Source of the DNA: a virus
Length of the DNA: 64,000 nucleotides
Reading direction: 5' to 3' (one strand)
Virus record (IMG/VR): IMGVR_UViG_3300045241_000217
Location: 1-64,000 of that record
A model generated the notes under the pieces. It was not told the origin of the DNA. It saw only the letters and a program-made list of their open reading frames with translations, and did no database searches. The translations under genes were made by a program, and so were the position numbers. Of this stretch, positions 1-64,000 are shown piece after piece. Position 1 is the stretch's first letter, and each line of letters starts with the position of its first letter.

Positions 1-285
1 TGCACGTGCACAGCGGTGGGTTCCCGTCCTTGCCGTCGCAGGGCACGTCTCGCGCTCCTCGGTGGTCTACCTCGGTGACCATCATCGGCCTGACCGATCG
101 AGCGAGGAGCGGGTCGCTCGGATAGAGCCCGTCTGGACCGGGTGGCCCTCCGGTGGTCAACCGCGCCTTCTCCCAGACGTCCACCGGGAGCCGTCGCAGC
201 GCAGAGAGCAGCCGCAACACCTCTGGACGCCTGCCAAGCGGGACCTCGTCGAGCACGGCTCGTGTGAGCCTCTCCAATTCGCTGC

Positions 286-720
286 TCACCGCTCACCTCG
301 TACCCGAGCGAGGATGCTCTTGAGGTTGAGCGGCTTGTCGGCGCCGACTGGGTGGTGCCCGTCGTTGTCGCCCGCCACGCACTCGTTCCAGAGGTCCACG
401 CCCGCCACGCGGAACAACGCGCCGAGCGGGTGCGGCTTCGGCGCTCCGCTCATCGCCTTGGCAAGCGGCAGCGCCCGCGTAGCGATGTCGCGCCGCACCG
501 CCTCCATCGCTCTCAGCACTTCCTCCTCGGTGTAGAGGGGAGCGGAAGGGGTGGGCTTCCATCCCAACTCCGACGCGACCTCGACGACCAAGCGCGCAGC
601 CTCGTGGTAGCGGGCTGGGTACGCACGCCCGATCGTGCGCTCCGCTGCGTCGGCGGACGCGGTCAGCGCTTCGAGGTAGCGGCACGCACTAGCGATGTCC
701 TGATCGCTGGGAGTGGTCAT
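286..720 (-). CDS. hypothetical phage protein
   Basis: ORF from ATG (MTTPSDQ); overlaps upstream stop, in register with the minus-strand gene block. Confidence 0.6.
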   Translation of the reverse strand: MTTPSDQDIASACRYLEALTASADAAERTIGRAYPARYHEAARLVVEVASELGWKPTPSAPLYTEEEVLRAMEAVRRDIATRALPLAKAMSGAPKPHPLGALFRVAGVDLWNECVAGDNDGHHPVGADKPLNLKSILARVRGER

Positions 721-1082
721 GTCGCGATGCCTCCCTTCACGAATCGGCATGAGACGGTCTCTGTGGTCACGCCGTCGAGGCTGAGCGTTTGCAGACCGAG
801 CCGCTTCGCCGCGCGCTCGTACGGCTTGCGCACGCGGAGGCGTTGCTCGTTCCACCAGTCCCATCCGTTGTCGCCATCGTCGAGGATCTTCGTGTCGTCG
901 ATCGGCGGCTCGGGGTGCTCCTCGTCGAACTCCGAGAGCGCATCGGCCATCTTCGTTGCCAGCGTGCGCAGTTCAAGCCTGCGGCGGTGGGCTTCGCGCT
1001 TCGTCCCACACGCGATGATGATTTCCTCGGTCGTCTCATAGAGGCCCACGGAGGCGATGACGAGCCACACGCGACGCATCAC
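717..1082 (-). CDS. hypothetical phage protein
   Basis: Protein-like composition; start/stop overlaps with both neighbours. Confidence 0.6.
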   Translation of the reverse strand: MMRRVWLVIASVGLYETTEEIIIACGTKREAHRRRLELRTLATKMADALSEFDEEHPEPPIDDTKILDDGDNGWDWWNEQRLRVRKPYERAAKRLGLQTLSLDGVTTETVSCRFVKGGIAT

Positions 1083-1990
1083 TCGCCTCCCTTCGTACCA
1101 TACTCACGCTCGATCCGGTCCGCGATAGCTTCCACCAACTCGCGACGCGACGCGCATGAGCTGCACCGACACATGAAGCCGTCCACAGGGGTTGCGTCCA
1201 CACCCACTGCGGCCAGGTCGCGGCCGTCCCGCAGCCCTCGCACGATCGACGCCACTACGGTTGAGGTGTCGGCGGGAGCGGGAGGAGGGCCGACCTTCGC
1301 GAACATGTCCGGCGCTGACGTTCCTTCGGCCGCATCGGCGTACACCTTCGCGAATCGAATCGCCCACCACTCGATCGGCGTGAACGGGCTCTTGTGCGTC
1401 TCGCTCGGAGCGGGAGTAGCGGGAGCGGTGGAGAGGGCCCGGATGCGAGCGGCGAGGTCGATGCAGACCAGGCGCTCGATCTCGTTGACGTGGCTCAGAG
1501 AGGCCACCATGTCGTCGATGCCCACGTCTCCCGATGGCGGCATCGCAAGCGCCTTGGTCGCCCTCGCCACTTCCGCGTCGCACACCTTCGCTGCATCTCG
1601 CAGCCCGCGCTCGTACGCCGCTGCCTCTACGCTCGGAGCTACCTGTGTGAGGGCTGGGCGTGGGTGGGTGGCGTCTACAGCGGCGATGATGCTCTCGACC
1701 TCGTTGGCCACCGTCTCGGACGCGAAGTCGGCCCGCACGCCATCGGGGTCCGCGTACCAGCCGCCGCGCTGGCCTTCGTGCATGCGGCCCTCGACGAACG
1801 CGGCCCGCACCAGAGCCCGCTCTCTCTCCACCATGGTTGATGGTGCTGGGTCTGCGTACTCGTGCATCGGCGAGCGGCGGATGATCTCGCGGATGTGCTC
1901 CCGTTCGAGCGAGTGCGGCTGCGCGTCGAGCCACGCGAGGTTCTCGTCGATCATCGCCTCGTAGGCCGCGCGCGTGAGCTTGCTCGTCAT
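1079..1990 (-). CDS. hypothetical phage protein
   Basis: ATG MTSKLT preceded by AAGGAG; part of ORF 1079..2113. Confidence 0.65.
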   Translation of the reverse strand: MTSKLTRAAYEAMIDENLAWLDAQPHSLEREHIREIIRRSPMHEYADPAPSTMVERERALVRAAFVEGRMHEGQRGGWYADPDGVRADFASETVANEVESIIAAVDATHPRPALTQVAPSVEAAAYERGLRDAAKVCDAEVARATKALAMPPSGDVGIDDMVASLSHVNEIERLVCIDLAARIRALSTAPATPAPSETHKSPFTPIEWWAIRFAKVYADAAEGTSAPDMFAKVGPPPAPADTSTVVASIVRGLRDGRDLAAVGVDATPVDGFMCRCSSCASRRELVEAIADRIEREYGTKGGE

Positions 1991-2189
1991 TGCGTCTCCT
2001 TCGTAGCGTCGCGTTTGCGAGCGGCTCGACGTTGGGCGGCTTGCTCCTCCGGCGGCGTGGCCGAGTGCGGATAGAGCAGGCCGGTGATGCCCACCTTGAC
2101 GCGCTTGCCGCATCCCTCGCAGGTGACGGTGTAGTGGTTCTCCCAGGTGGCCGCTCGTGGCGTCGGCATCGTGACAGGGCAGCGGTTCT

Positions 2190-2579
2190 TCACTTCGCCG
2201 TCTCCTTCGATGCGTCTAGGGCGGTGAGAGCGTTGAGCAGCGCGCGTTCGGCGTGGCCTCGCGGCGTCAGGTAGAACCGCTCGTCCTCCGTCCACGTGCA
2301 GTCGTTGTAGTCATCGCTCGGTGGGCAGATACGGAACGGTCGCGCCGCCTCTGCCACCGCTTCCAGTGCGCGAAGGCGAGCGAGTAGAGCGGGGAGAGCG
2401 CTGCGCATGGCAATGATGCACGCGACGTCGTTCTTGCCTGCGCCGTCCATCGTCACGACGCCACCGCCGCTGACTGTGATGACGTGTCCGTGCTTCGTAG
2501 CGGCCCACGGTCCCGGCGTCGCCGCCTCCATCAGCCGCTCTAGGTCCGCGATGCGCTCGGGCCAGGTCCTTGTGCTCAC
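2190..2579 (-). CDS. Ead/Ea22-like phage protein
   Basis: LMEAATPGPW ... IIAMRSALPALLARL pattern typical of this phage family; preceded by hairpin+AGGA leader. Confidence 0.5.
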   Translation of the reverse strand: MSTRTWPERIADLERLMEAATPGPWAATKHGHVITVSGGGVVTMDGAGKNDVACIIAMRSALPALLARLRALEAVAEAARPFRICPPSDDYNDCTWTEDERFYLTPRGHAERALLNALTALDASKETAK

Positions 2580-2649
2580 TGGATCCTCTTCCTGCCGGCT
2601 CGGTGCCGACCCTCGTGTGATGCCACGAGAGCGTGAGCGGTCAAGGTGG

Positions 2650-2970
2650 TCATCGCGGCTCGAGCAGCGCCGCGATCTGCCACGGCCGAGGCGTGCGCCG
2701 CTTGCCCGTCTCGTCGTCGTCCATGTCCGTCGCGCGCTGGGGGGCGGGCTCCACGAGCTCGACGCTGATCCCCTCATCGTCGGGCCGGCTCACGATGCAC
2801 AGCATCCCGGGCTCGCGGAGCTGGAAGTCGATCTGCTTCACGCCGTCCACGAGGACCTGGACGCGGATGCGCTTGGCGTTGTCGAGCAGGTCCCCGCTGA
2901 TCGTGTAGTCGCGGCGGGAGAAGTGATCGGGCTCCCACTTCTCTTCCGGCTGCTGCTTGTCGTTCGCCAT
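2650..2970 (-). CDS. hypothetical protein
   Basis: MANDKQQP... portion of ORF 2650..3570. Confidence 0.55.
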   Translation of the reverse strand: MANDKQQPEEKWEPDHFSRRDYTISGDLLDNAKRIRVQVLVDGVKQIDFQLREPGMLCIVSRPDDEGISVELVEPAPQRATDMDDDETGKRRTPRPWQIAALLEPR

Positions 2971-2972
2971 GG

Positions 2973-4271
2973 CTACCGTTCGCTCCTGTCGCTGAGCGCG
3001 TCTTCGATGCGTTGGATCTTCTCTTCGGCGAGGCGGGCGCGCTGGAGGAGCGAGCCGCGGTCCTCGCGGACGCGCATGAGCTCGCTGGTCACCTCGCGCA
3101 CCCTGTTGTCCTGCTCGGCCTGCGCGGCTCCGACATCGGCTTCGAGTACGCGCACGCGTGAGCGGAGCTTCTCGACCTCGGCGCGCCACCACGCGAGATC
3201 GGGAACGCGCTGGCCCGCTTCGTCTCGCGAGTCGCGGTCGCGGTTCTTCAGCATCCGCAAGTCCCACTCCCGCTTCAGCGTGCCGTACACGTCCGCGAGG
3301 AACGGGCTCCGCTCCATGTCGGCGAGGAACGTTGGGCCATCGTTCGGGGCCAAGAGCTCCGGCGTGAATGGCTGGTTGTCGCGGATTGCTCGGCCGAGCA
3401 CGTGAGCGAAGGACTCCATCCAAGGCGCTACGTTCAGGTCGCCTTCGGTGCGCCCTTCGATCCACGGGCCCTTCGGTGACTCGGCGATCACGTGGTTGCA
3501 GGAGGTGCAGACCGTCGCGAGGGCGGGCTGCCCCACCACGCCGCGCACCTTCGTCGTCGGGTGAGCGCACCGCGGCTCTGATGCGAGGACCGCTCGGTCG
3601 CTCAGGCTCGCTTGGTACACCACCGACTCGGCGGGGAGCGTGGGCTCGGAGCGTGCGAGGTGGACGCAGCGGAAGGCGTGCTCGCGGGGAGTGAACGCGC
3701 GAAGCGACTCGACGCGACTGGGCTCGGGGGCAGGGCCGTGCTCACCGAGATCGGCTGCGACGATCGCCGCGACCACGCGCTGCGCGGACTGCGTTCGCTG
3801 CGCGAGCTCCTCGTCGGTCTCCCACGACCCGTTCTCGTGACGCATGCGCTCCAGGGGCTCCGATGTCTCCCGCGGCCGGGCGTCGTCGTACGCGGCTTGC
3901 TGGCGCTTCGTGCTCTCGGCCTTCTTCACCGAGTCGAGGAGTGCGGCGAAGAACGCGGTGCCCGGCGAGGCCGACTCGAGCTTCTGGATCCACGCCTCGA
4001 TGGCTTGGACGCGTTCGGCGAGGAGCACGTCGGGCTCGGCTCGCGCTGCGTCATGCCGAGGGCGCTTCGTCCAGTCCGTGGCCTCGTCGAACGCCAGCGG
4101 CTCGAACGCGGGGTCCGAGGTGTGTCTGGAGTGCTTGCGCGCGTACGCATCGAGCATGCGGCCACGAAGATCCACGTCCGACTCGCCAGGGCGTCGTGCT
4201 TCGAACGGCAGGAACATGTCGAGCAGGCGCTTCACCAGCGCGTCGAGTCCCTTCCCGCTCGCGGTGTGCAC
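2973..4271 (-). CDS. hypothetical protein with C-terminal coiled coil
   Basis: Long ORF with coiled-coil C-terminus; start uncertain because it overlaps ORF 4051..4497. Confidence 0.55.
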   Translation of the reverse strand: MHTASGKGLDALVKRLLDMFLPFEARRPGESDVDLRGRMLDAYARKHSRHTSDPAFEPLAFDEATDWTKRPRHDAARAEPDVLLAERVQAIEAWIQKLESASPGTAFFAALLDSVKKAESTKRQQAAYDDARPRETSEPLERMRHENGSWETDEELAQRTQSAQRVVAAIVAADLGEHGPAPEPSRVESLRAFTPREHAFRCVHLARSEPTLPAESVVYQASLSDRAVLASEPRCAHPTTKVRGVVGQPALATVCTSCNHVIAESPKGPWIEGRTEGDLNVAPWMESFAHVLGRAIRDNQPFTPELLAPNDGPTFLADMERSPFLADVYGTLKREWDLRMLKNRDRDSRDEAGQRVPDLAWWRAEVEKLRSRVRVLEADVGAAQAEQDNRVREVTSELMRVREDRGSLLQRARLAEEKIQRIEDALSDRSER

Positions 4272-5166
4272 GTTGGAACTGCGCTGCGTCGTGGGAGGCT
4301 CGCGCGTCGTTCTCGCGCATGAGGCGCTCCATGTAGGGATCCACTTCGCGCGTGACGCTCAGCGCGTTGCCCATGCGGATGGTCACCTTCCCGTTCGATT
4401 CGACGTCCCAGTTGCACTGCCCGGGGCGCCACTCGGCCACCGTTCCCTTGTCGTCGGCGATCGTGACCACCAGCGGGCCCATCGTTCTGCTCGTCATCGG
4501 ATCCTCTTTCCTGCCCGCACGAGCGGGCGTGAGCGAGTCGTAGCGCGGTCAGCGCTCGGTGCCAACGAGGAGAGCGAAGCCGAAGAGCGCTGTGTCCGTG
4601 ACGCCCGTCTTCGCGTAGAGCTTCTCGCCCAGGAAGTGCTTGGCTCGGCAGCGCTCGCACGTGACCCGTCGCAGGCTCCTCGTGCTCTCGCCCAGCACGC
4701 TCGGGAACTCGCCAGGCGGTTCCTCGGTGCACTGCGGTCGCCAATCGCCCAGCGCGTCGAGCACGAGCAGGTGGATCACGGGCGCTCGCAGATCCACGCG
4801 TCGGTGGGCGAGGCGCTGTGCACGTAGATGACGCGGCCTCCCGACTCGGTGCAGTGCGTGCGCTGCTGGGCGTTTACTGCGCACCGGAACGCGACACCGG
4901 TGGCAGCGACGGCGAGCATGAGGATGATGAACGCCTCGATCGACCCGACGCGGATGTGCACCTTCATGCGGTCCTCGTTCGTAACGGGCAGTCCTCGCGC
5001 TCTTCGCCGTTCTTCACGTAGAGCGGTCCGCCCGTTCGCGTTGGGTGCTCGCACGCTGGCGGGTGCTTCGTGGCGATGGTCCCGTCGGTCTCCGTGAAGC
5101 CAACGCGGTAGTACTTGCACGACACGGCGCACCGCGGGTGCATGTGGAGTTCCACGACGTGCGCGT

Positions 5167-5448
5167 TCACTGGTTCGGCCACGGGAAGCCTCCATCATCG
5201 TCGTCCGTGAGCACCGCTGCCTCTCGGGGTGGCGCCTTGGGCTTGGCGCTCACGCGCACGAAGACGAGCCCTACCTCGTTGTCGGCGAGCTGCACGCACC
5301 CCGCGAGGAGCAGCCCATCCGCGTGGAGTTCGTTCGCCTTGTCGAGCATGCCCTTGAACTGCTTCTTGCTCATCCCGCCCGGCGTGCTGTCCACGATCAG
5401 TCCGCGGATCGGTCGGTCTTCCTTCTTCGCTTCGTCAGACGAGGCCAT
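5167..5448 (-). CDS. hypothetical protein
   Basis: ATG with GGAG RBS, protein-like composition. Confidence 0.55.
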   Translation of the reverse strand: MASSDEAKKEDRPIRGLIVDSTPGGMSKKQFKGMLDKANELHADGLLLAGCVQLADNEVGLVFVRVSAKPKAPPREAAVLTDDDDGGFPWPNQ

Positions 5449-6202
5449 CGTCGTCTCCCTTCTCGGCGGCGTCAGCCTCCGCCTGTTTCTTCTGTCGGTG
5501 CGCGAGGAGTGCCTTCGCGATGATCATCGCATCCTCGTCTGACGGCTCAGCCTCCACGTCGGCGCCGGCCTCGGTGGTGCTCGTGACCGAGGCCTCGACG
5601 ATCGGCGCTTCGTTCTTCGCGTCCTCCTCGACGAGCTTCTCGCTGAACGCCTTCGGGTAGAGCTTGCCCAGCATCCATGCCGGGCCGTGCACGCTGCGCC
5701 CGTCCTTCTCCGCGGCCTCGAGCCTCGCGAGCCAGATCTCGGAGCCCTCTGCGCGCGCTTGGGCAATGGCGGTAGCCACGTCGGGGCGTCGGTACATCGC
5801 GGCCTTGAACGTCTCGTAGTTCACGCCGACGAGATCGGTCGCGAGCCGGATCGGGCGGCCCTTCTTGACCGTCTCGCAGATCGCGTCGAGCACGCCCGGG
5901 TCGTCGTAGTGCACGTAGCCCGTGAGCCTCGCGGGCGGGAGCGGCACCAGCGTGGTCGTGCCAGCCGCTTCTTCCTCGCGCGCGTGCGCAGGTACGCGCG
6001 GAGAGGACGGCGCAGGGAGGAGGGACAGGCTTTTGCTGCCACTCGCTCCGCTCGGCGCTCCGCCTTTGGCTCCCGAGTCCTTCGCTCGGCTGCTCGGACG
6101 TGGCTTCGTTGTAGGCCCGTTGCGCGCTTGCGCTCCGGAGCCGGCCCCCTCCGTGAGGGCTCCTCCCTGTGTGGGCTTGGCCACCTTCAAGGTGTACCAC
6201 AT
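5435..6202 (-). CDS. terminase small subunit-like HTH protein
   Basis: LDAICETVKKGRPIRLATDLVGV HTH, helical region, then AWMLGKLYPKAF; pattern resembles phage TerS-like proteins. Confidence 0.5.
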   Translation of the reverse strand: MWYTLKVAKPTQGGALTEGAGSGAQARNGPTTKPRPSSRAKDSGAKGGAPSGASGSKSLSLLPAPSSPRVPAHAREEEAAGTTTLVPLPPARLTGYVHYDDPGVLDAICETVKKGRPIRLATDLVGVNYETFKAAMYRRPDVATAIAQARAEGSEIWLARLEAAEKDGRSVHGPAWMLGKLYPKAFSEKLVEEDAKNEAPIVEASVTSTTEAGADVEAEPSDEDAMIIAKALLAHRQKKQAEADAAEKGDDDGLV

Positions 6203-6694
6203 GCGATGCGCTTGGTGCGCGGGCGGAGGTTGTGGGTCGTTCGGTAGGCGTCTTCGGCTGCTTCGAGTTCGGCGATGGCCTCGGGCTCGTCGGTGTCGCC
6301 CTTGTGGAGTTGAGTGAGGATGTCAGCGAGCTCGGCTTGGTCCTGGGCGATGCGCTTCCGTAGGAGGTTGGTGCGTTCGATGGCCTCGCTCTTTCGGCGA
6401 AGGAAACCGCGTAGGACGGCTGCGGCGCGGTTGTAGCGGGCTTTCGCCTCGGCGCGGGCGGCGATGTCTTCCTCGGGGGTCATCGTTCTCGATCCGGTGC
6501 GAGGGATTCGATGGCTGCCTCGACAGTGCGGCGCGCGGTGCGAACCCGCTCGATCTCGGTCTCCCACACGAGGGGGAGCACCTCCATGCACGAGGCGCAG
6601 ACGTAGCCCAGACCCTCGACCTTCGTGGTGTCCGTGCAGCGGGGCTCCTCGCAGCCTACGCAGCGCTGGGGGCGTTCCTTTGAGCGATCGGCGC

Positions 6695-7132
6695 TCATCG
6701 GGTGATGGTGACGCTGGTGCGCTGACCCGAGGGGGCGACCATCGTGATCAGGGTGGTGCGCTCGTGGGGCGTGAACGTCCATCGGCCGGTGGCGGCATCC
6801 AGGACCTCGACCGATGCGCTGGGGTGTTCTCGGCGCGCTACGACCGCCTGAGCCTCGTTCTCGACGAGGATGAGCGTTGCGTGCGTCGGGGGAGCGGCGG
6901 CTCCTGGGGCGGGCAGGATGCGCAGGGAGCGGCTGAGGAGGCGCTCGCGCGTGATGTACCCCTTTCGGGTCAGGGCTCGGAGGTGGTCGCCGATGCCGTT
7001 CATGCTCGCGACGCCCAGAGCCTTGCCCATGTCGCGCATCGAGGGCGGAAATCCTCGCTCGGCCGTGAAGCGCTCGATCATCGCGAGGAGCTCTCGCTGG
7101 CGTGGGGAGAGCGGTGGGCGGGGGTCGGTCAC
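6695..7132 (-). CDS. LexA-type DNA-binding domain protein (no peptidase domain)
   Basis: LSPRQRELL..I..F..ERGFPPSMRDMGKALGVAS.NG..DHLRAL.RKGYI matches the LexA N-terminal wHTH; C-terminus too short for the S24 peptidase. Confidence 0.8.
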   Translation of the reverse strand: MTDPRPPLSPRQRELLAMIERFTAERGFPPSMRDMGKALGVASMNGIGDHLRALTRKGYITRERLLSRSLRILPAPGAAAPPTHATLILVENEAQAVVARREHPSASVEVLDAATGRWTFTPHERTTLITMVAPSGQRTSVTITR

Positions 7133-7866
7133 TTGCGGGTGCCCACGAAGCGGAAGGGCGTGCCGCCGCTGGTGAGGGTCAGGATCCCGACGAGGGCGCC
7201 TTCACGCACTGGCTCGGGTGCCACCGCTGGCGGCCATGGCCTGCTCGGGTGCGAGGCGCTGGTCAGATCGGTGGCGAATCGGTGCCACGCTCGCCGATCG
7301 ACGGTGACCTCCAGTAGCTCACCACCCTCTTCTCGGATGGCCTCGGCGAGAGCCCGGAGCGCTTCCTCGACCTTGCTGCTCATTGGTCCCCCGGCGTGTA
7401 GCCCATGAGATCCTCGTGCGCGACATGGCTTCGCGCGGTGGCATCGCGTGCACACGATGCCGCCCGGGATCGGGATGTGGTGACAGGTCATCGGCAGAGC
7501 CGCACGTTCTCGCGCAGAGCGCGCTTGCTCGAATGCTGGAACGTGAGGCAGAGCGAGCAGACCTTGCGGCCGCACCAGAGGCACGTGGTTCGTCGCGAGC
7601 ACCGCGCGTCGCAGGCCTCGCAGAGCGGCCGCTGGTCGAGCTTGGGCTTCGTCACAGCAGCCGCACGCACCAAAGCTCGATCGTCGTGATGCGCGAGACG
7701 TGATCGTGCACCCCGTACCGAACGCGCGCGACGCGGTAGTGACGCTGCGGGGTGCTGGACGAGCTACCGAAGCACGTGACCTCCTCGCCCACGTGAGGAC
7801 AGACGTCGGCGAAGAAGTTCTCGCAGGCATCCTGCTCGCCGTCCGCGTAGATCACGACGGACATCG

Positions 7867-8478
7867 TCACAGCGCGCGCCGTCCCTGCATCGCGCGATCG
7901 ATGGTGATGGGATCTGCGAACTCGAGCTCGTGACCGAAGGACATGCCGGTCGCGATGCGCGTGATGCGCACCTGCTCGCCCTCGGTGCCCTCCGGCTGCC
8001 AGCGGAGTCCCTGCGCCACGTACTGAGCGGTCGCCTCGCCGTCCACAGACGTCGGGAGTGCGAGGATCACCTCTCGCGTCTGCTCGTGGTGCACCCGCGC
8101 GCGCAGTCCCGCGACGTCGATCCGCTCGGGGCCCCACCCGTCGAGCGGCGCGAGAAGAGCGTGGAGCACGTGGTAGCGACCTCGGAACCCGCCGCGCTCG
8201 ATGGCCTCGAGATCGGGGACGCGAGCTACAACGCACAGCGTGTGCGGGTCGCGCTTGGGGTCTCCGCAGATCCGACAGTTGTCACCGTCGATCGCGTAGC
8301 CACGGCAGATCGAACATCGGGTCACGCGGTGGTGCAGATCGCTCAGCGCCGCGCCGATCTCGTTCGAGAGGTCCGGCGCTTCGCCGAGGAGGTGGTGCAC
8401 GTATCTGTGAGCTGTTCGATCTCCGACACCAGGGAGGCGAGCGAGGAGCGTGCACAGTTCGGTGATGGGGTCGCTCAC
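7867..8478 (-). CDS. recR: recombination mediator RecR
   Basis: HhH LARLPGVGDRTA, C4 zinc finger CSIC...CRIC, Toprim LCVV...DLEAIE...YHVL...PLDG.GPE, EVILA...DGEATA, RITRIA.G...G.ELEFAD. Confidence 0.93.
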   Translation of the reverse strand: MSDPITELCTLLARLPGVGDRTAHRYVHHLLGEAPDLSNEIGAALSDLHHRVTRCSICRGYAIDGDNCRICGDPKRDPHTLCVVARVPDLEAIERGGFRGRYHVLHALLAPLDGWGPERIDVAGLRARVHHEQTREVILALPTSVDGEATAQYVAQGLRWQPEGTEGEQVRITRIATGMSFGHELEFADPITIDRAMQGRRAL

Positions 8479-9131
8479 GGCGCCTTGCCGTTCAGGAGCG
8501 TGACCACCGCGTAGAGAGCCACGATCGTCGCAGCCGTTGCCGAGGCCACAGCGAGCCCGACGTGCCCACCCGCGTCGGCCAGCGCGCCTGCGCCGCCTAC
8601 CAGTAGGACCACGAGCACGAGGAGGAATCGGGGAGGCGTGAACAGATCTCGCATCGGGCACTCCTTCGCCGCTGGCGGCTTCATCGAATCTCGGAACGGG
8701 CTCACGGTCTCTCCGGTGCGGTGGCTACGGCGAGCGCGACGGTGAACGAGAGCACGATCGCCCACCAAGCCTCGCCACGTACGAGCGCGACGATGGCGGT
8801 CATGGTTCCGCATCCGGCCACGAAATGAGTCGCTGCGTTCACACCGCGCCTCGCAGCGGACACCACGCCGCGGGCTCGGTGACGATCCGGTCCTCGACGC
8901 TCGGGCGCGTGGTGATGATCTCGGGGTGCCTGCACACGACACCCGCTCGCGAGCCCACAGCGGCGTGGCGGCAGGCGTTCTCGCACTCGGTGATGATGGG
9001 CAGCGTCTTGAGCACGCCGATCGCCTCGTTGCTCGCGTCGCACGTCTCGCACCCCACCTCGGCGTGACGCTTCGGTGGGCACTGGCCTCGACGAAGAGCG
9101 CGCTCCGCCATCGCGATGGCGTCGGCGGGCG

Positions 9132-9695
9132 TCACGCTTCCCACCAAGTCTCAAGCGGCGTTGTGTAGGCGATGCGGCTCGGGTGGCGCGGGGAACCGTC
9201 CTTCGTTCGGCCGAGGCAGTACACGCGCTCCACGCACGCGATGCGCAGAAGGTTCTGGAATTCCATCACCTGCGTCGGCGACACGCCGCTACCCCACGCA
9301 GCGATCACGAGAGAGCCGTGCGCATCCTTCGCGAGCCGCAGCGCGTCGAGGATCGCTTCCTCGTTGCGCGGGCCCATCGCGTCGAGGGCGGGCATGGCAC
9401 GCATGACCTCCGAGTCGGTCTCGATGATCGCGTTGAGGTTCACAACGTCCACGAGCCCGAACGGGCGGAAGCACGTGAAGCCTCGGTTCGCGAAGCCCAC
9501 GCACTTCGTGATCGTCATATCGTTCTGGGTCGCACCGGCCTTGCTCGGGTTCAGGCCGCAGAAGAGCACGCGGCGATCGTTGAACCGGAGCGACCTCCAT
9601 AGCCGATACCGGTACCGACGATCCTTCGAGAACGCTGCCCCGTCCACGCCGCGCGCATCGTACTCCCACGAAAGATCCGCTTCGCCATCGATCAC
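9132..9695 (-). CDS. DUF1643 family protein
   Basis: FS.DRRYRYRLWR, GLNPSKA...ND.TI.KC.GFA, AAWG, LGRTKDGSPRHP motifs. Confidence 0.85.
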   Translation of the reverse strand: MIDGEADLSWEYDARGVDGAAFSKDRRYRYRLWRSLRFNDRRVLFCGLNPSKAGATQNDMTITKCVGFANRGFTCFRPFGLVDVVNLNAIIETDSEVMRAMPALDAMGPRNEEAILDALRLAKDAHGSLVIAAWGSGVSPTQVMEFQNLLRIACVERVYCLGRTKDGSPRHPSRIAYTTPLETWWEA

Positions 9696-9870
9696 GCTGG
9701 CCTCGCGATCACTTCCACGCGCATCGGCACCTGCGGCGAGGGCTGCTGGTGCTCGACGATCTTCGCAACGCATCGCCACACGCACGGAGCGCAGATCACG
9801 CCGGGGAACGCGTGCTTGGGCTCGCTCACGATGGTGAGCGGCTTCTCCTCACCACAGAAGTCGCAGCGCT

Positions 9871-10980
9871 TCACGTGAGCCTCTCGGCGGGTAGTTGTTG
9901 GAGACGCAGATCCTCCGGCCACTCCATCGGGTCAGATCCCGAGCGGTCGTTGAGGTAACGTGAGAACGAGCCATTCGGGAACTCGTTCGAGCGCGTGTTG
10001 CCGCGATGCGTGATCCGGTCCTCGACCGAGTGTGGCCGTGCCCCCATCTGCTTCATCCAGATCGGCACGCCAGCGTAGAGACACTGCTTGCTGACACTAC
10101 GCGCCCACGCGAGATCGAACGGACGCGCATCGCGACCGCTCTCTCCGCCGCATACGATCCAGTCGAGGTTCCGCGCGTCGTCGCACTGGCGACAGATCGT
10201 CGCGTTCGTGTCGCTCTCCGAGTAGGCGTCCTCGTGCGTGCACGTCAGCCCCATCCAGCGCCCGAAGTCCACGGGGCCATGGGCTGGCTCGTAGCTCACC
10301 CAGATCACCTTCGCGGTGAACTCCAATGCGAGCGGGATGAACGAATCGGCCTCCGCCTGATTCCCGACGCTCACGCCCATGTGCACGTTCGGCAACGGCC
10401 ACGGCCCTCGCGGATCGGCGCCGTGCTTCGTGTGCAGCAGTTCGCCGTCACTGTGGTTCACCTCCCAGCGCAGCGCTTCGGAGAGGCAGTGCAACCGGCC
10501 ACGCGTCGCGCCGTCGAGTTGCTTCTCAGAGATCGCGGCATCCTGCTCTTGCACCCACGCGAAGAAGTCGAGCGCGCGCTGCGGGCGCTTCGTGAGCACA
10601 AGGAACGTGTGGCGCGGCGCTGCCGCCATGATTCCGAAGATCGCGGCGATGTCCTCGAACGGCAACGCCTCGTGGAAGAGATCGGACATGCTGTTCACGA
10701 AGATGCGTCGGGGTCGCTTCCATCGCACCGGGTCGAGCATGTGCGAGTCCACGCGCTGGACCTTGCCGTTCCATCCCAGCGCCAGCGCTGGCCCGTCTGG
10801 CGTGGGCTTCTTCTTCGAGAAGCGCACCAGCCCCTCGTAGGCCAAGCCGGGGCCGCTGAATCGCATCGCGATGGCCTCCGCGTAGCAGTGCCGACACGAC
10901 TCGTTCACGCGAGAGCATCCGCGGATCGGCGACCACGTTTCGTCGCACCACGAGATCCCACCATCACGCTGATCGGCCAC
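9871..10980 (-). CDS. DUF5131 / phage Gp37-Gp68 family protein (radical-SAM-like)
   Basis: ISWCDETWSPIRGCSRV...CRHCYAE, IFVNSMSDLFHE, HTFLVLTKRP, LDWIVCGGESG..ARP, WMKQMG. Confidence 0.9.
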   Translation of the reverse strand: MADQRDGGISWCDETWSPIRGCSRVNESCRHCYAEAIAMRFSGPGLAYEGLVRFSKKKPTPDGPALALGWNGKVQRVDSHMLDPVRWKRPRRIFVNSMSDLFHEALPFEDIAAIFGIMAAAPRHTFLVLTKRPQRALDFFAWVQEQDAAISEKQLDGATRGRLHCLSEALRWEVNHSDGELLHTKHGADPRGPWPLPNVHMGVSVGNQAEADSFIPLALEFTAKVIWVSYEPAHGPVDFGRWMGLTCTHEDAYSESDTNATICRQCDDARNLDWIVCGGESGRDARPFDLAWARSVSKQCLYAGVPIWMKQMGARPHSVEDRITHRGNTRSNEFPNGSFSRYLNDRSGSDPMEWPEDLRLQQLPAERLT

Positions 10981-11404
10981 CTGCTCCCCGTTCCTGCGGC
11001 TCGGTGCCGCTCGGTGTGTCTGCCATGGATCTACGTGCGCGCAAGATCCGCCTTCGCCTTGAGCGCCTTCCTGCGCGCGATGCCCTGGTGCAGTTGGGCA
11101 GTGAGCCGCGCGCGCCTGGCTTTCTCCTCGGCGGAGAGTGTCCCGGGCGCGTGCCCGTCTCCGCGCTCGAGCATTCGGAGGCGCACCACCGGGGAGCCAT
11201 CCGCCCATAGGCGCGGGTGAGAGCCCGCTGCGTGCTTGGCGCCCACCGAGCACTCGCGGCACGCGCTCCGCTGTAGCCCGTGCGCTGGTCCGTTCTGCGC
11301 GGCGGCTGGACGCTCGGCGGTGGTCTGCGCGAGCTCGTGGCGCTCAACGCACTTGCTCACCTTGAGCGAGCAGGCGAAGGGCTCGCAGCGGAAGAACGGA
11401 AGGG

Positions 11405-12049
11405 TCACGCCCCGCGACCGCTCGCGATGTTCGTGATGCGAGCGAGACGCTCTTCGAGCACCTTGTTGCGTGCGACCCATCGATCGCGATCGGCTGTCAT
11501 CTCGGCGAGCGCGTCGGGCATCGGGCGATCAGCGCCGACCATCCGTCGTAGCTCTTCGACGTTCGCGTCCGGGGGCGTCTCGCCTGCGATGAGCGCATCG
11601 ATCCCGTGGAACACAGGCTCGCGCACGTGCTCGATCGGGACGTCGGGATCCACCGTCTTCCAGTCGGGCCAGTCGCGCGCGAGGTTGGCTTCGTGCTTCT
11701 CGCGCATGGTGCGCACGAACGCCGCGCCGTTGGCGCCCGCGAAGCGAGCTGCGCCGTCCATCGCGATCATCGCCACGTCCACCCACTCGACGAGGTCCTC
11801 GGGCTTCGCTTCGATCTCCAGGAGCTCCTTGCGGATGTGATCCGCCAGCCCCTTCGGTGAGCGGTTGGGTCCGATGACCTTCTTGCTCCACTCGTACTTC
11901 GCATCGAAGAGAGCGGCGAAGGATTCGAGCGCGGCCTCGCCCACCTCTAGGAGCTCGCCGTGCGTCACCTGCGTGACGTAGCGCGCGCCCTTCTTGATGA
12001 GGTCCACCGAGCGCTGGATCGTCGAAAGTCGCTTCTCGTCTGATGCCAC
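11405..12049 (-). CDS. DUF550 (dATP/dGTP pyrophosphohydrolase-like) domain protein
   Basis: G..DHIRKEL.EIEA.P.DL.EW.DV....DGA.R...K...N.AR.WPDW....PD.PIEHVR. Confidence 0.8.
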   Translation of the reverse strand: MASDEKRLSTIQRSVDLIKKGARYVTQVTHGELLEVGEAALESFAALFDAKYEWSKKVIGPNRSPKGLADHIRKELLEIEAKPEDLVEWVDVAMIAMDGAARFAGANGAAFVRTMREKHEANLARDWPDWKTVDPDVPIEHVREPVFHGIDALIAGETPPDANVEELRRMVGADRPMPDALAEMTADRDRWVARNKVLEERLARITNIASGRGA

Positions 12050-12068
12050 TGCGTGCTCCTCTCGGCGA

Positions 12069-13889
12069 TCAGCCGAACAACAGGGGTGATGCTCTCACAC
12101 CTTCACGATCGACCGTCACGAGCTTGCGACGTGCGAGGGCCTGCACGTAGGCGTCACGTGTCGATCGCTTGTAGCCCGTGGCGTCGGTGATTGCCTCGCG
12201 AGAGACTGGCCCGATGCCGTTGCGGCCATTCGGATGCGTCAGACTCGTCACGCACTCCAGCACCGCGCGCTCTCCGGCCGGTAGACGTGGCAACCAGTGC
12301 TCACGGAGCGCGTCACCCGTGGGCAGCGGCTCCCATGAGTCCCCCAGCGACGCGCGGCCCGCATCGGTGGCCATGACGCTCGCGCCGATCGTCGTGACGA
12401 GCCCGCGCCGCATGAGCGCCTGGATGTACGCGTCTCTCGTGCTGCGCTTGTAGCCCGTGAGCGCTGTGAGCTGCTGGCGGTCGCAGCCGCCATCGTGCTG
12501 CGCGCACGCCGTGAGGATCGCCTGCTCGCCCTTCGGGATCCCGATAGTCGTCAGTGTGCTCTCGGTGGGCGGTGGGACGCGGCGCGGGCCCGGCTGGGTG
12601 GCGACGAACGTCGGGCCTTTCGCGATCTCCACGTCCACCTCAACATCATCGTCCAGGAGCGAGCGCAGCGTCTTCGCCGTCTCCTCGGCGGTCGTCGAGA
12701 GCCGTGCGATCTGCTTCTCGCGCTCGGCCATCGCGCGCTCGACCTTGTCCATGATGTGGGTCTGCGCGAGCGCGAGCACCTTGTTGATCTCGTCGGCGTC
12801 GAGCGTGGCGATCCCGACGGCGCTGATCTTCACGATGACCTTCATGGCGAGCTCCAATCCCTTGCGTAGTGAGCGAATGGTGGCGGCGTCCTCGGGGAGG
12901 CGTTTCGCTCGCTCCGGTTCCTTCGACGCTGAATGGAGTTGCCGCGCGATCAGCTTCTCCATGTCGGCGATGCGCGCGCGGAGCAGCTTCGGGTCGTTGG
13001 CCTTCGCGCGCTCGATGGTCGCGGTGAGCTTCCCCTTGAGGGCCTCCATGTCGAGCGTGGCGCGCTTCTTCGGCTCCACGCGCCGCTTGCCCGGCTCGGG
13101 TGTCGCGCCGCTGTCGAACGTGCGCCGACGACGCACGCGCACTCTCTCCAGGATCTTGTGGACGGGGATCCACACGTAGGCCTCGCCGTCTTGAAGCGTC
13201 GAGAGGCTCTGCACGACCTCCGTGTGCTGGCTGTCCGCCTGCTCGTCGATCCACTCGCGGATCGCCTTCCGGTCGAGGTTGTGCGCCTGGCGCATCGCGA
13301 TCAGCACCTCGCACTGCGAGAGCACCGACTTGCTGATCGACTGCGCGCGCTGCGCCACGAACACCACGCCGATGCCTCGCCCGCGACCGCGTAGCGCGAG
13401 GTCCTCACACGCACCGAGCAGGCGCGGGTCCACGAAGCGTGAGTCCTGCGGCGCGAACAACGGCGCCTCCTCGATCACCACGAGGACCGACGTGCGCGAC
13501 TTCTGGTAGAGGCGATCGAGGAAGTCGGCGGCGAAGCGCTTCATGGCCCCCTTCCGCATGAGGCTCATGTCGAGCACGACGCTCAGACCGTACTCAAGCA
13601 CGACGTCGGCGAGCTGTTCTCCGCTCTCCTCGTACAGCGGGACGTCGGGGCTGTGCTCGCCACCGAACAGGTAGAACGGGAGTCCGGCGCTCTTGCCGTC
13701 CACGCTCGAGCGGATGCCCCACCACGCGCCCACGGGATCGAGGATCACGACGGGCACGTTCGCGGCGTGCGCCTCCTCGACGATGACGGATGCCGTGCTC
13801 GTCTTGCCGGCGCCTCGGTTGGCGACCACGGCCGTGGCTCGCGTCACAACGTCGAGCGGGATGCGGATGCCGATGTCGAGGGTCTTCAC
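12069..13889 (-). CDS. HerA/FtsK-superfamily (DUF87-like) ATPase with two C-terminal winged-helix repeats
   Basis: Walker A RGAGKT, ILDPVGAWWG, Walker B VVIEEA, RGRGRGIG..FVAQR; duplicated TGYKRSTRDAYxQAL. Confidence 0.8.
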   Translation of the reverse strand: MKTLDIGIRIPLDVVTRATAVVANRGAGKTSTASVIVEEAHAANVPVVILDPVGAWWGIRSSVDGKSAGLPFYLFGGEHSPDVPLYEESGEQLADVVLEYGLSVVLDMSLMRKGAMKRFAADFLDRLYQKSRTSVLVVIEEAPLFAPQDSRFVDPRLLGACEDLALRGRGRGIGVVFVAQRAQSISKSVLSQCEVLIAMRQAHNLDRKAIREWIDEQADSQHTEVVQSLSTLQDGEAYVWIPVHKILERVRVRRRRTFDSGATPEPGKRRVEPKKRATLDMEALKGKLTATIERAKANDPKLLRARIADMEKLIARQLHSASKEPERAKRLPEDAATIRSLRKGLELAMKVIVKISAVGIATLDADEINKVLALAQTHIMDKVERAMAEREKQIARLSTTAEETAKTLRSLLDDDVEVDVEIAKGPTFVATQPGPRRVPPPTESTLTTIGIPKGEQAILTACAQHDGGCDRQQLTALTGYKRSTRDAYIQALMRRGLVTTIGASVMATDAGRASLGDSWEPLPTGDALREHWLPRLPAGERAVLECVTSLTHPNGRNGIGPVSREAITDATGYKRSTRDAYVQALARRKLVTVDREGVRASPLLFG

Positions 13890-14584
13890 CACGAGAGCCT
13901 CCCTTGCCGCAGAGCGGCCTCCACGCCCTGCGGCGTCTGCGACTTGCGCTCGGCGAGCGAGGTGCTCCCGAGGATGAAGTTGCCGGCGATCAGCGGGTGA
14001 CCCCACACGAACCACGCGTACGTGCTGCTGTCAGTCTTTCCGTCGGCGGTGAAGGACGGGCGATCGGGGAGCACGCGCAGCGCTGGGTTGGCGCCCACGC
14101 CGCGAAAGAAGTCCACACGCTCGTCGCTCCCGAGGAACCCGACGCGCAGGAGCATCGCGACCACATCCGAGACCTTCATGCTCGCGCGGATGATCTCCTC
14201 GGCGAGGTTGAAGGGCGGATTCCCGAGCACGAGCCCGAACGTGCGCCCAGCGGCTTCCGCGTCTTCGGCCCACCGTCGGAAGTCCACGCCCTCGTGGTGC
14301 TCGATCAGTGACTCAGGACGCGGATCGGCCAGCGCGTTGCTTCGCAGTTCCACGCCGGTCCACCGCGGCGCCTCGGCCACGGCGGGCTCCCAGTGCGCCG
14401 GATCCTTCGTCCACGACTCGACGGAGCGGATGATGGCGCCGTCTCCGCACGTGGGCTCGAGCGCGGTACGTACGTCGAGCAGCCGGTCGCCGCAGTCGTC
14501 GAGAAGCCGGTGCACCGGCCAGGCGGCCGTTGGATAGTAGTCCTCGTCGCCCCCCTCGTGGCGTCCACGTCCCTTCGCGCTCAT
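13886..14584 (-). CDS. amino-type (N6-adenine/N4-cytosine) DNA methyltransferase
   Basis: DYYPT, LEPTCGDGAI (SAM-binding), GNPPF (catalytic), RPSFT...TDS..YAWFVW. Confidence 0.88.
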   Translation of the reverse strand: MSAKGRGRHEGGDEDYYPTAAWPVHRLLDDCGDRLLDVRTALEPTCGDGAIIRSVESWTKDPAHWEPAVAEAPRWTGVELRSNALADPRPESLIEHHEGVDFRRWAEDAEAAGRTFGLVLGNPPFNLAEEIIRASMKVSDVVAMLLRVGFLGSDERVDFFRGVGANPALRVLPDRPSFTADGKTDSSTYAWFVWGHPLIAGNFILGSTSLAERKSQTPQGVEAALRQGRLSW

Positions 14585-14632
14585 CTCGATCCCTTTCCTG
14601 CCCGCTCCGTGCGGGCGCGTTCGGTCCCCTGG

Positions 14633-15052
14633 CTACGAGGCGGCGATCTCGGCGGCGCCGTTCGCTGGGGGGACGTCAGACGCATCGGCGCCGATCGCGT
14701 GCTCGAACGCGTGCAGCGCGTGGCGGTGCTCGTGAAACGCCTTCTCGTGCTCGCTCTTCGCGGTGCCGATCTCGCAGCGAAGCTTGTGGGCCACCGCGTC
14801 GTTGCGGACCGCGTCGGCCTCGATCCCGTTGAGCTCCTCGACGGCCGCCACGCGATCGGCGAGCGTCGCGCTCAGGGCCTTCTTGCGAGCCTCCCCGATC
14901 GCGAGCGCCTTCGACGTCTCGTACGTCGTGAGCTCCTCGGCGTCCTTCTCCGCCTTGGCGAGCCGCTCCTTGGCCAAGCCCAGGTTGGCCTCCGCCTCGT
15001 TCAGCGCGTTCGTTGCTCGCAGCCGACGCTTAGCTCGTTCTTCGTGGTCCAT
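14633..15052 (-). CDS. coiled-coil hypothetical protein
   Basis: Ala/Glu/Lys-rich helical ORF preceded by hairpin+AGGA leader. Confidence 0.6.
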   Translation of the reverse strand: MDHEERAKRRLRATNALNEAEANLGLAKERLAKAEKDAEELTTYETSKALAIGEARKKALSATLADRVAAVEELNGIEADAVRNDAVAHKLRCEIGTAKSEHEKAFHEHRHALHAFEHAIGADASDVPPANGAAEIAAS

Positions 15053-15813
15053 CTATCGCTCTCTTCCTGTCGGCTCCCGCCGACTGTTGCTCACGCCAGA
15101 TCGTCGATGAAGGGTCCTGCTCGGCCCATGGACTCCTCGAGGTGCGCCTGAGCCGCTGCGCGCTCTTCGGTCGTACGCGCTTCCCGCTGCTCTCTGACAG
15201 CCGCGACGAGATCGGTGAGCAGTCGCTCGCTCTCGCACGCATCGTCCACGCGATCGCGGAACCACTCCATCACGCGCACGGCGTCCTCGAGCGCGTTGTG
15301 CTCGCGCCGCTCGTGGCTGATGCCGCGCGCCCGGCTCTCGCGAGCTGGGCTACCGAGCGGGAGGGCGTCGAACTCGAGGCAGCGCGCGGCCTTGTGGTCG
15401 CGCATGTTCGTCAGCGACGTGATCACCGTCTTGACGTTCTTCACCACCGGCAGTTCGACCTGCATCTCGGTCTGCGGTTCGCCGTCCATGTCCATCATCC
15501 GTTCCTCGCTCTCGTCGAGCGCCCGGTCGGTGTAGCACTCCGCACTCACAACGCGCCCGTGATGCTCATCATGGCGTGAGGTCGGGTGCGTCTTCGAGCG
15601 GCGCGAGCGCTTTGATGAGCGCTCGCTCTTCTGCCCAACCGAGATAGGCAAACGCACGCGGTGCGCACACCCGCAGATTCGCGCGCGCAGCCCTCTCGAC
15701 CAAGCGCAGCGCGCGCAGTTCTTCGAGCAGCGCTTCGATGGTGTCGGCGTCGGTCCGGTCACCGTCGTTGTTGCACTCTTCGATGTGCGTGAGGCCCTCG
15801 TGTGTGAAGCGGA

Positions 15814-16476
15814 TCATGTGTCCTCCGGTGTCATGGCTCTCCAGCGCTCCTGGAGCGTGGACTGGGCGAGGTAGAACGCGTGCTCGGTGACGAGGCGGGC
15901 GAGCCAGAACGGCGGATCCTCGGAGAGCGCGTGGTCGCGCACGCGCTGCATGAGCATCTCGCACTCGATCTTGCCCTCGTCGTGGAACTGACGGTGGCAC
16001 TTCACGCACACGGGCACCGCGAAGTAGTCCGAGCACCTCTCGCCCATGCCTCGGGGACCGAAGTGATGGGCCTCGCTCGGCTCGTTGCTCTTGCCGCATG
16101 CGCAGCACGGCTGCTCACGCACGAAGGCCAAGTAGTCGTCGTCGCGCGCGAGCGGCGGGGCCTTGAAGTTCGAGACGAGGCGGCGGGCTTCCGCGATCCG
16201 CGCTTCCTTCGGTACCTCGCCCGGCGGGTAGAAGGCTTCGATCGGTACGTCGATCGGGATGCGCTTGGACTTGCGGCGCGGCTTGGGCTCCGGTGCGCGT
16301 GCTCCGCGCTCAGCGTCGTCACGACGTGCGCGACACGCTGCGCACAGGTGGTCGGACGACTCGCGCTCGCGATGGCAGACAGCGCATCCTGGGATCGGTG
16401 GCAGCGGTCCCATGTCACGAGGATTCGCGCCCGTGAGGGAGCGGGGCGCTCGGTCTCTCCATGAGGGGATGCTCAT
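15814..16476 (-). CDS. DUF968-like zinc-binding HNH-type protein
   Basis: DYLAFVREQPCCACG....EAHH...GMG...SDYFAVPVC..CH..FH. Confidence 0.75.
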   Translation of the reverse strand: MSIPSWRDRAPRSLTGANPRDMGPLPPIPGCAVCHRERESSDHLCAACRARRDDAERGARAPEPKPRRKSKRIPIDVPIEAFYPPGEVPKEARIAEARRLVSNFKAPPLARDDDYLAFVREQPCCACGKSNEPSEAHHFGPRGMGERCSDYFAVPVCVKCHRQFHDEGKIECEMLMQRVRDHALSEDPPFWLARLVTEHAFYLAQSTLQERWRAMTPEDT

Positions 16477-17249
16477 GGCGCGACCCGTCGAAAGGAGAGC
16501 GCCCACACCCATGGATCGGCGCTCCAAGAGGCGCCTTCGCGCTCGCCGTTGAGCGACTCCCAGAGATTCGCGAACGCCGTCTTCGGGTTCCCGAGGCAGT
16601 GCGTGTGCCCTCGCACCGGATCGAGCTCGACGGGATGCGGCCGCTCGAACGACCACCGCGGCTCGCAGAGGTTGCGGTACGGGTGGTCACTCGTCTCGCT
16701 CGCAAGCTCTCGCGCACCCTCCGCTCGTGCGTCCTCGATCGTGATCTCTTGGAGACGTTGCACGCGCACGTCGGTGATCTCTAGGACCGAGCGCGACATC
16801 CACCGCATGCAGAAGATCGACTGACGGATGCGGCCCCACCAAGCCATCGGCTCGGGAGCCCCCGAGGCCTCGTAGAAGATCGGCGAGCCCACCGGCACCT
16901 CGCGCGGCGGGAGGTGGTCGTACTTCGCGAGCGTGCGCCACGTCTCTTTGACCCACAGTCGGTCGCCCTGGTCGCCGTGCGGGCAGATCACGCCCGGACC
17001 GCTCCCGAGCATCGCGAGCATCTCGGGGGAGACGTTGGGGCCCATGTCCGTGAAGGCCGGCCGGCCGTTGCTGCCGAGCACCATCGAGACGCCGGCGTGG
17101 TTGCGGTTCCAGTCGGGCCACTTGAAGCGCACGACCCTGCGTGTCTGGGTCTTCTCGTCTCTGAGCGTCGCGAGCGCCATCGGTGCGCTCATGAGGATCG
17201 GCTTCTCGGTGATGGGGCCGGCGGCGCCAGCACTCGGCTGCGTGATCAC
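16473..17249 (-). CDS. conserved phage protein with ASCH/PUA-like domain
   Basis: PILMSAPM......KTQTRR, CPHG..GDRLWVKETW, LEITDVRVQRLQEIT.EDARAEG, SW..DPWVW. Confidence 0.75.
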   Translation of the reverse strand: MITQPSAGAAGPITEKPILMSAPMALATLRDEKTQTRRVVRFKWPDWNRNHAGVSMVLGSNGRPAFTDMGPNVSPEMLAMLGSGPGVICPHGDQGDRLWVKETWRTLAKYDHLPPREVPVGSPIFYEASGAPEPMAWWGRIRQSIFCMRWMSRSVLEITDVRVQRLQEITIEDARAEGARELASETSDHPYRNLCEPRWSFERPHPVELDPVRGHTHCLGNPKTAFANLWESLNGEREGASWSADPWVWALSFRRVAP

Positions 17250-17683
17250 GACTTGCTCTCCTCAACCAGATCGAGCGCTGCGAGCAGATCGGCAGGCTCG
17301 ATCTTGTACTTCTTCATCATCCGCAGCGGCACGATTCGATCGGCTCGCACGTCGGGGCGCGTCTCGGGCTCCCACTCGCACGCCTTGTACGGGCACGGGT
17401 TGTTGTACGGGAACTCGCGGCAGAGCAGCGGCCGCGTCTCGTAGATCCCGCAGTCGCCGTTCGGCTGGAGCTTCGTGCACGTGTACCAGTGCAGCGATTC
17501 GCCGCTCGTGCGCGACACGATCTCTGGCACCGGCGACTCCACCGACTTGCCGAGATACGTGAAGATCTCTGCGGCCTGGGCGTCGCTGGGAAGGAACCGC
17601 CCCGCGGCCGCTTTCTCCTTCAACGTCTGCGGGTCGTAGGGAAGCGTGAACGCTCGGCAGCAATGCCCGGTGCAGCGACTCAC
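17246..17683 (-). CDS. YkgJ-family cysteine-cluster (zinc/Fe-S) protein
   Basis: RCTGHCC ... C..L...GDCGIYETRPLLCREFP. Confidence 0.8.
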   Translation of the reverse strand: MSRCTGHCCRAFTLPYDPQTLKEKAAAGRFLPSDAQAAEIFTYLGKSVESPVPEIVSRTSGESLHWYTCTKLQPNGDCGIYETRPLLCREFPYNNPCPYKACEWEPETRPDVRADRIVPLRMMKKYKIEPADLLAALDLVEESKS

Positions 17684-17894
17684 GACCGCACCATCACGCC
17701 GCCCGTGGTGATCCACAGCCGCATCGCGTCCGCCATCGCGTCGAGGCGTCGCCCGTCCGTCTCCGGCACCCGGTACGCCGCCATCGCGACTGGTAGCGCG
17801 TCGGCTAGGGCTTGGCCGTGCTCGGCCTCGATGACCTTCCTGGCTTGCTTGAGGGCCCGGTCGAGCCCGCGCAGCGCCTTCGTGACCTTGGGGC

Positions 17895-18320
17895 TCACGT
17901 GACCACCTCTCGCTTCCGCAGTCCGAACGGGAGCGCCATGCCCTCGGGCAGCACCCACAGGTGGTACATGTTCGCGTCGTCCACGAGCGCGCTCTCAGCC
18001 GGGTAGACCTCGACGGCCACGCGCTCCGCGCCCACGAGCTCGCTCTTGATCCGCTGCATGTCGCGCCACGAGCGGATCGGCTGGTTGTCGTGACGGCGCA
18101 CCATGAGGTTGAGCACCTCGCCCCACTCGCTCGCCTTCGGGTAGCACTGCACGGAGTACACAGCGTTGCGCCATGCGCGATCGAGGCCGTGGATGTTGTA
18201 CGTGTGCCGCTCGTCGGGACCAACGGGGACCTCCTGCCATTCGCCCCACGCTCCGTGTCGCGCAGCCCTGCGCGAGTCGCTGACCGCGGCTCGACGCTGC
18301 GCTCTCGTCGCGGCCTTCAC
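17895..18320 (-). CDS. conserved phage hypothetical protein
   Basis: SWRDMQRIKSELVG.E..AVEVYPAES.LVD.ANMYHLW motif, recognised from other phage ORFs. Confidence 0.7.
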   Translation of the reverse strand: MKAATRAQRRAAVSDSRRAARHGAWGEWQEVPVGPDERHTYNIHGLDRAWRNAVYSVQCYPKASEWGEVLNLMVRRHDNQPIRSWRDMQRIKSELVGAERVAVEVYPAESALVDDANMYHLWVLPEGMALPFGLRKREVVT

Positions 18321-18537
18321 GTGGCCTCCAGGAGCGCTCGCAGCGCGTCACGAAGCTCGATGATCATTTCACCATCTTCCGATTGCGGGATGTGGGCTAC
18401 GACGCGCCCGGCTCGACCACCGCCGTTGGCCGTGATGTGCCCGTCGCGCGAGTCCACCCACGGCGTCTCCGCGTAGGACCACGACTGCGTGGCGGCGAGC
18501 GCGGCCACAGCTCGCTTCTTGGGATCTGCGATGGGCA

Positions 18538-18933
18538 TCAGAGCGCTGCCTCGGCTTTGGACGCCGCCTTGAACGCGTCTGCCGCGAGCACCAGGAGCGG
18601 CGCGAGATCGAGCGTGCGCACGTGGTGGCTCGTGTCGTCCTCGTTCTCTTCCTGATGGTCAGAGGTGATGCGGTACTGCATCGCGTTCAGAGCGTGCAAC
18701 GCCACGCTCTCTGGCGAGTCGCCCATGTCTGCGGAGAGCGTGCCGTACATCCCCGTCTCGCCACCGTCGTTGTCGCCGTGGAACTCGATGTTCACGGTGT
18801 ACCGAAGGAACTCACCGTAAGAACGAGCGGCGATCCACGCGGTGATCGTCCACCGCCCCCACGTCATCTCCGCGTCGCCCGCGTCGTTGAGCTTCACCAC
18901 GGGCTCGGAGCCCTCGACCTGCTTCTGATCCAT
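18538..18933 (-). CDS. hypothetical protein
   Basis: ATG preceded by hairpin+AGGA leader. Confidence 0.6.
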   Translation of the reverse strand: MDQKQVEGSEPVVKLNDAGDAEMTWGRWTITAWIAARSYGEFLRYTVNIEFHGDNDGGETGMYGTLSADMGDSPESVALHALNAMQYRITSDHQEENEDDTSHHVRTLDLAPLLVLAADAFKAASKAEAAL

Positions 18934-18985
18934 CGGTCCCTCTTTCCTGCGCGCTCGGTGCGCGCGATCGATCTTCGCGCATCAG

Positions 18986-19777
18986 TCAGTCGAGCGCGAC
19001 GCTACGGGCCCGGCGAGCGATTGCCGATCGTCGCCCGTAAAACCGGTTCACCAGCAACACCGGCGACCCGTCCTCGTTCACGATGCTGTGCACGGTGGGC
19101 CCGAGCCACACGAGACTCGGAGCGCTGCCTCCGTGGTCCATGGCTCCTCCCCAGATCACCGCGAGCGGCATCGGGTCTCGTGTCTCGCCAGCCTCGAACG
19201 CGAGCACCGCTTCGCGCACGGCGTCCCAACGCGAGGCGTAGCGGCGCCAGCAATCGTCGCCCGTGCACATCGGTCGCGGATCGGTCGCTTCTCGAGGATC
19301 GACGGTGAGGGGGCCCCACGTCAGCCCGAGCGCCCATCCGTTCGAGCTCTCGGTGCGTTCGACGCGGTGCACGTGGCAGTACTGACGGATCTGCTGCTCG
19401 AACGTGATCGGCGCTTCGGGGTGCCGTGCGTTGTACTCGCGCCACCGGCGGAGCAGCACGAACGCCATCGCGGCGTGCTCGGTGTGGTTCCTCCATCCCG
19501 CTTCGGCGACGTCGCACTGACCGAGTGCGAGACGCGTGCTGTCGTTCCACTCGATCGCGTCGGTCACGACGGGACGCGCGTCGTCGCAGCACGGGCGCTG
19601 GGTCGGTACCTCTTCGATCACAACCGTCTCGGGTCGCACTTCCGCGTCCTGTCCGTGTGCATGGCGCACCGAGCACGTGTTGAGCGCCATCGCGCCGAGG
19701 ATGATGGCCAGGAGCGCCGCGTACGTGCGCAGGGCTGCGGTGTCTTCTCGATCGTCGTCGTTCATCTGGTGTCTCAT
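18986..19777 (-). CDS. membrane-anchored/secreted protein, possibly cell-wall hydrolase-like
   Basis: N-terminal hydrophobic helix; LALGQCDVAEAGW...AAMAFVLLRR loosely recalls the SleB/Hydrolase_2 catalytic Glu helix. Confidence 0.4.
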   Translation of the reverse strand: MRHQMNDDDREDTAALRTYAALLAIILGAMALNTCSVRHAHGQDAEVRPETVVIEEVPTQRPCCDDARPVVTDAIEWNDSTRLALGQCDVAEAGWRNHTEHAAMAFVLLRRWREYNARHPEAPITFEQQIRQYCHVHRVERTESSNGWALGLTWGPLTVDPREATDPRPMCTGDDCWRRYASRWDAVREAVLAFEAGETRDPMPLAVIWGGAMDHGGSAPSLVWLGPTVHSIVNEDGSPVLLVNRFYGRRSAIARRARSVALD

Positions 19778-19790
19778 GCGGGGGAGGTTG

Positions 19791-21041
19791 TCAGGGGTAT
19801 GGGAACGGGGCCACCCAGCGGGAGGCCTCGCGGATGGCGATGCCGATCGGCTCGGCTACAGCTTCAACGACAGCGTTTCCGAGCGCGGCAAGTCGGTCCA
19901 GCCGATCGGGAACCCCATCAACGCTTCCACGAATGACGGGTTCAGGTAGACCGTCGGCGATCCAGGCGTCCCAGCCGGATCGATCGAAGGGTCGCGGTGG
20001 AAAGGCGCGTCGGTCCACTCGCGCAGAGCGCTCGGCAGGTTCGGCCCGCCCGCTCCGCGTTCTTTCCGGTAGCGATCGAGCGTCCCTCTCCGCGCGTCGC
20101 TCGCTCTCGGCGTGGGGAATAGCTGGCTCTCGTCCGCTGCCCTCACGGCGGCTTCCAGCGTCGGGCTCGCGTGTCCGTTCCGGCCCGCTCCCTTCCGGTC
20201 TCGCGCCATCGGCGTCGGCCACGACGGATCCGCCATCGCCAGCCACTCCCGGATCGCGTCGTTGAGCGTCGTCCCCGAGTGCCCCGAGATCATGTACCCG
20301 TGTCTCGCGCTCGCGCTCGCGTCCGTGGCCGTGGCCGTGGGCCAGAGCTTCGCTGCCATCGCCAGAGGCAGCGAAGCTCTGGTCGCGTTCTCCGCCTTCG
20401 TCGCATGCTCCGCTCGTCTCGCCAACCAGCTCGCCGGATCCTCCCCGTCGTTGAAGTTCCCGGCGTTCGGCGTCGGCCAGCACGGTGCGCTCTCGACAGT
20501 CGGCCACGGCACGCTCGAGGTGGACTCGGAATCGGTCGAGTCGTCCTCCGTCTCGATGGGCGACGATGAAGAGGCGGGCTCGGCGGTGCGGTGCGCCCAC
20601 GTCGGACGCGCGGAGATCGAACCACTCCGCATCGCGCCCGAGTGCGGCAAGGTCGGCGAGGACGCCATCGAGACCACGGGTGCGGAGCCCGGGGACGTTC
20701 TCGATGACGACCCACTCGGGATCGAGCTCGGCGATGACGCGTCGGAACTCGGGCCACAGCCACCGAGGGTCATCTGCCCCGCGGCGGGCTCCTGCGACGC
20801 TGACGGGCTGGCAGGGGAACCCCCCGCAGAGGACGTTGATCGCTTCGACTTTCCCACGCTTCACCTCCTGAACCGACCCGAGGAGCCTGGTGCCCGGGAA
20901 CCTGGCGCGCAGCAGGCGCTTGCAGAACGGATCCATCTCAGCCTGGAACGCGATGCGCGTGCCGGGCCCGAGCCCGCGAGCGAGCCCGTTCTCCAGACCC
21001 GCGATGCCGGAGAAGAGCGAGCCGATGACGAAGTTGCTCAC
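19791..21041 (-). CDS. C5-cytosine DNA methyltransferase, main (alpha-like) polypeptide
   Basis: Motif I SLFSGIAG, IV GGFPCQ, VI IENVPG, VIII GAPHRRARLF, X RLAALGNAVV. Confidence 0.92.
   Translation of the reverse strand: MSNFVIGSLFSGIAGLENGLARGLGPGTRIAFQAEMDPFCKRLLRARFPGTRLLGSVQEVKRGKVEAINVLCGGFPCQPVSVAGARRGADDPRWLWPEFRRVIAELDPEWVVIENVPGLRTRGLDGVLADLAALGRDAEWFDLRASDVGAPHRRARLFIVAHRDGGRLDRFRVHLERAVADCRERTVLADAERRELQRRGGSGELVGETSGACDEGGERDQSFAASGDGSEALAHGHGHGRERERETRVHDLGALGDDAQRRDPGVAGDGGSVVADADGARPEGSGPERTREPDAGSRREGSGREPAIPHAESERRAERDARSLPERTRSGRAEPAERSARVDRRAFPPRPFDRSGWDAWIADGLPEPVIRGSVDGVPDRLDRLAALGNAVVEAVAEPIGIAIREASRWVAPFPYP
19856..20857 (-). CDS. nested alternative-frame C5-MTase partner (beta-like) polypeptide
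   Basis: Four WPT/FPT repeats and terminal LNPSFVEALMGFPIGWTD (motif IX-like); start codon uncertain. Confidence 0.7.
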   Translation of the reverse strand: MGKSKRSTSSAGGSPASPSASQEPAAGQMTLGGCGPSSDASSPSSIPSGSSSRTSPGSAPVVSMASSPTLPHSGAMRSGSISARPTWAHRTAEPASSSSPIETEDDSTDSESTSSVPWPTVESAPCWPTPNAGNFNDGEDPASWLARRAEHATKAENATRASLPLAMAAKLWPTATATDASASARHGYMISGHSGTTLNDAIREWLAMADPSWPTPMARDRKGAGRNGHASPTLEAAVRAADESQLFPTPRASDARRGTLDRYRKERGAGGPNLPSALREWTDAPFHRDPSIDPAGTPGSPTVYLNPSFVEALMGFPIGWTDLPRSETLSLKL

Positions 21042-21397
21042 GCGCGACGCTTTCGCTTCTTCTTCGGCAACGTGTCCTCGAACCGATGGTGCTGCGGGCC
21101 CACCGTTCGGTAGGTCGAGAAGCGACCGTCCATCGCCATCATGCGGAGCCCGAGGTTGTTCCCCTCGTTGAGCTGATGGAGCACCCATCCCACGCACGGC
21201 TGCTCTTCGCCCACCGGTGACTCGTGGCACGCCATCATCCGCATGGTGCCCCGGCCGAGCCCCTCGAACGATCCTGGGCGAGCCACGGTGCCCTTGAGGT
21301 TCTTGTGCTTCTGCTCGCAGTAGCCACCGGGGATGTCCCGCTCAGGAACCGTGCTCGTCTTCCACGGGCACGCCTTGCACTGAAGGCGCAGCGTCAC
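21038..21397 (-). CDS. Cys/His-rich conserved phage protein
   Basis: QCKACPW ... MACHES ... PCVGW. Confidence 0.65.
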   Translation of the reverse strand: MTLRLQCKACPWKTSTVPERDIPGGYCEQKHKNLKGTVARPGSFEGLGRGTMRMMACHESPVGEEQPCVGWVLHQLNEGNNLGLRMMAMDGRFSTYRTVGPQHHRFEDTLPKKKRKRRA

Positions 21398-21659
21398 AGC
21401 TCCTCCGGCAGTCGCTCGGTTGCCACGTAGCGGGGCTGGATCTCGCCCTCGACCCACACGAGCGAGAGGTCGCCCTTCTGGCGTCCGAGACGCTTCACGC
21501 GCTTCGTGCACCCGTCTCGACCGAGCTGCGCGATCTCCCACCGCGCGCGCTCCGCCTTCTCTCGCAGAGCGGGCGTCCACTCCTCCACGATGCGCTGGTG
21601 CACGGAGCGCGCGATTTCGTGGAGCGCGTCGCTGCCGCACGTGTCGTCTCCGCCCTTGC

Positions 21660-22289
21660 TCATGTGCGTGGCTTCTCGCCCATTGGACTGGTGAGCCACC
21701 AGTCGAGGATCCCGTGCGCGTCGGCCGCTCCCTCTCGATCGTCTGCGCGGGGGATGAGCTTCATCTGGGCGCCGACGCGGCGGTTCGCGATGGCGACCGA
21801 GGCCGCCTTCAAGTCCTCGCGCTTGGGCTGCGCCGAGAACCCGAGGCGCTCGATCTCGCTGGCGAGCGAGTGCGACTGCCACACCGGCGGGTGCGCGTAG
21901 ACGACGAGGAGCCCGCCGCCCATGCAGCCCGCAAGCAACCCAGTGAAGAGTCCCGCTTGCCGCGCCGCGACCATGGAGCTCGCTGCCTTCGCTGCGATCA
22001 TCTGCGGCGTGAGGTACGGCGCGGCCGATGGTGCGTACTGCGCCTCAACCACGAGCACACTGACCCGCGCCTCGCGGCAGAGCGTGACGCCCACCGCGAG
22101 CCCGCCTCGCCGTTCGTCGCCGAGTGGGTGGAGCAGGCACGGCTTGTTGACGGCTTGGATCGCGAGCGCCCCGTTCTTGCCAGGATCGAGCGTGGCGCAT
22201 CCGCGTCCGCTCAGACGCCAGTGCTCGCGCGCGGCGTGCACGGCCTTCTGTGCCCCGCGCAGACGGCCCCAGGTGAGCTCGGTGAACAT
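21660..22289 (-). CDS. RuvC-like Holliday junction resolvase
   Basis: LDPGKNGALA, VVEAQ, P.VWQ, GAADA acidic residues spaced as in phage RuvC. Confidence 0.65.
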   Translation of the reverse strand: MFTELTWGRLRGAQKAVHAAREHWRLSGRGCATLDPGKNGALAIQAVNKPCLLHPLGDERRGGLAVGVTLCREARVSVLVVEAQYAPSAAPYLTPQMIAAKAASSMVAARQAGLFTGLLAGCMGGGLLVVYAHPPVWQSHSLASEIERLGFSAQPKREDLKAASVAIANRRVGAQMKLIPRADDREGAADAHGILDWWLTSPMGEKPRT

Positions 22290-22555
22290 CAGGCCACGCC
22301 CCAGCGAGACTCGACCCGCGCGAGCACGCGCTCACGCTCACGCCTCCCGTACGCCTCTCGCAGGACCCTCGGATCCATCTTCACCGCAGCCGCGATGCGC
22401 ATCGCGAGATCGGGGGACGGATCCTTGATGCCGTCTTCGATGCGACCGAAGGCGACGTCCGAGCACTTCGCGGCGCGCGCGACGTGAGCACGCAGCATCC
22501 CGCGCGCTACCCTCGCGCTGCGAATGAGGTCCTCGGGATCGATGTGTCCCTCCAT
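22289..22555 (-). CDS. XRE-family HTH regulator
   Basis: IRSARVARGM.RAHVARAAKCS...FGRIEDG...PS....RIA. Confidence 0.75.
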   Translation of the reverse strand: MEGHIDPEDLIRSARVARGMLRAHVARAAKCSDVAFGRIEDGIKDPSPDLAMRIAAAVKMDPRVLREAYGRRERERVLARVESRWGVA

Positions 22556-22621
22556 CTCCGTGTCTCCTTCCTGCCGGCTCGGTGCCGACGCCCACTTCGT
22601 ACACCAGCGTGATCGGTCGCG

Positions 22622-24034
22622 CTACTTCTTCTTGCCCTTGCCGTACCCACCCACCGCGTATCCGGGCGCGTCTGCGTCGGTGGGATCCGGCGCTCCGTAC
22701 TCGTCATCGCTCTCTTCCTCGAGCACGCCGGTGTGGGAGCGGCGCACGAGCGTGAAGCGCCTGCCGGTGGTGACGCGCTTCACCTTCGCGATCTTGCAGT
22801 ACGCGGTGTCGCTCTTCTTCTCCGCCGGCCACACGAGCAGGATGCACTGCGAGCGCTCTTCGATCGTCCCGCTCTCCTTGAGGTCCTGCACACGCGGCTC
22901 GGCCTGCTTCGCGCCGTCGCGCGAGATCTGCGAGGCGAGCACGAGCGCCTGCTCGAGCATCGAGCCCTCGACGATGACCTCGTCGAGGATGCTGTCGATC
23001 GCGTCGCGCCGATCCTTGTGTCGCTCTCTCGGTCGGACCACCTGGAGGTAGTCGAGCATCGTCACGCGCGTGCGGTGGCGTCGGGCCATCGCGCGCATCG
23101 CGATCAGCACATCGTCGAGTTTCCGGCTCTTCACGTGCGCGAAGAAGATCGGCAGGCCCTCATGCTCTGCTGCGGCGCGCAGCGCGAGCTCGTGATCGGC
23201 TGCGGTGGCCTGGCCCTTCCAGAACTTCGCCGGGTTCGCGGTCGGCCGGTCTGGGTCACCACTCAGTGCGAGCGCGTACTTCTTGTCCGCCCCGAGCTCC
23301 CCGATCCACTTCCCACCGAAGTCCTGCTCGGGGTCCTCGACGCTCACTATGCCGACGGGGATGCCGCGGCGCCCGAGGGAGAGCGCCGACATGCACATCA
23401 CGCTCGTCTTGCCGCTTCCGGTGGCCGCGCCGATGGTCGTCACGGAGCCGGGGTACGGCCTCCACATCTGATCGACCGTCGGGATCCCGAGCATGACGCT
23501 GCGGTCGCGCTCGGTGCCCATGTCCTGGTACTCGCGCAGCGTGCTGTCCACGACCTCCTTGAAGGTCAGGACGCGAACGGTGCTCGGGTCGTACGCGCTC
23601 CCGATGGTGGCGCACAGCGTGCGAGCCGCGTCCGTGTGCGTCGCGTTGCACTCCTGGATGATCCGCTGGGCATGATCGCGACGTCGGCGAAGCTCGGCCA
23701 GTTCCTGGATGCGCGCAGCGAGCACGTACGCCGTCCGCACGTTCGGCACGTGGTTGGTGAGCGCGAGCAGCGCCTCGTCCCCGCCAGCTCGCCGAAGACT
23801 GTCCGTGCGGGAGAGCTCCACACGGATCGTGACGGTGTCGATCGGCACGCGCGCTCGACGCAGCGTGTGCATCGCGTTCACGATCAGCCCGTGCCCCATC
23901 GAGTAGAAGTCGTCGGCCGGAACGGGGGCCACCTCGAGCGAGTGCTCGTCCATGAGCACGCACGCGAGCCAGGTCTGCTCCGCCTCGATATCCGCGCAGG
24001 GCTCGACGTCCCTACGCGGTCGCCGATCGTTCAA
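22622..24034 (-). CDS. dnaB: DnaB-like replicative helicase
   Basis: N-terminal EAEQ..LAC.L...DFY..GH..I domain, Walker A GAATGSGKT, LDYLQ, LASQISR, DLKESGTIEE; TTG start overlaps upstream TGA. Confidence 0.88.
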   Translation of the reverse strand: MNDRRPRRDVEPCADIEAEQTWLACVLMDEHSLEVAPVPADDFYSMGHGLIVNAMHTLRRARVPIDTVTIRVELSRTDSLRRAGGDEALLALTNHVPNVRTAYVLAARIQELAELRRRRDHAQRIIQECNATHTDAARTLCATIGSAYDPSTVRVLTFKEVVDSTLREYQDMGTERDRSVMLGIPTVDQMWRPYPGSVTTIGAATGSGKTSVMCMSALSLGRRGIPVGIVSVEDPEQDFGGKWIGELGADKKYALALSGDPDRPTANPAKFWKGQATAADHELALRAAAEHEGLPIFFAHVKSRKLDDVLIAMRAMARRHRTRVTMLDYLQVVRPRERHKDRRDAIDSILDEVIVEGSMLEQALVLASQISRDGAKQAEPRVQDLKESGTIEERSQCILLVWPAEKKSDTAYCKIAKVKRVTTGRRFTLVRRSHTGVLEEESDDEYGAPDPTDADAPGYAVGGYGKGKKK

Positions 24035-24681
24035 GCGCCGCTCCGCTTGGCCCACTCGCGCTCGTAGCGCTCCGCTCCCACGTCCACGAACAGGTTCCAC
24101 TTCCGCGCGTACTCGCCACCGAGGTGGCCCTGGTCCCCGTGCTGCCGCGGGTCGTAGTCGTCACTCTTCGCGCGCGCGCCACCGATGACGGGCGGAGCGC
24201 CAGCGTTGTCCGCGAAGCGCTCGACGTTCTCACCGTTGCGGAAGATGAGCGTCAGATCGTCGTGCCGCTTCCCCATGTGCCGCGGGTCCATGCCCATGTT
24301 GAACGCCGTGCGGCTACACCCGACGATGGCCGAGCGGAGCACTGGCGGGGAGTATCCATCGCGGAGGCGGTCCACGATGACCTTGCGCCGACCTGGAGTG
24401 AAGATCGCGTCGGGGTGGTCCATCGTGGTGCGCCAGAAGTCGAAGAGCGCGCCGACCTGATCCTGCGGCACCTGCGGCTTCTCCCTCTTCGTCTTCTTCG
24501 CCTTGGGAGCCACCGGCACGCCTCCGTTGAGGTGTGTCTCGATGCGGTCGGCGATGCGTCGTAGCCGAGCTACCAGTGCCTTGCCCGTTACGGTCGGGTC
24601 CAGGGCAGCCGTGAGGGCCTCGCTGATGGCTCGAGCTATCTCGACGCGACCGAGCGGCTTGGGCTTCTGCTCGTCGGTCAC
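24031..24681 (-). CDS. putative replication initiator / replisome-organizer-like protein
   Basis: Directly upstream of the helicase; LFDFW...R...I..RL.DGYS...L..AI.G ... DDLTLIFRN pattern. Confidence 0.55.
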   Translation of the reverse strand: MTDEQKPKPLGRVEIARAISEALTAALDPTVTGKALVARLRRIADRIETHLNGGVPVAPKAKKTKREKPQVPQDQVGALFDFWRTTMDHPDAIFTPGRRKVIVDRLRDGYSPPVLRSAIVGCSRTAFNMGMDPRHMGKRHDDLTLIFRNGENVERFADNAGAPPVIGGARAKSDDYDPRQHGDQGHLGGEYARKWNLFVDVGAERYEREWAKRSGA

Positions 24682-24691
24682 TGGTGCGCGC

Positions 24692-25273
24692 TCAGTCGTC
24701 GGAGTCGTCGTCCAGCCCGGGCAGTGAAGGCTGCTTCGCCTCCTCGATCGCGCGGTCGAAACGCTCGGCAGCCTGCTTCTTGGCCTTCTTGGCCTTCGCG
24801 CGCTTCTCCGCGCCGTCGGAGATCGCCGCCTGGAGCTCGGCGTACTTGGTGACCACCTTGTCCAACTTCTTGGACTTCGCTCCGTTGTCCTCGATGCCGA
24901 CCGTCTCTCCGATGACCGCCTCGAACGACCCCTTGGCGTCCTTGATCTCCTCGGCGGTGCGCTTGCCGACGTTGGAGGCGTTCGCGGTCGCCTTGGTGAG
25001 ACCATCGTACCGAGAAATGATCCGGTCAGCGACCTCGCGAGCGTCCAGCGCTCCGCTCTTGAGCGCCTTGCGGACGGCGTCTTCTTTCTTCGCGTGGTTC
25101 TTGTCCGTGGCCTTCTTCTCGTCGGCCTTGCTCGCCTTCGGCGCCTTCTCGGGCTTGGGCTTCGCTGCCTTCGGCGTCTTGCCCGCGGCGAGCTTCTTCC
25201 GCTTCTCCTTCGCCCACTCGGCCTGTCGCTTCTTCTTCTGCGCGTGCTGCTCGGGGGTCATCGTCTTCGACAT
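24692..25273 (-). CDS. Lys/Ala-rich hypothetical protein
   Basis: KTPKAAKPKPEKAPKASKA low-complexity basic segment plus helical C-terminus. Confidence 0.65.
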   Translation of the reverse strand: MSKTMTPEQHAQKKKRQAEWAKEKRKKLAAGKTPKAAKPKPEKAPKASKADEKKATDKNHAKKEDAVRKALKSGALDAREVADRIISRYDGLTKATANASNVGKRTAEEIKDAKGSFEAVIGETVGIEDNGAKSKKLDKVVTKYAELQAAISDGAEKRAKAKKAKKQAAERFDRAIEEAKQPSLPGLDDDSDD

Positions 25274-25330
25274 CGCTTCCACCTTTCTTGGTTCTCGTGC
25301 GTCATCGGGCAACCGGCCCGATCGCGTCAT

Positions 25331-26227
25331 CTACTTGATGCCAGCCCACGAGAGCGCCTCGGCTGCCACGAGGCCCAGGCTCTCCGCTTTCGTCTCGAAC
25401 TGCTCACGGAGCTCGGCCACTTTCGCGTCGTCGGCCTTCGCGATCCGCGACACGTTCGACTCGCACCAGTGCTTCACGTGCTCGACGCTCTTGCAGTCGG
25501 CCAAGCGCGACGGGGGGCGTTCCACGCCATCGTTGAGCCACGCCACGATCTGTTCGCCGAGTCGCTCTCCGGGTCGCTCGATCGTGACGCCGTCGAGTGC
25601 ATCAAACCGCGTCTTCGTCACCCGTGCGAAGTGCGCGAGGTCCATCTCCATGAAGACGTCGAACTCGAACTCCATGCCCTCGCGCTGGACTGGGGCCATG
25701 CCGAGTCGCTCGACCTGGTTCTTGCCCTTCTCGTCCTTCGTCATCGCGTACTCCTGCTTGGAGCGCATCGTGACGATCAGGTGGCCAGGGTAGTCGAGTA
25801 GCGCGTCCACGAGCTTCGTCTGTACGGGCGTGAGGTGCTTCCACGCCCCGAACTCGTTCCGGAGATCCATCGCGTCCTTCTGTTCGAGCAGCCCTCCCTG
25901 CCCTGCCCAGAACGGGGAGAGCGAGTCCACGATCAACGCGTCCAGCCCCGCCTTGCCCGCTTGGATCAGGAACGCTGTGAGCCGCTTCGGGTCATACGGC
26001 GGATCGATTACCTCGTGGAAGAACGGAGTGCCGTCAGCGCCGCACGCCACCTTCGCATAGAGGGCTGCCTTCCTGCGCTCGGTGTCGAGTAGCCCGATCT
26101 TCCCGTTGGGACCCACGACTCCGCGCGCGATGCGTAGAGCGCTCATGGTCTTGCCAGCTCCGCCGGGGCCGCTGATGGCGATGCGTGCCGGGAGCTTTTC
26201 CTTGATCGCAGGTGTCTCGAACATCAC
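25331..26227 (-). CDS. AAA_24 / Sak4-like ATPase (phage recombination protein)
   Basis: GPGGAGKT, LLDTE, IVDSLS, TMRSK, PVQREGMEFEFD. Confidence 0.85.
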   Translation of the reverse strand: MMFETPAIKEKLPARIAISGPGGAGKTMSALRIARGVVGPNGKIGLLDTERRKAALYAKVACGADGTPFFHEVIDPPYDPKRLTAFLIQAGKAGLDALIVDSLSPFWAGQGGLLEQKDAMDLRNEFGAWKHLTPVQTKLVDALLDYPGHLIVTMRSKQEYAMTKDEKGKNQVERLGMAPVQREGMEFEFDVFMEMDLAHFARVTKTRFDALDGVTIERPGERLGEQIVAWLNDGVERPPSRLADCKSVEHVKHWCESNVSRIAKADDAKVAELREQFETKAESLGLVAAEALSWAGIK

Positions 26228-27175
26228 TCACCGTCCTTGCGCATCGGCGCTACATCGTGACCATTCGGGATCGAGCGCGAGCGTCTTGGCCATCGCTTCC
26301 CACTCGCTCTGGAGCATGGCGAGCGCGCCTGTGTAGGCGTGCGTGACGTTCTTCTGCGCTCCGACGTGGAGCGTGACGTTCACGTGTGCTCCTTGCAGTA
26401 CCGGGCGCCACCTGAAATGCGTCACTGGCCGTCCTCTGGCGGGAACAGCTCCGCGGCTCTGCTCAGATCCCGCCTCCATGTCCCGAGCCAGTCGGTGTCG
26501 TGCAGCACGTCGTGCGTAGCGAGCCGCACGCGCAGTTCGTCCACCGACAGTTCAGCCCGCGGCTTCTCGCGCAGGGCTCGAGCCTCGCGCACCGCTTCGT
26601 TCTGCTCCGCGCGCGTCTTCTCGCTCCCGATGCGGCGTACGAAGATGCCCGAGGCCGGGAGGTGCTCGCTGTGCTCCATGGCCTCGATGATGCGAGCGGG
26701 GTGCAGGAGCGCGAGGCCGGTCTGGAGATCGCCGCGACCCGCCCACGAGAGCTCCATGCGAATGAGTGAGCGCAGTTTCGTGTCTGGATCGACGTGCTGG
26801 TGATCGATCCCGTACGCGAGGCTCGCGCGGCGCGTCTCGTGCCGCACGTGCGGCAGCGTGGCGGGGTTGAGCGGGCGTCGTACTCCGGCTCGTTGCATCC
26901 TCGACTCTTCTTCCTGCCGGCTCACTGCCGACTCGACGTGTCTACACGCGCATCGACGCGCGTGCAAGTTCAGATCGGCGCGTCGTGCACCAGATCGTCC
27001 CAGGAGACGATGGTCTCGTACTTCGGCGGGTGCTGTCTGTCCGCCTCCTCCACCCTCGCCGTGCGCTGGTCGGCTCCGCTCACTCCGCGCACCACGACGC
27101 GCTCGCCAGCCCATCCGGGCGGAGCTGTGTTGCGGCACACGTAGGTCTTGCCGATCTCGGGTGCGTTCGCCGGCA

Positions 27176-27745
27176 TCAGCGCGACAGACCCACGGCGGAG
27201 CGCAGCGACTCGACGAACTTGCCCGCGATGATGCCATCCACCTGCGCCTTGAGCGCCTCGCGGACTTTCGTCATCTCGGCCGCGAGGTCCTTCTGCACGA
27301 ACTCGTCCACGATCTTCTTCGCGATCTTCTGGACGTACGTGGACTTGTCGCTGCTGTATCCGTCGTTCATCGGCGCGATGAAGAGGTTGAGCACGAACGA
27401 GGAGAGCGTGCGCTTGCCGACCGCACGGCCGTACTCGTCGGTCTGCTGCCAGCCCTCTTCGATGATGCGCCGCACCTCGTTCTCGATGGGCTCGCAGGCC
27501 ACGCCCTTCGCGGCGTCCTGTACCACCGTGAACGCCACCGCGGTGATCTGGTTGTCGATCTCGCGCTTCAGGTCGTAGCGCATGCTGTTGAACGCCATCT
27601 CGGCCACGCGCTCGTGGAGCCACTTCCGATCGAGCTCCAGCACCAGCGGGCCCTTCGCCTGCTCGCTCTCAGGGAGCGGCTGCGGAGGATCCGGGTTGCG
27701 GTCGAGGATGTGCGAGTCGTCTTCGGGAACTTCCGGGAATCCCAT
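27176..27745 (-). CDS. hypothetical protein
   Basis: Helical protein-like ORF from MGFPEV. Confidence 0.6.
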   Translation of the reverse strand: MGFPEVPEDDSHILDRNPDPPQPLPESEQAKGPLVLELDRKWLHERVAEMAFNSMRYDLKREIDNQITAVAFTVVQDAAKGVACEPIENEVRRIIEEGWQQTDEYGRAVGKRTLSSFVLNLFIAPMNDGYSSDKSTYVQKIAKKIVDEFVQKDLAAEMTKVREALKAQVDGIIAGKFVESLRSAVGLSR

Positions 27746-28125
27746 CGTATCCTGTTCTTCCTGCGGTCGTGCTCCGCGTGGGGCGTGCGAGCGTGCATCA
27801 CGAGGCGACGCGCTCACCAGCCCCACGCGAGGCGCGAGCTACTGCTCGTCCCTCTCGCTCTCTCGCTCCTGGTCCTTCTCCTCGGCTTGGAAGATGAGCG
27901 CTTGCTGCTCGTCGTCCGAGAGCAGCGCGGGGAGGACGGGCACGTCGGTGACCGCTCCCGTCTCTTCGTCGGTGACCGAGCGCCATGCCTTTTTGATGTC
28001 GCAGTCCGGTCCCTCGGCTGGGCTCTCGCGGGTCTCGCGCAGCCACCGGCCGCTGACCTCGACGAGTGCGTGCACGGTGTTGCCCAGGATCGAGACGTCG
28101 TAGGTGCGAGGGGCGTAGCGCTGGT

Positions 28126-28542
28126 TCATCGTCGTCTTCCTGCGATGGCTTGGCTGAGGATGCGGTCGCACGCTCCCATCATCGCGTCGATCGTTGCCTC
28201 TGCGTCGAGCGCTCGGGTCTCTCGGTTCTCGGGATCGGCTTGCGTGATCCCGAAGTTGCGCAGGAGACGCTGGTCCTGCGAGGCCGATAGCCAGTGCGCG
28301 AGCTCGTGGCGCATCGACTCGGTGGGAAGCATCGGCGCCGTGAGCGGCGGTAGGCCGGGGGTGCGGTAGCCCTCCGAGGTGGGCTTCGCGACTTTCCACG
28401 TCCCGTAGCCGTCGTAGTAGTACGAGACCCCGTCGTCCTCCATCCAATCCTCGCGCGGAACGGACGCGTAGCCGGCCCATTCGATCCGCAGCCCGAGCGA
28501 GAGCCAGGCCTCGCAGAGCACCCATCGTCGTGTGTCGATCAT
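28126..28542 (-). CDS. HExxH metallopeptidase-like protein
   Basis: MRHELAHW with downstream E.RA motif. Confidence 0.5.
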   Translation of the reverse strand: MIDTRRWVLCEAWLSLGLRIEWAGYASVPREDWMEDDGVSYYYDGYGTWKVAKPTSEGYRTPGLPPLTAPMLPTESMRHELAHWLSASQDQRLLRNFGITQADPENRETRALDAEATIDAMMGACDRILSQAIAGRRR

Positions 28543-28756
28543 CGCGGCACCAGCGAGAGCGCCTTGAGGAGCTTGTGCTTGGTGCATCCACAGACGACGT
28601 GGCCGCAGACGAGCCGATCGGCCTCCTGCTTGACCGTGACGCCAAACGCTCGCCACGCGCGCAGTTCTGCGAGCACGGTCCGCACGTCCTTCGCGGCAAC
28701 ATCCACCGTTCCCACGTCGGCGCAGACCGCGCGCTCCAGATCGAGCATCGCTTGGC

Positions 28757-29041
28757 TCACGTCGGTCCCCACCCGAACACGTGAAACACCAGCGCCACGC
28801 CGCGCATGTGCACGGTCCCGAGGAAGTGCGTGGCCGTCACGTGGTTGCTCACCGGGTGGCCGGTACCGTGGATCCAGAACCGACGCGGCTCCATCTCCTG
28901 CGACTCGACGAGCGCCCACGCGAAGATCTCGCCGTTCTGCTCGCCTACGCTGAGCACGCGCGCGTTGCGTGGCATCTGCACCACGACGCCCTTCTCGTCG
29001 TCCTTGGGGAACGGGATCGCGTACTTGTAGATCGTCCTCAC
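28757..29041 (-). CDS. conserved phage hypothetical protein
   Basis: TIYKY ... MP..ARVLSV..Q.....WALV ... GTGH ... FLGTV ... LVFHVF. Confidence 0.7.
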   Translation of the reverse strand: MRTIYKYAIPFPKDDEKGVVVQMPRNARVLSVGEQNGEIFAWALVESQEMEPRRFWIHGTGHPVSNHVTATHFLGTVHMRGVALVFHVFGWGPT

Positions 29042-29602
29042 CGGAACCTCGCGATGGCGGCGGCGGCCGCGTCCGGGATGCTTCCGCGCTCGCACGTCAG
29101 GGACGCTCGGTCGTCTTCTCCACGACCTTCACCGTGCGCTGGCTCCCGTGGCCCGATCTCTCGCGCAGCTCGCGCGACGTTGGCTTCGGTGGGTGGGAGG
29201 CGTCGAGCGAGGAGCCACTCGGCGCAGCGTTCGGCGAGCGTAGCGAGGCTCATGGCGTCCTTGGCGAGAGCTCGTTGTGGCCGAGCATCCATCCGAGCAC
29301 GCGCAGAACGCGCAGGACGGTCTCGCCCTTCGTGGGAGCGGCTCCATCAGGCCAGTCGTTGCCGTACTGCGGCACGTACTCCTTGGCGTACTTCGGGAGC
29401 CACTCGAAAACGGCGGCGTCGTGGCTTCGCTTCTCCTCGCCCAGCGCGCGCTCCCGCTCGCTCTCTTGCCACGAGCGCAGGTCTTCGACTGCGGCTGCGG
29501 CGATCTGTCGCGCGCGTACACGAGCGTCGCTGTAGTGGATCGAACGCGCGCCCATCTCGGCTGCGTACACCTCGATCCAGAGCTTCGTTTCGGCATCGAG
29601 GC

Positions 29603-30346
29603 TCACGGCGTCCTCGGCTTGCCGCTGGCTGCGATGGCGATCTGCCGCTCGTAGTACGTGCGCTGTCGCTTGAGCTTGCCGAGCGCGGTCTGCGCCCGCT
29701 TGAGCTTGGTGGACCACCGCGCCTGCTTGGCGAGCACGCCCGCGAGCTTCTTCTCTCGCTCGCGGTCCTTGCTGGCCTCGCGCTCCTCGGGGCTGGGCTC
29801 TGCCTGGATCGGGATGGTGAACGTTGCGTCGGCGATGCCGTACACCTCGCGCACGGCATCGCCGCTGCTCTTGGTCTCGTGCATCACCGCGTGCGGGAAG
29901 TGCTCGTGTCGGAGTCCGAAGAGGTGCCATGTCTCATGGCGAGCGAGCCACACGAACGCGGAGATATCGGCTCCGTGGATCGTCATGCGGAGATGGCGGC
30001 CGCTGTAGGAGGCGCGACCGGTCCCGCTATCGATCGCCCAGTGCTCCGCGTGCTCCTTCGCCGCATCGACTCCGCGCGCCGTGGACGCCTTCTCCGCGTG
30101 TGCGAGCCACCCGGAGACGCCCGCCTCCGTCTCACGCGTCAGGTCGCGGCGCGTCTGACGCACCCACACGTCGCAGTTGGCGAGGATCTCCGCGGCGCGT
30201 CGGTCCACCGCGTCGGTGTGCCACGAGCGCGGGTGCTCACCTCGCTCGGCCAACGCGCGCAGCGTGGCCTGCACCTCGCGCACCACGCGGCGAAGCCAGT
30301 GCCGTAGCTCCGCGGTCTCGAAGTCGGTCGTGTTCCGGATCTTCAT
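29603..30346 (-). CDS. HExxH-motif protein with coiled-coil C-terminus
   Basis: ARHETWHLFGLRH; KWxTKLKRA-like basic helix; hairpin+AGGA leader. Confidence 0.6.
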   Translation of the reverse strand: MKIRNTTDFETAELRHWLRRVVREVQATLRALAERGEHPRSWHTDAVDRRAAEILANCDVWVRQTRRDLTRETEAGVSGWLAHAEKASTARGVDAAKEHAEHWAIDSGTGRASYSGRHLRMTIHGADISAFVWLARHETWHLFGLRHEHFPHAVMHETKSSGDAVREVYGIADATFTIPIQAEPSPEEREASKDREREKKLAGVLAKQARWSTKLKRAQTALGKLKRQRTYYERQIAIAASGKPRTP

Positions 30347-31426
30347 CGTCGCTTCTCTTCCTGCCCGTCTAGGTGCGGGCGCCCCGTCAGTCGTGTCCTA
30401 CCAGCACTCCCGCTCGCCCAGCCAGATCATCGCGTCGAGCACGGAGCGCCCACGTCCGATCCAAGTGATGGGCAGCGGCTCCCCGCCGTGGTTGTACGGA
30501 TGGCCCTCGATGGTGCCTGGCACCGCGATGGTCACGATGCGCGAGCGGTACCACGAGCGGATCTTCGTGCCGCTCGCCACGGTCTCGTCGATCAGCCGCT
30601 GAGCGTCGGCGATCGCTTCGTCCACGTAGGTGCGGCTCACGACGCATCCTCGCAGCTCTCTCCGTCCGCCTCGCGCGCAGCGATCCGCCGCTCCGCCTCT
30701 CGGTGCTCTGCCTTGGTGCATGCGCGCCCGATCGCGATGGCCTGCCCGAGATCGCGACGTGCGGCGCGCAGCGCCCGTTCCGCGCGCTTCATTCGCAGAT
30801 AGGCGTTCACCTGAGCGGCGGCCGCTTCTCCGTTCGTGGGGTGCGTCCGGCTCACGACTCGCTCGCTCGCAGCGCTCGCTGCATGAGTAGATCCGCCAGC
30901 GGGTCGTCACCGTCGAGGCGCGCGAGGTTCGCTGCGTTGAGCCACACGATCCCAGGCGCGTTGGCAGGTTGGTTGCTCAGGTGCTCACTGAGCACCGACT
31001 TGCGAGCGGCGTTCGCTGCGGCTTCCGACGCGTGCGTGATGGCCAGCGCGATCGAGAGAGCGATGGCGTCCCCCGTGCCCTCGATCTCGGCAGGCGTGCC
31101 GCTGAGTGCGTCGCTCACGAGGAGGCCGCCTGCGTCACCCAAGAGGCGACCGATGGTCTCGCGCACCTTGCGCCTGTGCTTCTGCTCCATGGTCTCTCCG
31201 TGGCTCACGACGCGCTCCTGAGTGAGGGATGGGCGAGATCTCCGCGCATGAGGGCCAGCACGGCGTCGTCCAAGCGGCGCGAGACCTGAGCACGGTCCCA
31301 GAGCGCGATCTGGCGCGCGTGGAACTCCTCGTGCGTGATGCGCTTGGCGTACATGTCTTCGACGTTCGCCGCGATCGCGGCGCGAATCTCGGCGGCCTGC
31401 TCGGGGATGGTCTTGCGGGCCATGGC

Positions 31427-31693
31427 TCAGGCGCCCCTGCGGCTCGCGAGGAACGCCTGCTGCGACGCGCGGACGACCTCGGCGCGGAGCGCCATGTCGC
31501 GCATGCCCTTCCAGCCCGCGTAATGCGTCTGCACCGCGACGAGGATCGAGCCACCGTAGTTGAAGACGGCCGATCGGCCGCTCTCCATCTTGGCCTTGAT
31601 GTCGGCGAAGCCCTGGGGGCACGCCATGTAGTCGGCCGGGCCCGTGACCGAGCCGTCCATCGCGATCGAGAAGGAACCAACCACGTTCGCCAT
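31427..31693 (-). CDS. hypothetical protein, first gene of the leftward operon
   Basis: ATG downstream of the sigma54-like promoter and hairpin leader. Confidence 0.6.
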   Translation of the reverse strand: MANVVGSFSIAMDGSVTGPADYMACPQGFADIKAKMESGRSAVFNYGGSILVAVQTHYAGWKGMRDMALRAEVVRASQQAFLASRRGA

Positions 31694-31738
31694 CTTCCTA
31701 CCCTGCTCCTGCCCGCTCGTTGCGGACACAGCCCTTGG

Positions 31739-31754
31739 AGCATGCGTCGTGCCA
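31739..31754 (-). promoter_or_regulatory. sigma54-like promoter
   Basis: Minus strand TGGCACGACGCATGCT = GG-N10-GC, at the head of the 31-kb leftward operon. Confidence 0.6.
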
Positions 31755-32001
31755 CGCACATCGACGTGTGCGGGCGTCGCGATTTGCGGGCTTTCTTGAC
31801 CGACCACTGCGCAAACCGCTGAACGGTTCGTGCGAGCTTGGCGCGCTCCTGTGGTCGATGGTTCGCGCGACGCGCTGTCGCGGTCCACGCTGCGACCGTT
31901 GCTCGCGCGTTCAGCGGTCGGTGCGGATCGTCCGAGGATCACGCGGTGGTGAGCACGAGGCGCGGGCCTTGCTCTCTCGGTCACCAAGAAAGAAGGTTCG
32001 C

Positions 32002-32214
32002 ATGCGCTCTCTCCTCGCTCTCTCTCTCCTCTCGCTCTCCTCTGTCGCTGGCTGCGGCACCGCGGTCGCCGTCCCTCCGACGGACGCGAACATCTGCGTC
32101 ACGTTCGGCGATGGCGGGTACACGACCGATGTCGGTCAGCCGTGGGCCGGTCTGCCGCGCGTGGATGGATGCTGGGAGGCGTACATCCCGCCTCCCATCC
32201 GCAACGATGATTGA
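32002..32214 (+). CDS. small lipoprotein
   Basis: MRSLLALSLLSLSSVAG-C signal with lipobox-like VAGC. Confidence 0.55.
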   Translation: MRSLLALSLLSLSSVAGCGTAVAVPPTDANICVTFGDGGYTTDVGQPWAGLPRVDGCWEAYIPPPIRNDD

Positions 32215-32220
32215 GCTCGC

Positions 32221-34953
32221 TCAGGTGTATCCGCCGCCACCGAGGAACGTGTTGAGCGAGTAGACGGCGCCGCCCGCGTCGGGGCCTCCGCCGTTCGGGT
32301 ACGTGATGTCCGTGGCGGCACCGCCAGCGCTTCCCCAGCCGCGGCCGCCAACCGCGGCTGTGCGGTGGATGTTGCCCGCGTTGCACACGTTGCCGACGAC
32401 GCAGAATCCGGCGGTGTCCATCTTCACGGCGTCCACGACGGCGCCGAAGGTGAAGTTGCAGTTCGTCACGCTCGCCTGCGGGACGGTGGTGAGATCGAAG
32501 CCCTGGCCGAGCACATCGCTGTTCACGACGATGCACGCGTTGAACACCACGATCGCTTCGCCACCGTCTGGCATCGCGCAGAAGCCGCCGTTGCGCTTGA
32601 AGATGCAGCCGGTGAACGTGCACTCGGTGCCGTAGCGGACGCATCGCGCGTTGTTCGTGCCGCGCGCCCACCCGTGGAACGTGCAGTTGGAGACGTTGAT
32701 CTCCTCGCAGTTGTTCTCGCGCAACGCGTACATGCCGGCCGCGAAGGCTGCGAGCGATGTTTCGGTCGCATCCGTCTTATAGCCGGACAGCGTGCAGTCG
32801 TTGACCGTGCAGTCGCGGACGGCCTGCAAGAGGATGCAGCGCAGATCGTTGATGCCCGAATCGTTCCAGTTGCCGCAATTGACGCCCGAGATCTTGCCGC
32901 GCTGGAGCGTCCCGCTGTCGCCCTTGACCCACAGCCCGTAGCAGAAGCGAGCGGCGACACCGTTGTCGCCACAGCCCTCGATGGTCATCCCGTCCACCTT
33001 GAAGCCCACGGGCACCACGAGCTGGCAGCAACCCGCGTCCACGCTGGTCATGCTGTAGGTCTGCTCGGTGATCTGGATGTCGAACGCGGGGTGCGCGCTC
33101 GAACCGATGATCTGGATTCCCCAGCCCACACCGTTCGCTCCTCCGAAGATGCCGGCGCCCGGTGCGTGCGCGCCGGTAGTGGCGGTGCTCCACGTGCAGC
33201 CCTTCACCCGCCAGCCGCGGGGGGCGTAGTTCGTGTTGTAGACGTAGCCGATGAGTCCGCCCTCGTCGCCGTGCACCGCGCCAGTGACGTTCTCCAGGCA
33301 GAGCTTGCTGGCGGAGGCCGCGTCGATCAGCCCGTGCGAGGTGGCTGACGTGTAGATGGTGGTGCCGCGCGCCTCGAGATCGCAGTCGCGGATCGTGAAG
33401 CCGTTCACCATGTCGGGGGTGACGGCAGTCCCAGCGGTGTCGGCGTGCAACACGATCTGCGCGCTCTTCATCCTCGTGCTCTCGATGAGCCCGAACTCGC
33501 GCACGATAGGGATCGCGGAGCCTGTGCCCGACTCGTAGAACTGCGTGCGGCCGCGGATATCGCAGCCGACGATGCGCACCTTGTTCGCCGTGTTTGAGCT
33601 CAGCATGTAGCCCGCTGCGACGTCGGGGTCCGCGCTGGTCTGCAAGATCTGGCAGTGCTGGGCGCGGATGAAGCCGTTCACGACGAAGCCGTTGCGGCCG
33701 CCGGCCGTGGTGCCGATCCATCCGATGTCGAGGCTGTCGAGTACGAGCCCACCAGCGACGTCGGGCCCGAGCGCGATGGCCGACTCGCCCACGCCGAGCG
33801 CGGCACCGTCGATCGTGATCTTCGGTCGTCCGTTCGATCCAGAGTTCAGTTGCCCGTGCGCGATGCCGGCTCGGATGCGGATCACCAGCGACTTGGCCAC
33901 GCCACTGCCGATCGCCTTCTGCCCACTGATGACGAAGCCGTTCCCGCCGGGATCGCCGTGCACGATGATGTCCACGTTGGTCGGGCGGTTTGCGGCCGCC
34001 ATGCCAGCGAGCAGCGCGAGGCATTGGTCGAGACCCGTAGCGCCGTTGAAGTCGCCGACCGTCGCGACGCCATCGCCGACGGTGTACGTGACAGTGTCCA
34101 CCGTGCGGAGGCTCTTCGTGGTGCCGGCGGTGAGCGCTCCGGCCGGGTCGTAGGGCCGGTACGGGCGCGAGAACCAGTCGTACTGGAGCGTGTCGCTCGG
34201 GCCCTTGAGATCCTGCACCTGGCGCATCAGCGCGCGGAGCGCCGGGTAGATCTCGTTAAGCCCGTTCGCGGCGCGATCGGTCGAGCGCGAGAAGTCGGGG
34301 ACGCCCGTGGCGGTCGTCTGCGCGGCCTTCTGGAAGGGCGCTGCTCCTTCGAGTACGAACGTCCGCGCGTCGGTGATATTGCCAGCCACGATCGTGGCTC
34401 CGCCCCACATGACGCTCGCTAGCGTGATCCACTCGGCGCTCGGTGCGCCTGAGAGGCGAAGCTCGAGCGTGGGGAGCGTGCGTGTGTTGGTGGCCGTCAC
34501 GTCCTCGCTCAGCGTGCCCTCGTCCCAGAACGCGCGGTTGTCGCTCGACCCGTCCACGTACACGAAGCGCATCTGCACCGTGTACGTGCCGGGCGGCTGC
34601 GCCGTGAAGTCGAGCGAGTAGGTGGCGTTGCCCTCGAGCGTCCCGTCCTGCCCGTCACCGCCCATGAGCTGACCGAAGTCGATGCGGCCCAGGTTCTCTG
34701 CGCCGATCGCAAACCCCAGTGGAGCTCCACCGCCCGGGTTGAGGCGCACGCGGATGGTTGCGTCGGGAACGGCCTGCGGCTCGACCTTGAAGCCGCGCAC
34801 GACGTAGTTCGTCCACTGCGCGGCTACCACGGCGTCTGGCCCGAGCAGGAGGCCGCGCACGTGGCGTCGGAAGTCGGACAGCACGAGCTCGGTGAGCTGC
34901 GTCATGTCCGAGAGGTCCACGCGTTCCTCGGCCGAGAAGTGAACCTTTTCCAT
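32221..34953 (-). CDS. tail fibre/tailspike with probable parallel beta-helix C-terminus
   Basis: 910 aa at the end of the baseplate module; repeated hydrophobic-x-N/D-C-T-F turns (VNDCTL, VSNCTF, FTGCIF, VTNCNF). Confidence 0.7.
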   Translation of the reverse strand: MEKVHFSAEERVDLSDMTQLTELVLSDFRRHVRGLLLGPDAVVAAQWTNYVVRGFKVEPQAVPDATIRVRLNPGGGAPLGFAIGAENLGRIDFGQLMGGDGQDGTLEGNATYSLDFTAQPPGTYTVQMRFVYVDGSSDNRAFWDEGTLSEDVTATNTRTLPTLELRLSGAPSAEWITLASVMWGGATIVAGNITDARTFVLEGAAPFQKAAQTTATGVPDFSRSTDRAANGLNEIYPALRALMRQVQDLKGPSDTLQYDWFSRPYRPYDPAGALTAGTTKSLRTVDTVTYTVGDGVATVGDFNGATGLDQCLALLAGMAAANRPTNVDIIVHGDPGGNGFVISGQKAIGSGVAKSLVIRIRAGIAHGQLNSGSNGRPKITIDGAALGVGESAIALGPDVAGGLVLDSLDIGWIGTTAGGRNGFVVNGFIRAQHCQILQTSADPDVAAGYMLSSNTANKVRIVGCDIRGRTQFYESGTGSAIPIVREFGLIESTRMKSAQIVLHADTAGTAVTPDMVNGFTIRDCDLEARGTTIYTSATSHGLIDAASASKLCLENVTGAVHGDEGGLIGYVYNTNYAPRGWRVKGCTWSTATTGAHAPGAGIFGGANGVGWGIQIIGSSAHPAFDIQITEQTYSMTSVDAGCCQLVVPVGFKVDGMTIEGCGDNGVAARFCYGLWVKGDSGTLQRGKISGVNCGNWNDSGINDLRCILLQAVRDCTVNDCTLSGYKTDATETSLAAFAAGMYALRENNCEEINVSNCTFHGWARGTNNARCVRYGTECTFTGCIFKRNGGFCAMPDGGEAIVVFNACIVVNSDVLGQGFDLTTVPQASVTNCNFTFGAVVDAVKMDTAGFCVVGNVCNAGNIHRTAAVGGRGWGSAGGAATDITYPNGGGPDAGGAVYSLNTFLGGGGYT

Positions 34954-34992
34954 CAGCGGTCTCCTTCGATCACGGGGCCGAGAGTAGCGCGC

Positions 34993-36093
34993 TCAGGCCG
35001 AGCGCGTGCTGATCACGACGCGGATGCCAGCCGCTCGGATCTGGTCGAGCAGGCAGCGCGCCGCGCGCCCCGTGTCGCTCAGGTAGGCCCAGCGTCGGTG
35101 CTCGTCGAGCGGCTGAACGACCGTCTCGTCCAGCGCGAGGTAGTGCGCGTGGTGCTGCGTGTAGTCCACGAGGACCGCCGTGCCGATCGCGCCCGGGCTC
35201 GAGCCCAGAGTGATGGTCGAGCCCACGTACGACCCGCCACCAGCGTAGAAGTTCGTGAAGCCCGTTCGGTAGCCCCTGCGCGTCAGCGGCGTGTCGAGCA
35301 CCACGCGCAGTACGCCCACGGGGCTCACGCCCAGCGGCGGGAACGTCGTGACCACGGTCGTCAGGCCGGTCGTCAGTTGCTGCTCTCCGCCGTTGAGCAC
35401 GAAGCGGCCGCGGATGTCGGTCGCGAGCGGGACCACGATCTCCACGTAGACGGTGAAGGGCGTGGTGCTCGTGCGCGTCCAAACGCGGAAGTTGCCGGCG
35501 CCGAGGAGCGCGGTGAGCGCCTGCTTGAACGCGTCGAGCGGCTGCTTGGGCAGGTACGCCACGCCCTTGATGACCGAGCGGAGTTGCTCGTACGTCATGC
35601 CCGGGCAGCGGTGCAGGCCCAGGTTGCGCGCGATGATGTCGAGGTCCGAGCCGATCGCGAAGTTCACGAGGAAGCCGCGACGCAGGAGATCCAGCGCGCT
35701 CGTGTTCCCCGAGATGTCGATCACCAGCGTGCCCGCCGGGTGCGTGGCTGCGACCGTGTTGCTCACGCCGCGCACGAGCGTCGTGAACTGGAACGGGAAG
35801 CGCGAACGCCGAGTCGCGACCGTGATGATCTCGCCGCCCACGAGCAGGCGCGCGTTGCCCGCCTGTGTCGGGTCCACCTCGTGATCCACGTACTCGCCGA
35901 AGCCGATGGTGGATTCGACGAGGATGCCGCTCACGTCGTCCACCGGCAGATCGGCGGTGAGGCGGGTGACGGCACGGCCGCCGATGCGGTCGTCCTCCTT
36001 GAAGATGGCGTCGAAGGCCGCGCGCAGCGGCTTGCCGCGCTTGCTGGCCGTCAGTGCGCCGGGGGGATCCGGCTGGTCTGCTGCGATCGGCAT
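34993..36093 (-). CDS. baseplate wedge / tail protein
   Basis: AIGSDLDIIARNLGL.R...YEQLR..I and DQIRAAGIRV motifs; position in the module. Confidence 0.65.
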   Translation of the reverse strand: MPIAADQPDPPGALTASKRGKPLRAAFDAIFKEDDRIGGRAVTRLTADLPVDDVSGILVESTIGFGEYVDHEVDPTQAGNARLLVGGEIITVATRRSRFPFQFTTLVRGVSNTVAATHPAGTLVIDISGNTSALDLLRRGFLVNFAIGSDLDIIARNLGLHRCPGMTYEQLRSVIKGVAYLPKQPLDAFKQALTALLGAGNFRVWTRTSTTPFTVYVEIVVPLATDIRGRFVLNGGEQQLTTGLTTVVTTFPPLGVSPVGVLRVVLDTPLTRRGYRTGFTNFYAGGGSYVGSTITLGSSPGAIGTAVLVDYTQHHAHYLALDETVVQPLDEHRRWAYLSDTGRAARCLLDQIRAAGIRVVISTRSA

Positions 36094-36097
36094 CGGG

Positions 36098-36589
36098 TCA
36101 GCCCGTCCTGAGCTCGCGCGTGCCGGTCGCCCACTGCGGAGCGAGCTTCGCGCGCGCGCTGACGATCTTGTAGTCGTAGGCGAAGGACCGAGCTGCGATC
36201 GCGTTCTCGAGCACGGAGCTCGTGCCTCCATCGGTGGAGAGACGCACGTGGTACAGGCCGCGCGTGAGGGCCGGCGCTCCGAAGTACACGCGACTGCTCG
36301 TCACGTCGTACCGCGTCTGCGCCACGTAGCCCATGACGGGCTTGCCGTCCTCGTCCACGACCACGATCGGTGTGCCGATGGGTCCGGCGAGGATCTCGAC
36401 GGTCACGCTCACGTCGAAGCCAGAGCCGAGCGCGAGACACACGGTGCCGCCAAGCTCATCCACCACCGCGGGGCCGGTGTTCTCCGCGAGCGGACCAGGA
36501 AACGACTGGATGGCGGCGAGCGCCGGTACCGGGAGTGCCCCGCCCGTGCCCCACGGCGTGAGTCCCCATGGCCCGATGCCCCAGGTCAC
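36098..36589 (-). CDS. virion structural protein (Ig/IPT-like)
   Basis: WGIGPWGLTPWG N-terminus; GGTV..ALGSGF beta-rich; position in the module. Confidence 0.55.
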   Translation of the reverse strand: MTWGIGPWGLTPWGTGGALPVPALAAIQSFPGPLAENTGPAVVDELGGTVCLALGSGFDVSVTVEILAGPIGTPIVVVDEDGKPVMGYVAQTRYDVTSSRVYFGAPALTRGLYHVRLSTDGGTSSVLENAIAARSFAYDYKIVSARAKLAPQWATGTRELRTG

Positions 36590-37773
36590 GTCAGATCCAT
36601 CGGATGGCGCAGCACCTCGAGCGAGTCGAGATCGAACGTGGCGGCCGTAGTACCGGCCGTGCCGTAGAAGGCGAATCCGAGCGTGTCGAGCGTGAGCGCG
36701 TTCCAGGCAGAGCCCTGCGCGGTCATGCCGCCATCAGCATCCCAGGCCGCGCGATTCACGCCGCCGCCATTCGGAACCGGTGGGTAGCCGGCTGTAGATG
36801 GTCCGACGCATCGGTGCTGGATGTTCCACTCGACCGGCGCCCCGTTGTGGAACTGTCGAATCTCCGACTCGAAGATGGTTGATGTCTTCGTCGTCGTTGC
36901 CTCGAATACGCCGCCGCTCGGCCCGAACTGCGGTGAGCCGTTGCTCGCGGTCGCCACGCCAGCTGCGACTTGAATCTCGCCGCCGTTGCCGCCGCTGAGC
37001 TTGGCCTGCTGGCTCATGCCGAAGAACGCAGCGCCGATGCCTTTCGCGACGTTGAACGCAGGCCCCATCGAGTACCACTCTGGCTGCGTGCCGGTGAAGC
37101 CGCGAACGCGGAAGCGGAAGATGCAGCGGCGGACGTGTGCGGTGGCCGCGAGCGAGAGGTCGTTGATGAAGATCCATGTCTGAAGCGCGCCGGTGAGCTT
37201 CGTTCCGAACGTCACGCGCAGCACGGGGCCGTCTGCCGCTTGCACCACCGAAAGCGCGGTTGCGCCGCCGCCGATCGCGTCTTTGCCGACGGTGAACTGC
37301 GTCGCGGTAGCCTCGTCCCATCGCCACAGGACCGGACTCGGTCGCGGAGTCGCGACGTACGTCTGAAGCTGACGCAGCGCGTGCTCGACGCTGGTGGCCC
37401 ATCCGCGCGAGCCTCGTTCGCTGGTCTCACCTACGCCCGGGATCTGCCAGTCGTACGGCGTCGCGAAGGCGATGCCGATGAGCTGCTGGTCCTGGTCGTC
37501 GAGGATCGTCGCGCCCGCGTCCGTGTACGTCTGGAGGAGCAGCACGTACGCGCCCGCGACGTCTGGCGTGAGGTGCGGCGTAGCCGACGTCGTGCTCGTG
37601 AGCGCCGCACTCGAGCCGATGGGTCGGTCGAGGAGCGTCCAGCGCCACGCGGCGACGCCCGTGTTGTCGAAGTTCGAGAGCGCGAACACCGTCGCGAGGA
37701 ACGTGGAGTCGCGCTCGACCGTGCCGTGTGTGACGACGGGAACGTGGTCGGTGATCACGATCGAGGCGGTCAT
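36586..37773 (-). CDS. virion protein, Ig/PKD-like N-terminus, possible receptor-binding C-terminus
   Basis: WRWTLLDRPIGSSAAL...TPDVAGAY PKD-like motif. Confidence 0.6.
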   Translation of the reverse strand: MTASIVITDHVPVVTHGTVERDSTFLATVFALSNFDNTGVAAWRWTLLDRPIGSSAALTSTTSATPHLTPDVAGAYVLLLQTYTDAGATILDDQDQQLIGIAFATPYDWQIPGVGETSERGSRGWATSVEHALRQLQTYVATPRPSPVLWRWDEATATQFTVGKDAIGGGATALSVVQAADGPVLRVTFGTKLTGALQTWIFINDLSLAATAHVRRCIFRFRVRGFTGTQPEWYSMGPAFNVAKGIGAAFFGMSQQAKLSGGNGGEIQVAAGVATASNGSPQFGPSGGVFEATTTKTSTIFESEIRQFHNGAPVEWNIQHRCVGPSTAGYPPVPNGGGVNRAAWDADGGMTAQGSAWNALTLDTLGFAFYGTAGTTAATFDLDSLEVLRHPMDLT

Positions 37774-37795
37774 GGTCCCGAGCGTACCTCGCTTC

Positions 37796-39208
37796 TCAGG
37801 TCAGGTGGATCGAGGCTGCGATGATGCGGGCGACGCCGTTGTCGAGGATGATCTGGTTCGTGGGTGGCGAGGATCCGCTCAAGTCGGTCAGTTTGAAATC
37901 TTCCATTCCGCTCACGTTCATCGCGACCTCGTAGATCTTCGCGACGAGCACGTCGGCGCCGATGTCGAGCGTGTTGATGTAGTCCTGGATCGCGCTGGCG
38001 ACCGCCGCGAGCACGGTCGTAGGGACGAAGCCCTCGAGCACCGAGCACTGCGCGGTGACCGACTGGTACTGCGTCTGCGGCGCAAGGACGCGCGCCTGGA
38101 TGCCGGCCGCGACCACGCCGGGCGTCCGGATCGCGTCGGCCGGGTCGCCATCGAGCACGCGCTGCGTCTCGGCGATTAGCCCAACGTAAAACCTGTAGTT
38201 CGCGCGCGCGGAGTTCGTGGCTGCGAGCCCGGTGGGGTACGACGCGGCCGAGAGTTCGATCTGTCCGTTCCCTGGATTGAGTTCGTAGTCCACGTGCCGA
38301 ACCTGTGTCACGTACCCGGCACCCGTGTTGATCTGGAGCACGAAGCTCCCGTCATCGCGGATCGGGATCTCGCTCACGAACAGATCGCGCTCGCCGCCCA
38401 GCGCCGAGAGCAGGAACGTGTCGGGGGCGCCGATGAACGTCGAGTCGTAGGTCTCGACCGCGCCGGTGCCGTCGTCGATGTAGACCTGGATGATCCCCGT
38501 GGGCAGGGTGCTCTCGACCACGTGCGCGAAGAGTACGCGTTGCCCGTTCGCGAGCATCACGTTGTTGGCGAACGCCTTGATCGCCGTGACGGTGCCGCGC
38601 GAGATCGCCTGCACGAAGGCTTTGATGCGCGCGAGGAAGCCCTGATCGCTCTCGCGGTCGAAGCCAGTCACGACGTCGCTCGGATTCGTGACCGTCGTGA
38701 CGCCCGCGATGCGGGTCACCATCTGGTTGATGGCGCCGGCGATCTGGTTCCCGCGCGCGCCCGCAATGGTGGCCACGACGGGGATCGGTCCGCTCGTCGT
38801 GTTGCCGTTCAGGATCGAGCCGGCGCTCGTCGTGCGGTAGCGGACCTGCCCCTTGCTGTCCGTGGCGCCGACGATGGTGCCGACCGGGATCGGGATGAGA
38901 CCCACGGTCCCAGGGCGCGAGAACACCTCGGTGGTCGTCGCGTACATCGAGGGGTAGCGCTTGATGATCGCGGGGAGCACCTCGGCCGCGCGCTCGTCGA
39001 GATCCGATCCCTGGCACTGGTCGAGCGACTGGAGGGATTTCAGACGTGCCATCTGCACGTACTGCTCGGCGTCCTCGTTCGTGGCCGCCATGAGCAAGTG
39101 GAACACCGCGCCGTTGCGGACGATGCGCACGAGCCGTGAGCGCGCCACCACGCGGGCCAACATCTCCCGGGCGATCTGAACCCTATTGCGCGGTGCGAAG
39201 AGCGCCAC
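37796..39208 (-). CDS. baseplate J/gp47-family protein
   Basis: GSDLDERAAE, GARGN..AGAI, GFDRESDQ.F..RI, YINTLDIGADV. Confidence 0.88.
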   Translation of the reverse strand: MALFAPRNRVQIAREMLARVVARSRLVRIVRNGAVFHLLMAATNEDAEQYVQMARLKSLQSLDQCQGSDLDERAAEVLPAIIKRYPSMYATTTEVFSRPGTVGLIPIPVGTIVGATDSKGQVRYRTTSAGSILNGNTTSGPIPVVATIAGARGNQIAGAINQMVTRIAGVTTVTNPSDVVTGFDRESDQGFLARIKAFVQAISRGTVTAIKAFANNVMLANGQRVLFAHVVESTLPTGIIQVYIDDGTGAVETYDSTFIGAPDTFLLSALGGERDLFVSEIPIRDDGSFVLQINTGAGYVTQVRHVDYELNPGNGQIELSAASYPTGLAATNSARANYRFYVGLIAETQRVLDGDPADAIRTPGVVAAGIQARVLAPQTQYQSVTAQCSVLEGFVPTTVLAAVASAIQDYINTLDIGADVLVAKIYEVAMNVSGMEDFKLTDLSGSSPPTNQIILDNGVARIIAASIHLT

Positions 39209-39211
39209 GGG

Positions 39212-39637
39212 TCAGCCCTCGGCGCCGGCTGCCTGCTGCTCTGGCTCCGCTGCTTGTCGGCGGAGCGTCACGACGAGCATGTCCGAGTCGGTCTCCGCGG
39301 GCGTGACGGTGAGGTCCCACCGGAAGCCGGCGAGCGCGTCGCCCACGCGCTGGTCGATCACGAGCGTAACCTCGTCGCGCGCGAGCCGCCCGTCCTGGTC
39401 GAGCATCTGCGCGCCCGCCGCGTGCATCGTGAGCGTGATGCCCAGGCGCTGCTGGTTCTTGTACGCCTCGGCGAGCTGCTGATAGCTCTCTCCGAGCGCG
39501 AGGTACTTCGCGTACGCCACCTCGAGCAGGTCCACGATCTGCGCGCGGCTCTTGTCCTTGAGCTTCTGGCGCAGGGTGGGCTTCGCGGCCTCCGCTCGTC
39601 CCGTCAGGCGCTCGCTCAACTCGATGATCTTGCCCAC
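39212..39637 (-). CDS. hypothetical protein
   Basis: GTG with GGAGG RBS inside ORF 39212..39670. Confidence 0.55.
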   Translation of the reverse strand: MGKIIELSERLTGRAEAAKPTLRQKLKDKSRAQIVDLLEVAYAKYLALGESYQQLAEAYKNQQRLGITLTMHAAGAQMLDQDGRLARDEVTLVIDQRVGDALAGFRWDLTVTPAETDSDMLVVTLRRQAAEPEQQAAGAEG

Positions 39638-39666
39638 GGGGCCTCCGGTGTGGTCCCGAGCGTACC

Positions 39667-41451
39667 TCACGCCCCGCTGGACGCGCTACCGAACGGCAGG
39701 ACGAACGGCGCGCCAGCGCGAGAGCCTCCGACGATGGGGGTGATCTCCTGCTGGAGCACGTCCCCATCGAGCACCACGCTCGAGCTCGCGATCCCGGTCA
39801 CTCTCGGGTCGGCCATGAGCGCCTCGCGCAGGGTGAGGCTCGCGAGTAGCACGTGCTGGATCGTGCCCTTCACGCCCACGTTGCGGCGGATGCCGATGTC
39901 CGCGAGCTCTGGGACCATCTCGGTGCCGCGCTCGATGCCCACGGTGATCTCCGTGCCCTGCACGACGTTCTGGATCCCGCCCACGAGCGCGAGGTCGTCG
40001 AGCGTCGAGTTCTCGACGAGATCGAACGTGCCGCTCGCCGCGTAGAGGCGCTGGTCGATCGCGAGATCCACGCCGAAGATCGCTTCGTCAGCCGTCAGGT
40101 AGTCCTGCGGGCCCGCGCCGAGCGCGCCGGTGCCAGTGGCCGGGACGATCAGCGTGTCGCCCACCTTCGCGTAGCCGGGTCCTCCGCCGGGCACGATGTA
40201 CGGCGCCACGAGGCTGTTGAGGATGATCACGGCCTCGACGCTCACGCCGGCGCGGATCGCGATGCTCTCGATGGTGTCGGTCCGTTGCACCGTGACGCTC
40301 GAGAAGCCGCCGCCCGTCGGGATGTCGAGCCCCGCGATCGCGTTGGTCCCGCCCGCGACGTTGCGCACGCGCGAGCCGATGGTCGCGCCACCGGGCCCGG
40401 GTGTGCCCGACGTTCCGCTCTGCGACACGTCGCTCTGCGTGACGCTCCGCTCGCCCGAGAAACGGTCGGCGACCGTGCTCGCCTGCTGGGCGAACAGTTG
40501 CCCGTTCTGCGCGATCTGATCGATGGCCGCGCTGAGACGCCGGAGCGTGCGTGCACCCTCCGTGTCGCCCATGGCCGGCACCGCGGCGCCGAATCCGATC
40601 ATGTCGTCCTCGGCTACGTCGATCGCGTCGGCCACCTGCGTCGCGAGCTGGCCAGGGTACGCGATGGCGGAGGTGGCGCCGCTCACGAAGCCGCCGACCG
40701 CGTTGATCATCTGCGAGGCCTGGATGATCACGGTGCTGATGTTCGCGACCTTGCGCTTGTACGTCGCGAGGTTCGCGGTCACCTCCGCGATCGCCGCACG
40801 CGCGTCGTTGAACGCGCCGACGACGGTGCCGAGCGCGTTGTCGATGCCCGACGCTCGGTCGGTCGAGGTGTCCTGCTGCAACGCGGAGGCGAGCACCTCG
40901 TTCGTCGCGCTCATCGTGATGCGGTACTCGTGATGCGTCCGCGTCTTGGCCGAGTCGCGCGGCGTCTCGAACATCTTGGGGATCACCACGAAGTGGTCGT
41001 CGTCGCGGAGCGCGTGAAAGAGCATGCGCAGGGTCGCGCTGCGGGCCGGGTCCTTCTTGGCTGCCGAGTAGGCGCGGAAGAAGTTCCGCAGATCGTTGAA
41101 GTGCTTCGTCCCGCTCTGCGCGCGCCCGAAGCCCTGCGCTCCACGGAAGCCGGTCGCCGTCTTGTTGCTCATGCCGAACGTGCCGCTCAGCGTGACCTCG
41201 CGGACGATGATCCCGTTCTCCTCGCTGACGACGTTGTTGTCCTCCCCCGGGGTGATCTGCGCTTGGAACGGCTCGCTCAGCGAATACTGGACCGGGTTGA
41301 GCACGAACACGAAGACGGGCGGCAGGCCGTCCGGCGCCTCGCCCGTGCGCGTATCGACCATCTCGAGCACGAAGCCCTGGCGGAACGCCGCGGTGAGCTC
41401 GCTGATGGTCGCGCCCGAGCCGTCGGGACCACGGAGTTGGAAGGGCGGCAC
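39667..41451 (-). CDS. baseplate protein: tube-initiator-like N-terminus, LysM-like segment and gp25-like C-terminus
   Basis: FVLNP..YS..EP; VQRTDTIESIA......IILNSL..PY (LysM-like); LALVGGIQNVVQ...ERGT...IGI...ALMADPRV (gp25-like). Confidence 0.7.
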   Translation of the reverse strand: MPPFQLRGPDGSGATISELTAAFRQGFVLEMVDTRTGEAPDGLPPVFVFVLNPVQYSLSEPFQAQITPGEDNNVVSEENGIIVREVTLSGTFGMSNKTATGFRGAQGFGRAQSGTKHFNDLRNFFRAYSAAKKDPARSATLRMLFHALRDDDHFVVIPKMFETPRDSAKTRTHHEYRITMSATNEVLASALQQDTSTDRASGIDNALGTVVGAFNDARAAIAEVTANLATYKRKVANISTVIIQASQMINAVGGFVSGATSAIAYPGQLATQVADAIDVAEDDMIGFGAAVPAMGDTEGARTLRRLSAAIDQIAQNGQLFAQQASTVADRFSGERSVTQSDVSQSGTSGTPGPGGATIGSRVRNVAGGTNAIAGLDIPTGGGFSSVTVQRTDTIESIAIRAGVSVEAVIILNSLVAPYIVPGGGPGYAKVGDTLIVPATGTGALGAGPQDYLTADEAIFGVDLAIDQRLYAASGTFDLVENSTLDDLALVGGIQNVVQGTEITVGIERGTEMVPELADIGIRRNVGVKGTIQHVLLASLTLREALMADPRVTGIASSSVVLDGDVLQQEITPIVGGSRAGAPFVLPFGSASSGA

Positions 41452-41469
41452 GCCCCAGCCTACCACCGG

Positions 41470-42010
41470 TCCGAGATCTCGGATCCTAAGCGCGTGGTCG
41501 GGCTTTAGCCCGACGCCCCCGCGGCGAGCGGACCACGGTCGGTGGGTGGCGTAGAGGGCGGTGAGCTCGTCTCGATCGCAACCAGGGGGCCCCGACCGGC
41601 TCGCGCATCGGTCGGCATCTCGTTCCGTCCTGGGATCCCAAGCTCACGCCAGGGGCAGGTCCATTCGCTGGCGCGTCGTCCGCGCTCCGTGCCCCGCGCC
41701 GAGATCCACCCTCGTGGACGCAGCGCGAGCCGGCTGGAGACCGGGCCCCGCAGAGCCAGGTCGGGCGAGAGCCCTACGATCCCGCAAGGACCGTTCGGCG
41801 AACATGGACCGCATCGACGCATCGACGCAAGGACGAAGTGAGGCGCGGGACCAACGGGGCCTGTTGCGACGGGGTGAAATACGACGGAACGCGAAACGCC
41901 CGGCTCTTGCGGTGCCGGGCGTTCTTGCGGTCGTCCGCGTTTCGAGGGGGCTCGTGCGTCCGACCCGATAACCCTGGCCCACGAGGGCCGGAAACACAAG
42001 CCCGTAGCTA
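41470..42010 (+). ncRNA. candidate large structured ncRNA
   Basis: Intergenic, no convincing ORF; many perfect helices, GNRA-capped hairpins and long-range complementarities (see findings). Confidence 0.5.
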
Positions 42011-42013
42011 TGG

Positions 42014-43060
42014 CTACGACTTCTTGGTCTTCGCGAGATCCGAGAGCGCATTGTCGAGCGAGGTCTTGGCCGTCGAGATCGCTTGCTGGAGCGTCTGGTA
42101 GTTGATCAGCGTGAGCGCCGGCTTTGGGAACGGCGCGGCGAGCATCACCGACTGGACGAGTCCGGAGAACGTGTCGATCGCATCGAGCACGGTCTTGAGC
42201 GCGCTCACCTGGTCGTCGCCGAGCGGGATGCGCTGGCCTGCGTTCTTGCCGAGGTCCACGCGGAGCTGGCTCCCTTCCTTGAACACCTGGACGACGTCCT
42301 CGTCGTTGCCCATCGCGATCGTGAGCCGCTGCGTGTCCTTCACGCGAACGCGCACCTGCCCGCTCGAGGCGCTCGCGTCCTCGGTCGCGATGTCGGAGTA
42401 CGCGCCCACCGTGTCGATCAGGAAGTCGCCCTGCTCGTTGATGCGCACCTCGCACCCGTAGTGGTGCGTGTAGAACTCGTCGCGCCGAGGGTTTCCGCGC
42501 GAGTCGTGCTCTCCCTCGCGCCAGCCATCACCCTCGCGAAGGACGCGGTTCGTTCGCTCATGCGAGAGCGCGCCGACGATGACCGGGAAGTTCGGGTTGG
42601 CCTCCATGAAGTCCACGGCCACCATGTCACCGTCCACGTCGCCGAGTGACGTGGACTGGTCGAGCACGGTGCCGCGGCGCGAGATCGTGCCGGTGAGGTT
42701 GAGCGGTGGCGCCTCCGGAGCTCCGCTGGGCGGTGGGTTGCCGCTGGAGGTCACGACGCGGGTGCTCGCGCGCGGCACCCACAGGTCGTGCACGTTGTTC
42801 ACGCCGTGCTGGCGTTGGAGCACGGGCACCGCGTGCAGCATGATCTGCGTGCGCACGAGCAGGACGTCGCACTCGACACACCGCCCGCGCAGGTTGCCGT
42901 CCTCGCCCACGACGCGGCTGTTCACGACCACGGCGCGGAACGGCGCCTCGGTGGGGTTCAGACGCGAGCGGCGCGAGCCACGCGGCCGCGCATCGATCCC
43001 GGACTGCACCACGACGCCCCCGCGCACGGCGGTGGGTCGGTATCGGTCCTGGTCGCTCAT
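42014..43060 (-). CDS. baseplate central spike (gp5/gpV-like)
   Basis: OB-fold-like N-terminus (GDMVAVDF...P..P.IVG), beta-rich C-terminus; follows the hub gene. Confidence 0.65.
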   Translation of the reverse strand: MSDQDRYRPTAVRGGVVVQSGIDARPRGSRRSRLNPTEAPFRAVVVNSRVVGEDGNLRGRCVECDVLLVRTQIMLHAVPVLQRQHGVNNVHDLWVPRASTRVVTSSGNPPPSGAPEAPPLNLTGTISRRGTVLDQSTSLGDVDGDMVAVDFMEANPNFPVIVGALSHERTNRVLREGDGWREGEHDSRGNPRRDEFYTHHYGCEVRINEQGDFLIDTVGAYSDIATEDASASSGQVRVRVKDTQRLTIAMGNDEDVVQVFKEGSQLRVDLGKNAGQRIPLGDDQVSALKTVLDAIDTFSGLVQSVMLAAPFPKPALTLINYQTLQQAISTAKTSLDNALSDLAKTKKS

Positions 43061-45015
43061 GGTCCTGCTCCGGTGAGACCCTCGATCGGATCGGTGTCAT
43101 TCCCCTCGGGGATGTTGATGTCCTGGCCGCGATCGAGGCGACCTTGGTCGAGCATCGGAGCTCCGGGGTCGGTGCTCGTCGCGTTGCCGCTCGGGATCTG
43201 CGAGGAGTCGCCCACCGCCGGGTCCGTGTCGTCGAGCGTGGTCACGGGCGAGTCGGGATCCGGATTGAGCCCGTCGTCGTTCCCGTCGCGCTCCACCTCG
43301 AGCGTACCGCCGCCGGCCACCGTAAAGTCGGCGCCCTCGGTCTCGCCCAGTCGGTCCTGCCGGTGCGTGAAGCCCTCCACCTGCGCCTGCGTGGGAGCGC
43401 AGTACGCGCGTCCCGCCGCGAGGTTGCCGATCAGTTCGTCGGTCGCCGACTGCGTCTCGCCATCCGCAGACGTGCCGGTGATGCAGAGCTCGGCCGCCGT
43501 GCCTGCGCCGGGCCGGTCGTAGGTCGCGTACACCTGCGCGAGGAGGTCCTCGTCGTCGTACTCGCCGCGCGTGACGGTGAGCGTGGTCTTGCCCGAGCCT
43601 GGGAACGCGTACGCGTGGGCCACGTTCTCGACGTAGTAGGTGATGACGCCCTCGGCCCGCCGCTCCTTCACGCGCGAGCCGATGCGGATCTCGGGGAAGA
43701 TGCGGTTCGTTTCCAGCGTGCCGCTGAGCTGCATCGGCGCCGGCGCGTACCAGTCGTGCACCTTCTTGAGCCACGACGCGCAGAGGCGGACGAAGTTGTA
43801 GAGCTCGGTCGAGTCGGCGCTCGCGAGCGGGATGTAGCGCGTGTTGAGCAGGTAGCGACGCACGCCGTGCTTCGCGATCGAGTCGTTGTTCCAGATCGGG
43901 ATGTTGCCCGGGCGCCCGTACTCCACGCCGTCGATCCCCTGCTGGAGGATGTTCGCGACGCCGTAGCCATCGGCGCCCAGTCCCTCGGGCTGGAAGAGCC
44001 AGTAGTTGAAGCGCGTCGCGGCACCACCCTTCGCGATCGCGCGGTGGCGCACGTCTCCGATCTCGAGCGTGTGCGTGGGGAGCGAGTTCCACTTCGAGCG
44101 CGACGTCGAGCGCCGGTCGTCGCTGCGCGTCGGGAACGGTCGCTCGCGCAGGTACACCTTGGGCACCATGTCGCGCAGGACGTTCGCGCCGAGCGCGCGC
44201 GCGCTGAACGCCGTCTGCGGAGCGAGGTCTATCCAGAACTCGTTCATGACGCCGTTGCTGTACTCCTGGAGCGAGTCCCAGAGCTTGCCGCCCGTCTGAT
44301 CGACGGAGAAGAGTTGCGGCGCGAGCGTTCGGCCGTTGACCAGATCGGTCATGTTGTCGATGCCGCGCACTCGCCCGTCGGACCCGAGGAGCTCCTCGTA
44401 GAACGAGCCACCGCCTAGACCGGGCGGGAGCATCCACTGCGCGGCCGCCGCTCCACTGTTGCCAACCCACTCCTCGAGCAGGATGCGGACGAAGTGCGCC
44501 GGGGTGCCGTTGAGGTTGTCCACCCACGCGCGCGTGAGCGCCGACTGCGAGCGCATGCCGTCGTTCGGCTGCCCAAGCAGGTTCACCCACAGTTCGGTCG
44601 TCTCGAGGATCTTGCCGACGTCGCGACCGGTGATCGTGTAGACCTCGACGCGCTTGCCCATCTCGACGCGCTCGGTCGCCTCACTGATCGAATCGATCAT
44701 CCCGCGCACGGTGTCGATCACCTGACCGTCCACCTGCACTTTGATCTTCACCCACACGTCCTCGGGGTCGGACCACAGATCACGGAGCGCGCTGCGAGCA
44801 GCGAGCGTCGGCGTCTTCTTGAACGTCAGCGACCACGTGCCAGACGCGGACCCGAAGCCCTTGTTGCTCGAGAATCCGACCACGGTGCCGAAGTCGCGGT
44901 GACTCTGGACGGGATCGGTGATCGAGAGGCCGTTGCGCGCGTCGGTGAAGAACGCGACGAGGACACGCGTGTGCGTGCTCGCCTCGTACGTGACGCGCGT
45001 TGCCTCGTGCGCCAT
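43057..45015 (-). CDS. baseplate hub protein
   Basis: SGTWSLT, GMIDSI, YTITGRDVGKILE, PEIRIGSR, YYVENVAH...TTLTVTRG. Confidence 0.75.
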   Translation of the reverse strand: MAHEATRVTYEASTHTRVLVAFFTDARNGLSITDPVQSHRDFGTVVGFSSNKGFGSASGTWSLTFKKTPTLAARSALRDLWSDPEDVWVKIKVQVDGQVIDTVRGMIDSISEATERVEMGKRVEVYTITGRDVGKILETTELWVNLLGQPNDGMRSQSALTRAWVDNLNGTPAHFVRILLEEWVGNSGAAAAQWMLPPGLGGGSFYEELLGSDGRVRGIDNMTDLVNGRTLAPQLFSVDQTGGKLWDSLQEYSNGVMNEFWIDLAPQTAFSARALGANVLRDMVPKVYLRERPFPTRSDDRRSTSRSKWNSLPTHTLEIGDVRHRAIAKGGAATRFNYWLFQPEGLGADGYGVANILQQGIDGVEYGRPGNIPIWNNDSIAKHGVRRYLLNTRYIPLASADSTELYNFVRLCASWLKKVHDWYAPAPMQLSGTLETNRIFPEIRIGSRVKERRAEGVITYYVENVAHAYAFPGSGKTTLTVTRGEYDDEDLLAQVYATYDRPGAGTAAELCITGTSADGETQSATDELIGNLAAGRAYCAPTQAQVEGFTHRQDRLGETEGADFTVAGGGTLEVERDGNDDGLNPDPDSPVTTLDDTDPAVGDSSQIPSGNATSTDPGAPMLDQGRLDRGQDINIPEGNDTDPIEGLTGAGP

Positions 45016-45020
45016 CGCTG

Positions 45021-46922
45021 TCAGCCGGTCGCCACGCCACCGTCAGCGGCCTCGCCCAGCCGGCCAGCCGCGTCGGCCGCCTGGTGGAGCAGCCGCTGGA
45101 GATCGAGCGCCGCATGCGGGCCGCTCTCGTAGTGCTGCGACGGCGCGTCACCGCTTCGGCGAGCGGCCGCACGGTCCGCTGGCGAGAGCACCGACGTCGG
45201 CGTCTGTCCCTCGCGCGTGCCGTCGGGGAGGCGAGCGCCGAACATCGCGTCAGCCGCCTCATCGGCTGCCGATCGCATGGTGTCGATCGGATGCGCCAAC
45301 GTGCTCAATGGCGTCGCGCCTCCGCCGCCCGCTCCACCGCCCGGGGGCGTGATGCCGAGGAACTGGAACACGCCGTTCATGAGCGTCCCGAGGTTCTCGA
45401 CGAGGTAGGCCGCGACGCGTTCGATCTGCGGGAGCAGAGCGGCCACCTGGTCCATCTCGGTGTTCCGGATCGACTGGTAGCTGCTCGCGAGGCTCTGGCC
45501 CACGCCCGCGCTGCGGTTGCGGTACGCAGCCTCGGCCGAGCCCACTGACGCTGCGCCGCGTGCGCCACGCCCGCGCCTGCTCAGGAAGTCGGAGCCCTCC
45601 TGCGTTCCCACGCCCCCGTGCAACTGCGACGCGTCGCCGCCCTCCAGCGCATCGATGTCGGTCTCGGTCAGTTGCTGGCCGGTGAGTTCGGGCCCGAGCG
45701 ATCGGATGAGCTGTCGGATGGACTCGCGGTTGCCGCCGCCCGCGGTGCGCAGTTGCCGCACGGCGTTCTCCATCACCTGGTCGGGTGTCTCTTGCAGACG
45801 GCGCATCGCGTCCGAGTACGTGACGCCCCGCTGCCCGTAGCCAGCGGCTTGGAGCGCGACGATCGACGAGACGTTCCCGCTCGGCCGGAAGTGCCTGAGG
45901 TTCGACGTCGCGGAGCCCGCGAGGCTCATCGCGCGCTCGCCGCCGAGACCCATGCGCCCGAGCCCCTGCACGAGCTGCTCGATCGACTCCGCCGAGAGAT
46001 CGGCGCCCTCCATGCGCGCGCTGTCGAGCGAGGAACTCAGGGCCTCCACGTACTCTGGGAGGCGAGCCTCTCGCACGCCGGCCACCATGCCGGCGGTGAT
46101 GGCATGCTGGATCAGCCGCGTCGGATTGTCGGCGTGTCCGCCGGACGTTGTCTGCGCGCGCAGGAGCCCCGCTCCGTTGATGCCCGCGCCGAACTGCGCT
46201 TCGAGCAGCGTCCCCTGCGTGCGCGGATCGAGCTCTTCACCCGTCATACCCGCACCCTGCGCGAAGGCACCGTACTGCGTGGCAGCCTGCCCAGCGTCGA
46301 GCCCGTAGCGTCCGTACCGACCGCTCGTGCGACCACCGCTGCCCAACGCGCCGTACGCGGCCGCACGAGCCTGCTCCTGCGCGACGTACTGCTGATAGTG
46401 CTGCCCGGCCGCGCCCATCGCCCCGCCGAGCACGCCGCCTACGACGGGGATGGAGCTCACCGCCGACTGATAGAACCCGCCCTGGCCTAGCTGGCTGAAG
46501 AGCCCGCCCGCCGTGCTGCCGAGCCGCGAGGCCATCGGGTTCCCGCCGCCACCGCCAGCGGGACCGCCGCCGCGGTTGCCGAGCAGCCGGGTCAGATCCC
46601 GGACGGCCGCAGCCATGTCATTGGCGCCCCCGAACGGTGGCCCGCCGCCTCCGCCACGCGGCCCACCCTGTGGCTGGTTGCTGGGCGGGAAGAACGAGCC
46701 TCCGAAGTGCCCGCCGCCTCCACCGCGCCCGCCCATCGTCTGCTCGAGCCGGCCCGCCGCCTTGGTCAGCGCCTCGATGTGGCGAGCGCTGCGTTCGAGC
46801 GAGCGCTCGAACGCCTGGAGCATCTTCTCGTCGAACGCGCGGTGCAAAGTCGCGTCGAGGCCCTTCAGCGCGCGGTCGTCCACGCTGTACTGAAGGGTCG
46901 TCTTGATCTTCTGATCCGTCAT
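45021..46922 (-). CDS. tape measure protein (putative)
   Basis: Gly/Ala-rich helical 633-aa ORF between the chaperones and the hub. Confidence 0.7.
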   Translation of the reverse strand: MTDQKIKTTLQYSVDDRALKGLDATLHRAFDEKMLQAFERSLERSARHIEALTKAAGRLEQTMGGRGGGGGHFGGSFFPPSNQPQGGPRGGGGGPPFGGANDMAAAVRDLTRLLGNRGGGPAGGGGGNPMASRLGSTAGGLFSQLGQGGFYQSAVSSIPVVGGVLGGAMGAAGQHYQQYVAQEQARAAAYGALGSGGRTSGRYGRYGLDAGQAATQYGAFAQGAGMTGEELDPRTQGTLLEAQFGAGINGAGLLRAQTTSGGHADNPTRLIQHAITAGMVAGVREARLPEYVEALSSSLDSARMEGADLSAESIEQLVQGLGRMGLGGERAMSLAGSATSNLRHFRPSGNVSSIVALQAAGYGQRGVTYSDAMRRLQETPDQVMENAVRQLRTAGGGNRESIRQLIRSLGPELTGQQLTETDIDALEGGDASQLHGGVGTQEGSDFLSRRGRGARGAASVGSAEAAYRNRSAGVGQSLASSYQSIRNTEMDQVAALLPQIERVAAYLVENLGTLMNGVFQFLGITPPGGGAGGGGATPLSTLAHPIDTMRSAADEAADAMFGARLPDGTREGQTPTSVLSPADRAAARRSGDAPSQHYESGPHAALDLQRLLHQAADAAGRLGEAADGGVATG

Positions 46923-46980
46923 CGCGCTCAGAGCGTAGCGCGTTCCTTGCCCGCGCCGTTGCTCGTGCTACCTGTCGATC

Positions 46981-47093
46981 GTCTGTCCCGCCCCAAGGGG
47001 TTCTACACGGTGCTCCTACACCCGATCGATCCGATGCGCGCATGCCTACGACCCCAAGGTCGCGGGACAGACCTTGCTCGCGTCGGATCGATC
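46981..47093 (+). promoter_or_regulatory. structured (pseudoknot-capable) leader upstream of the RAMP-like gene
   Basis: Perfect 11-bp pairs 46981-46991/47062-47072 and 47024-47034/47083-47093 in interleaved order. Confidence 0.5.
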
Positions 47094-47107
47094 AGTTGGA
47101 GGCGCCC

Positions 47108-47734
47108 ATGTTGCGCATCGAAGTCGAGATCGAAGGCCGTACCCCGCTGCTGATGAATCGCATGTCGCCCGAGGCCCTGGAGGGCCTGCGGACGAAAGCG
47201 AAGGCCCCGAAGTCCAAGACCCAAGCGTCGCAGACACCCCGCGAGCAAGCTGAGGCTCACGTCTACAAGCGCACGGACGGCGCGCCGTACTTGCCGGTAG
47301 AGAATCTGCTCTCGTGCCTGATCGCAGCGGGCGTGTTCATCCGACTCGACGGCAAGCGTCAGATGAGCACAGGCAAGAGCACGACAGTGCCTGGACTGTT
47401 CGAGATCGAGGAATCGTGGCTCCCGCTCGTCACGCCATCGGAGAACGGTGCGCGCCCACCGCTCACGTGGGATCCCGACATTCGCCAGGGCCGCAATCCG
47501 AACGGCGGGGAGGCGGTGTGCATCGTGCGGCCGCGCTTCGATCGTTGGGCAGCCTCGCTCACGATCTGCATCGACACCGAGCAGATCGACGAGGCGAAGA
47601 TTCGCGATCTCTTCGACATCGCCGGCAAGCGCATCGGGCTCGGTGACTTCCGCCCGTCGCGCAAGGGTATCTTCGGCAAGTTCAACGTGGCCCGCTGGGA
47701 ACGCCTCGACGCGATCTCTCAAGCCGCGGAGTAG
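47108..47734 (+). CDS. standalone RAMP / Cas7-like RNA-binding protein
   Basis: GGAGG RBS at 47098-47102; N-terminal strand IEVEIEGRTPLLMN, YLPVENLLSCL, RPRFDRW, C-terminal Gly-rich loop IGLGDFRPSRKGIFGKF. Confidence 0.75.
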   Translation: MLRIEVEIEGRTPLLMNRMSPEALEGLRTKAKAPKSKTQASQTPREQAEAHVYKRTDGAPYLPVENLLSCLIAAGVFIRLDGKRQMSTGKSTTVPGLFEIEESWLPLVTPSENGARPPLTWDPDIRQGRNPNGGEAVCIVRPRFDRWAASLTICIDTEQIDEAKIRDLFDIAGKRIGLGDFRPSRKGIFGKFNVARWERLDAISQAAE

Positions 47735-47744
47735 TTTACTCCCG

Positions 47745-47868
47745 GGCTGTGAATGGCTCGGCAGCGCAGCGTTCTGCTCTGTACCGCTTGCCTACGCTCG
47801 GCAGGGTTTCGTGTGGCCTGCGCCGCGGCGCTCCGCATGGTCTGGTGCGGCACTGCAACGCAACGCAA
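47745..47868 (+). repeat. pentamer array 1 (NGYNN, 25 units, one 1-nt slip)
   Basis: ggctg tgaat ggctc ggcag cgcag cgttc tgctc tgtac cgctt gccta cgctc ggcag ggttt cgtgt ggcc tgcgc cgcgg cgctc cgcat ggtct ggtgc ggcac tgcaa cgcaa cgcaa. Confidence 0.85.
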
Positions 47869-47891
47869 GGGCCCCGTGATGGGGATGGTTC

Positions 47892-47937
47892 GCTCCGAGC
47901 ATTGGGCTCGTTGCCGGTTTCGAGGACCGGACGGGGC
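47892..47937 (+). ncRNA. tRNA-like linker 1 (acceptor-like stem + T-arm)
   Basis: gctccg/cggggc stem; ccggt-TTCGAGG-accgg 5-bp stem with 7-nt loop. Confidence 0.6.
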
Positions 47938-47950
47938 ATCACGGAAGGAG

Positions 47951-48075
47951 TGTGGTGCGAGGTAGCGCGGTGTTCCGCAGCGCAGCGCCGGGTCGGGCGG
48001 GGTCGCGCACCGCTAGGTTCTGTAGCGCTCTGCGACGTGTCGCGGGGTAAGGCGACCCATCGCTCTGCTCTCCAA
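47951..48075 (+). repeat. pentamer array 2 (NGYNN, 24 units + tccaa)
   Basis: tgtgg tgcga ggtag cgcgg tgttc cgcag cgcag cgccg ggtcg ggcgg ggtcg cgcac cgcta ggttc tgtag cgctc tgcga cgtgt cgcgg ggtaa ggcga cccat cgctc tgctc tccaa; 23 of 24 units fit, no slips. Confidence 0.92.
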
Positions 48076-48094
48076 GGAGCCCTGGTGGCTGGTG

Positions 48095-48139
48095 GCTACG
48101 AGAGTCGGTCTCTCGGCGGGTTCGATGCCCGCTCGTAGC
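48095..48139 (+). ncRNA. tRNA-like linker 2 (7-bp acceptor-like stem + T-arm)
   Basis: gctacga/tcgtagc perfect 7 bp stacked on gcggg-TTCGATG-cccgc. Confidence 0.7.
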
Positions 48140-48223
48140 GTCTCGCGAGGTCGTGCTGGGCGAGGCGCGGCACTGGGCTGTGCGGTGACGTTCAGCGGTG
48201 CGCGGTACGGTGATGCAATCCAA
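48139..48223 (+). repeat. pentamer array 3 (NGYNN, 16 units + tccaa)
   Basis: cgtct cgcga ggtcg tgctg ggcga ggcgc ggcac tgggc tgtgc ggtga cgttc agcgg tgcgc ggtac ggtga tgcaa tccaa; 15 of 16 units fit. Confidence 0.88.
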
Positions 48224-48241
48224 GGGGCCCTGCGGCCAACA

Positions 48242-48778
48242 TCACCGATCGCCACGCGGGAGGGATCCGAGCAGAGCGCCGACGCGCTCTGCGCCAGGGC
48301 GAGGCGCTTCTTCCGGCTCGTCCTCGTCGGTCATCGCGAAACGAAGAGGCGGCTTGCTGGGATCGGTCTCGGAAAGCTCGAGGGCGTCCCACTCGGCGTC
48401 GCCCGTGAGGTGCGGTGCGTCGGCGAAGGCTCGCCCCTCCTCCGTGTTGTTCACGCGGAAGCGCCCACCCGACACCGGAGCCGGGAGCGTCTCTCCATCC
48501 ATCGTCACCTGCGCCGGTGCCTCGCGAACATCTCGACGAGGCGTCTGCTGCGGTCGGTTCTTGGACCGCACGCGCTCTAGGGCGTCGAGCCCGTAGACCT
48601 GCTCAAGCGCCTCCCTCATCGTCACCTGCGAGAGTCTCTCGTCGCTTGGAGGGAGGCGGAACCTTTCGGCCCACAGGAGCTTCACCACCTCCAGCGGGGG
48701 CATCGTCCGTTCCTCGAACGCCTTCGCCAGCATCTCCGGTGAGCGCGTCCCCGAAACGAAATCGAGCCTCGTGTTCAC
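48242..48778 (-). CDS. tail assembly chaperone, downstream (T-like) frame
   Basis: LWAERFRLPPSDERL motif; overlaps the chaperone ORF and precedes the tape measure; probably reached by frameshift. Confidence 0.6.
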   Translation of the reverse strand: MNTRLDFVSGTRSPEMLAKAFEERTMPPLEVVKLLWAERFRLPPSDERLSQVTMREALEQVYGLDALERVRSKNRPQQTPRRDVREAPAQVTMDGETLPAPVSGGRFRVNNTEEGRAFADAPHLTGDAEWDALELSETDPSKPPLRFAMTDEDEPEEAPRPGAERVGALLGSLPRGDR

Positions 48779-49157
48779 GGCACCTCCCGAACAACGAGAA
48801 GTAGGGCGTCATGTCGTACGAATGTTCTCCGTCCGGCGCATACCAGTCGGGCCTCGGGAACTCCTTGGAGAAGCGAATGGCCACGCTGAGGTACGTGAGC
48901 GCCTCGACCTTCCGCCCGCCCAACTGATCGAACGAGGCGCCGTCGGGGAGGATGTTGGCGCGGAGTTGTGTGATGCGCGTCTCTTCCGCGATGCTCGGGA
49001 CCTTGTAGTGGAAGCGGCCCACGTACTTGCGGCCGCGCTCTCCCACGACGTCGAGATCGATCATCTTGATCGGCGACACGTCCTCGTCCGCGTCCGTCTT
49101 TTTCTTCTCGCCCCGCGCTTGGAGCTCGCGCTCCGCATCTTCGATGGTGCTCGCCAT
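48603..49157 (-). CDS. tail assembly chaperone (G-like)
   Basis: Between tube and tape measure; Y.GRF.YKVPSI.EE..I...R ... PDWY pattern. Confidence 0.65.
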   Translation of the reverse strand: MASTIEDAERELQARGEKKKTDADEDVSPIKMIDLDVVGERGRKYVGRFHYKVPSIAEETRITQLRANILPDGASFDQLGGRKVEALTYLSVAIRFSKEFPRPDWYAPDGEHSYDMTPYFSLFGRCREHEARFRFGDALTGDAGEGVRGTDDAPAGGGEAPVGRKVPPPSKRRETLAGDDEGGA

Positions 49158-49266
49158 GCTCGTCTCCCTGTCAGCCCCGTGCCGACGTCAAGGCGTACCA
49201 CGTACTGGCGCCGAGAGCCGAGCGCGCTAAACCATCGACGCGCGCACGAGCGTGCAGGAGGAACGA

Positions 49267-49584
49267 GTGAACGATCTAGAGCGTGTCGCCCGCACGATCG
49301 CCGGGCTCTACAACAACGCGCGGGGCCCTGGCGTCTTCGGTCTCTTCGACACGAAGAAGATGTCGAGCGGTGAGGCGGTGTCGCTCGCGCGCAAGGCGAT
49401 GGCCTCGTCGAACGGGATCTACTTCGACTATCACAACGCGCGCGTGATGAAGGTTCGGGTCCGCGCCGACGGATCCGGGGAGGACGGCGATCTCTACGAT
49501 CGCGACAACGGCCACGGGGCCTACCGTCGCGCGATCGAGCAAGGCCTCGCCGATGCGGCGTACGACTTCACGGGCATCACGTGA
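49267..49584 (+). CDS. hypothetical protein (plus-strand insert)
   Basis: GTG after hairpin+AGGAGG; YFDY..ARVMKV...LYDRDNG.GA. Confidence 0.65.
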   Translation: MNDLERVARTIAGLYNNARGPGVFGLFDTKKMSSGEAVSLARKAMASSNGIYFDYHNARVMKVRVRADGSGEDGDLYDRDNGHGAYRRAIEQGLADAAYDFTGIT

Positions 49585-50016
49585 GCACCTGGAACGAGCC
49601 GCTCGACGAGCCACCGGAGCCCGACGCGTGGTCGGCGCACTCCGAATCGCAGTCGAACGCGTACGCCGCGACGCACCGCCGCACGCAGTGGGGGTGGCAC
49701 GGCGGAGTGACGCAAGGATGGGGGCGGCGCGCGGCGCGAGCGGGAGGCTTCAAGCGCAAGGCGCGTCGCCGCTTGGTGTCGCGGTGAGCCTCGTGCATTA
49801 CGCCCCTGCCGTCTCGCACGGCCAACTCCGCGATGGTCGCCACGTCGTTGTGGCGGTCACCCGATGCCGTCTCGTGGACGCTGCCCACGAGCACTTCAAC
49901 CGCGAGGAGCCCTCGCGCGCGACGTGCGCCGAGTGTCGGCACCACGACGGCTCGCTCGATCCGAACCTGTGGCGCGTGCACGTGACGATCGAGGGGATGC
50001 CCATGGGAGGTGGACG

Positions 50017-50331
50017 ATGAAGGACGACGAGAAGAGCGGGCAGACCGCGATGGACTTCGACGGCGGAACGATCGAGCCCGCGCTCGACGCACCACGCTTG
50101 GGCGCGCTGCTCACTGCGGTGCGGGACCTCATGCACGACGGGCGGTGGCGCACGTTCGCCGAGATCCAGTCCTCGATCGGGATGGGCAGCGAGGGTGGGA
50201 TCAGCGCGCGGCTGCGCGACCTGCGCAAGGAGCGATTCGGGAGCCACACGGTCGAGCGCCGACGTCGGGGCGTGCCGAGCGACGGTCTCTTCGAGTACCG
50301 GCTCAAGCCGCTTCCCGAGACAGCGGGGTGA
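50017..50331 (+). CDS. winged-helix DNA-binding protein
   Basis: LM.DGRWRT.AEI.......E.GISARLRDLRKERFG.H.VERRRR....FEYRL. Confidence 0.7.
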   Translation: MKDDEKSGQTAMDFDGGTIEPALDAPRLGALLTAVRDLMHDGRWRTFAEIQSSIGMGSEGGISARLRDLRKERFGSHTVERRRRGVPSDGLFEYRLKPLPETAG

Positions 50332-50657
50332 GCGGCGAGGCGCTCGCCATCGCTCGCCTCAAGGCGAGGTGCTCCTCGCTCAGCAAGGTCATCGCGGATC
50401 TCACCGCGAAGCTCTCGGTGGCCGAGCGAGCTCTCGCCGAGCGAGACGCACAGCCCGGACTGTCCGTGGACCGCACCGAGTGGGCTCGTCTCGTCGAGGT
50501 GGACCGCATGGCCGAGGAGTACGTCGCGCAGGCCGACAAGCGATGCGAGGTGCTCCGGCGCATCGTACGCACGCGGAACGAGGAGATCGCCTCGCTCAAG
50601 GAGCAGCTACGTGGGGCGGGTGTGGCCGTCGAGCAGGACGGCCCGCTCACCGACTGA
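50328..50657 (+). CDS. coiled-coil hypothetical protein
   Basis: GTG overlapping the upstream TGA; heptad pattern. Confidence 0.55.
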   Translation: MSGEALAIARLKARCSSLSKVIADLTAKLSVAERALAERDAQPGLSVDRTEWARLVEVDRMAEEYVAQADKRCEVLRRIVRTRNEEIASLKEQLRGAGVAVEQDGPLTD

Positions 50658-50660
50658 TCG

Positions 50661-51101
50661 CTAGCTGACTTCGCTCTCGTCCAGGATGGCGATGCAGTTG
50701 AACTCGAGGTCCGTGAGCACGATGCCGCGCGCACCGGTCTGGATCTGGTAGCTCACGCACTTCACCCGCTGGATGGTCGCGAGCAGAATCCCCGTCGTCG
50801 GGTCCTCCACCGTGCCCGTCATCTCACCGCGGGTGAGGATGTCGCGCAGACGCGGGAAGATGACGATGCCGTCCCGGTTCTTCACGCTGTTGCCGATGAC
50901 GCGGCACATCTGCGCGCTGAAGCTCGCGTCGTAGTCGATCGGCACGTTCTCGGCTGCCTCGAACTGGTCGAGGGGCTTCACGGGCGCGTGCTCGATGCGC
51001 TCGCCGTAGTTGCAGTTCATGGCCAGCGCGACCTTCACGCCGTCGAGGGAGAGCCGCGTGCGGGCGCCGGACTGGATCAGATTGCGGAAGGGGTTGGCCA
51101 T
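50661..51101 (-). CDS. tail tube protein
   Basis: 146 aa downstream of the sheath; SGAR..L..DG.KV...NYG beta-rich pattern. Confidence 0.8.
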   Translation of the reverse strand: MANPFRNLIQSGARTRLSLDGVKVALAMNCNYGERIEHAPVKPLDQFEAAENVPIDYDASFSAQMCRVIGNSVKNRDGIVIFPRLRDILTRGEMTGTVEDPTTGILLATIQRVKCVSYQIQTGARGIVLTDLEFNCIAILDESEVS

Positions 51102-51116
51102 GGCAGTTCTTCTCTC

Positions 51117-51710
51117 TCAGGCCGCAGCCTTGTCCTGGGCCTTGCGAACACGGGCGTACAGCGTGAAGTAGTTGATCCCCGTCGCGACCGACGCGTCCTT
51201 GATGGATGCGTACGTGACTCCTTCGAGTGTCACGGGGACCTTCGGTTTCCCGGAGCGGCGTTTCTCTGGCGACAGTGCAACACGCGGCTCCTGCCGAAGC
51301 ACCCTGAGTCGGTGGTCGAGTGTGTTGTGATGGATGCCCGTCTCGGCAGACCAGTCCGCGATCGTCATTCGGCGACCGTCGTGCTCAACCCACACATTCC
51401 GCCGCGTGTTTCGTTTGTTCTGGGCCCTGGTGGCCCACCGAACGTTGCCAGGCTCGTAGCCCTTGCTGTTGTCGATGCGGTCGATCTCGTGAAGTGGACT
51501 TGGGCGCTTGCCCACCTCTGCGACGAAGGACGCTGGATCGACGAGCCATCCTTGGTGCACATCGATCCCGCGTCCGCCGTAATCCTTGAAGGAAGGATGG
51601 CTTGCCTGCCGGCAGCGATTGGTGATGTAGCGGAGCACGCGATACTCCACTGTCCGTGAGAGGCCGTGCCTCCGGATCGGTCGGCCAAGCGTGTCGAGTC
51701 GCTCGCTCAC
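51117..51710 (-). CDS. HNH-type homing endonuclease
   Basis: HGLS.T.EY......RC......F.DYGGRGI.V...W...F...G.RP....IDRIDN..GYEPGNVRWAT...N.RN. Confidence 0.88.
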   Translation of the reverse strand: MSERLDTLGRPIRRHGLSRTVEYRVLRYITNRCRQASHPSFKDYGGRGIDVHQGWLVDPASFVAEVGKRPSPLHEIDRIDNSKGYEPGNVRWATRAQNKRNTRRNVWVEHDGRRMTIADWSAETGIHHNTLDHRLRVLRQEPRVALSPEKRRSGKPKVPVTLEGVTYASIKDASVATGINYFTLYARVRKAQDKAAA

Positions 51711-53974
51711 GCCGCTGCCCGAGCAATGAACAAGTGGGCCGTCACCAAGATGAACGAAATAGGCGTCACGGGTGCCCACTCGACGCTGACCGGGAACGCG
51801 TCGCCGATCTGCTCGATGACCAGCGTCTCGGGGCGGTACGAGAACAGGATGCCGTCGAGCACGAGCTCCTCGAGCACACCGAGCGCGAGGCTCTTGAGCA
51901 CGCCGACGCTGCCACGGATGCCCGCAGTGCCGACCTTGCGCTCCATGCGGCGCCGGAACTCGAAGATCGCCGTGTCGTCGGCGGCGTTCGCGCTCACCTC
52001 GCCGAACACCACGTTGTCGTCCTGCGTGTAGGTGGTGATCGAGCGGATCCAGCGGATGCCGATGCCGTCCACCTTCTCGGCGATCATGAGACCCGCACGG
52101 ATGAGCGAGTCCTGGTCGTTCTCGACGTCCCACGTACTGTCGTTGCGGATGTCGAGCACGTTGATGAGCTTGTGCGTCAGCGGCTCGCCCACCGGAGCGC
52201 CGGCCTGCTGACCCGCCGCGATCGCGTCGAACATGTAGGGCGGGTACCAGGTGGCCTCGCCCGTGAGGGGGTCGAAGCGCTGGCACTCCTGGGCCACGCC
52301 CGAGAGGTGGCGCGTGTTGAGCGCCTGGAGCTGCGTGCGAATGTTCGCCTGCGTCTCACCCGTGCCATCCACCTTGCCGAACGCGACGTAGCCGTTGGCC
52401 TCGCTGCGGCCCTGGCCGGCGCGCCATACGAGGTGCGTGCGGAGGAGCGCCTCGATGGCGGGGTCGCGCGAGAGCACCACGATCTGCGTGACGCGGCGCT
52501 TCTTGAGCAGGTCGAGCGCGGCCTGCCACTGGTTGATCGTGACCACGCCCTCGATGCCGCCCGAGAGGTACACGTCGCTCGCGGTGTTGGCCGGCACGAG
52601 CGAGGCGCCGGCGTGTCGCGCCGCGCGCACCATCGCCGAGCCGTTGTTGAGAGCCTCGATGAAGCGCTCGAGATCGTCGGAGAACGTGGCGGTCGTGAGG
52701 AGCGAGACGGCCGTCGAGTAGTCGAGGGTCGAGACGAGTTCGGTACCGGCATCCACCGCGAGCGCCGTGGCGGTGAAGCCCGCGAGCGCGTTGAGGCGAT
52801 CGACGAGCCGCTGCACGGTCTTGAACGTGGCGGTGGCTGCGCTCACCGCGCGAGCCGCGACGGTGATGGTGCGCGCACCGGCGATGTCGCCCAGGCACAG
52901 CACGCTCAGCGTGCGGAAGTTGTCCGCGCTCACGACGGGCGTGGTGCCGGCCGTCATGTCGAAGCGGTCGCCGATGATCGCGCCGGTCGTGCTGAGTCCG
53001 AACACCGCGACGTCGTTGGCGGCGTTCACGTCGATCGACACGGCGATGGTCGTGTCGGCCACCGGCGAGTTCGTGAGGAGCACCACGCCGCGCGTGAGAA
53101 CCGCGGGGGCGAGCGAGAAGAGCGTCGTGGGGATCACGCTGTCGGTGACCAGCACGGTGCCCACGGCCGCCGCGCTCATCACGGTGCCGAGCACCTTGCT
53201 GAAGGACTGCGTTCCCTGCACGGGCGTGACGCCGTTCAGCACCTTGGTCTCGCTCACGGGGGTCGTGCCCGAGAGCCCGTAGACCGTGACGCTCTGCGTG
53301 GTGTCGCCCGCGTTGCTCGAGACGTAGCGGAGCGCGCCGGGCGCCGGGATGTTGGCGGTGCGCTGAGCCACCAGGCCGGTGGCGGTCTTCGTCGCGTCCA
53401 CGATGAAGGCCGTGCTCGTCACGCGTGCGAGAGCCGTCGTGTAGCCGCCGGTGCTCGGGGTGTAGAGCGCGCTGAACGCGGGGAGCCCGCCCACATCGTC
53501 GAACGTCTCGACGACGTCCTCGAAGGTGATGGTGATGAGCTTGCCGCGGTCGGTGCCGGCAGCGACCGACAGGTTGATCTGCGAGGTGAAGAGCCCGTAG
53601 TCCACGCTCGTGAGATCCACCGAGGGTGCCGCGAGCGCGTCGGCGAGCGTCGCGATGCTCTGCGTGGCCGGGTTCACCTTCACCGGCACGATCATCTGCG
53701 CGCCACCCGGCACGGCCTCGTCGAGAGACGGGTCGAACGCGAAGAGCGAAGCCGTGCGCAGGTCGCCCGAGCGGTACTGCTTCTGCGCCTTCTGCGGGTT
53801 CGAGAGATCGTAGGTCTTGTCCACCGTGAGGGGGACGCCGCCCTCGGCGGTGCCGACGAGCGCCACGATGCCGGTGCTGGAGATGCTCGTGCTCTGGAGC
53901 TGCGAGGCGTCGATGACCGAGTACGCACCGGGGACGACGATGTTGCGGCCGCCGAAGTACACGCTGGAGGGCAT
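51707..53974 (-). CDS. contractile tail sheath protein
   Basis: YFGGR.IVVPGAYS.ID, VALVGTAEGG.P, VKVNPATQS, LSGGIEG, GEPLTHK, RSITTY, PISFILVT. Confidence 0.92.
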   Translation of the reverse strand: MPSSVYFGGRNIVVPGAYSVIDASQLQSTSISSTGIVALVGTAEGGVPLTVDKTYDLSNPQKAQKQYRSGDLRTASLFAFDPSLDEAVPGGAQMIVPVKVNPATQSIATLADALAAPSVDLTSVDYGLFTSQINLSVAAGTDRGKLITITFEDVVETFDDVGGLPAFSALYTPSTGGYTTALARVTSTAFIVDATKTATGLVAQRTANIPAPGALRYVSSNAGDTTQSVTVYGLSGTTPVSETKVLNGVTPVQGTQSFSKVLGTVMSAAAVGTVLVTDSVIPTTLFSLAPAVLTRGVVLLTNSPVADTTIAVSIDVNAANDVAVFGLSTTGAIIGDRFDMTAGTTPVVSADNFRTLSVLCLGDIAGARTITVAARAVSAATATFKTVQRLVDRLNALAGFTATALAVDAGTELVSTLDYSTAVSLLTTATFSDDLERFIEALNNGSAMVRAARHAGASLVPANTASDVYLSGGIEGVVTINQWQAALDLLKKRRVTQIVVLSRDPAIEALLRTHLVWRAGQGRSEANGYVAFGKVDGTGETQANIRTQLQALNTRHLSGVAQECQRFDPLTGEATWYPPYMFDAIAAGQQAGAPVGEPLTHKLINVLDIRNDSTWDVENDQDSLIRAGLMIAEKVDGIGIRWIRSITTYTQDDNVVFGEVSANAADDTAIFEFRRRMERKVGTAGIRGSVGVLKSLALGVLEELVLDGILFSYRPETLVIEQIGDAFPVSVEWAPVTPISFILVTAHLFIARAAA

Positions 53975-54000
53975 CGCGATGGTTCCTTCTGGCCCCCAGA

Positions 54001-54037
54001 AACGAAAAAGGCGCCCCGGCTTTCGCCGAGAGCGCCT
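54001..54037 (-). terminator. intrinsic terminator
   Basis: Minus strand AGGCGCTCTCGGC-GAAA-GCCGGGGCGCC followed by TTTTTCGTT. Confidence 0.75.
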
Positions 54038-54195
54038 CAGTGCCCACGATCGTGAGCGGGCCTACGTGACCAGACTTTGCGCCGTGCGGGGCGGTACGGT
54101 CAAGCCACGCGCTCGCGTGCTACGAATAGGTCGGCCCGCGACGCTATCAACGTCAGCGGGCCGCGCCCCATAGCCTCCTCGAAAGGCTCCGAGAC

Positions 54196-54732
54196 ATGTC
54201 GAAAGTAGCACGCCGAATCGCGGCGACACACCTTGCCGATCGTCTGTGGGCAAAGGTCGATCGCGACGGTCCGCTTCACCCTCGGCTCGGCACGCGGTGC
54301 TGGCTATGGCGTGGTGGGATTACGCGTGGTCACGGCGGGCGTGGGTATGGACAGGTGCGCGTCCCCAACGAGGGGTCTACTGGACCATCGCGGATGCTCG
54401 CCCATCGGCTCGCTTGGATCTTGACGAACGGCGACCCGCCCACCGACAAGCCCAACGTCCTGCATCGCTGCGACAACCGCGCGTGCTGCAATCCGGACCA
54501 CCTTTTCGTGGGAACGCAGAAGCAAAATATTCACGACGCCGTTGGCAAGAGCAGACACCCGCACGGAGCGACGCACGGCATGGTGCGACTGACGGAGGAA
54601 CTGGTGCGCGCGGTCTTTTCGGCGATCGGAACGGACACGGAGATCGGACTTCGCTTCGGAATCTCCAGGACACACGCAAGCCAGATCCGACTGGGCAAGA
54701 GGTGGCGTCACCTCGGATTGGTGTCGGCCTAA
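54196..54732 (+). CDS. HNH homing endonuclease
   Basis: WAKVD...CWLWRG...GYG...AHRLAW...VLHRCDNRACCNPDHLFVGTQKQNIHD. Confidence 0.9.
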   Translation: MSKVARRIAATHLADRLWAKVDRDGPLHPRLGTRCWLWRGGITRGHGGRGYGQVRVPNEGSTGPSRMLAHRLAWILTNGDPPTDKPNVLHRCDNRACCNPDHLFVGTQKQNIHDAVGKSRHPHGATHGMVRLTEELVRAVFSAIGTDTEIGLRFGISRTHASQIRLGKRWRHLGLVSA

Positions 54733-55319
54733 GCGTCGAGGCTGCGCGCGATCCGGCGGAGCACGCGTGCGGCGACCCTGCGCGTCGCCATGAGCGCCAG
54801 GCGAGGGAGGCTTGCGTCGGCCGCTTCACGCACCGCGTCTCGCCGCTCCTCCTTGCGAAGCCACGCGGTCTGGTTCGCCACCGGGCAGTGCGAGAGGTGC
54901 AGGCCGATGCCGCCGCACTCCTCGCAGAAGCTGATGGGCGTCGGGTCGTGCGAGACGGGCGGAGGCGGCGGGATGATCCCCAGGGGATCCCCGTCGAGCA
55001 TGTCGAACTCGGAGTCCGTCGGCTCCCCGTTCATCGCTCGACGAGCATGAAGGCCGCGAGCTCGGCCTTCCATCCCGCGGCGGTGAGCTTGCGCGTCACG
55101 CCCTTGAGCTTCTCGCAGTGCACGAACGCCGCGACCGTGGCCTCCTTGCGGTGGGCGAACGCGCGCTCGACCGTGATCTCCGGCTCGGTGCTGGGGTGCT
55201 CGGTGACCGGCGGTGCGTCGTCCGCTTCGGGCGGAGCGGGGAGCGTGGGCGCCAGGCTCGGGCTCGCAGGCTCGTCGAGCACCGGCGTGCCGATGGTCTC
55301 CGGCTCGGTCGTGTCGGAA

Positions 55320-56150
55320 TCAGTCGTCATCGTCGTTGGTCGCTTGGTCGCCATGCACCCGAGCATGAACGCCTCCGCGGAGACCGTCCACCACCACGTC
55401 GTCGGAGTAGATGCCGCCCAGGACGAGACGATCGGCCGACCGGTACGTCTGGAGGATCGGCACCGTCTGCATGACCTTGCCGCGCACGGTGAGTTGCCGA
55501 ACGAACGCGAGATCCGGTAGCTGATACTCCGACGGGTTCAGCTCCGCTCCCGAGAACGCGATGTCAGAGATCCCGGAGCGCTCGAGATAGCCGCGGGCGC
55601 CCACGAGGCAGAGCTTCGCGAAGTGGTAGAGGTACAGGCACTGGTCAGGGTTCTCGGCGAGCGTCATCACGCTCCACGTGCAGTCCCAGATCCCGCCCTC
55701 GTAGATCGCATCCTCGCCGCCGGGCGGGCGCTCGCCGTGCTGCGTCTCGTGCACGTACCTGCCGATCGGGGTCTCGCCCTCGCCCTCCTCGGCGAGCGTG
55801 ATCGAGAAGATGGGCCAACTGTTCGCCGTCCTCGGGTACCCCAGGACGACTTTCGGCTGCGTCTCCTGGAAGTCCTTCACCCACGAGTCGCGCTCGCTGG
55901 TGTCGGCGATCGATGGATCGAAGAAGTGCGAGAAGAAGCGAACGCACTCCGACACGTTCGCCTTCGCGCTGAGCCGATCGATCTCCGAGAGCAGCACGGC
56001 GCGGAGCAGTCGCTCGGGGAGCACGATGGCCGTCTTGAGCTCGGCGCTCTGCGGACCGTCCACGAAGCCCTCGAAGCGAGGATCGGTCGCGCCCTCAGTG
56101 CCGCCCAGGTTGCGCTGGAGACGTCTCTTGCGCGAGGGCACGGTCGTCAT
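55320..56150 (-). CDS. tail terminator / completion protein (putative)
   Basis: V.LGYPR....P..SITLAEE.E ... YLY...K ... F.R.LT pattern; upstream of the sheath. Confidence 0.6.
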   Translation of the reverse strand: MTTVPSRKRRLQRNLGGTEGATDPRFEGFVDGPQSAELKTAIVLPERLLRAVLLSEIDRLSAKANVSECVRFFSHFFDPSIADTSERDSWVKDFQETQPKVVLGYPRTANSWPIFSITLAEEGEGETPIGRYVHETQHGERPPGGEDAIYEGGIWDCTWSVMTLAENPDQCLYLYHFAKLCLVGARGYLERSGISDIAFSGAELNPSEYQLPDLAFVRQLTVRGKVMQTVPILQTYRSADRLVLGGIYSDDVVVDGLRGGVHARVHGDQATNDDDD

Positions 56151-56656
56151 CGGTAGTCGCCTCGCGAACGGAGGATCGTGTCGCGAGCGAGGCATGAGGC
56201 GCACGTGCGGTCCTTCGGGGTCGCGCACGAGCACGGAGCCATGGCTCTGTTCTTCACACCCTTGAAGTTCATCGTCGCCAGCACGTCATCCGCCGCAGCG
56301 AACGCGAGTGCCTGACACGCGCCGCAGATCGGGAAGCACGAGCCGCCGCATTCCGCGAGAGCCGTCTCACGGTCGCGCATCTGCTGCGGCGAGAGCAGCT
56401 CGGTGCGCGGTGGTCGCGGGTTCTCCATGTCGTGCTTGAGCAGACGCAGCCCGCGCTCGAACGTCTCGGGCGTGAGCGGCGGACTCGACGCGTAGCGGTG
56501 GCCGTCGGTGTGGAGCGTGGTCTCGATCCCGCTGAGGGTGGCGTCCACGCTCTTGCACACGGCCTCGATCTGCCGGTCGCGCTCGTGCGGCGTGTTGCTC
56601 CCCACCAGCAAGAGAGCCCGGCCCGTCTTGGTAACGCGCACGCCCTTGGTCTTCAT
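56147..56656 (-). CDS. hypothetical Cys-rich protein
   Basis: ATG MKTKGV with GGAGG RBS; CxxC pairs. Confidence 0.5.
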   Translation of the reverse strand: MKTKGVRVTKTGRALLLVGSNTPHERDRQIEAVCKSVDATLSGIETTLHTDGHRYASSPPLTPETFERGLRLLKHDMENPRPPRTELLSPQQMRDRETALAECGGSCFPICGACQALAFAAADDVLATMNFKGVKNRAMAPCSCATPKDRTCASCLARDTILRSRGDYR

Positions 56657-57441
56657 CGCGATCCTCCCTGCGACATCTGGATGAGCTCCATCGCGATCTT
56701 CTCCATCCGCTTCTGCGTCTCTTGCGCGAGGTGTCTCGCTTGGATCCCGGGGTGCTGCCACGCTCGAGCGTCGGAGCGTAGCGAGATCCGGCGGAACGTG
56801 TGATAGCCGCTCGTCTTGAGCCCGCGCGCGGTCGGCTGCGCCTTGCGGATCATGCCCTCGTAGATGGAGGCGGTGTGCCAGTCCTTCACCTTCGTGTTGA
56901 GGATCGCCTTGGCCTCGGCGCCCATCTTCATCCCCGGGTGCAGACGCTGCCCCCACACGGTCGTCCCCAGCCCCGAGCCAGCCACAGCCGCCCCTGGACG
57001 CGTCACGGTGGGAGCCAGGCGCTTGGCGACGTTGGCGATGGCCGTGGGCATGGCGGGGCCCACGTTGCGCCCTCCGGTGCCGGGGGTGCCGTGCCGGAAG
57101 GGGACCGTCACGTACGGGCCGTTCTTGCCGTACTTCACGGCGTTCCCGGTGAGCATCCAGAGGCGCATGTCGCCGCCCGCCCAGCCCTGCTCGACCATGT
57201 TCGGGACACGGCCCTGGAGCGTGATGCTCACCACGCCGTCGCCCGACTCGGGAGGCTGGAGGCCCGCGACGTAGTCTCGCGAGCTGCTCTTGAGCTTCTC
57301 GAGCGCGAGCGAGCGCCAGGTCGCGAAGGCGGCCGCCCCCACCCCGCGGAGCACGCGCTGGCGGTCGGCGCTCTGCGGGAGCGCGGCGAGGAGCCCGGCT
57401 CGCAGCGGGGTGAGGTTCACGCTGATGAGCTTCGCTCCCAC
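56653..57441 (-). CDS. neck / tail-completion protein (putative)
   Basis: NMVEQG...DM, YVTVPFRHGTPG, SIYEGMIR, Y.TFRRIS..SD..AW.HPG. Confidence 0.7.
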   Translation of the reverse strand: MGAKLISVNLTPLRAGLLAALPQSADRQRVLRGVGAAAFATWRSLALEKLKSSSRDYVAGLQPPESGDGVVSITLQGRVPNMVEQGWAGGDMRLWMLTGNAVKYGKNGPYVTVPFRHGTPGTGGRNVGPAMPTAIANVAKRLAPTVTRPGAAVAGSGLGTTVWGQRLHPGMKMGAEAKAILNTKVKDWHTASIYEGMIRKAQPTARGLKTSGYHTFRRISLRSDARAWQHPGIQARHLAQETQKRMEKIAMELIQMSQGGSR

Positions 57442-57513
57442 CGAGAGAGCCTAGCGCATCGGCGCCCCGCGCTTCATGTTGCGCTCGTTGGCCAGAGCCA
57501 GCAGGAAGATGAG

Positions 57514-58638
57514 ATGACGATGCTGGTGTTGCCTGAGCAGCTACGCGACCTGCCGCTGATCCTGAGCGTGAGCGGCGGGAAGGACTCGACCGCGATGATG
57601 CTCGCGGTGCGCGAGGCCGGTCTCCCGTTCCGAGCGGTGTTCGCTGACACCGGGTGGGAGGCGCCAGAGACGTACGCGTACCTGGATGTGCTGCGAGCGC
57701 ACATCGGACCGATCGATGTTGTTCGAGCGCTCCCACCCGTGGCTCTCGAACTGTGCATGGAGGTGACACAGTTCAGCGACGGTTCGTTGGTGCACTACGT
57801 TCCGCACGTCGAGACGCCGATCGTTCCAGTGTGCTTCGCCGATCTGTTCCACTGCTCTTCTGCGATGGCTGAACGCATCGCAGTGTATGCGCGGTTCGCC
57901 TCGCGGACGCAGCGCTGGTGCACCCGCGAACTGAAGTTGGAACCGCTTCACGCGTACCACCGCTCGCAGTCAGGCCTTCCACCGTGCGCATTGCCTCGAC
58001 CCAAGAAGCGCGATCCCGAAGCGGACGACGAGGATGCCGAGGAAATCGAGCCTGAGATCGACGCGACGCTCGATCACGCGGTGCACACGGTATCCGTGAC
58101 CGGAGTCCGCCGCGACGAGAGCGAGAAGCGCAAGGACGCGAAGGAGATCGAGGACGACGTTGCGTGGGGCGGATGGGCATGGCGTCCGCTGGTTGCGTGG
58201 GCCGTCGCCGACATCATCGGGCTGCACCATCGCCACGACGTGCCGGTCAACGTGCTCTACCAGCGCGGCCATGATCGAGTCGGATGCTACCCGTGCATCA
58301 ACGCGACGAAGTCCGATCTGACCCTCGTCGCACGCCACGCACCTTGGCGCATCGAGCAACTGCGAGCGTTGGAAGCGCGAGCGACCGAGCTGCGACTCAA
58401 GCGCAATGCGGAGTGGGTCCCCACCGCCAAGAGGCCGCTGCGCTACAAGAACCCCAAGGCCACGTTCTTCCAAGGTCGCGATGCTGGTCTGACGGGTGTT
58501 GCGCCGGGGATCGACGAGGTGGTGTCGTGGGCACGAACCTCTCGCGGCGGGCGACAGTTGCCGCTGCTCGTCGAGCCGCCCGACGGAGGTTGTTTCCGGT
58601 GGGGCTTCTGCGATCCACCGAGCAAGGAGACGCCGTGA
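57514..58638 (+). CDS. phosphoadenosine-phosphosulfate reductase-family protein
   Basis: PP-loop SVSGGKDSTA, FADTGWE, RWCTRELK..P, GVRRDES..R, RPL..W, LYQRG.DRVGCYPC. Confidence 0.88.
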   Translation: MTMLVLPEQLRDLPLILSVSGGKDSTAMMLAVREAGLPFRAVFADTGWEAPETYAYLDVLRAHIGPIDVVRALPPVALELCMEVTQFSDGSLVHYVPHVETPIVPVCFADLFHCSSAMAERIAVYARFASRTQRWCTRELKLEPLHAYHRSQSGLPPCALPRPKKRDPEADDEDAEEIEPEIDATLDHAVHTVSVTGVRRDESEKRKDAKEIEDDVAWGGWAWRPLVAWAVADIIGLHHRHDVPVNVLYQRGHDRVGCYPCINATKSDLTLVARHAPWRIEQLRALEARATELRLKRNAEWVPTAKRPLRYKNPKATFFQGRDAGLTGVAPGIDEVVSWARTSRGGRQLPLLVEPPDGGCFRWGFCDPPSKETP

Positions 58639-58746
58639 CGCCCGAGAACGCCATCGGTTACGCGCTTGCCGCTCTCCTCGCGGCGTGTGCTCTGTGCGTG
58701 GCCCTCGGTGCCACCGCCGAGTTCCTCGAACGCATCGCGCAGTAGC

Positions 58747-59685
58747 TCACCTCTCGGGGAGCTTGGCCGCCACGCCCAGCGGCACCGGTACGAGCGGGTC
58801 GAACGTCGGCGTCATGTTCGTGCCCTCATCGGTGAGCCACATGAGCTTCGCCTTGCTCGACACGGGCAGCGAGATCGATCGCGACTTGATCCCCGCCGGC
58901 GTCTTGCGTCCGCTCATGTCGTCGCGCGTGACGTGCGTCCAGGAGGTCACGAGGTACACGGGATGGAAGTCGTAGTGGACGCTGAGCGAGCTCCCCTCGG
59001 GCACGAACGCGTCGCCGGTGGCCGTCCACTCGATCCAGCCCTCGGGACTGATGGCGAAGTGCGTGCCCTCCTCAAGCACCTCGACGGTGTCCTTGCCGGG
59101 GCAGACGAAGAGCATCTTGGCGACGTGCACGATCCGGAAGCGCGCGCTGTCCACGAGGCGCGCGGCGGGGAGCGTCTGCCGCCGGCCACGTCGGTTTCCC
59201 TTCTTGAGCGTCTCGGTGAAGGGGATCACCGGGTCGATCAGTTCGAGCGAGTCGAGGAAGCCCATGCGGAACTGCGGCTCGACGGTGACCTGCACCTCGC
59301 CGCTCTGCCACAGGCTCATTCGCTCGTAGAGCGTCGTGCGCTTGTCGAACTGCATCATCGTCGCCGAGATCACATGCGGGTCTACGTAGATGAGGCCGCT
59401 GCCACCGCAGTAGGAGCACCCGAGCTTGCTCTGCTCGGTCTCGTCGGTCTGGCGTGGGCAGATCATCGCCTTGCGCCAGATCACGTTCTTGCCGTGCTGG
59501 CGCACGAGCTTGATGAACTCCTCCTCGTGGAAGCTCGCGCGCGTCTTGGTGATCGGGAACTGGTCGCCCTCGGTCGTGAGCTTGCTGCCCACGGTCGGAG
59601 GCACCTCGTTCTGCACCTTGCGCGCGACGTCGAGAGTCGGAGTGGGCGCCTTGATCTTCTTGCGGTCGCCGGGCGGGATGGCCAT
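58747..59685 (-). CDS. head-tail connector / neck protein (putative)
   Basis: F..LV..HG..V.W.KA..CP......CSYCGGSG.IY pattern; position in the module. Confidence 0.65.
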   Translation of the reverse strand: MAIPPGDRKKIKAPTPTLDVARKVQNEVPPTVGSKLTTEGDQFPITKTRASFHEEEFIKLVRQHGKNVIWRKAMICPRQTDETEQSKLGCSYCGGSGLIYVDPHVISATMMQFDKRTTLYERMSLWQSGEVQVTVEPQFRMGFLDSLELIDPVIPFTETLKKGNRRGRRQTLPAARLVDSARFRIVHVAKMLFVCPGKDTVEVLEEGTHFAISPEGWIEWTATGDAFVPEGSSLSVHYDFHPVYLVTSWTHVTRDDMSGRKTPAGIKSRSISLPVSSKAKLMWLTDEGTNMTPTFDPLVPVPLGVAAKLPER

Positions 59686-59694
59686 GCGGCGAGT

Positions 59695-60222
59695 CTACGC
59701 CGAGAGGGCCGCGGCCGGCTCCTCGCGCCATGTGATGCCGCGCGTGATCTGCGAGACGGTCGGCTGAGAGATCTCGAACTCGTCGGCGAGCTCCATCTGG
59801 GTGGCCCCGTCAGCGTACCGAGCGCGAAGTGTGCGCACGCGTTCCCAGGTCATCACGGCGAGGTGCTGGCGCTCGCCGGTCGCGGTGCGACGGGACGCGA
59901 TGCAGTGCTCCATGTTCTGCTTCTGCGTGCCGGCGACGAGATGGCGCGGGTTGCAGCACGGCCGGTTGTTGCACGTGTGCATCACCAGTTTTCGCGCGGG
60001 GACGCGGCCCTTGAAGATCCGGTACGCCGCCACGTGCGCGCCTACGTTCCGCAGTTCTCCGCCAGACCCATCATCCCAAGCGAAACTACCGTAGCCGCGC
60101 TTGCCACCGTTCAGCGGCTCGACATAGCCACGGAACGGCCAGCACGCCGATGCGCCGCCTGAGCGATCGAGCTTCTCGACGAAGCGAGCGCGGTTCGTTC
60201 GTCTGTCTCGGCGTGCGGGCAT
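59695..60222 (-). CDS. HNH homing endonuclease
   Basis: CWPF.G...GYG...AHV.AY...VMHTCNNRPCCNPRHLVAGTQKQN. Confidence 0.9.
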   Translation of the reverse strand: MPARRDRRTNRARFVEKLDRSGGASACWPFRGYVEPLNGGKRGYGSFAWDDGSGGELRNVGAHVAAYRIFKGRVPARKLVMHTCNNRPCCNPRHLVAGTQKQNMEHCIASRRTATGERQHLAVMTWERVRTLRARYADGATQMELADEFEISQPTVSQITRGITWREEPAAALSA

Positions 60223-60249
60223 TTGCGGATACTACAACACGTCCCCCGT

Positions 60250-61356
60250 TCACGCTGCCGTCCCACGGACCCCTTTGAAGTACGCGCGCAGCGACTTGAT
60301 CTTCGCGTGGATCTGATCGCGGTAATCTTTGATTCTCGCGCCGTACCCCGTAAACTCAGGACTGCTCGTCGTATTTACGGATTGGCTGATCCCGTCGAGG
60401 CTCAGGCTCAGGCTCGCGATGCCGGCGCCGCCGAGCATGTCGCCAAAGATGTTGAGCGGGCCCATCGAGGCGCCCATGCCTATCACCTCGATGATGTCGC
60501 GCGGACATTGGCCGCGCCCGAAGCCCGCCGTGTACGTCACGTGGAAGAGTTGCGGCAGCGACTCCATCCCGTAGCCGAGCGCGGGGAGGAAGCTACCGCC
60601 GGCGCCGACGACGAAGTTGCTGATCGTTCCGGCCGTCGCGACGATCTGGAGGTGTCCGTGGGTCTTGTCGAGCCGGAACCACTCAGTCGGGAACGTCACA
60701 ACGGTCTGGCCGCTCGGGTACTGGATCGTGAAGTCGTCCACCGAGATCACGGGGTAGTTGTCGAGTTGGAGGAAGCAGAACTCGTTGTAGTCGTCGCGGT
60801 GGTAGTCGTGGTCCTCGCTGAACTGCGTCGGCAGGATCGCGATGTCCAGATCGGTCTCGAGCCCGCGGATGGCCGCGAGGATGTAGTGCTGGAAGGTCGA
60901 GTCCTTCATCCGCTGGTTCTGATCGTTGGTGAGGTCCACGCCGAAGAAGTAGCGGTCGATCAAGTCCTCTACCGAGAGCAGCCCCCGCAGCGCCAGGCCG
61001 GCACCGACGATGGGCTCGCTCGGCTCGCTGAGCGGGTCCTCGTCGAACTTGGGGTCCGTGTTCATGTAGCGGGTGCGGTAGAGGAAGGCCGCGTCGCCCC
61101 GTCGGTCGATCATCCGGTACGTCTGCTTGTCCGCGGAGAGTGCTGGGCGCTGGTCGGGCGAGGTGATCTCGTGCCAGGTGAGCCCGACGTCGTCCGAGCG
61201 CTCGAGCACGGCGCGGTTGAAGCCCGCCCCGATGACGTCGGCGATGCCGGTGTCCGTGATGTCCACCGTGATCACGGTGCCGATGCGGCCGCTCTCGATG
61301 GCTGGGCTGGTCGCGTTCTCGACGGGGAGGATGAGCTGGTGCCGGTCGTTCGCCAT
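60250..61356 (-). CDS. head completion / adaptor protein (putative)
   Basis: YFFGVDL, LE.DLDI.I.P, YTAGF, GAGIASLSLSLDGISQS..TT. Confidence 0.7.
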   Translation of the reverse strand: MANDRHQLILPVENATSPAIESGRIGTVITVDITDTGIADVIGAGFNRAVLERSDDVGLTWHEITSPDQRPALSADKQTYRMIDRRGDAAFLYRTRYMNTDPKFDEDPLSEPSEPIVGAGLALRGLLSVEDLIDRYFFGVDLTNDQNQRMKDSTFQHYILAAIRGLETDLDIAILPTQFSEDHDYHRDDYNEFCFLQLDNYPVISVDDFTIQYPSGQTVVTFPTEWFRLDKTHGHLQIVATAGTISNFVVGAGGSFLPALGYGMESLPQLFHVTYTAGFGRGQCPRDIIEVIGMGASMGPLNIFGDMLGGAGIASLSLSLDGISQSVNTTSSPEFTGYGARIKDYRDQIHAKIKSLRAYFKGVRGTAA

Positions 61357-61421
61357 GCCCGAGAGTAGCGCGACCGGGGGCGCGTGATATCCCTGGTGGG
61401 CGACACGAGTCGCAGGAACGG

Positions 61422-61613
61422 ATGGGTTCGATGGACGACTGGTTCGACAAGATCGGAGAAGCCGAGGATCGCGGCAACGACTGGACGGTCAGGTGCCGTG
61501 TCGCGTTCGGCGTGAGCAGCGTCGCTCGTTCCGCCGGCAGGTGGGTCACCGGCAAGGGTCGCTCGTTCGGCGAGGCTCTCGCCAACGCGCACGCAGAAGC
61601 GAGGTCGCGGTGA
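61422..61613 (+). CDS. small hypothetical protein
   Basis: ATG immediately after hairpin+AGGA leader. Confidence 0.5.
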   Translation: MGSMDDWFDKIGEAEDRGNDWTVRCRVAFGVSSVARSAGRWVTGKGRSFGEALANAHAEARSR

Positions 61614-61954
61614 GCGACACCGTTCACGCGGGCAAGACCTACCGGCGCCTCATGGCGCGCGTCACCGAGGAGGCTCGGGTCCGGATGGAGGACCACGGGC
61701 TGATCCTCGTGACGCTCGGGTTCCAGCACGAGACGGGCTCGCAAGAGATCGCGCCGTGCTTCTCGCCGAAGCGGCAGAACGAGCTCGCGGCCGCGATGCA
61801 CGTATTCCTCCGGCTCCGCGCGTTCCCGAAGGGGTGGACGGGCTACGTGCTCCAAGAGGACGGTCTGATCCGCGGGCTCGAAGCGCTGGAGCTCGACGGC
61901 AGCAAGATCGTGATGCTCCACGACATGATCCTGGAGTGCGAGGCGTTGCCGTGA
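61610..61954 (+). CDS. hypothetical protein
   Basis: GTG overlapping upstream TGA; protein-like composition. Confidence 0.5.
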   Translation: MSDTVHAGKTYRRLMARVTEEARVRMEDHGLILVTLGFQHETGSQEIAPCFSPKRQNELAAAMHVFLRLRAFPKGWTGYVLQEDGLIRGLEALELDGSKIVMLHDMILECEALP

Positions 61955-62519
61955 CGCACCGAGGCCTGCACCACGCACCACCACCCCCCGCGTTCGAGGC
62001 TGCGATGAACTCGGCGCGAGAGTCCGACGCCACCGCAAAGGAGCACCGGATGCTCGCCGAGCGCGCGACGTTCGCCGCATCCATCCGCTCAACGGGCGGC
62101 GAGTGCCAGTGCGACGAGTACGGGATCTTCCGGCTCACGCTCCGCGACGGGCGCGTCTTCCGCCGCATCGGCATGCACGGGTGGGGTGGGATCTTTCGCC
62201 GACCACGACCGCGCGAACCGATGCGTCGGTCTCGGTCAGCGTGGCCGGGCGAAGGTGCGATCCACTCTTGGGATCGATCGCGATCATCCGGAGCATCACG
62301 ACGACACCGCCACAAGGCTCGCGTAGACGAAGACGCCTTCCACGCGCACGAGTTTGGCGGTGCCCTTGCGGATGAGAGCGCGGACGGCGCGCTTCTGTTC
62401 GGGCTCGCCGAAGTTCGCCGCGATCCCCTGATCCGCTGCGCACCGAAGAACCGCCAACACCTGCTTCGTCATCATCGCCTCTCGTCTCCTGCCCGCTCAG
62501 TGCGGACGAGACGATGCTT

Positions 62520-62535
62520 TGCAGCGTGCATGCCA
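62520..62535 (-). promoter_or_regulatory. sigma54-like promoter
   Basis: Minus strand TGGCATGCACGCTGCA = GG-N10-GC, about 13 nt upstream of a hairpin+AGGA leader. Confidence 0.5.
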
Positions 62536-62792
62536 CCCCAGGATCTTGCGGAGATCTGCGAGAGCACGCGACCGATGCTCGACGGTGGTTCACGCGCCAA
62601 CGCGTCGCGCTGATGCCGCGTTCAGGACGACGTGTCGCAGTGGTCCGAGGTGTAGAGAGAGCGAGCGAAGCACCTTTCGGGTCGGGCAACCGTTTCCGGC
62701 TTCTACGTCCATCAGGACCTAGCCCGCTCCATCGCACGCTCTCTGCACCCCTCGGACGAGGTGTTCGGCCGTGAGGAGGAGAGCCTAGCCGA

Positions 62793-63368
62793 TCACGCGA
62801 CGTCGGACACGGGGATGAGCGGTAGCTGCGCCTTGCTCACGAGCTTGGCCGCGCGCCGCTCGCGCTTCTCCTGCTCTTCGCGCCGGAGGCGCTCACTGAA
62901 CGATTCCCAGATCCCCAGTGTGGGATCGAAGAACGAACCGCACTCGTGGCGCCGGCACGCACTCTGGAGCATGAGGCGCTCGCATCGCATCGCGTGCACG
63001 TCGAGCTCGCGCTCGGGCGCGACCCTCACCACCGCCACGATGTCTCGCGGGTGCGCCTCGAGGAACCCGCACCACTCCGGGATGTCCCGGATGCCGAGCA
63101 GGCCAGCGGGCGCGAGGTAGTAGCGCTGCTCGCCCATGCCGCTGCTCGGGCTGGCCATCCACGGCTTCTTGCGGTCGGCTCGGAAGTCGGCCCGCGAGAC
63201 CTTGGCCTCGATGACGGTCGAGCGCCCCTCGCGCCAGCCGATGACGTCCGGCTGCTCGCCCGCGTTCGTCACCATCTCGGCGAAGACGAGCCCGCACGGT
63301 CCGCCCTGCTCGTACCGGCGCCTGCGGAGCCACCGCACGCCGAGCTGCACGAGGAGCGCGTGGTTCAC
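62793..63368 (-). CDS. PD-(D/E)xK nuclease-like (MmcB-like) protein
   Basis: EQPDVIGW ... IEAKVSRADFRAD.KK ... G..RYYLAP.GL. Confidence 0.75.
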   Translation of the reverse strand: MNHALLVQLGVRWLRRRRYEQGGPCGLVFAEMVTNAGEQPDVIGWREGRSTVIEAKVSRADFRADRKKPWMASPSSGMGEQRYYLAPAGLLGIRDIPEWCGFLEAHPRDIVAVVRVAPERELDVHAMRCERLMLQSACRRHECGSFFDPTLGIWESFSERLRREEQEKRERRAAKLVSKAQLPLIPVSDVA

Positions 63369-63817
63369 GGATGAAGATCTCCGCGGGACCACGGGTTGTC
63401 CTCCGTCGAGAACTGCTTGCGACCACGGCCCTTCTTGATCATGTCTCGCGAGTTGTCAGCAGCCGTTCCCGCGAACAGGTGATCCGGGTTGCAGCACGGC
63501 GGGTTGTCGCACTTGTGCAGGACGAAGGGCTTGTCCGCTGGGACGCGGCCATGGACGAGGATCCACGCGAGACGATGCGCCTGCTGCAAGCGTCGGCCGT
63601 CCCAGGCGCGACCGTACTCGTGTCCAACGCGTGGGTCGCGATCGCCGGTCCACAGCCAGCACGGCGTTCCCAGCGTCGAATGGTTCGGCCCGCCCTTGTC
63701 GACCTTCGACCAGAAACGCTCCGCCGTCGTGAGTCTCGACGTCCGGCCGACGCACGGATGACATCTAACTCCCCAGCACGGGGTAGCGCACGAAACGCAC
63801 GGTGACAGCTTCGCCAT
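63365..63817 (-). CDS. HNH homing endonuclease
   Basis: RFWSKVDK...CWLWTG...YG...AHRLAW...VLHKCDNPPCCNPDHLFAGT..DNSRDM. Confidence 0.9.
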   Translation of the reverse strand: MAKLSPCVSCATPCWGVRCHPCVGRTSRLTTAERFWSKVDKGGPNHSTLGTPCWLWTGDRDPRVGHEYGRAWDGRRLQQAHRLAWILVHGRVPADKPFVLHKCDNPPCCNPDHLFAGTAADNSRDMIKKGRGRKQFSTEDNPWSRGDLHP

Positions 63818-64000
63818 CTACGCGACCTGATGCGTTCGGAGTCGTTCCGCGAAATCGGCCAGAACCGGCTCCATCGCGGGCGTGAGAAAGTTGTTCGCCC
63901 AGCCGATCATCGCGTGCACGGGCTCCCCCTCGTTGATGAACTCGGCCAGGTGCGCGGTGAGCTCCCCGGTCGTCTTGCTGCGGAACCCGCCCGCGCCGTC

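What the first reader, a model, noticed from the sequence alone, without database searches (positions are those of the whole stretch)
47108..48230. Standalone RAMP/Cas7-like gene plus three 5-nt-periodic non-coding arrays: candidate RNA-guided phage system
Seen: a 208-aa plus-strand ORF with RAMP-like features (IEVEIEGRTPLL, YLP..NL, C-terminal IGLGDFRPSRKGIFGKF). Ten nt after its stop, three arrays begin in which G-Y recurs every 5 nt while the other positions vary (25, 25 and 17 units). No cas1/cas2, nuclease or CRISPR direct repeats occur in the window. The cassette lies antisense between the tail chaperone and tape-measure genes. Established: Cas7-type RAMPs polymerise along guide RNA with a fixed nucleotide step. 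Inference: each pentamer is one subunit footprint, with GY as the protein-binding constant and the variable bases encoding a discontinuous target, giving three guides that could silence rival phage or host genes. From memory this resembles the recently reported VIPR systems (GGY/NN repeats), which I could not verify here. In this locus the first base is relaxed (NGY), so it may be a divergent subtype.
Basis: partly seen in the sequence, partly recalled or inferred. Interest (0 to 1): 0.97.

Follow-up and report, generated by a model that had tools for sequence, protein, structure and literature searches.

The report
Phage VIPR locus: Vipr plus guide arrays
A 109-kb soil phage carries a real copy of the VIPR system first described in 2026: a small Cas7-like protein followed by three guide-RNA genes built of five-base repeats. 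It is a tidy new member of a published family, not a new kind of system.

Summary
A 208-aa ORF (47108-47734, +) is followed 10 nt later by three co-oriented tracts of 25, 24 and 17 five-base units. Their consensus is B-G-Y-N-N (G 64/66, Y 64/66). Every place in the 64-kb window where G-Y recurs at period 5 in at least 9 of 10 units lies here.

All 56 related loci fetched carry the same kind of arrays next to the gene. Each tract ends in a conserved CAAGG-plus-hairpin tail that distant relatives share. There is no Cas1 and no CRISPR-like repeat.

So this is a stand-alone VIPR locus with no vap partner, inserted antisense in the tail-gene module of a complete 109-kb myophage. The relaxed first base matches the "YNNNG" variant already noted in the VIPR preprint.

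I found no natural target and could not test expression. The tRNA-like hairpins between the tracts remain suggestive only. This scan already holds hundreds of VIPR notes on other DNA.

The parts
46965..47107 (+). Structured leader upstream of vipr. It has nested inverted repeats (31-nt arms 47012-47042 / 47075-47105; perfect 11-nt arms 46981-46991 / 47062-47072). The 3' arm covers the GGAGG ribosome-binding site. It holds two CCCCAAGG motifs that resemble the vrRNA tail.
   Evidence: RNA fold -63.2 kcal/mol, z -3.83, 0 of 200 shuffles fold as well. Repeats I1 and I4. Its role is unknown; a regulatory element or a decayed upstream vrRNA are guesses.
47108..47734 (+). vipr gene: a 208-aa stand-alone RAMP (Cas7-like) protein.
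   Evidence: Homology: hhalign to SUSP1 Vipr prob 96.8%, E 3.1e-10, residues 1-197 against 1-190. PDB profile search gave 36pp_D 'SUSP1 Vipr protein' at E 1.1e-7. phrog_4652 at E 3.6e-22.

47745..47868 (+). vrRNA repeat tract 1: 25 B-G-Y-N-N units, as 15 + 10 with a 1-nt register overlap at 47819. This may be a staggered junction between two vrRNAs.
   Evidence: The preprint describes staggered arrays with 1-nt overlaps in fig. S18.
47866..47950 (+). Tail 1 (CAAGG + CCCC/GGGG hairpin) and spacer 1. The spacer can fold as a cloverleaf-like element (47871-47937) with a T-arm-like hairpin at 47914-47930 (CCGGU UUCGAGG ACCGG).
   Evidence: z -1.87. The tRNA likeness is weak: ARAGORN calls it only at a threshold that gives 258 calls per genome, and the Rfam tRNA model gives no hit.
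47951..48070 (+). vrRNA repeat tract 2: 24 units. The first 21 are perfect G-Y; unit 22 (CCCAT) is degenerate.
48071..48139 (+). Tail 2 (UCCAAGGAGCC CUGGU GGCU) and spacer 2. It has a 7-bp closing stem (GCUACGA / UCGUAGC), one hairpin, and a near-canonical T-arm at 48116-48132 (GCGGG UUCGAUG CCCGC).
   Evidence: z -2.96. Rfam tRNA-Sec scores 16.3 bits against a gathering score of 47.
48134..48218 (+). vrRNA repeat tract 3: 17 units. The first unit overlaps the closing stem of spacer 2; unit 9 (TGGGC) is degenerate.
48219..48292 (+). Tail 3 (UCCAAGGGGCC CUGC GGCC), then a 9-bp GC hairpin (48271-48292) that may end the transcript. This stretch overlaps the 3' end of the convergent minus-strand ORF.
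   Evidence: A terminator role is inferred, and there is no U-run.

Best explanation
This is a VIPR (Viral Interference Programmable Repeat) locus made of a vipr gene and at least three vrRNA genes.

Proposed mechanism, by homology with the SUSP1 system:
1. The locus is transcribed rightwards from the region before 47108.
2. The non-coding part is cut into vrRNAs. Each consists of a run of B-G-Y-N-N pentamers capped by a conserved 3' tail (CAAGG plus a short GCC/GGC hairpin).
3. One Vipr protomer binds each pentamer. The thumb arginine (R141) and the G-loop residues D180, F181 and R182 hold the G and the pyrimidine, and the two N bases are left exposed.
4. The filament pairs its NN dinucleotides with double-stranded DNA, skipping every third target base (NNx).
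5. It sits on the target as a transcriptional roadblock against a rival mobile element or a host gene.

What is shown here: protein homology and fold, conserved contact residues, the repeat code, the tails, the strict gene-array linkage in relatives, the viral context, and the absence of self-targets. What is inferred: transcription, processing, RNP assembly, DNA binding, the skip rule for this subfamily, and the identity of the targets.
For: Protein
- The only PDB sequence hit is SUSP1 Vipr (phmmer E 0.0028; profile E 1.1e-7, collinear).
- hhalign to the SUSP1 gene product gives 96.8%, E 3.1e-10, full length.
- SUSP1 RNA-contact residues R138, D177, W178 and R179 (paper .720927) align to R141, D180, F181 and R182. 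These are invariant or nearly so in the family.

RNA genes
- 66 units with G 64/66 and Y 64/66 and variable NN.
- They are unique in the 109-kb genome and strand-specific.
- All three tracts end in CAAGG plus a hairpin. AAGG follows 96 of 214 relatives' arrays against 9.7% background, and the same UCCAAGG tail occurs in L012, L013 and L018.

Linkage
- 54 of 54 IMG/VR loci and 2 of 2 MAG loci with a homologue have co-oriented arrays next to the gene. Coverage is 33% near the gene against 0.33% further than 1.5 kb away.
- The same scanner recovers SUSP1's published 1 upstream + 3 downstream vrRNAs.

Context
- The record is a complete 109,170-bp virus with terminal repeats and a tail sheath gene.
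- No Cas1 and no CRISPR-like repeats.
- No self-target under any skip rule, as the preprint reports for its own systems.
Against: - No experimental data exist for this subfamily. SUSP1 Vipr shares only about 23% identity with it.
- H17, which reads the first G in SUSP1, is N17 here. Position 1 shows no preference for G (24 of 66, the background level).
- Tracts of 24-25 units are longer than the 9-16 described for type II.
- There is no vap gene.
- Eight seed searches under the 1-nt skip rule produced no target that extends beyond the seed.
- No promoter-like site was found, although the scan only covers sigma-70 consensus.
Confidence: 0.9

Rival explanations
1. The Vipr-vrRNA complex is the same, but in this vap-less, N17 subfamily it acts on RNA, or uses a different read-out: for example three bases per unit, with position 1 also pairing. 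It would then not follow the published DNA roadblock with a 1-nt skip.
For: - The closest solved folds are RNA-targeting Csm3 subunits.
- Position 1 is not held as G.
- The SUSP1 residue that reads G1 is replaced.
- No NNx target was found.
Against: - Position 1 almost never is A (1 of 66), which fits a protein constraint better than free coding.
- If position 1 is read as the third target base, tract 2 acquires a TAG stop in both orientations (my reading of the units).
- SUSP1 arrays also tolerate non-G at position 1.
- All seven published types are described as sharing the tandem-repeat code.
Confidence: 0.06
2. The locus is a decayed or orphaned remnant: the gene and arrays are present but no longer expressed or matched to any target.
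For: - No target was found.
- The tracts hold a few degenerate units (TGAAT, GCCTA, CCCAT, TGGGC).
- The locus sits antisense inside the tail operon.
- No RNA run is available.
Against: - The ORF is intact with a good ribosome-binding site.
- All family-invariant residues are kept.
- 64 of 66 units keep G-Y, and all three tails are intact.
- The preprint notes that internal degeneracy is frequent in working vrRNAs.
Confidence: 0.03
3. The period-5 tracts are a compositional or coding artefact, such as a minisatellite or an overlapping ORF, and the protein is an unrelated RRM protein.
For: Mechanical ORFs of 70-129 aa overlap the tracts in this GC-rich DNA.
Against: - A 5-nt period is incompatible with codons.
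- The signal is unique in the genome and strand-specific.
- It recurs next to every homologue, at GC contents from 34% to 71%.
- The protein matches Vipr by sequence.
Confidence: 0.01

Closest known systems
Type II VIPR of Escherichia phage SUSP1 (Vipr + vap1 + four vrRNAs; bioRxiv 10.64898/2026.04.26.720920, .720927 and 10.64898/2026.10.15.759431; PDB 36pp)
   Same: - Homologous small RAMP protein of similar size (208 aa against 195 aa) with conserved thumb Arg and G-loop D-aromatic-R.
- Co-oriented pentamer tracts with constant G-Y and variable NN, each capped by a conserved 3' tail.
- Phage-borne, with no CRISPR array and no Cas1.
- No self-targets.
   Different: - About 23% identity.
- No vap gene.
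- No array upstream of the gene.
- Position 1 is G in 36% of units here against about 75% in SUSP1.
- H17 is N17.
- Tracts have 17-25 units against 9-16.
- The tail is CAAGG plus a hairpin, not the SUSP1 pseudoknot tail.
- The spacers carry T-arm-like hairpins.
VIPR variants with YNNNG / NNNGG / NNNNG repeats, staggered arrays and ribozyme-interspersed arrays (same preprint, methods and figs S17-S19)
   Same: - The B-G-Y-N-N unit equals the listed YNNNG variant.
- The 1-nt register overlap inside tract 1 resembles the staggered arrays.
- Stand-alone vipr genes are mentioned among the founding hits.
   Different: I could not place this protein in one of the seven types, because the preprint's tables and trees are not held. 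No hammerhead ribozyme was detected in the spacers.
CRISPR-Cas class 1 backbone subunits (Csm3/Cas7 of types III-A and VII)
   Different: - 11-15% identity.
- No PADLOC or Pfam Cas7 model matches.
- No other cas genes and no repeat-spacer array.
- The step is 5 nt rather than 6 nt, and the guide is non-contiguous.

Membership tests
VIPR system | Vipr protein: sequence homology to established Vipr proteins | tested here: met
   hhalign of the family profile against SUSP1 Vipr: 96.8%, E 3.1e-10, full length. hmmsearch against PDB: 36pp_D at E 1.1e-7, the only significant hit.
VIPR system | Residues that hold the constant bases of the repeat (SUSP1 H17, R138, D177, W178, R179) | tested here: met
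   R141, D180, F181 and R182 are aligned and conserved. H17 is replaced by N17, so four of five are kept. The one lost reads the first G, which is not conserved in these repeats.
VIPR system | vrRNA genes: tandem pentamers with a constant GGY or related motif and hypervariable NN, at least 4 units, beside vipr | tested here: met
   66 units, with G 64/66, Y 64/66 and mixed NN, co-oriented, starting 10 nt after the stop codon. Variability of NN between near-identical loci could not be tested, because no DNA of close relatives was available.
VIPR system | Conserved 3' tail capping each repeat tract | tested here: met
   CAAGG plus a GCC/GGC hairpin follows all three tracts. The AAGG motif is enriched after relatives' arrays (45% against 9.7%), and the same UCCAAGG occurs in L012, L013 and L018.
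VIPR system | Minimal locus without CRISPR array or adaptation genes | tested here: met
   No Cas1 in the genome. No CRISPR-like repeats in the window. Cas2 was not searched separately.
VIPR system | vap accessory gene (typical, not obligatory) | tested here: not met
   No co-oriented gene adjoins vipr. No neighbour gene is shared with relatives. The preprint states that some Vipr genes stand alone, so this does not exclude membership.
VIPR system | vrRNAs are expressed, processed and bound by Vipr | not testable with these tools
   The only run found to hold the stretch is one soil DNA run, and no RNA run was listed.
VIPR system | Targets matching the NN string under the 1-nt skip rule; none in the phage's own genome | tested here: inconclusive
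   No self-target. Eight exact-seed scans of IMG/VR and JGI metagenomes gave only seed-length matches. The preprint's mismatch-tolerant nhmmer search could not be run on these collections.
CRISPR-Cas (class 1) | Repeat-spacer array plus a multi-subunit cas gene set | tested here: not met

The most novel reading that the evidence does not exclude
The two inter-tract spacers are tRNA-like modules, each with an acceptor-type closing stem stacked on a T-arm with a UUCGANN loop. They would recruit host RNase P and RNase Z to cut the primary transcript into separate vrRNAs. The VIPR preprints describe plain, staggered, hammerhead-interspersed and single-vrRNA layouts, so this would be a further way of maturing VIPR guides.
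Probability: 0.25. Interest if true: 0.5.

Novelty: new member of a known kind. Interest (0 to 1): 0.3.

Why it matters
The locus adds a clean, compact example of a vap-less VIPR system from a high-GC soil myophage. It belongs to a Vipr subfamily with hundreds of metagenomic members, for which nothing has been tested.

It gives three ready-made test cases:
- Does a Vipr with N17 really ignore the first base of the pentamer?
- Do 24-25-unit guides work as one long footprint or as staggered shorter ones?
- Do the spacer hairpins direct processing?

It does not change the picture of what VIPR systems are.

Tried and rejected
**Target search**
- I wrote the NN strings of each tract as NNx and searched the phage's own genome under skips of 0-3. 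Nothing scored above unit-order shuffles except the arrays themselves.
- 259 guide runs from relatives do not hit this phage.
- Seven exact 8-unit seeds in IMG/VR and one 9-unit seed in JGI metagenomes gave 3-113 hits each. None extended beyond the seed.
- The tract-1b seed hits an AGSILATN motif in two homologous proteins of high-GC contigs (L124, L125). However, that tract offers only two further units to extend a match, and 10 hits is within the chance range.

**tRNA mimicry**
- ARAGORN at default settings finds nothing in the window or in arrays of relatives.
- At a relaxed threshold it calls both spacers, together with 256 other places in the genome.
- Rfam gives only tRNA-Sec at 16.3 bits for spacer 2.

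**H17/N17 as the cause of the relaxed first base**
- H occurs in only 3 sequences, all of them G-rich at position 1. N17 sequences span 0.06-1.0. In that script I entered SUSP1, one of the three, as 1.0, but its arrays give about 0.75. The point is not settled.

- Complex prediction with two Vipr copies returned no verdict.
- No RNA holder was listed.
- The genome search does not draw relatives for a virus record.
- The host was not identified. The only genome hits for the subfamily are a Planctomycetaceae MAG and a Terriglobales MAG.
- The supposed tape-measure protein gave no match.

Full report
**What is there**

The window is the first 64 kb of a complete 109,170-bp virus record with terminal repeats. 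The DNA is 68% G+C. One soil metagenome run holds this stretch and may be its source.

On the plus strand, 47108-47734 encodes a 208-aa protein. GGAGG lies 6 nt before its ATG, and homologues begin at the same residue.

Ten bases after the stop codon, a 480-nt stretch begins that cannot be read as codons. It is built of five-base units in which the second base is G and the third is a pyrimidine.

In register I count three tracts:
- Tract 1, 47745-47868: 25 units. It is made of 15 + 10 units whose registers overlap by one base at 47819.
- Tract 2, 47951-48070: 24 units.
- Tract 3, 48134-48218: 17 units.

Over the 66 units, position 2 is G in 64 and position 3 is C or T in 64. Positions 4 and 5 are mixed. 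Position 1 is C, G or T but almost never A (1 of 66).

**Is it more than chance?**

G-Y occurs at 19% of plus-strand positions. By the binomial, about 0.2 positions in 64 kb should show it in at least 9 of 10 successive five-base steps.

There are 31 such positions. All lie between 47756 and 48170 on the plus strand, and the minus strand has none. In the full genome, both strands, only this locus reaches 8 of 8.

As a positive control I ran the same scanner on Escherichia phage SUSP1. It returned exactly the one upstream and three downstream guide genes that the literature describes.

**The protein**

Pfam and PADLOC find nothing. PHROGs places it in phrog_4652, which has no known function.

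Against all PDB sequences the only hit is chain 36pp_D, 'SUSP1 Vipr protein' (E 0.0028). With a profile of 30 homologues (A1) this rises to E 1.1e-7 over collinear positions 91-193 against 88-190.

I located the SUSP1 gene in NC_028808.2. Profile-to-sequence alignment with it gives 96.8% probability, E 3.1e-10, over essentially the whole length.

The structural paper names the SUSP1 residues that hold the constant bases. They align as follows:

| SUSP1 residue | Role in SUSP1 | Residue here |
|---|---|---|
| H17 | reads the first G | N17 (not kept) |
| R138 | thumb, salt bridge to G2 | R141 |
| D177 | G-loop, hydrogen bond to G1 | D180 |
| W178 | stacks on G2 | F181 |
| R179 | cation-pi on Y3 | R182 |

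R141, D180, F181 and R182 are invariant or nearly so across the family.

**Linkage in relatives**

The protein has at least 564 homologues in metagenomes. I fetched 54 IMG/VR loci (32-61% identity, G+C 34-71%) and the only two hits in species-representative genomes: a Planctomycetaceae MAG and a Terriglobales MAG.

All 56 carry co-oriented G-Y period-5 tracts directly before and/or after the gene. Among the 54 IMG/VR loci, 33% of the 400 nt on either side of the gene is covered, against 0.33% further than 1.5 kb away.

Tracts of several tens of units are common in this subfamily.

The share of G at position 1 varies from 0.06 to 1.0 between loci. SUSP1's own arrays have G there in about 75% of units. 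So the 'relaxed first base' is a quantitative trait of the family, and the preprint already lists YNNNG repeats.

**Tails and spacers**

Each tract ends the same way:
- Tract 1: ...GCAA-GG-GCCCC-GUGAU-GGGG
- Tract 2: ...UCCAAGGA-GCC-CUGGU-GGC
- Tract 3: ...GCAAUCCAAGGG-GCC-CUGC-GGC

That is CAAGG followed by a short hairpin. AAGG follows 96 of 214 arrays in relatives against a 9.7% background. The identical UCCAAGG tail occurs at 36-43% protein identity, in L012, L013 and L018. This corresponds to the 'invariable 3' tail' of published vrRNAs.

The two spacers between tracts each contain a 5-bp hairpin with a UUCGANN loop, at 47914-47930 and 48116-48132. Each hairpin is stacked against a closing stem. 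Spacer 2 matches the tRNA T-arm consensus almost perfectly.

Only eight such hairpins occur in the 218 kb of both strands, so two of them inside about 150 nt is unlikely by chance.

Whole-molecule tRNA likeness is not supported:
- ARAGORN detects the spacers only at a threshold that also gives 256 other calls in this genome.
- Rfam gives 16 bits for spacer 2 only.
- No relative shows the feature.

I therefore keep RNase P/Z processing as the most novel open reading, not as a finding. Other first-stage notes on this same stretch raised the same idea. They are not independent evidence.

**Context**

The cassette lies on the opposite strand to the tail genes. Reading along the minus strand, the order is:
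- sheath, 51710-53974 (phrog_279; about 32% identity to sheaths of roughly 90-kb Pseudomonas and Bordetella myophages)
- a probable tube gene, 50664-51101 (weak hit)
- two overlapping ORFs in the chaperone position, 48242-49157
- the VIPR cassette, on the plus strand
- a glycine-rich 633-aa ORF in the tape-measure position
- a tail protein with a lysin-like match

The chaperone and tape-measure labels rest on position only.

There is no vap-like partner, and relatives share no neighbour gene with this locus. Their neighbours are ordinary phage replication and packaging genes.

The 185-nt divergent region before vipr folds much better than shuffles (z -3.8). It could mask the ribosome-binding site.

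**How it most likely works**

The published mechanism comes from experiments on SUSP1 and on a P. fulva prophage system. One Vipr protomer binds each pentamer. G and Y are flipped into protein pockets, and the NN bases are presented for pairing. dsDNA is recognised with every third target base skipped, an R-loop triplex forms, and transcription is blocked.

By that rule tract 2 would read a 72-bp footprint. Decoded as codon positions 1-2, the guides give plausible peptides in one or both orientations.

I could not find a target:
- The phage's own genome has none.
- Relatives' guides do not hit this phage.
- Eight exact-seed scans of IMG/VR and JGI metagenomes gave only seed-length matches.

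This search was far less sensitive than the mismatch-tolerant one in the preprint, so the blank says little.

**Verdict**

The object is a genuine member of a family published in April 2026, with follow-up work in October 2026. This scan already holds 575 notes on such systems, in at least 381 genomes.

What is particular here:
- There is no vap gene.
- The cassette is inserted antisense in the tail module.
- Position 1 is unselected for G, and N17 replaces H17.
- The tracts are long.
- The spacers carry T-arm-like hairpins.

None of these takes it outside the known kind.

Noticed in passing
window 46965-47107: The divergent region between vipr and the minus-strand 633-aa gene is strongly structured (z -3.83). 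It has nested inverted repeats, one arm of which covers the vipr ribosome-binding site, and two CCCCAAGG motifs like the vrRNA tail. In one register 8 of 14 units before the first motif keep G-Y, so this may be a decayed upstream vrRNA.
   Followed up: partly
window 47914-47930 and 48116-48132: T-arm-like hairpins (5-bp stem, UUCGANN loop) lie in both inter-tract spacers, each next to a closing stem. They are positionally significant, but tRNA detectors do not support them as tRNA-like.
   Followed up: partly
window 49252-50657: A second plus-strand insertion sits inside the minus-strand tail module, between the probable tube and chaperone genes. It holds ORFs of 110, 155 and 215 aa, with only weak hints: KfrA_N DNA-binding at E 0.013 and LmuB at E 0.003.
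   Followed up: no
window 48242-49157: Two overlapping minus-strand ORFs (184 and 178 aa, in different frames) sit in the tail-chaperone position, as expected for a frameshifted G/GT pair. A 25-nt direct repeat (CATCGTCACCTGCG...) occurs at 48500 and 48617.
   Followed up: no
L008:4600-5200: In a relative (48% identity) part of the guide array is duplicated. Each tract is followed by an identical GNRA-tetraloop hairpin tail (GCGAGCC GAAA GGCUCGC). Tail structures therefore differ between clades of this subfamily.
   Followed up: no
L002-L055 (54 IMG/VR loci): The share of G at pentamer position 1 ranges from 0.06 to 1.0 between loci of one protein subfamily. Histidine at the SUSP1 H17 position occurs only in G-rich loci (3 sequences), but asparagine occurs with both.
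   Followed up: partly
L124:11183-11205 and L125:3858-3880: The first eight units of tract 1b spell, by the NNx rule, an AGSILATN motif in homologous proteins of two high-GC viral contigs, with different wobble bases. The hit count is at chance level, so this is not a claimed target.
   Followed up: partly
G000:C1:64614-64668 (outside the window): A 9-unit run with G-Y in 8 units lies on the plus strand, upstream of a minus-strand gene start. By the binomial estimate it is at chance level for this genome.
   Followed up: partly

Follow-up and report, generated by a model that had tools for sequence, protein, structure and literature searches.

The two linkers that separate the guide tracts of a phage-borne VIPR locus are predicted to be tRNA-like elements without an anticodon arm, each composed of an acceptor stem, a T arm whose loop reads UUCGANN and, resembling a D arm, a hairpin with GG in the loop. 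The best reading of these elements, to which we give a probability of roughly 0.6, is that the host tRNA-processing enzymes RNase P and RNase Z cut the guides apart; from the sequence we infer both the co-transcription of the tracts and the cleavages. A sequence-only reading of the same DNA had recognised in the linkers a geometry that is kept while the letters change, had taken them for tRNA-like acceptor/T-arm modules and had taken the flanking tracts for guides. Our analysis bears out these points, and the tracts can now be assigned as the vrRNAs of a VIPR system. What is new is the tRNA-like punctuation, here in a three-helix form; the VIPR arrays themselves are known.

The VIPR locus and its guide tracts

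The window analysed here, 64,000 nt long, is taken from the start of a complete virus record of 109,170 bp that has direct terminal repeats and a G+C content of 68%; the sole near-identical public match of this stretch is a soil metagenome. The vipr gene is the only plus-strand gene among minus-strand neighbours, with tail and baseplate genes on one side and two small ORFs on the other. Directly 3' of vipr lies a 507-nt non-coding gap (47735-48241) that contains three tracts of NGY-NN units with a 5-nt period and, between them, the two tRNA-like elements (Table 1).

Table 1. Features of the vipr gene and the adjoining non-coding gap, in window coordinates
Feature	Position	Strand	Basis
vipr, 208-aa Cas7/Csm3-like RAMP protein	47108..47734	+	phrog_4652, E 3.6e-22
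vrRNA tract 1, NGY-NN 5-nt units, CAAGG end at 47866-47870	47745..47870	+	periodicity script: 10 + 10 units in two phases
Putative tail hairpin of tract 1, CCCC-GTGAT-GGGG	47872..47884	+	read from sequence
Predicted tRNA-like element 1 (linker 1)	47892..47937	+	folds, motif scans
vrRNA tract 2, ~25 units in one phase, CCAAGG end at 48072-48077	47949..48077	+	script scored 21 units; direct reading
Putative tail hairpin of tract 2, AGCC-CTGGT-GGCT	48078..48090	+	read from sequence
Predicted tRNA-like element 2 (linker 2), discriminator G48140	48095..48139	+	fold
vrRNA tract 3, ~16 units, CCAAGG end at 48220-48225	48141..48225	+	periodicity script and direct reading
Putative tail hairpin of tract 3, GGCC-CTGC-GGCC, no tRNA-like element after it	48226..48237	+	fold

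VIPR is a CRISPR relative, described in 2026 and proposed to predate CRISPR, that silences double-stranded DNA via a gapped code; its minimal RAMP protein, Vipr, coats vrRNAs that consist of GGY/NN repeats and a structured 3' tail (bioRxiv 10.64898/2026.04.26.720920). Four array layouts have been described in the same paper, namely type II, staggered, hammerhead-ribozyme-interspersed and single vrRNAs, and the VIPR papers report vrRNAs of 9-16 units, or roughly 100 nt. The locus studied here is a VIPR system of a Vipr protein and vrRNA guides, because it combines a Cas7/Csm3-like RAMP protein with a GGY/NN 5-nt period and has relatives that bear arrays. The AlphaFold model of Vipr (pLDDT 74.7) has the minimal RAMP/Cas7-like fold: its top Foldseek matches in the PDB are type VII Cas7 and Csm3 (probability 1.0, TM 0.45-0.54), and the G-rich loop GLGDFRP...GIFGKF is conserved. 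Pfam and PADLOC gave no match for Vipr or its neighbours, and none of the 564 Vipr homologues retrieved carries a name; the closest relatives, P0001 and P0002, are 92% and 89% identical. Among relatives of 45-59% identity, found on viral and metagenome contigs, nearly all have such tracts on the strand of the gene, some of them reaching 81 units. The three tracts of the window (47745-48225) hold about 60 repeat units in total and lie on the vipr strand, as they do in homologous loci. We found no vap-like accessory gene on the vipr strand, and the neighbours of vipr have no Pfam or PADLOC match; VIPR loci 'typically' carry vap, which is hence not strictly defining (bioRxiv 10.64898/2026.04.26.720920).

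At its 3' end each tract has CAAGG(R) and a 4-bp hairpin whose letters differ, in three copies only and unlike the SUSP1 pseudoknot. The end motif CAAGG(R)GCCC was confirmed in the sequence, and CAAGG(R) with its hairpin is taken to be the putative vrRNA tail. This tail is common to all three tracts; after tract 3 it stands without a following tRNA-like element. The first and last tracts each lack an element at their outer end, and each of the two elements is placed after the tail of the preceding tract and before the opening unit of the following one. Because the 25 units of tract 2 exceed the 9-16 reported per vrRNA, further boundaries must exist. In tract 1, a 1-base phase change (a 4-nt unit) occurs at 47815-47825, near 47820, after about ten units, and 1-nt slips are likewise seen every 10-11 units in three other loci (L015, L007 and L008). 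Such slips may mark the 'staggered' vrRNA boundaries of the VIPR paper. Very long arrays, with up to 81 units in one phase, are found in L026 (1903-2459 and 3065-3194) and L023 (2130-2456 and 3094-3498), and the L026 array is interrupted every 10-13 units by the in-phase motif CAAGG-YN-(T)TTCG-NGG, a different and compact punctuation. In L004, two arrays are separated by a T-run and a TTGACG-like box, as read from the sequence.

No promoter-like site was found in the gap, and its one terminator-like site (47787-47805), a number in keeping with the 0.6 expected from shuffles, sits in tract 1 and in neither linker. The divergent intergenic region upstream of vipr (46923-47107) contains nested inverted repeats, one with 31-nt arms that are 81% complementary (47012-47042 / 47075-47105) and one with perfect 11-nt arms (46981-46991 / 47062-47072), which may be an operator or a structured leader. 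Just beyond the arrays, at 48269-48293, a 9-bp G+C-rich hairpin without a U-run (GCAGAGCGC-CGAC-GCGCTCTGC) falls within the 3' end of the convergent ORF 48242-48778 and may act as a two-way transcription stop. This minus-strand ORF shares 176 nt, read in another frame, with its neighbour (48603-49157), so that one of the two starts is probably miscalled; Pfam, PHROG and PADLOC gave no match for either.

Structure and conservation of the two linkers

Every motif that the sequence-only reading had named lies at the position given for it. In linker 2 an acceptor stem of 5-7 bp (GCTACGA 48095-48101 with TCGTAGC 48133-48139) is, as had been claimed, stacked directly on a T arm (48116-48132) made of GCGGG (48116-48120), the 7-nt loop TTCGATG (48121-48127) and CCCGC (48128-48132), for 7 + 5 bp with a G-C closing pair. 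The element also has a D-like hairpin, GAGAG-TCGGT-CTCTC. The 45-mer folds with an energy of -22.6 kcal/mol (z -2.98), and none of 200 shuffles was as stable.

The stems and the loop ascribed to linker 1 are likewise present: GCTCCG (47892-47897) pairs with CGGGGC (47932-47937) as the acceptor, and the T arm (47914-47930) consists of CCGGT (47914-47918), the loop TTCGAGG (47919-47925) and ACCGG (47926-47930). The claim of direct stacking needs correcting for this linker, since A47931 forms a bulge or an A.A mismatch at the acceptor/T junction, leaving 6 + 5 bp with a U-A closing pair. The energy of its fold is unremarkable (z -0.5). The 'one short internal hairpin' noted earlier is there (GAGC-ATTGG-GCTC in linker 1), but for both linkers a better reading is that of a hairpin resembling a D arm, with GG in the loop. 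As had been observed, no CCA is encoded after either linker. Together, acceptor and T arm would give the 12-bp acceptor/T stack of a tRNA. The features looked for in an RNase P and RNase Z substrate, namely a 12-bp coaxial stack, a 7-nt UUCRANN loop with a G-C closing pair and the lack of an encoded CCA that RNase Z requires, are present, linker 1 departing from them in its A.A mismatch and U-A closing pair.

Three pairings, each excluding the others, are open to the stretch 47871-47884, just upstream of the linker 1 element. With 47931-47937 it gives a 67-nt cloverleaf-like form (47871-47937) that has a 7-bp acceptor, GCCCCGU/ACGGGGC, and 12 of 12 stacked pairs; with 47938-47944 it makes an enclosing helix; and on its own it can fold into the local hairpin CCCC-GTGAT-GGGG. 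The enclosing helix belonged to the earlier claim, and its complementarity is indeed present (CCGTGAT 47874-47880 with ATCACGG 47938-47944), but the helix is not kept in a related phage from a second sample, X2. We rank the 67-nt cloverleaf second to the short form because in X2 the retained segment 47865-47899 continues into another 3' half, an arrangement consistent with a tail hairpin followed by the short form.

A fixed structural rule (a TTCRA loop on a 5-bp T stem, a 7-nt acceptor stacked directly on that stem with six or more pairs, and an insert of 8-40 nt) finds two elements in the gap. Among 5000 dinucleotide shuffles 12 gave one such element and none gave two, so that about 0.002 would be expected; in the rest of the 109-kb genome, searched on both strands (218 kb), the rule finds three. 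We therefore reject chance as the source of the linkers, their number being far above the shuffle expectation. We also reject an att-site remnant or a terminator, because the linkers are array-internal and repeated and contain no U-run or terminator-like site. With default settings ARAGORN reports no tRNAs and no tmRNA in the genome. At its 80% threshold it calls linker 1 a tRNA-Gln(UUG), a call that we reject since this setting yields 258 calls per 109 kb. Rfam gives no tRNA match in 46000-49500 even at E 10, and no family reaches its gathering score in the window, nor is any known ribozyme found there, hammerhead included; weak snoRNA and miRNA rows are at chance level and were rejected.

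Comparison with X2 separates the linkers from the guides. The vipr gene of X2 is about 88% identical to that of the window, and all three arrays are replaced by unalignable sequence. X2 nevertheless keeps 47865-47899, 48110-48139, 48087-48141 and 48209-48238 at 97-100% identity, the first of these being identical, 48087-48141 having one change and 48209-48238 having three. The first linker of X2 is recombinant and of the linker-2 kind, and the inner hairpin has compensatory changes (GAGUC/GACUC versus GAGAG/CUCUC). Conserved separators and tails together with hypervariable guides are what a functional array would predict.

Related elements in other VIPR loci

To place the two elements, we searched viral contigs for GGTTCRANNCC with a run of eight GY units of period 5 within the next 8-30 nt, keeping acceptor pairing outside the search pattern, and obtained 91 stretches. 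When the T-loop motifs were scored, 188 of 197 gave at least 11 of 12 stacked pairs. In a controlled count, 63% of the 293 TTCRA motifs beside arrays form a T stem and an acceptor with at least 11 of 12 stacked pairs, compared with 1.1% when the upstream 65 nt are shuffled and 4.6% elsewhere in the same loci.

Helix positions 1-11 are paired in 95-100% of 130 unique short elements, with five or six pair types at each position; position 12 is paired in 70%, and the figure drops to 18-41% at positions 13-16. The contiguous stack measures 11-13 bp in 116 of the 130, regardless of whether it is split 5+7, 6+6 or 7+5, and GG stands at a fixed offset of the 10-11-nt insert in 89. We scored ten core pairs in a MAFFT alignment of 117 elements that excluded the window. 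Here 93% of cells pair (60% when shuffled), with 345 double-sided changes (103 when shuffled), and the covariation score is 0.78, which 0 of 500 shuffles reached, against 0.18 when shuffled and at most 0.24 for slid partners. The stems of these 117 elements from other loci thus covary. One outcome that the sequence-only reading had named as refuting, the lack of the structure in homologous loci, did not occur, since modules of this kind also stand between the arrays of homologous and analogous loci.

The tRNA-like elements alternate with arrays in 79 loci, of which 65 also have a Vipr-like ORF, in every case (65/65) on the same strand as the elements. The layouts ATATA, TATAT, ATAT and TATA are all seen, which is to say every end combination of elements and arrays, and the segments between elements have a median length of 86 nt, about that of one vrRNA. 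In several loci, genuine tRNAs (ARAGORN default) lie 1-29 nt upstream of arrays. L056 and L091 have genuine tRNA-Arg, tRNA-Asn and tRNA-Trp genes at three sites each, kilobases apart, with a 10-14-unit period-5 array within 16-29 nt after each; these resemble solo tRNA-vrRNA pairs dispersed along a phage genome. Two separators in L097 (2321-2362 and 2798-2839) match mascRNA-menRNA (RF01684) at 27 bits, below its 42.5-bit threshold; this is the only Rfam model that even weakly matches related elements, and it has no match in the window.

This architecture is found in a minority of arrays. Only 5 of 119 loci (about 4%) chosen on arrays alone have an element, and in the Vipr clade of the window itself the other 25 loci are all without one. 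The form of the element also varies. A covariance model, R1, built from the 117 common short elements of about 41 nt, does not recognise the window elements, matching only the T arm of linker 2 (12.5 bits, E 7), so that the window form is a separate and rarer variant with few sequences behind it. Whereas the common form has a 10-11-nt single strand, the window elements have a short GG-loop hairpin, and their stack is split 7 + 5, the canonical division, versus 5 + 6-7 in the common form. The same three-helix form is found directly after the GGCAAGGG tail in L104, the closest element-bearing locus (Vipr 40% identical), and in several further loci.

A cultured phage has a related locus. In Gordonia phage UmaThurman (NC_031249.1, ~33355-33623; L239:3088-3356), four period-5 GY tracts directly follow gp39, a Vipr-like protein that is 26% identical to the Vipr of the window. 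The tracts overlap the annotated CDS gp40 ('hypothetical protein'), which is probably a mis-annotated vrRNA array, and the locus has no tRNA-like elements.

Proposed guide release by host enzymes and its alternatives

Bacterial RNase P and RNase Z recognise the acceptor/T minihelix and the elbow formed by the T loop and D loop, and RNase Z acts on precursors without CCA. In the mechanism that we propose, the three tracts would most likely be transcribed as one precursor. Host RNase P would cut at the 5' edge of each element and free the upstream vrRNA with its tail of CAAGG and a small hairpin, and host RNase Z, or an equivalent 3' tRNA-processing route, would cut after the discriminator and so create the 5' end of the next vrRNA. 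A 46-nt mini-tRNA would be released as the by-product.

Host-enzyme cutting is the best reading because the stack length is constant, the T loop and GG are near-invariant, CCA is absent and the elements alternate with arrays; because the position is shared with real tRNAs and, in other VIPR types, with hammerhead ribozymes; and because the phage has neither a nuclease nor a ribozyme nor an RNase Z of its own. No RNase Z gene was found in the phage genome, and Pfam and PADLOC revealed no Cas6-like gene. The earlier suggestion that host enzymes replace Cas6 is thus right as to the missing gene, but it holds as an analogy only, since the described VIPR systems have no Cas6. Several observations count against cleavage: the ordinary folding energy of linker 1 and the bulge or A.A mismatch at its junction, the failure of R1 to match the window elements, the 0 of 25 loci in the window's own clade, the figure of about 4% among unselected arrays and the excess length of tract 2.

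It is unlikely that the module instead stays in the mature vrRNA as a structured cap at the 3' end or a handle at the 5' end, there to nucleate the assembly of Vipr or to stop exonucleases. The vrRNAs of SUSP1 do end in a conserved structured (pseudoknot) tail that caps the filament, and the elements described here are conserved and lie within a few nucleotides of the repeats. However, all three tracts of the window have the CAAGG and hairpin tail, including the first and last, which lack an element at one end; in the loci as a whole, either end of an array may have an element or lack one; and genuine tRNAs take the same place. We consider it quite improbable that excised mini-tRNAs with a job of their own, as decoys for tRNA-targeting defences or competitors for the CCA-adding enzyme or RNase P, are the main product and guide release is secondary. 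A near-invariant T loop and GG would indeed give a tRNA-like elbow, and other tRNA-like by-products such as mascRNA are stable RNAs, but RNAs without an anticodon arm would make poor decoys for anticodon nucleases, and the elements are confined to vrRNA arrays, with which they keep step. Least probable of all is that the linkers are decaying phage tRNA relics or recombination scars without present function: full tRNAs adjoin arrays elsewhere, X2 carries a recombinant linker and a degenerate 67-nt cloverleaf can be drawn for linker 1, but the linkers are 97-100% identical in X2 against about 88% for the gene and replacement of the arrays, the enrichment over the shuffled control is about 60-fold (63% versus 1.1%), the stems covary and the stack length is held at 11-13 bp.

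The proposed cleavage by host enzymes has parallels in other systems. Like the elements described here, the tRNA-like domain of tmRNA combines an acceptor stem and a T arm with a D-loop analogue and lacks an anticodon arm; it is processed by RNase P, but it differs in that its halves are split by an mRNA-like domain and in its CCA end and aminoacylation. Cas6 processing of pre-crRNA and mitochondrial tRNA punctuation both cut a multi-guide or polycistronic precursor at repeated structured signals. Unlike the former, the locus has no dedicated nuclease gene and, in place of a repeat hairpin, its signal would be a tRNA mimic; unlike in the latter, the punctuating elements are not functional tRNAs. 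The mascRNA and menRNA at the 3' ends of MALAT1 and MEN-beta have a tRNA-like fold that is cut by RNase P and RNase Z (PMC8457004, PMC11693755), and for mascRNA the RNase P cut sets the 3' end of the upstream RNA (PMC8457004). They share with our elements a tRNA-like fold within a longer transcript but are eukaryotic and single-copy and keep a reduced anticodon arm. In engineered polycistronic tRNA-gRNA (PTG) arrays, guides alternate with tRNA modules, as they do here, and endogenous RNase P and RNase Z release the guides (PMC6297969, PMC13032600). Those arrays, however, are man-made, use full tRNAs and operate in eukaryotes, whereas the present ones are natural, phage-borne and without an anticodon arm.

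The closest comparison is with the VIPR arrays of types I and V, in which hammerhead ribozymes occupy the same position (bioRxiv 10.64898/2026.04.26.720920). Both kinds of locus have a phage-borne Vipr RAMP, GGY/NN arrays and a structured RNA module between vrRNAs, but the separator in the window is predicted to be a tRNA-like substrate of host enzymes rather than a self-cleaving ribozyme. The word tRNA is absent from the text and legends of that paper, of the cryo-EM paper (10.64898/2026.04.26.720927) and of the satellite-competition paper (10.64898/2026.10.15.759431), and 'tRNA-like' is absent from a further paper that mentions VIPR.

The cutting of multi-guide VIPR arrays has been described only for the ribozyme-containing types. 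If the separators are tRNA mimics, a phage-borne guide system can leave the maturation of its guides to universal host enzymes, which would explain how several guides can come from a one-gene locus and would provide compact natural parts (41-46 nt) for guide multiplexing in bacteria. For the broader proposal, we see even odds that tRNA-like punctuation is a general and repeatedly arisen route of VIPR guide production, using genuine tRNAs, 'top-half' elements of about 41 nt or three-helix elements, with the phage wholly reliant on host RNase P and RNase Z. In that reading the freed mini-tRNAs might also receive a CCA tail and serve some purpose of their own. Were this route to prove general, it would be a natural counterpart of the engineered tRNA-gRNA arrays.
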